Source: an uncultured archaeon
GTDB lineage: Archaea > Asgardarchaeota > Thorarchaeia > Thorarchaeales > Thorarchaeaceae
Direction of reading: 5' to 3'
Length of the DNA stretch: 22,618 nt
Assembly (NCBI GenBank): GCA_964610875.1
Contig: CAZSWP010000047.1
Span: 1 to 22,618 of the forward strand
In this document: piece by piece, positions 1-22,618 of the stretch
Layout of the letters: the number at the start of each line of letters is the position of its first letter
How positions within the stretch are numbered: the stretch's first letter is position 1
The notes under the pieces: generated by a model
Database searches by the model: none
What the model was told of the DNA's origin: nothing
Seen by the model: the letters and a program-made list of their open reading frames with translations, nothing else
Position numbers and translations under genes: made by a program

Positions 1-1166
1 TCATCAGGTAACTGCTCCCTCAGTTTCTTCCGCTCGAAGTACTTGGAGTGATAGGTGTACTTGCCGTATCTGATCAATATGTTCTGCCTGCGAAAGTTCT
101 TCCGAGTCTGTTTCACTGCATAGTCAGTCCATCCCTCATGGATATGGTAGTCATCCCCTGTCTGTTTTCTGCTGCGTGGCTTGTAGTTCTCGTGCATCTG
201 GTCGAGGGGTCTGAACCTACAGTCAATCACCTGTACGCCCCAGTCCCAGCACTGTAACCGTTTCTCTTCAATCTCAGCTGGTGTCAGTTCGTGGTTATAG
301 AGCATGAACACCTGAACCTTCTCACGGGTATAGCCACCATCCTCAAGCACCTGCAGTTGCTGGTCAATGTCGTCAGCATCACTCATGGGACCGTCCCATG
401 CGATACGAGGGTGTCTGAACCGTGCCTGTCTCAGGTACTCCACAAGTTGGGGTTGTTTCTGCAAGATACGTCCATCAAACCCACTCTGACACTCGTAGTT
501 GACCACCCTGCCGTCAATGCGTATCTCTGCCAGTGCCTCTAGGAGTTCTCGGATTCGCGGATGAGCGAGAAAGTTATTGTCATAGAGCACCACCCTGCGC
601 TTCCTGCCCTGTATGGTCCACTCCACCACATCTTCAATGGGATAGGCATTGATATGTCCCTCAAGACGCCATGCATAGCAGAACTTGCATCTGCGGATAC
701 AACCTCTTGTGGTGATGCAGACCTGTAGATTTGGCTGTGAGTCAAGCTGGGAGTAGTCAGGGGGATAGGGTTCTGCCTCTTGGAGAAGTCCTCGATATAC
801 TGACTCCTCGCCATAGTGCTCTGCACAGAAGTCAGGGGCAAGGGGGGGAAGGATGCCACCCACAAAGGCTTTGGCTTCTGGATACTGAGCCGTGTAGAAG
901 TCGAAGGAGTCAGTGACCTCTGGAGCCCAGTAGGTGAACAGACTGGTGATGAAGAGGTCAGAGGGTGTCCAGCCGTCAGGCTGTGGTGTATTACCTCTTG
1001 CAAGACGTACATCCACGCCCTCATGCTGTAGCCAGTTGCCTATTCTGAGTAACCCCAGTGGGATGGCATGATGGCTGTTGAGGGACTTGCTCGGCCAGCG
1101 AAACGAAGGCTGGACAAGGAGCACCCGTTGCATCTCGTCAGGTTCGGGGATGTCTGTGGTCGTCAT
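1..1166 (-). CDS. Cobalamin-binding-domain radical SAM protein (3' end runs off the window, at least 388 codons)
   Basis: Absent from the ORF track; translated by hand from ATG 1166: MTTTDIPEPDEMQRVLLVQPSF...PLGLLRIGNWL...ITSLFTYW...FVGGI (B12-binding-like N-terminus), then TTRGCIRRCKFCYAWRLEG (CxxxCxxC), LYDNNFL, RIAWD, VFMLYN. No stop before position 1. Confidence 0.9.
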   Translation of the reverse strand, partial: MTTTDIPEPDEMQRVLLVQPSFRWPSKSLNSHHAIPLGLLRIGNWLQHEGVDVRLARGNTPQPDGWTPSDLFITSLFTYWAPEVTDSFDFYTAQYPEAKAFVGGILPPLAPDFCAEHYGEESVYRGLLQEAEPYPPDYSQLDSQPNLQVCITTRGCIRRCKFCYAWRLEGHINAYPIEDVVEWTIQGRKRRVVLYDNNFLAHPRIRELLEALAEIRIDGRVVNYECQSGFDGRILQKQPQLVEYLRQARFRHPRIAWDGPMSDADDIDQQLQVLEDGGYTREKVQVFMLYNHELTPAEIEEKRLQCWDWGVQVIDCRFRPLDQMHENYKPRSRKQTGDDYHIHEGWTDYAVKQTRKNFRRQNILIRYGKYTYHSKYFERKKLREQLPD

Positions 1167-1187
1167 ATCAGGGGGTCTTGTATGGGG

Positions 1188-1195
1188 TATTTAAG
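1188..1195 (-). promoter_or_regulatory. TATA box for a probably leaderless radical SAM transcript
   Basis: CTTAAATA on the minus strand ends about 22 nt upstream of ATG 1166; no SD is present. Confidence 0.6.
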
Positions 1196-1223
1196 CTCGT
1201 AGCTGGAGAGAGGAATACATACC

Positions 1224-2039
1224 TCACTCAATCTCGATTGATGAGTGAATCTTTGTCCGGAGCAGTTTGACGATTTCCTCGCATCTTGCCTTGTTGTATC
1301 TGTGCTTATCTTTCTTAACCAAGTCCATCAACCTGATCTCGCTCTCAAGCACACCAGTCCTTGTCTCTACCTTCTTTGGAAGGTCGAACTTGAAGAAGAG
1401 TGGACCATAGAGAGTAGTACCTTTCTCTCTGAGATACTTTGCTCTATGCTTTATGATGACACTTGACCCATATTTTAGCTCGACCGACTCGATATCATCA
1501 TACCGGATATAGTCGAAACAGTTGACCTCAGGACGCTCTTCCCAGCCGTCATAGGTCAGACGATAGACCTCATTATCATGGAATGCAGGACTCCCCTTTC
1601 TGCCAAAGAGAACCATTCGCTTATCTGTGAAGAGAAGCATCCCCCCTCTGACTATACTCTTATTGCCTATGAAAAGGTCACCAATTTCACAATATTCTAG
1701 TTTCTCTCTATCTTCTAATACATTGTTTTCTTGAAGAAACTCAAAAGCATGAACATACATGTCATTAAAAGATATTAGAGGGTTTTTTGGAACCACTCTC
1801 CTCTGGTCTTCGGGTAGTAGCAATGAATAAAGAGTGACCAAAGACTCGGTGGTAAGGTCACCTTTCTGAAACGCAAGATTTGCTAAGTCTATGATTAGTG
1901 ATGGAGCATCTATTTCAAGTACTAACTCTTTTTTTATGACCTGTTCTATTACCTTTTTCAGTTTCTTGCTTCTCTTTGGGAAGTCCTCAATTTCCATGAC
2001 CTTCTCCAAGTCTTCAAGAGTCATCTTCTTTGGCATCAT
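1224..2039 (-). CDS. Hypothetical protein with probable PH/GRAM-like C-terminal domain
   Basis: Long ORF. GAGGTGA SD directly follows the upstream stop, favouring ATG 2039 or 2036 over GTG 2045. LEDREKL...GMLLFTDKRMVLF...IRYDDIESVEL resembles prokaryotic PH-fold domains. Confidence 0.7.
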   Translation of the reverse strand: MMPKKMTLEDLEKVMEIEDFPKRSKKLKKVIEQVIKKELVLEIDAPSLIIDLANLAFQKGDLTTESLVTLYSLLLPEDQRRVVPKNPLISFNDMYVHAFEFLQENNVLEDREKLEYCEIGDLFIGNKSIVRGGMLLFTDKRMVLFGRKGSPAFHDNEVYRLTYDGWEERPEVNCFDYIRYDDIESVELKYGSSVIIKHRAKYLREKGTTLYGPLFFKFDLPKKVETRTGVLESEIRLMDLVKKDKHRYNKARCEEIVKLLRTKIHSSIEIE

Positions 2040-2048
2040 AGTCACCTC

Positions 2049-3122
2049 TCAATAAGACAGTGATGAGATGACAACTGGCGCAACACACGCCAGTATCATC
2101 GTCATTGAGGCTATCTCTAGACCTAATGCTAATAACTCATAGGGTCTCATTCCTGCCTCAATAGCTTTTACATTTCTCACTATAGCATAGTCTATCTTTA
2201 CTACTCTGCCGTATTCGTCTAGTGTCTCCATAGGGGATACTTTCGTGTTCTCTTGTTCTAGAGATATTGCGTTCTCAATGGAACGATAACTATGGATTAT
2301 CTTTGCTATGAAGAGTAACTGGAAGAGGAGTCCTAGAGTGAAAGATTCGTCACCAAGTCCACGTCCAAGTGCTGAGAATCCATATAGCATTACAGTACCT
2401 GTTACAAGATGTTTGAGTAGATTGAACATATACTGGAAGGCTACAAGTTCACTAGCTGTTTTGAAGAGTGATTCTAGTCTTGCAAGGAAACTTTCGCTAG
2501 TGGTTAATAGACCATTTGCTTCAGGAACGGGTAGCAGATTTGAAGCACTACTTGCTCCTGTGGATGTCGAACTAGATGTTCCTCTTAGAGAAGATATCAA
2601 ATTTCGTATCCCTTGGAAGCCTGTGAGAGCTCCAGAGATCATCATGAAGGTCACCTGTGTCAGTAATAGGTTTGTAATGTGGTCGCTGGTGAACCTGAAG
2701 AAACTGAAGCTCTCCTCGTCCATGTATGCGGTGTCATACCCAAGTCCACTCTCTACACTCTTCAAGCCATAGGTCAAAGCCTCATCGAGCACATGCACAT
2801 CAGCAGTACCACCCAGTATCATGTCTGCTCCGAAGACCATAGTTGGTACTCCAGCAAGTGCGCCTATGCCAGTACCGGAGAGATATGCACCATAGCAGAA
2901 CAGGATACCACCGACAATGATTGTGACTCCCTTCATCACTGCATTATTGTTGCTGATTGTGTTCCATGCGCTCTTGTACTCCATGGCGTACTGTCTGTCA
3001 ACCGCCAGACGAAGATAGTTGTAGTCAAAGTAGACCAGATTGCTGAGGAGTGATGATATGTCCCTACTATCTATCGAAGATGGGTCTTCATCGTAGATTG
3101 CAGTCATTACAACTGGCGTCAC
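2049..3122 (-). CDS. Multi-pass membrane protein, probably the C-terminal fragment of a larger protein (pre-toxin-like glycine-rich helices)
   Basis: 357-aa ORF with several hydrophobic segments, including GGILFCYGAYLSGTGIGALAGVPTMVFGADMILGG. No convincing SD or ATG at the 5' end; the frame stays open upstream to 3158, where it meets TAG TAG. Confidence 0.6.
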   Translation of the reverse strand: MTPVVMTAIYDEDPSSIDSRDISSLLSNLVYFDYNYLRLAVDRQYAMEYKSAWNTISNNNAVMKGVTIIVGGILFCYGAYLSGTGIGALAGVPTMVFGADMILGGTADVHVLDEALTYGLKSVESGLGYDTAYMDEESFSFFRFTSDHITNLLLTQVTFMMISGALTGFQGIRNLISSLRGTSSSTSTGASSASNLLPVPEANGLLTTSESFLARLESLFKTASELVAFQYMFNLLKHLVTGTVMLYGFSALGRGLGDESFTLGLLFQLLFIAKIIHSYRSIENAISLEQENTKVSPMETLDEYGRVVKIDYAIVRNVKAIEAGMRPYELLALGLEIASMTMILACVAPVVISSLSY

Positions 3123-3135
3123 TGACGTGATTGAC

Positions 3136-3214
3136 CTTCTGAAAATCGAGTAGTCATACTACTAGATGTGGATTGAGTAGTCTTGGCGTACCAAGACTTC
3201 TGAAAAGTCCACAT
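3136..3214. repeat. Nested inverted and direct repeats at a probable junction
   Basis: ATGTGGA(3166-72)/TCCACAT(3208-14) encloses AGTCTTGG-CGTA-CCAAGACT(3179-98). AGTAGT-CAT-ACTACT lies at 3149-63. Direct repeats: CTTCTGAAAA (3136, 3197) and GAGTAGTC (3148, 3175). Confidence 0.7.
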
Positions 3215-3278
3215 TCAACTTTTCCTTTTTTTCATCGGGAATCGTAGAGATGATATATTGTAGTGCTGATTTCTTGGT

Positions 3279-3695
3279 CTACTTGATGTACAAACGTACG
3301 CCACATATTGGACATAGGACGACATTATCATCCACAGGTTGTGCATTTGTTGTTTCAAAGGACATTCCACAGTCTGGGCAACGAAACATGCCCAATCCCA
3401 CCTGCTCAGCAGGCAATGCATGCTGACGCATTGGTTCAAGTATGTCCTCATCACCAGTGGTAGAAGATGAGAGAGAGCGTCCTCTGGCCCATCGGAAAGC
3501 AGCCCACAGCATGAAGAAGAGTAATAGAAAGAGAAAGAACACACTGATGAGAGTGCTCTCTGGGGGTACATACAGAAGGTAGATTATGAGCAGAGAAGAG
3601 CCCAAGATCAGTGCAATAATGAATACGAGCCAACGAAAAGGGCTTGATTCATCTTGATAGTCCTGTTCCCATTCATAATTATCACCAGATATCAT
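3279..3695 (-). CDS. Small membrane protein with C-terminal zinc ribbon
   Basis: Two transmembrane segments followed by CPDCG...CPICG. Confidence 0.85.
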   Translation of the reverse strand: MISGDNYEWEQDYQDESSPFRWLVFIIALILGSSLLIIYLLYVPPESTLISVFFLFLLLFFMLWAAFRWARGRSLSSSTTGDEDILEPMRQHALPAEQVGLGMFRCPDCGMSFETTNAQPVDDNVVLCPICGVRLYIK

Positions 3696-3810
3696 GTGTC
3701 AAATCTCCAGTTATTCTAAAAACGTGTTAGTTCAAAACTATTTCCAAGGGCATTCAGAACGAGAAATTAATAGTAAAAACTGGTTATCTCCCAATGTGAA
3801 AATCAGATGT

Positions 3811-4017
3811 CTAGGAATCGCGACTCATTATGACTTTTCGAAATCCGATAATAAATACAATGACAATAGGGGTTGAGAGTACCAATAGCCATGGTGTGAT
3901 ATCAGGGCGTGATGCAAACAGAATCAAGGGGCCAGGTGATGCAATCAAAAGCAATACCACTATTGCTATTATTCTGGCTCTCTGTAACATACTCCTCTCA
4001 TAATCTTCAGATGCCAT
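3811..4017 (-). CDS. Small 2-TM membrane protein
   Basis: MASEDYER... with two hydrophobic helices. ATG 4017 is preferred to the TTG at 4032. Confidence 0.65.
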   Translation of the reverse strand: MASEDYERSMLQRARIIAIVVLLLIASPGPLILFASRPDITPWLLVLSTPIVIVFIIGFRKVIMSRDS

Positions 4018-4096
4018 GATTCTACCAACCAAACTTGCTTATGTGAGTATATGATTCCCGTGATACGGCAAAGATGATGTTTCTTACAAGTTTAGT

Positions 4097-5296
4097 TTAG
4101 AAACTGTCAGTCAACCACGGTATATCCATCTTAAACCATGATTTGAACTCGGGAGGTGTTTCTCCAGTAATATGACCAAGCCCTTCTACCTGTTCTGTTG
4201 ATAGAGAGCCATAAAGTAGAGAGGTCAAACCATGAATCGTGATTGTTGTATCAACTGATTGATCACGGGTAGCCTCCACAGAAAGCTTGCCATCCTCTTC
4301 ATAGATACGAAAAGTCTGGTTGTTTTCTTCGATATAATCATCCTTTACACGTAGTCGTACTTCACCGACAGTCGGGATGCTAACTCCTTCAAGTGCCTGT
4401 TTGATATCAACGATCCTAGCAAGTGGAGTGTTGTGTGCTCTTAGAATTGGAATATTCATGTCTCGATACCAGTGTACGTACTGATTATTTGTAGGAGCAA
4501 TAGGTATGTAGACTTTCACAATCTGGTCGCTATGTAGGAAAATGAAATGGAGTAAGGCTCTTCTCGCCTGAGGAGTTGTCCAATAGAAATCAGCAATCCT
4601 CATCTCACCAATTTTTTCAATATGGCCAAATTCACCATAGCCTTTGTTCTGGTATAGCATTACTCCCTCAGGAATGCCTTCATTGCTATAGACAATTGCA
4701 ATATTTCCTGATGATTCATACTCATAATCAGTCCATCGAAACTCATCTCGTTTCACTGCACCATTGATGTCCTTTACAGCTTCATTGTATACCTTTTTCC
4801 ATTCATTCATTCGTTCATTCTGTTTGAAGTGTTGTACCGTGTACCCAGCTGGCATCTTTCGGTCATACAACTGACGGGGGTTCAATTCCAGATTCAATAC
4901 AGGTGGTTGTTTCACATAGCCGAGGTCCACATAGAAGAAGTCCTTGAAGGCGTATAAGGTACTAAGAGCGTATCCATCCTCACTAGTATTTTTGAGCGCT
5001 GTAATCAGTAGTTTGTGCATGTGCCCCTTTCTTCGTACTTCAGGAGCGCTTGCCACTGCTGAGATGCCAGTCATCTTCTTCCAGACACCACGTATGTTTT
5101 GTTCATAAGGAATCAATCTGGTCATAGCAACTGGCTTCTGCGAATCATCTTCGAGATACCAGTATTGATTGTAGGTCTTGTCGTAGCGTTTGGCATCGGT
5201 CTCTTCCCAGTCGGGGGTTCTCCGGATTGAGAATGCGTAGACAGCCAGTTCTTGACTAGCCTCCAAGTCATCGGGACGTCCTTGTCTAATTCTCAT
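4097..5296 (-). CDS. Eis-family (enhanced intracellular survival) GNAT acetyltransferase with C-terminal SCP2-like domain
   Basis: GISAVASAPEVRRKG acetyl-CoA motif, STLYAF..FY..LGY, ARIVDIKQAL, LRVKDDYIEENN, C-terminal TDSF; about 400 aa. Start placed at ATG 5296 behind GAGGT. Confidence 0.9.
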   Translation of the reverse strand: MRIRQGRPDDLEASQELAVYAFSIRRTPDWEETDAKRYDKTYNQYWYLEDDSQKPVAMTRLIPYEQNIRGVWKKMTGISAVASAPEVRRKGHMHKLLITALKNTSEDGYALSTLYAFKDFFYVDLGYVKQPPVLNLELNPRQLYDRKMPAGYTVQHFKQNERMNEWKKVYNEAVKDINGAVKRDEFRWTDYEYESSGNIAIVYSNEGIPEGVMLYQNKGYGEFGHIEKIGEMRIADFYWTTPQARRALLHFIFLHSDQIVKVYIPIAPTNNQYVHWYRDMNIPILRAHNTPLARIVDIKQALEGVSIPTVGEVRLRVKDDYIEENNQTFRIYEEDGKLSVEATRDQSVDTTITIHGLTSLLYGSLSTEQVEGLGHITGETPPEFKSWFKMDIPWLTDSF

Positions 5297-5359
5297 TGTA
5301 AACCTCATAGTAGGAAATCGAAAGTCTAAATAATTCCTACTCAAGCAGTAAGGCGGTAT

Positions 5360-5815
5360 TCATGCGCCAGTTTCTGGATATGGTCTGCCACTCAACCAAC
5401 CATCGCTAGAAGTCTTGTATAAAGATATGAAAAGTACAACTGCTGGTACAATGAGTGACAGTCCGAATAATGCAAAGGGACTATATGGACTGAGAAATGC
5501 TGGAATATAGGGAATACCACCAATGAGAAGGATTGAAGCCCATGTTGCTTGAAACCATCTGTGCTGTTGATTGTTCCAGAGTTCAAAGGCAAGCCAGAGA
5601 GAAGGTAATCCCAATAAAAGGAAAATAATCATACTTAGCATGCTCAATCCTCCCATGAATGTATCCCAAGAGTTTGGATTTGAGTCATTGTATGGCTGGG
5701 CTGAGAGAAAAGCGATTACAGCCATTCCAAGATGAATTGTTGCTTGGGCTATTAGAACGGCTATCGTCATTTTATTATACGAAGAATGATTGGATACAAG
5801 GGACTTCTCCTCCAT
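5360..5815 (-). CDS. Hypothetical 4-TM membrane protein
   Basis: 151-aa ORF with four hydrophobic segments. Confidence 0.75.
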   Translation of the reverse strand: MEEKSLVSNHSSYNKMTIAVLIAQATIHLGMAVIAFLSAQPYNDSNPNSWDTFMGGLSMLSMIIFLLLGLPSLWLAFELWNNQQHRWFQATWASILLIGGIPYIPAFLSPYSPFALFGLSLIVPAVVLFISLYKTSSDGWLSGRPYPETGA

Positions 5816-5877
5816 TCAAACCACTCTGTAGTAAATATTATTCATAGTCTATCTAACTTTGGAATAATCATCTCATA

Positions 5878-5916
5878 GAAAAAGAGTAAGGAACACGGGC
5901 TTTGCAAGCCCGGTTC
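5878..5916 (-). terminator. Hairpin plus pyrimidine/T tract after EF-1alpha
   Basis: Minus strand GAAC-CGGGCTT-GCA-AAGCCCG-T-GTTC then CTTACTCTTTTTC, 25 nt after the stop. Confidence 0.7.
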
Positions 5917-5941
5917 TGTGTAAACTATAATATCTTACCGC

Positions 5942-7243
5942 TTAACGGGGTGTAACGTCTAGGACAACGCCTACAGCCACAGTCATACCCATGTCACGTA
6001 CTGCGAAACGACCCAGTGGAGGTAGGTCCTTGAATTTCTCTATGACCATTGGCTTCAATGGCACAAGCTTAGCATGCATTGACTCGCCTTTCTTCACGAA
6101 ATCTGGGTTCTCTTCAATGACCTGACCACTGCGCTGGTCGAGCTTCTTGAGAAGCTGGTCAAACCTGCAAGCGACCTGAGCAGTGTGTGCATGAATGACT
6201 GGGGTGTAACCCACAGTTATTGCGGTTGGGTGCTGAATGACCATGATTTGACCAGTGTAGTCGACTGCGACTGTTGGTGGCTTGTCAGTTGGGCCAGCAA
6301 CGTCACCACGACCAAGGTCTTTTCGCTCAATACCACGGATGTTGAACCCGATATTGTCACCAGGAACGGCCTCTGGTAGAATCTCATGGTGCATCTCGAT
6401 GGACTTGACCTCACCAGTCTTGTTGGGTGGCATGAATGTGACCTTCATTCCGGACTTCATTACACCAGTCTCAACACGACCGACTGGGACTGTACCTACA
6501 CCTTTGATTGAGTAGACATCGTTGATTGGTACACGGAGAGGCTTGTCGATCGGCTTTGGTGGAAGCTCGATCAGATCGAGAGCCTCAAGCAGGCATGGGC
6601 CCTCATACCATGGTGTGATGTCCTTGGTCTGTTCCTTCAAGTTGGCTGCAGATAGTGCAGAGGTTGGAATGAATGGAATCTTATCAACCTTGTAACCAAT
6701 GCTCTTCAGGAAGCCCGAAACTTCGTCCTTGACCTCATTGTATCGGTCTTGGCTGTATTCAACACTCTCATCGTCCATCTTGTTGATTGCAACAATCATT
6801 GATGGAACACCGAGGGTCATTGCCAAGTAAGCATGTTCCTTTGTCTGACCACCAGGGCCAATACCAGCCTCGAACTCACCGCGCTTTGCAGACACAACAA
6901 GTAGTGCAACGTCTGCCTGGGATGCGCCTGTAATCATGTTCTTGATGAAGTCCTTGTGACCTGGGGCATCAATAATTGTGTAGTAATACTTGTCAGTAAG
7001 GAACTTGAAGAAAGCGATGTCAATGGTGAGACCTCTTTCTCTCTCTTCCTTGAGTCTGTCAAGGGCAAATGCCCAAGCCCATGATGGACGTCCGAGCTTT
7101 TCCGCTTCTGCCTTGTGTGCTTGGAATGTCCTTTCATCTACGGCACCGGTCTCGTAGAGCAATCGGCCAGTCATAGTACTTTTACCGTGGTCGACGTGGC
7201 CGATTACGACAAGATTTAGGTGCTCCTTATCCTTTTTGCTCAT
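5942..7243 (-). CDS. tuf: Translation elongation factor 1-alpha (aEF1A)
   Basis: [24 protein letters not shown] and NKMD G-motifs; [17 protein letters not shown]-terminus. Confidence 0.99.
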
Positions 7244-7367
7244 TTTATATTCACCACGTCTATATCTGTAATCAGATATTCCGTCTCACAATCGGCCTGC
7301 GCTCTAAGCGCGGAATTCACCATGTGAGTGGGCGAACACTCCCGAGGTTGATGTTTAAAGCTTTTGG
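7244..7367 (-). promoter_or_regulatory. BRE/TATA promoter and structured ~85-nt 5' leader of EF-1alpha
   Basis: CCAAAAG-CTTTAAA at 7367-7354; hairpins at 7285-7328 and 7262-7279; GTGGTGA SD before the ATG. Confidence 0.7.
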
Positions 7368-7423
7368 CTAGGACGTATTATCCAGTATTTTTTGGTGGTT
7401 TTTGGAACGATTTGACACTAGAA

Positions 7424-7915
7424 TCAGTACTCAAACTCGTGTTTGTCAACAGTGATTTGTTTCTGTGGTGTTTCACCCTTCCAAGGACCACGAATCTCGA
7501 TGAGATTAAGAACATTATAGCCGCGTTGCTTCAGAAATTCGATGATTGTATCATTGTTTGGATGGACCCAGTTGTACACAGTTTCACCACCTAGTTCTTT
7601 CACCAACTCCTCGATTTTTCCATAGAGGCTGGATGCAATACCCATTCGGCGGCTGTCAGGATGTACAAACATCTGTTCAGTCCAAACAACATCACTATCT
7701 ACCCTACAAACAGCGTAACCCACTATTTCTCCATCCAGTTCGGCAATAAAGATTGGATATTCTGCGTCAAGAAACTCCTGGAGTTCTTCTTTTGCAGAGG
7801 CTACATTAGGTTTTTTGGATAGTCCCTTCAGAGAACTTAGAGAAACTCGTAGTTCAGCTATAAGTCTGGCTACAGAGTTAAAATCTCCAATTTGATACTC
7901 ACGAATGATCGTCAT
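7424..7915 (-). CDS. GNAT-family N-acetyltransferase
   Basis: MFVHPDSRRMGIAS motif A; WVHPNN..IEFLKQRGY motif B. Confidence 0.9.
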   Translation of the reverse strand: MTIIREYQIGDFNSVARLIAELRVSLSSLKGLSKKPNVASAKEELQEFLDAEYPIFIAELDGEIVGYAVCRVDSDVVWTEQMFVHPDSRRMGIASSLYGKIEELVKELGGETVYNWVHPNNDTIIEFLKQRGYNVLNLIEIRGPWKGETPQKQITVDKHEFEY

Positions 7916-7988
7916 GATTAGTCCAACATGAAACGGATGGGCATCTTATCATTAATATTTATGATTAGTTGCAAGCGTGTGTAGAAAT

Positions 7989-8525
7989 TCATACACCCAT
8001 CAGATTCCGTGTCCATTCCTTGATTATGTCCCAGTCCCGATAATCTACCTTCTCAGGAGGTTCTTCGTCCTTGGGGACCATTCGTTTGATTAGTGATTTC
8101 ATGATTCGTTTTGTAAAGAAATTCCCTTTCTCAGGGTCAATACGACCACCAAAGAGCCCCGTTGCAATCATCTGGCTATCAGGAAACTCTCTTGCAATAT
8201 CTTCAAGGTAGGTCATCCTGGCGGTTTCACACTGTTCCTTATCAGTTGCAGATAGACATGATACAAATAACGCAACACGCTTCCCTGCAAGAGTACTAGA
8301 ATTGTCCTCTAGGAAATTCTTTGCCTCTTTGGTCCAACGCCCCGCGGCTATTCCGCTTCCGACAATCACCGTTGAGTAGAGGGATAAGTCAGCAGTTTTT
8401 TCCTTCTTCAGATTGATAACATCAACTTCAAACTCAAGATCTTGCAAGACTTTACCAATATATTCAGCAATCTCACCTGCAGAACCATATCGTGTCCCAT
8501 AACAGACAAGAACTCTTTCAGACAT
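7989..8525 (-). CDS. Flavodoxin-domain protein (HemG/Flavodoxin_5-like)
   Basis: VLVCYGTRYGSAGEIAEYI FMN-binding loop, VIVGSGI, FGG, DYRDWDIIKEW. Start placed at MSERVLV (8525). Confidence 0.88.
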   Translation of the reverse strand: MSERVLVCYGTRYGSAGEIAEYIGKVLQDLEFEVDVINLKKEKTADLSLYSTVIVGSGIAAGRWTKEAKNFLEDNSSTLAGKRVALFVSCLSATDKEQCETARMTYLEDIAREFPDSQMIATGLFGGRIDPEKGNFFTKRIMKSLIKRMVPKDEEPPEKVDYRDWDIIKEWTRNLMGV

Positions 8526-8603
8526 GATAATCAATTTGATGAGAACACGTGAGAATATAATCACTGTGCTTGTATTGAATATGAAAAGAAAGAGGATATA
8601 CCA

Positions 8604-9161
8604 TTATTTTGGAAGTATTCCGTATCTTTCAATGAATTCGCGCTTTAGGATATCCATAAGAACAATATCGTATCGCTTACCATTACGATAGGCGGCCTCA
8701 CGTAATCGACCTTGATTTTGAAAGCCAATTTGCTCGTAGAATTTGATAGCATGTTCATTGAATTCAACAACATGCAAATAGATGCTGTGTAGTCCCAATA
8801 CATTGAATGTAAAGTCGAGAAATACAAGCATGGCATCCTTTCCATATCCTTTTCCACGTTCTTCAGGGTCTAGGATGGCAAACATGCCAATTTCGCCATT
8901 GCTACTGACCCATGTAATGTTAGTGAGATCGATAAAACCAACAAAATTCCCAGAAGTCTTATCCTCAATACCGTACGTGAAGATAGTTCTGTTAGTGAAA
9001 GCCTCATTTCTTGAGGTTATGAAATTCTGGATATCTTCTCTGGTGTTAGGAAATGGACTGGGTAAGTACTGTCTGAGTTCGTATTCATTCCATTTCTTGA
9101 AAATTGCATCAGCATCTTCTGCTTCTAGTCTTCTAAGACGTATGGTTCTGCCTTCATACAT
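8604..9161 (-). CDS. RimJ/RimL-family GNAT acetyltransferase
   Basis: IRLRRLE, ERGKGYGKDAM, NEHAIKFYEQIGF..QGRLRE, YDIVLMDILKREF. Confidence 0.92.
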   Translation of the reverse strand: MYEGRTIRLRRLEAEDADAIFKKWNEYELRQYLPSPFPNTREDIQNFITSRNEAFTNRTIFTYGIEDKTSGNFVGFIDLTNITWVSSNGEIGMFAILDPEERGKGYGKDAMLVFLDFTFNVLGLHSIYLHVVEFNEHAIKFYEQIGFQNQGRLREAAYRNGKRYDIVLMDILKREFIERYGILPK

Positions 9162-9264
9162 TGTATTTCATGCATATATACGAAGCACGAGATTTTACTA
9201 TAGTGAATTAGTGGCTGTGTATACTCTCTTACTGAAAATACCATACTGCTCAGGATACTCTGGT

Positions 9265-9912
9265 TCATTCTTCATTGATTTCCTCATTGGATAGTTCCTC
9301 AATCTGTCCTGAAGCCATGTCTGCTCCATCACCAAGCCCAGCCTGTGCCTTCAAGTCTTCAGGAATGAATTGATAGAGAATGATTCCGGCCATAATATTG
9401 ATGATTGCTTGAATCGTATTCAAGAAAAGGTATGCAGCTGAACCAATAATTGCCGCATCAAGTGGAAGGCCGTAAAAGAGTTGTAACAGAAAGATATTGG
9501 TGAAAAACATCCCAGTATCCCTAAAAATGGTGCCAAATATCACAAAGACTAGCACTCTCGATCTCTTTGAGAGATTAAGACGAGTGGAGATGAGTCTTGC
9601 AGAGAGAAGTCCTAAAATGGTAAAGAGTTCGGCAAAGCCCTTGAAGGCGGCACCGATAAAATTTCTGTAGCCAATTGCAACCCACATGGCAGTAATTGCA
9701 ATAATAGAGAACACAAAGCCAAGACCTATGAATATAATGACAATAGGAATACCTGTGGGGTCAAGTGTGAATCTACCAGAAGGATCAATTGGAATATCGG
9801 TCACTCCAGGAATAGGAAATGCTTCCAGAGCAATGACAATGGCAGTGAAGACTGCTAGTAACGCAATGCTCTTTGAGTCCTGCCTGATTCGATGTTTTTC
9901 TAGCCAATCCAT
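9265..9912 (-). CDS. ECF transporter substrate-binding (S) component, substrate unknown
   Basis: SKSIALLAVFTAIVIALE helix 1 with AxxxA, FTLDPTGIP loop, about 6 TM segments, late FLNTIQAIIN; GAGGT SD. Confidence 0.75.
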   Translation of the reverse strand: MDWLEKHRIRQDSKSIALLAVFTAIVIALEAFPIPGVTDIPIDPSGRFTLDPTGIPIVIIFIGLGFVFSIIAITAMWVAIGYRNFIGAAFKGFAELFTILGLLSARLISTRLNLSKRSRVLVFVIFGTIFRDTGMFFTNIFLLQLFYGLPLDAAIIGSAAYLFLNTIQAIINIMAGIILYQFIPEDLKAQAGLGDGADMASGQIEELSNEEINEE

Positions 9913-9924
9913 ATTTTGTGACCT
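9911..9924 (-). promoter_or_regulatory. AGGTCACAAAAT motif overlapping the SD/start of the ECF gene
   Basis: Inverted copy of the repeats at 10460-10485. Confidence 0.4.
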
Positions 9925-10049
9925 CTCATATATCGATTAATTGTCCTGAGGGAAATCAGATTGATTGGTTTTCTTGTAGATTAACGCAAAGACAATCGCC
10001 TGAAAAAGTCACTGGCAGTATGATTGGTATTCGTAAGAAGTAGATACAG

Positions 10050-10084
10050 AAAAAAAGTGCTCACGTTGCCTCTAACACGAGCAC
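10050..10084 (-). terminator. 11-bp hairpin plus U7 terminator closing the micro-ORF unit
   Basis: GUGCUCGUGUU-AGAGGC-AACGUGAGCAC-UUUUUUU on the minus strand (two G-U pairs). Confidence 0.8.
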
Positions 10085-10183
10085 GTCTTCCTTTGACAGG
10101 TCACAACCTTCGCAAGGTCCTTGTGACGTCTTGTGTAAGGTGAGATTATCATTTCTCACCAGATGTTCATGCTTCACCTTCAT
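10061..10183 (-). CDS. Candidate 40-aa micro-protein with CxxC (ORF C)
   Basis: MKVKHEHLVRNDNLTLHKTSQGPCEGCDLSKEDVLVLEAT*; AGGAGG SD at normal spacing; stop inside the terminator stem. Overlaps the alternative ORF D. Confidence 0.4.
   Translation of the reverse strand: MKVKHEHLVRNDNLTLHKTSQGPCEGCDLSKEDVLVLEAT
10072..10152 (-). CDS. Candidate 26-aa basic Cys-tailed peptide (ORF D, alternative frame to ORF C)
   Basis: MIISPYTRRHKDLAKVVTCQRKTCSC*; preceded by GGTGA; stop at the terminator loop. Confidence 0.35.
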   Translation of the reverse strand: MIISPYTRRHKDLAKVVTCQRKTCSC

Positions 10184-10189
10184 CAGGAT

Positions 10190-10288
10190 CTACCTCCTGA
10201 TGTAAGTATAAGCATAAGCTAGAGCATCAGTAGAGCCAGCACGCTTGGTGATTCTGCGCTGGGTCTTGTTGTCCTTAGCTAGAGCCAT
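10190..10288 (-). CDS. 32-aa basic micro-protein (peptide B), paralog of peptide A
   Basis: MALAKDNKTQRRITKRAGSTDALAYAYTYIRR*; strong GAGGTGA SD overlapping the stop of peptide A; synonymous differences from A in the shared motifs. Confidence 0.8.
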   Translation of the reverse strand: MALAKDNKTQRRITKRAGSTDALAYAYTYIRR

Positions 10289-10295
10289 GTTCTTT

Positions 10296-10403
10296 TCACC
10301 TCACAACAGTTCTGAATGCATAAGCAAGAGCATCAGTCTTCTGAGCTTTTGCAGCTTTGTTCTGTGTTCCGTGATTCCGGGTTGTGTTCTTTGCAAACGC
10401 CAT
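10296..10403 (-). CDS. 35-aa basic micro-protein (peptide A)
   Basis: MAFAKNTTRNHGTQNKAAKAQKTDALAYAFRTVVR*; TATA box 33 nt upstream; paralogous to peptide B. Confidence 0.8.
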   Translation of the reverse strand: MAFAKNTTRNHGTQNKAAKAQKTDALAYAFRTVVR

Positions 10404-10435
10404 TGTTGTTCACAATAATTACTACTCAGAAATAG

Positions 10436-10485
10436 TATATAATACGAAGCCACGATATAGGGTCACAAAAATAGGTCACAAATTG
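10436..10485 (-). promoter_or_regulatory. TATA box plus tandem upstream TTTGTGACC repeats
   Basis: TTATATA at 10442-10436; GGTCACAAA direct repeats at 10461 and 10474 (13-bp period). Confidence 0.65.
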
Positions 10486-10515
10486 TTACTAGCTAAACTA
10501 GAAAATATAATGTTT

Positions 10516-11772
10516 CTAAGTCAATTTTAAGTCAAGATTCTCCAAGGGCACCCATCCCTCAACATCTGTTTCAGTCTTCACCCATGCCCAAGCACTCTCT
10601 GTGAACATTATTTCAACTCTGATTCCTTTTTGTACTGGTAATTCATAGGAACTATAGTCACGTAGTGACTTGAAGGAACTAGAACTATCATCTATTTCCT
10701 GCAAGTAATGTTCTGGAACCCATCCTGTGGTACCAGTTGGGTGTTCACACAAAATCCACCCTGAATACTCCGTTCTCCCTCTCTCACCGTGAAGGATATC
10801 ATTTCTTTTCATTACAAGTGGAGGTGTTTCCTCTGGATCATGATTTCTAGTCACTATTGTCATTTTCGTGCCTCCCCGAGATTGCATTTTTTGTGCAATT
10901 ATAACACCGATTATTGTAATCACTCCACCCAGAATTTGGATGATACTTGTACTCTCGCCGAGAATGAGTACTGACATCAATACCCCCCAGACACCAATCA
11001 AGTTGAGAGCAATCTGTACCCGAGAGGCCTCAATATACTTCATTGATTCATAGTATAAGACAAACGCGATGAATGTGTTCACAATTGCAACCCATGTGAC
11101 TGCAAGCCATACGTCACTACTGAGGGAGAGAAGAATAGATGTATCTTCCAGTAGAAATGCAGAGGTCCAGATGAAAGGCACTGCCAATAGAGAACTGTAG
11201 AAAGACACAGACACAGAGTCAATGGTCTTCACAACCATCTTCCCAACAATTCCATTGAGTGCGAAGAGAAGTGTCGAAACTATGATTATGAGATCACCAA
11301 TCAACCGTATTGGACCAATTGAGGATTCTATTGGAGTACCACCAAGGACAATGAGTGAAGCTCCAAGTGTAGCCAAGATAAGGCCACCTACTTTGTCTGC
11401 AGTGATCTTTTCACCAAGTAGAGGGGTAGCTAGGACTACTGCGAACACAGGAGTGAAGTTCAGTAGCAGAAGGGTTTCTCCAGCTGCGGTCAGACTCAGT
11501 CCAATGTATTGTAGTATCTGAGAGAGAAACGGGCCGGTGATACCTGCAAGTAACAAAAGACGAAGGCTTGTCTTTATCTCAGACCTCGTTGCTGTATGTT
11601 TCTTCCGCATCATCAAGAGAGCAAAGAGAAAGGGACATGCAAGTGTATACCGAAGTGCAACAAAGAGAATTGGAGTCAATTGTACGTAGACTATCTTTGC
11701 TATTATCAAGGATGAGGACCAAAAGACAGTAGTGAATATGATACCAACCCATGCAAGTATCTTCTTCTCCAA
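10516..11772 (-). CDS. EamA/DMT-family transporter fused to tandem SH3-like domains
   Basis: About 300 aa of 10-TM EamA repeats, then two GW...GWVP..L SH3-type repeats; internal GGGGAGG SD with in-frame ATG at 10863. Confidence 0.88.
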   Translation of the reverse strand: MEKKILAWVGIIFTTVFWSSSLIIAKIVYVQLTPILFVALRYTLACPFLFALLMMRKKHTATRSEIKTSLRLLLLAGITGPFLSQILQYIGLSLTAAGETLLLLNFTPVFAVVLATPLLGEKITADKVGGLILATLGASLIVLGGTPIESSIGPIRLIGDLIIIVSTLLFALNGIVGKMVVKTIDSVSVSFYSSLLAVPFIWTSAFLLEDTSILLSLSSDVWLAVTWVAIVNTFIAFVLYYESMKYIEASRVQIALNLIGVWGVLMSVLILGESTSIIQILGGVITIIGVIIAQKMQSRGGTKMTIVTRNHDPEETPPLVMKRNDILHGERGRTEYSGWILCEHPTGTTGWVPEHYLQEIDDSSSSFKSLRDYSSYELPVQKGIRVEIMFTESAWAWVKTETDVEGWVPLENLDLKLT

Positions 11773-11782
11773 CCATTCACAC

Positions 11783-12598
11783 CTACAGTAATTTCATTTC
11801 TTCAAAGCACTGCTTTAGCAGGAGATATCCATGATGTATGACTGAGCGATATGCTTTGTTGCTCTTGAAGTCTGAGAGAAACATGTCCCACCCAGATCTA
11901 TAGAATCCAACATAATGTTCAGCAATGTGAGCTCTGTCACTCTCTTTCAGTTCTTTTGCGATCCTTGTTCTATTCCAGGACCATACTTCCAGTGGGTCTT
12001 CGTGCTGTTGTGATAGTAACCGTACCGGTGTCGGGGACACGAGCCAACATATACGCCTGACAAGTGACCAGATATCAAATCCCACACGATCAACTGTACT
12101 CAAAGGTAACCTCTCCAGAACCTCTTCTAATTCTTGCATATTATTTCTATCAATCTCACGAATGACATCTGGAGATGGGGGATTCTCTTGTTTTGGATTT
12201 CCATGGAGAATTTGAACATTTTCAAGTCGTGGGGGAACGTAGATAATTAATTGTTTCAATCTGTTGACATCTACTAGTTGTGTACGAGGCATGTGTAAAT
12301 GCTCAGGTTGGCGTTTGAGAAACTCTTTCTCGAAAGACTCAGATATCTCCAATGCCTGTTCAAATGAAACTTCACTTAGTATCATGGGCGCATCATCCAC
12401 TGTTTTGACGTGGATATCAACATCGCTTAACACAGGAACATAATCAATTGGTGAGTCCCAGGGTTTCACACAGGACCCCTTCATGATCACATAGTCCAAC
12501 TTATTCCCAAATTCTGTCTGAAGAACTGCGTTCCAAGCTTGACCACATGATTCAATGTCTTCTCGAGCACGTGCTTGTAGGGGCTGGAAATCGGGCAT
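11783..12598 (-). CDS. Pol-beta-superfamily nucleotidyltransferase-fold protein
   Basis: VIMKGS...DYVPVLSDVDIHV (GS...DxD motif) followed by a helical C-terminal region. Confidence 0.7.
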   Translation of the reverse strand: MPDFQPLQARAREDIESCGQAWNAVLQTEFGNKLDYVIMKGSCVKPWDSPIDYVPVLSDVDIHVKTVDDAPMILSEVSFEQALEISESFEKEFLKRQPEHLHMPRTQLVDVNRLKQLIIYVPPRLENVQILHGNPKQENPPSPDVIREIDRNNMQELEEVLERLPLSTVDRVGFDIWSLVRRICWLVSPTPVRLLSQQHEDPLEVWSWNRTRIAKELKESDRAHIAEHYVGFYRSGWDMFLSDFKSNKAYRSVIHHGYLLLKQCFEEMKLL

Positions 12599-12637
12599 AT
12601 CTCAGCATGAAAATAACTAGTAGAAATGCTTTTGGCA

Positions 12638-12931
12638 TCAAAAAGAACGCGCATCAGCACCCCATCTGTACTCATCGATAGTGGATTTTTCAAGTACCAG
12701 TCGTGCAAAGTTCCACATGGCCTTCGCCAACAGTGTGTTCTCGATCTCTACCTTCCAGTCGCTCCAAGGAGTATAGAGGTCGACTTTTGGGTCATAATCA
12801 CGAGTCTTTGAACGTACAGTATACTGTCCATCGTTGGTGCGGACGACTTGAATATGGGATATCTCAGTACGGTACTCTGCAGGGATGCCTCTCTCATCAA
12901 TGACATAATCATCAATCTTCGGCTCCCACAT
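12638..12931 (-). CDS. Hypothetical protein (97 aa)
   Basis: Natural-looking composition; GGTGT SD-like sequence; AT-rich promoter-like region upstream. Confidence 0.7.
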   Translation of the reverse strand: MWEPKIDDYVIDERGIPAEYRTEISHIQVVRTNDGQYTVRSKTRDYDPKVDLYTPWSDWKVEIENTLLAKAMWNFARLVLEKSTIDEYRWGADARSF

Positions 12932-13059
12932 AATACACCGTCTCGTCTATTCTTTATATTATCATCTAAAGTAATTGAGTATTATCGAATTTCCCCTTTG
13001 GGTAAAAAATGCTCTGAAAACGAAATATTTGCAAGGGCTGACTCATGCGTTTGAGTAGC

Positions 13060-13734
13060 TTATCTTGCGGAACGTGCGACTCGCTCGCGTTCTTCCTTTC
13101 TGGCCACTGCAAAACTACCAGGGTCGTTCTTGTATGCCAAAAGGAGTTCGTCGACTATACATTCTTCGAATGACTTGGCATTCTTGTGAGCATTTCGGAC
13201 TGCACCCACTGCAAGATATCTCAGCGCAAGGTCAATCCTTCGTTGGGGGGCAACATCTACAGAGCGTGGATATGCCATTCCACCGTATGAGATTCTTGTT
13301 GTTTCCTCTGCAGGAGCTGCGTTCTCAACAGCTGTGACCAGTACCTGAATGGGATTCATGCCAGTACGAAAATCAATCATCTCGAAAGCACGGTTGACCA
13401 CACCGATGATCATGGTCTTTTTGCCGGCATTACGACCAGTTCGGGTCTTCTTGTCCTTTCTACGACCGGCATTCATCAGCTTGTTGACATATCTCTCAAC
13501 TATAGGCACGTTTGATTTCCTGAACCTTCTGTGAGCATGTCTACCAGATGTGTGAGGGATTAAGACTGGCTTCAGAGAGATATAACGAATAAGACTGGGG
13601 TCTTTAATTTCAACTTGGGTGGAGTCCCACTTGCCAAAGAGTAATAGTTCGGGTGGTTCATGTACCATAACTGGCTCCTCAGCAGCTTCCACCTCTTCTT
13701 CGCCCTCAGTTGGAACTTTCTCTTCTTCTGCCAT
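13060..13734 (-). CDS. rps7: 30S ribosomal protein uS7 (archaeal S7 / eukaryotic S5 family)
   Basis: LLFGKW, PHTSGRH...FRKSNVPIVER, NPIQVLVTAVEN, VDVAPQRRIDLALR, ERERVARSAR. ATG 13734 lies behind AGGTGG. Confidence 0.98.
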   Translation of the reverse strand: MAEEEKVPTEGEEEVEAAEEPVMVHEPPELLLFGKWDSTQVEIKDPSLIRYISLKPVLIPHTSGRHAHRRFRKSNVPIVERYVNKLMNAGRRKDKKTRTGRNAGKKTMIIGVVNRAFEMIDFRTGMNPIQVLVTAVENAAPAEETTRISYGGMAYPRSVDVAPQRRIDLALRYLAVGAVRNAHKNAKSFEECIVDELLLAYKNDPGSFAVARKEERERVARSAR

Positions 13735-13743
13735 CTCGACCAC

Positions 13744-14187
13744 CTATCTGATTGGTTTCTCCTTCTTACCGTATATCAGCGACTCCAGACCGACACCGTT
13801 CACCTTGACAACCTTCCATCTAACCCCCGGTAAGTCTCCGATTGCGCCTCCTTCTGCACCGCCAATTCCTTCGACGAGTACCTGATCGTGTTCATCAATG
13901 TACTTGAGCCCGCCGTCACCAGGAATGAAAGCAGTGATCTGTTTGCCGTTCTTTGAGAGTTGAATTCTGACACACTTTCGGATAGCAGAGTTTGGCTGTT
14001 TTGACTCGACACCGACCTTTTCAAGGACGATGCCTCGAGCCTGTGGAGCACCCTCTAAGGGGTCACTCTTCTTCCGTAGTTTCAATACTCTTCTCTTATG
14101 GCTGGCTTTCTTCCAGCGGAACTTCTTGCGTTTTGCACGCAATGATCGTGCGGCAAACTCGCCAAGTGGGCTCTTTGAACCTGTCAA
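13744..14187 (-). CDS. rps12: 30S ribosomal protein uS12 (archaeal S12 / eukaryotic S23 family)
   Basis: [32 protein letters not shown]; TTG start with GAGGT SD. Confidence 0.99.
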
Positions 14188-14281
14188 GTTTCTAATACCT
14201 CGCTAAATAATATGCGGAGCCAAACATGTATGAATAGCTCTGCATGGAGTCAGGGCTCATCGATTCATGTGTGCTTAAAAG
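14188..14281 (-). promoter_or_regulatory. Internal promoter and hairpin leader of rps12
   Basis: TTTTAAG at 14280-14274; AUGCAGAGCUA/UGGCUCCGCAU stem at 14245-14212. Confidence 0.5.
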
Positions 14282-14306
14282 GCTTGTCAAATGTTGCTGA
14301 AATGCA

Positions 14307-14741
14307 TTAGGTGATGACAACGTTATCGACACCAAAATGACGCCGAGCAAGTATTCTCGCCCGTGCAACATTTCTGCCATCGCGACCAATGGCTATCCCA
14401 CGGTCATCGTTATTTACTGTGACATGAGCAATGGTGCTTCCATCACGTGCCTCAGAGAGTTTTACCTTCTCAACCCGTGCTGGGGCTAAAGCGCTCTTTA
14501 CAAGGTCTTCAGCAGAGTCAGCGTTCTCTACAATATCTATTGTTCGTCCAAAGGCTTCGGCAGCGGCTTTCACATTGGAACCACCTTTGCCAATCGCTTT
14601 TCCAAGCTGTTTCTGACGGACAACGAAGATGATTCGCTCAGCATCGTCATCAATCACTACATCCACTGCTGCAGCACCAGTGATTCTCTCGAATGTGGCG
14701 ATGAGTTGCATGTCTTCCATGCTGAGTCGTACTTTCGACAA
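14307..14741 (-). CDS. nusA: Archaeal NusA (two KH domains)
   Basis: GKAIGKGGSNVK and GIAIGRDGRNV KH motifs; position between rpl30e and rps12. Start placed at TTG 14741 behind GAGGCG. Confidence 0.95.
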   Translation of the reverse strand: MSKVRLSMEDMQLIATFERITGAAAVDVVIDDDAERIIFVVRQKQLGKAIGKGGSNVKAAAEAFGRTIDIVENADSAEDLVKSALAPARVEKVKLSEARDGSTIAHVTVNNDDRGIAIGRDGRNVARARILARRHFGVDNVVIT

Positions 14742-14751
14742 GACTCTCGCC

Positions 14752-15045
14752 TCAGAACATCTTAAGGATCTTTGAGTCACCAGGTTCAATCACAGCAATG
14801 GCAGATACCATGAAGGGTTTACCAACAGTCTCTCCGAGGTCCCATGAGGTGCCTTCGAATAACTGTATATTGATGCCTCCGAGCTCTGCGTATCGCTCGA
14901 GGTCCTCACGTTCTTCAGCTGGGCAGTTAGCAGCTACCACTACTAGTTTTGCTTCTCCACGACGGAGGGCGTCGATAGAAGACTTTGCACCTACTTTGCA
15001 CTTTCCTGTGCTTACTGCGCTCTCGATTGCTTGATTTAGGCTCAA
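14752..15045 (-). CDS. rpl30e: 50S ribosomal protein eL30
   Basis: TGKCKVGAKSSI, KLVVVAANCP, DLGETVGKPFMVS, EPGDSKIL; TTG start. Confidence 0.97.
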   Translation of the reverse strand: MSLNQAIESAVSTGKCKVGAKSSIDALRRGEAKLVVVAANCPAEEREDLERYAELGGINIQLFEGTSWDLGETVGKPFMVSAIAVIEPGDSKILKMF

Positions 15046-15153
15046 TTATATGACCTCGCTTTGTTTGAACTGTGACTTAATAAAAGCCCTGAACAGGCTT
15101 GCTCCAAGTGATGTCCTGTTTTAACGTTTCCGTCCCTGCACAAACCAGACACC

Positions 15154-16365
<1,212 letters not shown>

Positions 16366-19029
16366 CTACTCCATCCTTGCTTTTCCAAGCACCTTCTCGA
16401 TTGCAATATCAATGTTCACAGACCGACCGTGGTCTGATTTACTTGGGTCAACACCGTCGTCACCGAACTTGAACTGTACAATCCGGCCTGGAGCAGTACG
16501 TACTGTCCCATCGGTCTCCACTTTCAAGTCCTGCAGAGCAGTCATGAGTCGTCGCTGCATGTAACCTGATGTTGATGTACGAACTGCAGTGTCTACGAGA
16601 CCTTCACGGCCTCCTGCTGCGTGGAACCAGTATTCAATGGGGTCAAGTCCACTCTTATAGCTTGAAATAACAAAACCTCGCGCACGAGCTCCGAGATCAC
16701 CCCGTTCGAAATGAGGAAGTGTTCGTCCAATGTAACCACGGCTTATCCGTTCACCACGTACTGCTTGTTGTCCGACAACAGCAGCCATCTGTGAGAGGTT
16801 GAGTCGTGAACCACGTGCACCAGTCTGGGCCATGATGACGGCGGAGTTCTCAAGACCAAGATGTTCTCCTGCCACCTCACCAGCAGAGTCACGAGCTTCT
16901 GCAAGCGTGGCCATGATTCTCTGCTCAAGGGTCTCCTCAAGGGTCTGGCCTGGATTAGCATCGAGTTCGCCACGTCTGTAGGTTTCAATGAGTTGGTTGA
17001 CCTTCTTGTCAGCCTCTTCTAGAATGATTCTGATTCGCTCAGAGGCCTCTCTTGGGAGAGTGACATCATCAAGACCAAGGGAGAATCCACGGTCTGTGAT
17101 GAGCCGGACAAGAAGTTTGCCTACTGAGTCCATAAAGTTACGTCCTGCAGAGGACCCTTTCTCCTTGATAATACGGTGGAACAATGAGTCAGGTTCTCCT
17201 GCACCAAAGGCTTTCTCATCTACAACACCAAACTGGAGTTGTCCGTCGCGTATCACGACATAAGCATCAAACTCACAGTCTTCCTTCTTGCACACCTTGC
17301 ATTTCCTGCAGATGTTAGCCTTGAAAGAGATGTTGATACCTTCTGGAACGAAGATACTGAATATCTGTTTCCCAGTCCATAGTGGTACTGGTGCTTTGAT
17401 AGCAGGGTCTGGTAGTTCGCCTTCAAATCCTGTGACTGCAGTAAGTTGGTTCACCTGATTTAGGGTATACATGCTTGATTTGCGTGTCAGTAGGAATGCT
17501 GCTGAGATGTAGTCCTGCAAAGCACCAATGATAGGACCCCCATATCGTGGAGAGAGTATCTGTTCCTGTACTCGCATGAGTACTCGTGCCTCTGCACGTG
17601 CCTCTTCGGACTGTGGGACATGTAGGTTCATTTCGTCACCATCAAAGTCTGCGTTGTAGGGCGGACAGACGTAGAGGGACAGTCTGAATGTCCTGTAAGG
17701 CATCACTCTGACCTCGTGGGCCATGATTGACATTCTGTGCAGTGATGGTTGTCGATTGAACAGTACAATGTCCCCCGAGTCCAAGTGGCGTTCTACCACA
17801 AAGCCTGGTTCCATAGTGTCTGCAATGATTGACCTGTCCTTGACAAATCGGAGGTCAACCCTACGACCATCGCTTCGAATCAGATAGTTAGCACCAGGGT
17901 GTCCGTCAGGACCTCGGATGACGAGTTCTTTCATCTCATCAATGTTCCATTCGGTCACTCGCTGGGGGATTGTCAGGATTCTAGCAATCTCTTCTGGGAC
18001 ACCAACCTCGTTCATGCTGAGATTGGGGTCTGGTGAGATGACTGTACGTGCTGAAAAGTCCACACGTTTTCCTGATAGGTTTGAACGAAAACGCCCTTCT
18101 TTACCTTTAAGTCGCTGACTAAGGGTTCTTAGGGCTCTACCGGACCGATGGCGGGCTGGTGGGATTCCGCTGACGCCATTGTCGAAGTAGGTGGTCACAT
18201 GGTACTGAAGGAGCTCCCATAGGTCCTCTACAATTAATTGTGGCGCGCCAGCTTCGAGGTTTTCTCTGAGGCGTTGATTTATACGAATGATGTCAATAAG
18301 CTTGTGTGAGAGGTCATCTTCGCTTCGTACACCGGACTCAAGGGTGATTGATGGACGGACGGTTACAGGGGGTACTGAGAGTACTGTGAGGATTGACCAC
18401 TCAAGACGGGCAGCATCGGGGTTGATTCCCAGTAGTCGATAGTCATCATCAGTGATGTTCTCAAGCTTTGCCCTGATGTCAATAGGTGTTAGTCTCACTG
18501 AGCCAGCCTCACCAACTTCGTAAATCGAGGTCGGTTTCTCCAGCTTGAGTTTGAGTTGTGGGGCTTCGCAATGCGGGCAGGTCTTTCCTTTCTTGGTCTT
18601 TGCAGCCCGTTTCAAAATCTCCTTTGATAGTGTTGCAGTTGCCTGACCAATAGATGGATAACGTTTGAAAAGTCGCTTGAAGTGGTCCACTTCGTCATCT
18701 GTGAGAAGAATTCTATTACACTCCCGACAGATGGCTTTGAGAATCTTGTGGATGACCTTTGCATAGCCAGCATGCATGACTGGACGAGCAAGTTCAATGT
18801 GTCCGAAGTGTCCGGGACAGTTTCCAACACGGTTACCACATGTCCTACAGCGTTGTCCAGGGTCAATGACTCCTAAGCGCTGATCCATGATACCGCTCTC
18901 AATGGGATAACCATCCTCATCATATGTGTCCGCAACAACAATCTGAGCGACGGACATCTTCCGGACTTCCTCTGGTGACAATAGTCCGAACTCGATTGCA
19001 TCAATTTTCTTAGTAGTGCTCACTGCCAT
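16366..19029 (-). CDS. rpoA1: DNA-directed RNA polymerase subunit A' (Rpo1N)
   Basis: YNADFDGDEMN catalytic motif, CPGHFGHIEL, DTAVRTSTSGYMQRRL bridge helix. Confidence 0.99.
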   Translation of the reverse strand: MAVSTTKKIDAIEFGLLSPEEVRKMSVAQIVVADTYDEDGYPIESGIMDQRLGVIDPGQRCRTCGNRVGNCPGHFGHIELARPVMHAGYAKVIHKILKAICRECNRILLTDDEVDHFKRLFKRYPSIGQATATLSKEILKRAAKTKKGKTCPHCEAPQLKLKLEKPTSIYEVGEAGSVRLTPIDIRAKLENITDDDYRLLGINPDAARLEWSILTVLSVPPVTVRPSITLESGVRSEDDLSHKLIDIIRINQRLRENLEAGAPQLIVEDLWELLQYHVTTYFDNGVSGIPPARHRSGRALRTLSQRLKGKEGRFRSNLSGKRVDFSARTVISPDPNLSMNEVGVPEEIARILTIPQRVTEWNIDEMKELVIRGPDGHPGANYLIRSDGRRVDLRFVKDRSIIADTMEPGFVVERHLDSGDIVLFNRQPSLHRMSIMAHEVRVMPYRTFRLSLYVCPPYNADFDGDEMNLHVPQSEEARAEARVLMRVQEQILSPRYGGPIIGALQDYISAAFLLTRKSSMYTLNQVNQLTAVTGFEGELPDPAIKAPVPLWTGKQIFSIFVPEGINISFKANICRKCKVCKKEDCEFDAYVVIRDGQLQFGVVDEKAFGAGEPDSLFHRIIKEKGSSAGRNFMDSVGKLLVRLITDRGFSLGLDDVTLPREASERIRIILEEADKKVNQLIETYRRGELDANPGQTLEETLEQRIMATLAEARDSAGEVAGEHLGLENSAVIMAQTGARGSRLNLSQMAAVVGQQAVRGERISRGYIGRTLPHFERGDLGARARGFVISSYKSGLDPIEYWFHAAGGREGLVDTAVRTSTSGYMQRRLMTALQDLKVETDGTVRTAPGRIVQFKFGDDGVDPSKSDHGRSVNIDIAIEKVLGKARME

Positions 19030-19030
19030 T

Positions 19031-22000
19031 CTAGATCATCTCCTTCAGTCGTAGCCTGCACGCCAGGCCGAGCGACATCATCTCTTGTATCAGTAATTTG
19101 AAAGCATAAGACACTGTGACGCTACTTATCTTCGCGCCAGTGCCACATATTGGACAGTAATATTGGTCTTTGTTTCTGTCATAGACACCAATAAGGCCAC
19201 ACTCTTCGCAGACGAGCATGTTACTCTTGTCTGACTCATCAAGCAATCGACCCTTCAACAGGATTGCTGCACCGTGTCCAATGAGGACATCACGTTCCAT
19301 CTCTCCGAATCGAAGGCCACCCTCTCTTGCACGACCCTCTGTGGGCTGTCGTGTGAGTATCTGGACAGGTCCTCGCGCTCGAGCGTGAATCTTGTCTGCG
19401 ACCATGTGGTGTAGTTTCTGGTAATAGATGACACCAACGAAAACATCGGTCTTGAGTTTCTGACCTGTGATGCCCGAGTACATGGTTTCACGTCCATTAT
19501 ACTTCAGACCATGCTTTGTCAATGTGTCAAAGAGTTCTTTTTCTGTGACGCCGCAGAATGGGGTTGCATCCTGTTGCACACCGGACATCCCTGCAGCTTT
19601 CCCAGCAATCATCTCCATAATCTGACCAATGGTCATTCGGCTTGGTATCGCATGTGGATTGATTATCAGATCTGGAACAACACCATCCTCAGTAAAGGGA
19701 CAGTCTTGCTGTGGAACTATGTATCCAATGACTCCTTTCTGTCCATGTCTTGAAGCGTACTTATCACCAAGTTCAGGGATACGAAGGTCTCGAACTTTTA
19801 CCTTGACCAAACGATTACCATCAATGGTTTCGGTCAGGATGACGCTATCAACAACACCAGACTCTCCGTGTCGTACTGCAACAGATGTTTCACGACGATT
19901 TGGTGATGCGATCTCAAACTCGGAGTACTCTTCAAGGAATCGTGGAGGTGAAGTCCGTCCTATCAGAACATCGCCACCCTGTACCTCAACTTCTGTTTCG
20001 ATGATACCATCTTCACCGAGGTTACGGTATGACTCTGATGCACGATAGCCCCTGACACTGCGGTCCGGAATTTCGAACCGGTCTTCTTGACCACCAGGAT
20101 ATTTTCGTTCTTCACTCTCGTACACTCTTGCAAATGTGCTTCTGCCCAGACCTCGCTCGATTGAGGCCTTGTTCATAATCAAAGCGTCTTCAATATTGTA
20201 GCCTTCGAATGATAAGATTGAAACTACGAAGTTCTGCCCTGCTGGACGGGTCTCATACCCAATAGAGTCCATAGCACGGGTCTTTACAAGAGGAACTTGT
20301 GGATAATGGAAGAAATGAGCACGTGTGTCCGCTCTGAATTTGAAGTTCGCTGCAGGGACACCAACTGACTGTTTTGCCATTCCTGCCATGTACACGTTAC
20401 GTGGTGACTGGTTTCTCTCAGGGAATGGTATCAGGGCTGCTGATATTCCTAGGATTGTAGATGGTACAATCTCCATGTGAGTGGTCTTTGGACCAATCTC
20501 TTCTGGAGCCATGGCAATCAATGTGTTCTCTTCCTCTTCGGCATCAACGTACTCAACAATTCCGTTACGCATTAAATCAGAGAAATTCCACTCTCCATCC
20601 TGTATCATCCTGAGGTGCTCGTCAGTGAGACGGCTCTTGCCATTCTCTACCACAATGAGTGGACGTCTGACACGGCCTGCATCGCAGTTGACCTGTACCT
20701 CATGGGTGTTTTCATAATATGCAATGTTTGTTTCAGGGTGTATCTCACCAGCACGACGCTTCTGACGGATTGTCTTTGCAAGCACCTGTGGTGCTGGATG
20801 AATACCTACAAGACGTCCGTTCAGGAACACGTCTGCCCACTTTGTACCACGTTTGCCTTTCAGCTTCTCAATTGGTTCTACTTCAGCCTTGAGTAATGCA
20901 CGTTCTACAGACTCTTCTTCTGTCCCTACTGATATGTAGGCCATCATGGCGATGTTTTTCACAAGACCACAGTTTGGTCCTTCAGGAGTCTCATTAGGAC
21001 ATATCTTACCCCAGTGTGTGGAGTGAAGGTCTCGTGCTTCGAAGTGCGGTTGTGAGCGTGATAGTGGTGAAACTACACGTCTGAGATGCGATAATGATGA
21101 GATGTAATTGGTTCTGTCAAGCAGTTGAGATACCCCAGCCTTTCCACCGACCCAGTTGCCTGTGGCAAGTGCGTGCTTCAGTCGTTGTGTAATAACATCT
21201 GCACGAACAGCAGTTCTGATGTTCGGTTTTCTTCCACGGACAGCAGTTCGTTCAAGCTGGTACTTAATATCACGTGTGAGGGAGTACAGTGCTACTCTGA
21301 AGAGTGACATGAGAAGGTCACCGGAGAGCTTGAGGCGTTTGTTCGCATAGTGGTCTTTGTCATCTGCAGTCCGCTTATTGAGAACGAGTTCCAGCAGCCT
21401 CTCGACCATCTGACCGAGGTAGTATGCTTTGGGAAGACGATGCTTATCCTCTGTGCCAATATGGGGTAAGAGGTATCTATCAAGGACCTTCTCTGCTCGT
21501 GCCAGTCGGTATTCCTTTGTCTGTCCCACTGCAACACGCTTTCCAAGAAAGTCAAGGGCGTTCTCTTGGGTGGTTTCATCCTCATCCTCTCGGGACGCGT
21601 TGATTGGAGCAGACTGTTCAATAGTGACAATCAGTTCGTTTCGAATCTCATCGTCATCAGATATCACTTCTGCAATCTCGCGGTCTGACTCCAGTCCAAG
21701 TGCCTTCATGAGGATTGCAAGGGGAATCTTACCTGGGACTGAGGGGAATGAGATACGGAGTTCGCCTGTACGTTTGCGTTCAATAGTGACAGGAGCGCGA
21801 AAACCACGAGAGGTGGAAAATACTTTGCCAATGTGGGTGTAGCTGGAGCTCTTACTTGCTTCTTCTATGAGTATTCTATTAGGCGCCAAATCTTCTTGTG
21901 TCACTAGAACACGCTCTGAACCATTAATGATGAAATAACCACCGGGGTCCTTTGGATCTTCACCCCGTTGAATCAATTCTTCGTCTGAAAGCCCATTCAG

Positions 22001-22399
22001 TAGACAATTCTCACTGCGGAGCATGATGGGCAGATCACCAATGTAGATTCGCATGGTTTCCATGCGGGTGGTGACAGACCCTTCCTCACGGACAGGAGTC
22101 ATGTTTAGAAACAGCTTACTCGCATAGGTCAGATTTCGTATCCGTGCCTCGTTCGGGTAGAGGGGGTGTTCACTACCGTCAGCCTCTCGTACTGATGGTG
22201 CTTGGACATCAATATCGCCAAGGTCCACATAATATCCTTCGACTTTCGGGTTCAATCTGCCAATACTGTCTACCGTCTGTTGTAGTTCTTCTCGTATGAA
22301 GCGATTGAACGAGTCCAGATGCTGACCTACAAGTCCTTTCTCTTGAAAATATGCCTCTATAACAGGCCAGTACTTTTGTCTATCTTCCATCTTTGCCAT
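19031..22399 (-). CDS. rpoB: DNA-directed RNA polymerase subunit B (Rpo2, unsplit)
   Basis: GYFIINGSERV, ETPEGPNCGLVK, GDKYASRHGQKG, GLRFGEMERD, C-terminal zinc ribbon. Confidence 0.99.
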   Translation of the reverse strand: MAKMEDRQKYWPVIEAYFQEKGLVGQHLDSFNRFIREELQQTVDSIGRLNPKVEGYYVDLGDIDVQAPSVREADGSEHPLYPNEARIRNLTYASKLFLNMTPVREEGSVTTRMETMRIYIGDLPIMLRSENCLLNGLSDEELIQRGEDPKDPGGYFIINGSERVLVTQEDLAPNRILIEEASKSSSYTHIGKVFSTSRGFRAPVTIERKRTGELRISFPSVPGKIPLAILMKALGLESDREIAEVISDDDEIRNELIVTIEQSAPINASREDEDETTQENALDFLGKRVAVGQTKEYRLARAEKVLDRYLLPHIGTEDKHRLPKAYYLGQMVERLLELVLNKRTADDKDHYANKRLKLSGDLLMSLFRVALYSLTRDIKYQLERTAVRGRKPNIRTAVRADVITQRLKHALATGNWVGGKAGVSQLLDRTNYISSLSHLRRVVSPLSRSQPHFEARDLHSTHWGKICPNETPEGPNCGLVKNIAMMAYISVGTEEESVERALLKAEVEPIEKLKGKRGTKWADVFLNGRLVGIHPAPQVLAKTIRQKRRAGEIHPETNIAYYENTHEVQVNCDAGRVRRPLIVVENGKSRLTDEHLRMIQDGEWNFSDLMRNGIVEYVDAEEEENTLIAMAPEEIGPKTTHMEIVPSTILGISAALIPFPERNQSPRNVYMAGMAKQSVGVPAANFKFRADTRAHFFHYPQVPLVKTRAMDSIGYETRPAGQNFVVSILSFEGYNIEDALIMNKASIERGLGRSTFARVYESEERKYPGGQEDRFEIPDRSVRGYRASESYRNLGEDGIIETEVEVQGGDVLIGRTSPPRFLEEYSEFEIASPNRRETSVAVRHGESGVVDSVILTETIDGNRLVKVKVRDLRIPELGDKYASRHGQKGVIGYIVPQQDCPFTEDGVVPDLIINPHAIPSRMTIGQIMEMIAGKAAGMSGVQQDATPFCGVTEKELFDTLTKHGLKYNGRETMYSGITGQKLKTDVFVGVIYYQKLHHMVADKIHARARGPVQILTRQPTEGRAREGGLRFGEMERDVLIGHGAAILLKGRLLDESDKSNMLVCEECGLIGVYDRNKDQYYCPICGTGAKISSVTVSYAFKLLIQEMMSLGLACRLRLKEMI

Positions 22400-22618
22400 A
22401 TGGAGCTACACCGTTCATTGTTTATTGGACGATTTGGACGCAGGAGTGTATTTCCTCCCATATTGTCCAAGTCTGTTGGTATCCAATTACCACCCTTGCA
22501 TTTTGGGACGGGGAAACTACTACGGGCCTATATGCTTCCCATGGCATGACCCAGAAAATCCGAGTATGCTCACTTGCCGCAATAGCCGCCCCGCTAATCA
22601 CTCTAGCATTCTGTTCCC

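Follow-up and report, generated by a model that had tools for sequence, protein, structure and literature searches.

The minus strand of one locus in an uncultured archaeon can be folded into a chain of four hairpins, in which the start and stop signals of several very short open reading frames (ORFs) are engaged. The chain lies at 10216-10050 in the stretch of DNA analyzed here as a whole (22,618 nt, GCA_964610875.1 CAZSWP010000047.1:1-22618; hereafter the window). A sequence-only reading interpreted the chain as a translational relay, in which each terminating ribosome opens the next initiation site, or as a dual-function structured RNA, and suggested that its Cys-containing products sense metals, Cys, or the redox state. 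This raises the questions of which of these ORFs are genes, which of the hairpins are conserved, and how much of the relay is retained.

The stretch with the four hairpins corresponds to the 3' third of a self-contained operon for three micro-proteins, A-B-C; this tricistronic unit is unannotated and characteristic of Thorarchaeota (Asgard archaea). The minus strand from 10466 to 10050 constitutes one unit of ~420 nt with a promoter, ORFs A, B, and C, and a hairpin followed by U7. The elements of this unit are as follows.

10434..10482, minus strand: promoter region, from a reading of the sequence; its promoter function is putative
10482-10474 and 10469-10461, minus strand: two copies of the direct repeat TTTGTGACC, from the same reading
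10466-10448, minus strand: conserved box GTGACCC-N6-GTGGCT, from the same reading
10444-10435, minus strand: TATA box TATTATATAC, from the same reading
10409..10415, minus strand: conserved, initiator-like TTGTGAA, ~25 nt past the TATA box, from alignments of the units
10296..10403, minus strand: ORF A, 35 aa, basic (MAFAKN...TDALAYAFRTVVR), with 46% of differences at third codon positions and a synonymous fraction of 0.59
10190..10288, minus strand: ORF B, 32 aa, a basic paralog of ORF A (MALAKD...TDALAYAYTYIRR), with a synonymous fraction of 0.59-0.68
10061..10183, minus strand: ORF C, 40 aa, with a variable N-terminal part and a conserved C-terminal LSKEDVLVLEAT, from stop counts, codon statistics, and the paralog
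10050-10056, minus strand: U7 (T7) tract, a likely transcription termination signal; 40 of 46 family units have T4 or longer within 30 nt past the hairpin

The promoter box and TATA box of the family are matched exactly at 10466-10434. ORF A begins 5 nt past the TTGTGAA element, and a transcription start at this element, placed there by its spacing from the TATA box, would imply a 5' untranslated region of ~8-10 nt before ORF A. Archaeal genes flank the unit; they encode a split RNA polymerase (Rpb1/Rpb2), ribosomal protein S7, and EF-1alpha. A search of the whole window with Rfam 15 at the gathering threshold returned 0 matches, and a tRNA search of the window returned none. A co-oriented gene encoding a 215-aa membrane protein (9912-9265) starts ~145 nt downstream of the hairpin and U7, and carries its own TATA-like element ~25 nt ahead of its ATG.

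The unit belongs to a family with several members in this genome. The window's own genome contains a second full copy and a third partial copy of the unit, together with three exact copies of the promoter pattern GTGACCCN6GTGGCTYYGNWWTATATACT. Among species-representative genomes, this pattern occurs at no fewer than 115 loci, nearly all in metagenome-assembled genomes (MAGs) of Thorarchaeota/Promethearchaeota and with several loci per MAG; some loci are labeled only as 'uncultured archaeon' and one as Hermodarchaeota. In a DNA search of 60 relatives, the unit was matched in 24 of the 36 genomes that belong to the same family, and outside the family there was no match. A fourth promoter-like match (contig C17, 3 mismatches) was rejected as a further copy; it precedes an unrelated 421-aa repeat protein without peptide genes.

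ORF chains were reconstructed from 111 non-redundant units. The commonest architecture comprises two basic peptides followed by a third ORF with a variable N-terminus and a conserved C-terminus. The first two peptides conform to MALAxN...ST.AL.YAY.TVVR (A-type) and MALAK...ST.AI..AYFRR (B-type), and their median net charge is ~+5. The genes located 3' of A-B-C units are diverse (hydrolases, flavodoxins, and others), and in units without ORF C the next gene is typically that of an MFS transporter, often at a distance of 0-10 nt (17 of 40 downstream proteins). Of 1.8 billion proteins screened with a profile of A and B, 59 matched, nearly all of 29-37 aa and none in an annotated family. Pfam and NCBIfam HMMs gave no match to A, B, C, or D (the last a candidate ORF discussed below), even at E-values of 1-10; the ESM Atlas contained no usable match, and a homologous-protein search with ORF C found nothing. 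No description of the operon family was found in a full-text literature search.

Peptides A and B are hydrophilic and basic, with net charges ranging from +2 to +10, and the ORF C product is acidic to neutral. A type I toxin-antitoxin mRNA (hok-like) was rejected as an interpretation because A and B are hydrophilic and basic, with no small hydrophobic membrane toxin. An apparent B-C fusion among the matches to the A and B profile, P0050, was recognized as a gene-calling artefact that translates only when TAG is read as Gln. The same Gln occurs at the position of the ORF B stop in two further apparent fusions from that profile search, P0027 and P0052. Therefore, none of the three was taken as evidence of an interaction between B and C. 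In an AlphaFold2 model of an artificial B-C read-through product, low-confidence helices were predicted at the C-termini of ORF B and ORF C (mean pLDDT 60).

The same-genome paralog of the unit, on contig C3, is 85% identical overall, and this identity is unevenly distributed. From ~10495 to 10257, a span that takes in the promoter, all of ORF A, and ORF B up to codon 11, the two copies are 100% identical; past ~10257 they diverge sharply, with indels. A 40-codon ORF C that ends in EDILALEAT is kept in the paralog, and both ORF Cs thus stay at 40 aa despite the indels. The motif coding for EVLALEAT is found in the genome only in these two ORF C genes.

Codon statistics across the family show which parts of the unit are constrained as protein. 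Third positions hold 46-57% of the differences in ORF A, ORF B, and the final 10 codons of ORF C, where the synonymous fractions are 0.59-0.74 as opposed to 0.08-0.22 in shifted frames (0.59 in-frame versus 0.15-0.22 for ORF A). These final 10 codons of ORF C are under purifying selection (synonymous fraction 0.74; 0.08 off-frame). The initial 20 codons of ORF C are neutral-like; their differences are shared almost equally among the codon positions (0.35/0.31/0.34) and the synonymous fraction is 0.26. The family consensus of the C-terminus is L-S/T-x-x-E-V-L-A-L-E-A-T. One conserved Leu in ORF C is encoded by six different codons across the family, even where the pairing of the 3' hairpin, H4, is broken by the change.

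The reading frame of ORF C was in question because two further ORFs, which lie in its +1 frame, had been noted. Both are present as open frames at the positions noted.

10170-10156, minus strand: MNIW*, in the +1 frame of ORF C; a chance open frame
10152-10072, minus strand: ORF D, in the +1 frame of ORF C; a chance open frame

The 3' motif was located in 48 homologous units without reliance on any ORF call, and stop codons were counted in the 75 nt upstream of it. The ORF C frame contained 2 stops and the other frames 30 and 127. ORF D was rejected as a gene: a D-like ORF was found in 4 of 46 units, with unrelated lengths and sequences, and none equivalent was found in the paralog. MNIW* was rejected as well; it shares the unconserved +1 frame and has no equivalent in the paralog. 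Hence, to the question of whether frame C or frame D is conserved, the family gives a clear answer in favor of C. The stop counts and codon statistics together indicate that ORF C is a real gene, composed of an unconstrained linker and a constrained C-terminal dodecapeptide. As judged from its sequence, ORF C is a genuine protein-coding gene, which is presumably translated. Its N-terminal part is probably disordered. The suggestion of metal, Cys, or redox sensing did not survive this comparison: of 46 ORF C proteins, only 9 contain Cys at all and only 2 a CxxC, and the paralog is free of Cys, with KGNG in place of the CEGC of this copy.

The three genes are closely spaced. The stop codon of ORF A, UGA, lies within GAGGUGA (10302-10296), which is the Shine-Dalgarno (SD) sequence of ORF B, 7 nt upstream of the ORF B AUG. 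The SD of ORF C is AGG AGG (10198-10193), the final two Arg codons of ORF B. A gap of 6 nt separates the UAG that ends ORF B (10192-10190) from the AUG of ORF C (10183-10181), and the same gap is found in 35 of 43 family units. The tightly spaced chain of small ORFs noted previously is thus upheld, both by the constancy of this gap and by the location of an SD inside the end of ORF B, and translational coupling along it is likely. The 16S rRNA 3' end, which carries the anti-SD, is absent from this assembly, and the enrichment of SD motifs at gene starts was used instead; SD-like motifs precede 9 of the 18 large ORFs of the window versus 5% of random 15-nt windows, a count that is inflated because up to 40 candidate starts were tried per ORF. 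Coupling requires very short distances between stop and start (PMC12548453, PMC10666635), and the predicted A-to-B and B-to-C distances fall in the range of efficient coupling (PMC10666635, PMC12548453).

On this gene model, the four hairpins are positioned as follows, with z-scores and counts relative to shuffled sequences.

10216-10168, minus strand: hairpin 1 (H1), a 21-pair stem with two 1-nt bulges; dG -25.9 kcal/mol, z -7.5, 0 of 200 shuffles as stable
10160-10139, minus strand: hairpin 2 (H2), GGUGAGA/UCUCACC, over ORF C codons 8-15; dG -10.5 kcal/mol, z -4.8
10127-10100, minus strand: hairpin 3 (H3), a bulged stem within ORF C; dG -10.5 kcal/mol, z -1.6, 14 of 200 shuffles as stable
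10084-10057, minus strand: hairpin 4 (H4), an 11-bp stem with 5 G-C pairs, followed by T7; dG -13.1 kcal/mol, z -2.7

The chain was confirmed on the minus strand with the coordinates and sequences originally given. The 191-nt tail folds with a minimum free energy of -70.7 kcal/mol (z -5.5, 0 of 200 shuffles), and all four hairpins are retained when the full predicted transcript is folded. H3 alone is not distinguishable from chance. The arrangement described for H1 was also found: the loop GGUAGA contains the ORF B stop UAG, the 5' arm consists of ORF B codons 24-31 and includes AGGA of the AGGAGG SD, and the 3' arm contains the first ORF C codons with the ORF C AUG, as well as AGGUG..AUG of MNIW.

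We propose the following mechanism. Transcription would start a few nt ahead of ORF A from the highly conserved promoter, and ribosomes would pass from ORF A to ORF B to ORF C by short-range translational coupling, with each stop codon in or beside the SD of the next ORF. In this copy only, H1 (-26 kcal/mol) would lock the start of ORF C against the last codons of ORF B, and efficient initiation at ORF C would therefore occur only after a ribosome finishing ORF B had melted the stem. A ribosome that terminates at the UAG in the loop would have unwound the 5' arm, would cover the 6-nt spacer and the AUG, and would free the start at termination. Translation of ORF C should thus depend on ORF B through H1, and coupling by RNA unfolding would be limited to the B-to-C step of this copy. 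ORF C would yield a real 40-aa protein, of which only the C-terminal dodecapeptide is constrained. H4 and the U-tract would end the transcript, and would probably protect or stabilize its 3' end; a ribosome finishing ORF C would have to open H4 because the stem contains the stop codon. We consider this explanation as a whole (an A-B-C operon, coupled translation, unfolding of H1 in this copy, and a 3' end formed by H4 and the U-tract) to be reasonably probable. Of the relay envisaged earlier, the B-to-C step is retained, in which H1 sequesters the ORF C start, and the MNIW and ORF D steps are lost, because the +1 frame is unconserved and D-like ORFs occur in only 4 of 46 units.

The conservation of the stems bears on whether H1-H3 have been selected for this purpose. 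No counterpart of H1-H3 was found in the same-genome paralog, whose B/C junction has a different, weak fold (z -0.8 to -1.3). A query of 10225-10085 against 85 other family genomes gave short chance-level matches only; this genome is at present the only one that represents its genus. The B/C junction of the window is the most extreme of 43 A-B-C units (z -4.8 versus a median of -0.5), and a consensus fold of the largest ORF C subfamily contained no covariation beyond H4. On this evidence H1-H3 are copy-specific, and H2 and H3 sit in the neutrally evolving part of ORF C, with no conserved signal apparent there; H2 and H3 may add RNA stability. The occlusion of the ORF C SD and start is no general property of the family either. 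Their unpaired probability is no lower across the family than with shuffled flanks (median z -0.1, p = 0.6), and in this copy it is 0.36 versus 0.37 with shuffled flanks. Accessibility equals the null because the G-rich SD pairs readily with anything.

These results are compatible with a simpler interpretation, in which H1-H3 are evolutionary by-products without a selected role and coupling proceeds by the proximity of stop and start alone. Since the N-terminal two-thirds of ORF C are near-neutral, an inverted repeat of the 3' end of ORF B (e.g., from a template-switch mutation) could arise and persist there. The neutral pattern of the first 20 codons, the restriction of H1-H3 to this copy, and an accessibility of the SD and AUG equal to the shuffled-flank null are all as expected on this interpretation. 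Moreover, the ordinary coding sequence of the family (AYAYTY-RR) makes up the 5' arm of H1, and novelty is confined to the 3' arm. However, a 21-pair stem with a z of -7.5 is unexpected from drift alone. Unusually stable B/C junctions also occur in a few unrelated lineages with other partner sequences (the L033 group, z ~-3.5 to -4.1; L115 and L117, ~-3), and the average structure is stronger in the ORF C region than in ORFs A and B. We regard the by-product interpretation as possible but doubtful, and continue to prefer coupling with the unfolding of H1 in this copy.

The average structure of the ORF C region was estimated from 26 lineage representatives, which are related sequences, and the differences are no more than modest. 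Mean z was -0.62 at B/C junctions and +0.28 at A/B junctions (paired p = 0.01), a modest excess of structure at B/C; for the interiors it was -0.86 in ORF C and +0.39 in ORF A (p = 4e-5), with ORF C again the more structured. Weak selection for structure may have acted on the ORF C region in individual lineages. A stronger claim would assign the 3' half of the transcript a dual function as a structured RNA, i.e., a riboregulator or a protein-binding or stability module, besides or instead of its coding role. The strong structure of the tail (z -5.5), the low z of ORF C interiors relative to shuffles (mean -0.86, p = 0.002, the 26 representatives) where the protein sequence is unconstrained, and the conservation of H4 at the RNA level are in line with this claim. 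It is opposed by the lack of an Rfam match and of conserved structure or covariation outside H4, and by the ORF C frame, which is open and has a C-terminus under clear protein-level selection. We consider a dual-function RNA very unlikely, and the coding operon with coupled translation remains the preferred explanation.

H4 differs from the other hairpins in its conservation. It consists of the last seven sense codons of ORF C (Val-Leu-Val-Leu-Glu-Ala-Thr), the stop codon UGA, and 4 nt past the stop. In 45 distinct sequences, 91% of cells are paired, versus only 21-51% in slid-register controls, and the covariation score was matched in 0 of 500 shuffles. Pair 12-35, between the third base of a Val codon and a non-coding base past the stop, is GC in 23 sequences, AU in 12, GU in 6, and UA in 2. 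In pair 15-32 (CG 31, UA 7, UG 4), the third position of a Leu codon faces the second position of the stop codon, such that CTC is found with TGA and CTT with TAA or TAG. Stop-codon usage therefore covaries with a synonymous position located six codons upstream. Selection at the protein level and at the RNA level is superimposed on this stretch. The expectation that the stems are conserved and covary was accordingly borne out for H4, with its 91% pairing and 0 of 500 shuffles, and failed for H1-H3 in the paralog and the 85 genomes.

The hairpin previously called a terminator is thus real and conserved, as an 11-bp stem with U7 and covariation, and it may act in termination. Archaeal terminators depend on U-tracts; a hairpin is not required, and U-tracts with aCPSF1 (FttA) suffice (PMC8716108). 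Because termination in archaea needs no hairpin (PMC8716108), we infer rather than observe a role for H4. Sites with a hairpin and T-tract are not enriched across the rest of the window (16 found versus 13.6 expected). This absence of general enrichment, together with hairpin-independent archaeal termination, indicates that H4 is special to the operon and not a habit of the genome.

The position of H4 also suggests regulation of the gene that follows. The small ORFs and H4 could form a ribosome-dependent attenuator of read-through into the 215-aa membrane-protein gene (9912-9265), given that the hairpin and U7 lie ~145 nt upstream of this co-oriented gene, that the ORF C stop is within the hairpin, and that an MFS transporter gene directly follows the peptide genes in other family members (17 of 40 downstream proteins). 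However, the genes downstream of A-B-C units are diverse, with no conserved linkage, and neither ORF C nor H4 is present in the MFS-linked units. A TATA-like element precedes the 215-aa gene itself, the subfamily consensus fold and the whole-transcript fold contained no conserved alternative pairing of the anti-terminator kind, and archaeal termination proceeds via U-tracts and not hairpins (PMC8716108). An attenuator is, in our judgment, highly improbable.

We also considered that ORF C may mainly be a translated spacer that delivers ribosomes into the 3' hairpin, with H4 forming only on untranslated or released mRNA and H1-H3 tuning the relay. If so, 3'-end formation, mRNA stability, or read-through would be tied to completion of the A-B-C relay, and the locus would represent a 3'-end switch by which an Asgard archaeon senses translation, comparable to, yet distinct from, bacterial attenuation. 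This idea is speculative and we think it unlikely. Under the preferred explanation, ORF C is a gene in its own right and H4 closes the transcript.

Among known prokaryotes, Asgard archaea are the nearest relatives of eukaryotes, and, to our knowledge, their small proteome and RNA-level regulation are essentially unexplored. The locus represents a lineage-specific, multi-copy operon for three micro-proteins without a known family, mostly missed by gene callers. The reading of UAG as Gln by a gene caller has introduced a false B-C fusion protein into public databases in at least one case that was checked. The present study provides a corrected gene model, which retains A, B, and C as genes and excludes ORF D. 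Coding and structural constraints were found to overlap in H4, where a Leu codon covaries with the stop codon, and the analysis further revealed a neutral linker in ORF C and hairpins that are copy-specific (H1-H3) apart from the one conserved hairpin, H4. The locus could serve as a concrete, inexpensive test of translational coupling and of terminators with hairpins, in an archaeal lineage in which termination is believed to need none.

Three known systems resemble parts of this operon. Leaderless multi-peptide bacteriocin and PSM-type operons (aureocin A70, psm-alpha) consist of tandem paralogous genes for peptides of ~30-35 residues without a signal or leader. A and B are likewise small, tandem, and paralogous, and a transporter gene is part of the operon in some of the family. 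In contrast, A and B are strongly basic and hydrophilic (median net charge +5), and there is no transporter at this locus. H4 shares with bacterial intrinsic terminators an 11-bp stem with 5 G-C pairs, U7 directly after it, and support for the stem from covariation. Unlike these terminators, it belongs to an archaeal host, in which hairpins are not required (PMC8716108), and its stem is made of coding sequence and a stop codon.

The mechanism proposed for the B-to-C step is of a kind already known, namely, translational coupling by RNA unfolding, as in phage f1 genes VII/IX, MS2 coat/lysis, and E. coli rpmI-rplT (PMC12548453); termination-reinitiation has also been described in archaea (PMC6728339, PMC10666635). 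The present case differs in that the genes have only 32-40 codons and belong to an Asgard archaeon, and in that H1 is found in a single copy and is not conserved across the operon family. In its layout, however, it corresponds to these systems: the ORFs are co-directional and a few nt apart, the SD lies within the upstream coding sequence, and the downstream start is buried in a hairpin, H1, whose 5' arm is located in the upstream ORF.

The genome from which the window comes (G000) carries two full copies of the micro-protein operon, and these copies are identical across approximately 250 nt (window 10505-10257 versus L026:1690-1940 on contig C3), with 2 mismatches that are both located at the upstream edge of the tract. 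The identical tract spans the promoter, ORF A, and codons 1-11 of ORF B, past which the two copies diverge abruptly. This pattern looks like gene conversion that would have homogenised only the 5' half of the operon. A third unit in this genome, on contig C8 (L031:1501-1760), consists of the promoter and a single A-type ORF only, and after these comes an unrelated 12-bp hairpin of its own plus a T-run.

The operon lies among genes on the same strand, and the neighbouring gene and the repeat elements are as follows:
10516-11772, minus strand: the gene upstream of the operon, encoding an EamA (DMT) transporter whose C-terminal part matches an SH3-like domain
10461-10482, minus strand: TTTGTGACC, two copies in direct orientation, upstream of the operon TATA box
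9925-9933, minus strand: GGTCACAAA (inverted TTTGTGACC), one copy, between the TATA-like element and ATG of the 215-aa membrane-protein gene

The SH3_2 match in the EamA protein exceeds the Pfam threshold (E = 5e-7), and the predicted combination of EamA (DMT) with a C-terminal SH3-like domain is an unusual fusion. Neither the 271-aa protein encoded upstream (11783-12598, minus strand) nor the 215-aa membrane protein whose gene lies on the downstream side (9265-9912, minus strand) had a match in Pfam or NCBIfam. TTTGTGACC and GGTCACAAA are a possible shared operator of the operon and the 215-aa gene; alternatively, GGTCACAAA may be a chance overlap with the GAGGT SD of that gene.

Apparent B-C fusions of 69-72 aa are present in public protein collections (P0027, P0050, and P0052, matched in the profile search with the A and B peptides; L155:235-453). 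P0050, the sole fusion checked, is on a Thorarchaeota-like contig and is translatable only if TAG=Q; therefore, we rejected it as a real fusion and regard it as a gene-calling artefact. False read-through calls are easily made because B and C share a reading frame in 37 of the 43 units.

A fourth conserved type of small ORF (39-44 aa; unannotated) is located between the peptide genes in six family loci (L036, L060, L070, L080, L082, and L122; e.g., L036:5445-5570:-), with the motif ...W.QSGH(K/R)TGQLVSETAY.VTNL.

In family units that lack ORF C, an MFS (MFS_1/MFS_3) transporter gene comes next, often 0-10 nt away (L022, L055, L062, L065, L104, L108, L121, L123, L127, and others). MFS transporters account for 17 of the 40 downstream proteins, and their gene takes the position held by ORF C in other units.

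Follow-up and report, generated by a model that had tools for sequence, protein, structure and literature searches.

A multicopy mini-operon of three micro-ORFs in the Asgard family Thorarchaeaceae

Do two very short tandem reading frames in an Asgard archaeal genome encode genuine peptides and, if so, to what kind of genetic unit do they belong and what could their products do? The frames lie on contig CAZSWP010000047.1 (GCA_964610875.1) of an uncultured archaeon of the Thorarchaeaceae (Asgardarchaeota). The window is the whole stretch of DNA that was analysed, positions 1-22,618, and all features located below are on its minus strand.

Two basic paralogous peptides

Micro-ORFs A (10403-10296; 35 aa, net charge about +6) and B (10288-10190; 32 aa) are present in the window as the initial annotation had placed them. 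They are paralogues, as it had claimed, each matching the profile of the other, and the synonymous differences that it had listed between their shared residues (GCG/GCT, GCA/GCT, CTT/CTA, GCA/GCT) are all found in the sequence. Across cassettes, A and B peptides are strongly basic, about 26-37 aa long, and share one layout, with a conserved N-terminus, a variable basic middle differing in length by up to 9 residues in the alignments, and a conserved C-terminal motif. In this last part, 12-14 residues are conserved right up to the stop, with substitutions of the coding type. N, T, S, K and R are the prevailing residues, a hydrophobic face being confined to the last 12 residues or so. AlphaFold2 models A as a single helix over residues 9-33, with a mean pLDDT of 67 rising to about 80 for residues 21-30. 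This agrees with the basic segment followed by a C-terminal helix proposed from the sequence at the outset, the N-terminal part being basic and of low confidence and the C-terminal helix more confident.

Codon usage points to selection on the peptides. Invariant Ala and Thr codons show an entropy of 0 bits at positions 1-2 and of 1.3-1.9 bits at position 3; in B, of which 51 sequences were aligned, third-position entropy reaches 1.7-1.9 bits at residues fixed at the first two positions. Pairwise alignment shows that indels between copies are in frame, and independent diverged pairs give pN/pS values of 0.1-0.37 for A and 0.14-0.3 for B. Since the first two codon positions are fixed, the third is free and pN/pS remains at 0.1-0.4 overall, A and B are selected as peptides and, on this evidence, are genuine genes under purifying selection. 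The entropy and pN/pS values bear out the earlier view that the similarity reflects peptide-level selection and not a DNA repeat, and the dN/dS comparison suggested with it likewise came out as purifying.

The family could not be connected to any described one, as already suspected. A, B and C (the third cistron, described below) have no match in Pfam or NCBIfam at E <= 10, nor in PHROGs or PADLOC at E <= 1. A profile search of the PDB gave chance-level matches only, with E of 0.04-0.36 to ribosomal-protein N-terminal tails; the ESM Atlas clusters gave no usable match, and no description of the operon was found in the searched literature. The exact A and B peptides are absent from a collection of 15 billion proteins and are thus unannotated; 38 clusters of stand-alone proteins of 33-37 aa exist among 1.84 billion representatives.

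The A profile finds matches in 70 of 76 Thorarchaeaceae genomes and in none of 224 genomes of other Asgard families. There are 1-12 matches per genome, all of them open, in frames of 34-38 codons. The Asgard-wide profile search proposed earlier as a check therefore returned open frames in most genomes of the family and not a single disrupted one.

A third cistron, a terminator hairpin and a shared promoter

Downstream of B lies a third micro-ORF, C (10183-10061; 40 aa), whose ATG stands 6 nt past the B stop and whose own stop occupies 10063-10061. The unit therefore comprises three cistrons between a promoter and a terminator of its own. The two genes of the initial annotation stand, but its account was incomplete: there is a third cistron, the unit is multicopy, and it is found across the family. 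From the B stop to the terminal hairpin the C frame is open in 37 of 38 cassettes, compared with 0/38 and 3/38 for the other two frames, and it starts with ATG in 36 of the 38. In 33 cassettes the start follows the B stop by 4-7 nt, and in the other five it adjoins the stop directly. The C profile matches in 53 of 60 Thorarchaeaceae genomes. Its N-terminal part is variable and near-neutral (pN/pS 0.4-1.5).

The end of C coincides with a terminator-like hairpin (10084-10057, 11-bp stem) followed by a T7 run (10056-10050). The hairpin spans the final 7 codons of C together with the stop codon, which sits in the 3' arm. In the window its folding energy is -17 kcal/mol (z -3.0), and the mean z over 36 cassettes is -4.3. 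The stem covaries, 83% of cells being paired against 26-47% in slid controls, with 18 compensatory cells where shuffles give 5.7 +/- 2. The conserved C-terminal 'motif' of C is largely a footprint of this covarying hairpin. Only the terminal hairpin is conserved as structure: windows over the A-B and B-C junctions show no structure on average (mean z -0.2 and -0.7), and RNAalifold likewise gives no conserved fold for the 3' portions of A and B or for their junctions. Rfam covariance models give no match at gathering thresholds, either in the window or in the second copy described below.

ORF C resembles pyrL of the enterobacterial pyrBI operon, an ORF of about 40 codons whose sequence is unimportant and which is translated into a terminator hairpin. 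In pyrBI-type attenuation a ribosome that follows the polymerase closely could keep the hairpin from forming, and one attenuator feature is indeed present here, an ORF overlapping a covarying hairpin plus U-run. Archaeal termination depends mainly on oligo-T tracts. Unlike in pyrBI, the genes downstream of the cassettes are mostly convergent, and any regulated read-through at C is hypothetical. The search for an attenuator found no conserved structure upstream of the hairpin and a convergent downstream gene at about 60% of cassettes.

The three cistrons are tied together by their ends. The last codons and stop of A form the Shine-Dalgarno sequence (SD) of B, GAGGTGA (10302-10296), and those of B the SD of C, AGGAGGT (10198-10192). 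The terminal Arg codon of A and of B is always AGG or AGA, CGN codons occurring inside the same ORFs, and it doubles as part of the SD for the following cistron, whose start lies 4-7 nt beyond the stop. Termination-reinitiation coupling of this kind would allow A, B and C to be made in a fixed order and ratio.

Upstream, the alignment of 71 cassette upstream regions delimits an operator-like region (10445-10495) containing a half-palindrome (10490-10484), direct TGTGACC repeats (10480-10474 and 10467-10460) and GTGGCTTCG (10453-10445). The adjoining TATA box (10444-10435), some 32-41 nt 5' of the ATG of A, forms a near-invariant TTATATAC column block across genera. The TATA box, the SD over the A stop and the terminator had all been predicted, and each was located in the sequence. 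A TTGTGAA element (10409-10415), 6-12 nt before the ATG of A, is also conserved in the alignment; it is probably the ribosome-binding site of A (GUGA), or may be a further operator half-site. About 55 of the 71 upstream regions carry the operator architecture, palindrome and TGTGAC half-sites, and its conservation exceeds that of the coding sequences. In its own genome the composite upstream motif is found only at cassette promoters. A fourth, partial match to the composite, on C17 upstream of a gene for a bactofilin-like repeat protein, is no more than chance would produce. A 9-mer, TTTGTGACC, earlier thought to bracket the unit, did not hold up, with 32 occurrences genome-wide against 30 expected, and its copy at 9915 is probably due to chance.

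This promoter architecture suggests that one dedicated, putative transcription factor could switch all copies together. As a candidate we considered a 167-aa protein without Pfam match, encoded near the cassette at 7 loci and divergent and directly adjacent at 5 of them. It is single-copy, occurs also in Asgard families that lack the cassette and has the fold of ScpB, the SMC kite subunit; for these reasons it was rejected as the dedicated regulator. This ScpB-like housekeeping protein is the only recurrent winged-helix neighbour of the cassettes.

Copies and neighbours

The same genome holds four further copies or remnants of the cassette. The second copy (G000:C3) is 100% identical to that of the window over a 239-nt block (10257-10495, with 10495 as its 5' edge) that takes in the promoter, the whole of A and B up to two thirds of its length; beyond it, on the 3' side, the two copies have diverged, and B differs by an in-frame indel of 6 nt. 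This copy is flanked upstream by PolX and downstream by a convergent tRNA-Leu(CAA)-like gene with an intron, and other copies of this genome adjoin a convergent methyltransferase and the ScpB-like gene. In relatives, AA, AABC and AB+AB arrays are seen. Stand-alone units occupy conserved sites, in the orders PolX-ABC-tRNA-Leu and EamA-ABC; at others ABC is convergent with a UbiE-like methyltransferase, or the ScpB-like gene is divergent from A(B). A mobile element was considered as the source of the copies and set aside, no terminal repeats being present and the copies lying at orthologous sites across genera. We favour their being old paralogues with local gene conversion. As far as the compared genomes tell, the cassette is a self-contained mini-operon with three micro-ORFs, multicopy and specific to the Thorarchaeaceae.

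The neighbourhood of the cassettes provides a link with transporters. In the window, an EamA (DMT) transporter with a C-terminal SH3-like domain (10516-11772; Pfam EamA 9e-40, SH3_2 5e-7) is encoded 110 nt upstream and co-directional. Its orthologues (59% identity) lie 83-110 nt upstream of cassettes with A, B and C in two other genera, so that the arrangement is found in three genera in total. Moreover, at four loci of relatives an MFS exporter starts 5 nt past the B stop, in the place of C. Among about 70 cassettes, 7 loci have an MFS gene as the third cistron or a short way downstream, and 4 have EamA upstream; the transporter link thus concerns about 11 of some 70 catalogued cassettes, from related genomes that are not independent samples. 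The two cassette-linked MFS groups are unrelated to each other. Ten of 20 co-directional downstream genes encode at least 4 TM segments, against a background of 15%. None of the approximately 70 cassettes has an ABC exporter beside it, and most are without any exporter. In the genome of the window, no orthologue of the cassette-linked MFS proteins stands beside a cassette; only a distant relative (28% identity) was found, with no cassette upstream. The export link drawn in the initial annotation is therefore upheld in part: the EamA adjacency recurs and MFS genes occur in the place of C, but most copies have no exporter.

Overall, the neighbourhood is diverse, the 108 flanking genes of the roughly 70 cassettes falling into 104 Pfam families. 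No modifying enzyme recurs in an operon with the cassette in this set; the only recurrent enzyme neighbour is the UbiE-like methyltransferase (7 of 108), which is convergent and not in the operon. The GNATs and the NTase that the initial annotation considered as possible modifying enzymes of precursor peptides are not conserved at other cassettes, and the idea of precursor modification is thus not supported. The SD in the terminal Arg codons, the overlap of the end of C with the hairpin, and the MFS genes in the place of C together with the recurrence of the EamA adjacency in two further genera are new beyond that annotation.

Possible functions of the cassette

We tentatively prefer to see A and B as trans-acting basic micro-proteins in a repressor- or activator-controlled, efflux-linked module, a reading with a real but less than even claim. 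Although most copies are closed by a terminator and followed by a convergent gene, they are under selection at conserved syntenic sites, which argues that A and B work in trans as small proteins. Two unrelated MFS proteins in the cistron of C and the conserved EamA neighbour would suggest a role for the module in small-molecule efflux or in a stress response. Inside the cell, A and B would then act on a conserved partner, be it a transporter, a regulator or the translation apparatus. Prediction of an A+B+C complex with alignments scored 0.10 (mark 0.32), which speaks neither for nor against a complex. Counted against the preferred reading is that conservation up to the stop and ORFs of 26-42 codons would equally fit nascent-peptide regulators; among sequencing runs, moreover, the stretch was found in two DNA runs of one microbial-mat study and in no RNA run. 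The closest archaeal likeness is with functionally characterised small proteins such as sP26 and sP36 of Methanosarcina mazei, products of single-copy genes whose partners are glutamine synthetase and GlnK/AmtB, respectively. Like A-C, they belong to the unannotated archaeal proteins of 20-60 aa; they are produced under a specific regulator and act by binding a larger enzyme or transporter-regulator; unlike them, A-C are polycistronic, coupled and multicopy, and there is no sequence similarity.

Alternatively, A and B could be cis-acting arrest peptides, stalling at or near the stop under some condition and so gating termination-reinitiation on the third cistron, MFS or C, which we consider unlikely while granting it some weight. 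Known peptides of this type, SpeFL (about 34 codons, upstream of speF-potE), TnaC and the Erm/Mef leaders (upstream of resistance or efflux genes), act at the stop, and the cassette resembles SpeFL, TnaC and the Erm leaders in its short ORFs conserved to the stop and, at the MFS-linked loci, coupled upstream of transporter genes, with a hydrophilic N-terminal part and an aromatic/Arg-rich C-terminus. The ribosomal exit tunnel holds roughly the 26-42 codons' worth of peptide that these ORFs encode; conservation is concentrated in the last 12 residues or so, ending exactly at the stop, the last codons contain the SD for the following cistron and the MFS start takes exactly the position of C. Translation of C into the hairpin would, in a pyrBI-type attenuation, decide between termination and read-through, and the near-neutral N-terminus, the open frame (37/38) and the stop in the hairpin arm are what would be expected if translating C alone mattered. 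The full version, in which stalling at the stops would, by obligatory termination-reinitiation, control an efflux pump at some loci and at others a 'dummy' ORF that melts the terminator hairpin when translated, strikes us as rather improbable. Leader-type coupling to a downstream gene is present at MFS-linked loci and absent at the majority, which end in a terminator; most cassettes precede this terminator and a convergent gene and would have nothing to regulate in cis, yet they are syntenic and under purifying selection. No conserved antiterminator or other alternative RNA structure was found, and the junctions are unstructured on average; the length of the middle segment of A and B differs by as many as 9 residues, and no archaeal arrest peptide surfaced among the titles and abstracts of the literature search. 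Unlike the known leaders, the cassette has three ORFs in series and an archaeal host.

Export has also to be considered. A and B are tandem paralogous micro-ORFs without signal peptide, as are S. aureus psm-alpha (exporter Pmt), aureocin A70 and garvicin KS, with 20-45 codons each, and they could be leaderless secreted peptides, signals or antimicrobials, exported by the associated MFS or EamA; to this we give little credit. The short cationic ORFs, a helix modelled for A with modest confidence, three different exporter families and a tightly controlled promoter would agree with it, and psm-alpha and the leaderless bacteriocins likewise combine a short operon with a dedicated promoter regulator (putative here) and an exporter (beside some copies here). 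But the thorarchaeal peptides are strongly hydrophilic and basic, and probably not amphipathic, surfactant-like or membrane-active like those of the psm-alpha type, with which, as with the bacteriocins, they share no sequence similarity; the exporters are MFS and DMT carriers, which normally move small molecules and not peptides of 3.5-4 kDa, instead of ABC, and only a minority of copies have one. An immunity gene is not apparent, the third cistron ends in a terminator hairpin, and a near-universal, multicopy operon with a motif stable across the whole family differs from fast-evolving, patchy competition factors. The variant in which A and B are RiPP precursors, modified by the adjoining GNATs or the NTase-like protein and exported by EamA, could draw on the presence of these genes (the NTase-like one without Pfam match) within 3 kb in the window and on peptides with conserved ends and a variable middle. 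It is already largely refuted by the absence of conserved enzyme neighbours, the other copies of this genome adjoining PolX, the convergent methyltransferase and the ScpB-like gene, and by a composition without the Cys/Ser/Thr-rich core typical of known RiPP classes; we regard it as very improbable. A non-coding RNA or regulatory DNA in which the ORFs are incidental seems hardly credible. Promoter and 3' hairpin are conserved at the nucleotide level and RNA pairing explains the end of C in large part, but A and B bear a classic coding signature, the three frames are open across genera with the alternative frames closed, and neither Rfam nor RNAalifold points to a structured RNA over A and B, for which this explanation is already contradicted.

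Asgard archaea are known mainly through their large eukaryote-like proteins, and genes under the annotation cut-offs escape such analyses; here, a near-universal, multicopy genetic unit of an entire Asgard family was missing from the annotations. The cassette gives handles on translational coupling, termination and transcription-factor control, for which there is no Asgard experimental system, and the exchange of its third cistron for efflux pumps points to a small-molecule stress or export response. Should the arrest reading be true, we know of no earlier description of an arrest-peptide or translation-coupled attenuation cascade from Archaea, and this one would recur many times per genome in relatives of the eukaryotic ancestor. 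If the ribosome or transporters prove to be the targets of the peptides, these would represent a new class of archaeal micro-protein regulators.

Three probably coupled micro-ORFs and a terminator hairpin

The minus strand of the window carries three consecutive micro-ORFs, A (10403-10296, 35 aa), B (10288-10190, 32 aa) and C (10183-10061, 40 aa), the last being absent from the initial annotation, whose statements on the sequence are all correct, those on the synonymous A/B differences among them. Together with their promoter and terminator they constitute a cassette. Upstream of A, on the same strand, a half-palindrome, two direct TGTGACC repeats and GTGGCTTCG (10490-10445) precede a TATA box (10444-10435). 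Downstream, an 11-bp hairpin (10084-10057, minus), whose 3' arm contains the C stop, is followed by T7.

A GAGGTGA containing the A stop (10302-10296, minus) is followed by the B ATG 7 nt further on, and the end of B including its stop, AGGAGGT-AG (10198-10190, minus), by the C ATG 6 nt further on. Essentially every member encodes the terminal Arg of A by AGG, with a third-position entropy of 0 bits, and B ends with AGG-AGA or AGG-AGG, while Arg codons inside the ORFs are also CGN. These terminal Arg codons and the stop codon form the Shine-Dalgarno (SD) sequence of the next cistron; part of the previously noticed conserved ends of A and B is a nucleotide-level signal. In the C frame the first start codon is ATG in 36 of 38 cassettes; of the 38 starts, 33 lie 4-7 nt past the B stop and the remaining five directly abut it. 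Since the SD lies in the terminal codons and the next start is close, the three ORFs would be built for termination-reinitiation coupling.

Both A and B begin with Met-Ala-hydrophobic-Ala, then Lys or Asn, continue with a middle part variable in sequence and length, rich in N, T, S, K and R, and have conserved ends: Ser-Thr-x-Ala-Leu/Ile-x-Tyr-Ala-Tyr/Phe, then Thr-Val-Val-Arg or Tyr-Arg-Arg, for A, and Ser-Thr-x-Ala-Ile-x3-Tyr-Phe-Arg-Arg for B. AlphaFold2, run with the alignment, predicts A as a single helix (residues 9-33), with pLDDT of about 80 at residues 21-30 and 57-60 over the first 20. Over the C-terminal parts, aligned without gaps, positions 1 and 2 of invariant Ala and Thr codons show zero entropy and position 3 shows 1.3-1.9 bits. 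Independent diverged pairs, which display an excess of third-position changes (e.g. 4/5/14 and 5/2/12), gave pN/pS values between 0.1 and 0.37 (A) and between 0.14 and 0.3 (B). The selection on the peptides proposed in the initial annotation is borne out by this check, and A and B are, as judged from their codons, under selection as peptides. That the region is non-coding and its ORFs incidental is largely excluded.

The case of C is more composite. Its N-terminal part is variable (pN/pS about 0.4-1.5) and its last octapeptide almost invariant. A hairpin of up to 14 bp, with a U-rich run after it, comprises this octapeptide, the stop and the 4-6 bases beyond. Across 37 sequences, the hairpin has 83% of its cells paired, a share that falls to 26-47% on sliding the 3' arm, and compensatory double changes occupy 18 cells against 5.7 +/- 2 in shuffles, the observed value being reached in 0 of 500. 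For example, a Val GTG to GTA change is matched 3' of the stop by CAC to TAC, and a Leu to Trp replacement (TTG to TGG) by a synonymous GCA to GCC. In 36 cassettes, the mean folding z is -4.3 for the terminal hairpin, and the A-B and B-C junctions are without structure (mean z -0.2 and -0.7). As the hairpin covaries and folds strongly, the C-terminal 'motif' of C is largely an RNA element. C is nevertheless a maintained ORF: from the B stop to the hairpin its frame is open in 37 of 38 cassettes, against 0/38 and 3/38 for the other two frames, and the two residues just 5' of the hairpin (Leu, then Thr/Ser) display a coding-type pattern.

Distribution, genomic sites and copies

A search of Asgard genomes with a profile was envisaged in the initial annotation. 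An A profile built from 64 sequences matched 70 of the 76 genomes of the window's family, Thorarchaeaceae, but not one of 224 genomes spread over 29 further families of the phylum (E <= 0.001). There are 1-12 A matches per genome and each match listed is an unbroken frame, of 34-44 codons except for one of 91 codons; several lie at contig ends, as expected because a repeated unit breaks assemblies. The C profile matched 53 of 60 family genomes. Among 1.84 billion representative proteins only 38 clusters match (E <= 0.001), almost all stand-alone and of 33-37 aa, 'hypothetical protein' being the sole name on any of them; the window's own A, B and C peptides are absent from the protein collections searched. 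Pfam, NCBIfam, PHROGs, PADLOC, PDB, Rfam and ESM Atlas returned nothing for the cassette, so the family indeed has no recognized match, and no title or abstract that we found describes such an operon.

We catalogued 74 cassette entries, reduced to 70 after removal of loci fetched twice. ABC is the commonest form, besides AB, A, AA, AABC and AB+AB. Most cassettes are self-contained, with a convergent downstream gene in about 60%. Several sites are conserved across genera: PolX-ABC facing an intron-bearing tRNA-Leu(CAA), EamA-ABC as in the window (in two other genera, EamA orthologues of 59% identity precede ABC by 83-110 nt), ABC convergent with a UbiE-like methyltransferase, and A(B) divergent from a ScpB-like gene. 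URO-D-ABC is confined to one genus. The copies at conserved sites are thus old paralogues, and we rejected a mobile element as the origin of the cassette copies on the same ground.

The window's own genome (3.75 Mb, 124 contigs, 95% complete) has representatives of all four shared sites. Contig C3 carries another complete cassette, at the PolX site. Inspection of the sequence by eye shows, directly 3' of it, a tRNA-Leu(CAA)-like gene in convergent orientation, containing one or more introns (locus L001, about 1040-1185); ARAGORN, with or without the intron option, called no tRNA-Leu(CAA) after this cassette, and called intron-bearing tRNA-Leu(CAA) genes at the same site in other genera. The third complete cassette (C9:72371-72705), at the methyltransferase site, has a second promoter type and a B apparently starting with CTG. 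A solo A on contig C8, at the ScpB site, shares the window's promoter type and is followed by a hairpin terminator of its own. A decayed cassette (C35:27621-27832) contains an A with an in-frame TAA after codon 20 and a B-like ORF with a TTG start, and no C.

In pairwise alignment, the window and C3 copies are 100% identical over 239 nt (10495-10257), a block that takes in the promoter, the whole of A and two thirds of B. Beyond this block, B differs at three synonymous and two replacement sites and by an in-frame indel of 6 nt, and C has the same length with a much changed sequence. The window A is 100% identical to the C3 A, whereas other genera have, at the orthologous EamA site, an A of only 40-44% identity to it. 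PolX-site and EamA-site copies are thus homogenized within genomes, which indicates gene conversion.

In the window, the cassette lies in an accessory block of about 5.8 kb (region 5942-14187) with genes for a 271-aa uncharacterised protein, EamA-SH3, a 215-aa membrane protein, a GNAT, a flavodoxin and another GNAT. The block is bounded by ribosomal protein S7 (13060-13743) and EF-1alpha (5942-7243), which are direct neighbours in the archaeal RNAP/S12/S7/EF gene cluster, itself conserved; the block may therefore be an insertion between them. The 215-aa polytopic membrane protein (9265-9912), co-directional and 152 nt past the cassette terminator, has no Pfam match and is not conserved at orthologous EamA sites in other genera.

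Promoter architecture and neighbouring transporters

Alignment of the upstream 90 nt of 71 distinct cassettes, drawn from many genera, revealed a common, class-1 layout in about 55: an AGTCACA-N4-TGTGACT palindrome, N7, GTGACCC, N6, GTGGCT, TATA box, CTGAG, TTGTGAA, N4 and ATG. Over the 71 regions the promoter is more conserved than the genes. A second class, with a GTTTG...CAAAC palindrome abutting the TATA box, characterizes an older paralogue lineage including the C9 copy. GTGACC/GGTCAC palindrome arrays, spaced by 11-13 nt and accompanied by a short GC hairpin, occur in A-B or pre-MFS spacers (L039 3110-3250; L070 4150-4290; L024; L058 and L067); they may represent additional operator sites, or else an RNA element. 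These arrays, and the presence of the composite class-1 arrangement only at cassettes in the window's genome, indicate a putative dedicated DNA-binding regulator. The 167-aa ScpB-like protein divergent from the solo A (C8:32917-33417; L041 3318-3818, minus) has no Pfam match and a predicted tandem winged-helix fold nearest to ScpB, MukE, JetB and Nse 'kite' subunits of SMC complexes. Present in 62 of 76 Thorarchaeaceae, it is single-copy and also found in other Asgard families (e.g. 63 of 68 genomes of one), and was rejected as the cassette regulator.

Four loci from different genera have an MFS_1/MFS_3 gene whose start lies 5 nt past the B stop, exactly at the start position of C. The same MFS lies further downstream of the cassette at a fifth locus, and in another genus MFS_1 follows an A-A pair and a 39-codon ORF (L058, about 3790-3910, minus, and L067) with a strong SD and a stop overlapping the MFS GTG start. 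This ORF and the window C both contain Cys-x-x-Cys, which may be coincidence. The two MFS groups share no BLASTP similarity, and the window's genome has no cassette-linked MFS. Co-directional downstream genes encode at least four TM segments in 10 of 20 cases against a 15% background, a merely indicative figure as related genomes are non-independent. The window's EamA transporter (10516-11772) has a C-terminal SH3-like domain (SH3_2, 5e-7); cassette-adjacent orthologues in other genera (309-317 aa) align over the transporter part only and apparently have no SH3. Counting the conserved EamA neighbour, three exporter families are associated with the cassette, and the presence of a transporter gene next in line where C is missing is the single functional clue.

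Possible roles of the micro-proteins

Precursors for modification and export, an option of the initial annotation, are largely excluded: a RiPP pathway would need a conserved enzyme partner, and the 108 neighbours of cassettes are spread over 104 Pfam families without one. Secreted PSM-like peptides would fit the exporter link, but the hydrophilic composition of A and B and their universal, stable distribution make this quite improbable. A and B could instead act in cis as nascent peptides. This would account for the range of ORF lengths, the conservation up to the stop, a C that is neutral but kept open, and its stop within the terminator; it fails for the stand-alone majority of cassettes and we consider a cis role unlikely, if less so than secretion.

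As most copies have no target in cis, yet are conserved and selected, trans-acting micro-proteins are the best reading, which we hold tentatively. Coupling would ensure that A, B and, where present, C are produced in a fixed order, one regulator would switch the micro-proteins of the cassettes, and these may be tied functionally to efflux or stress response in Thorarchaeaceae.
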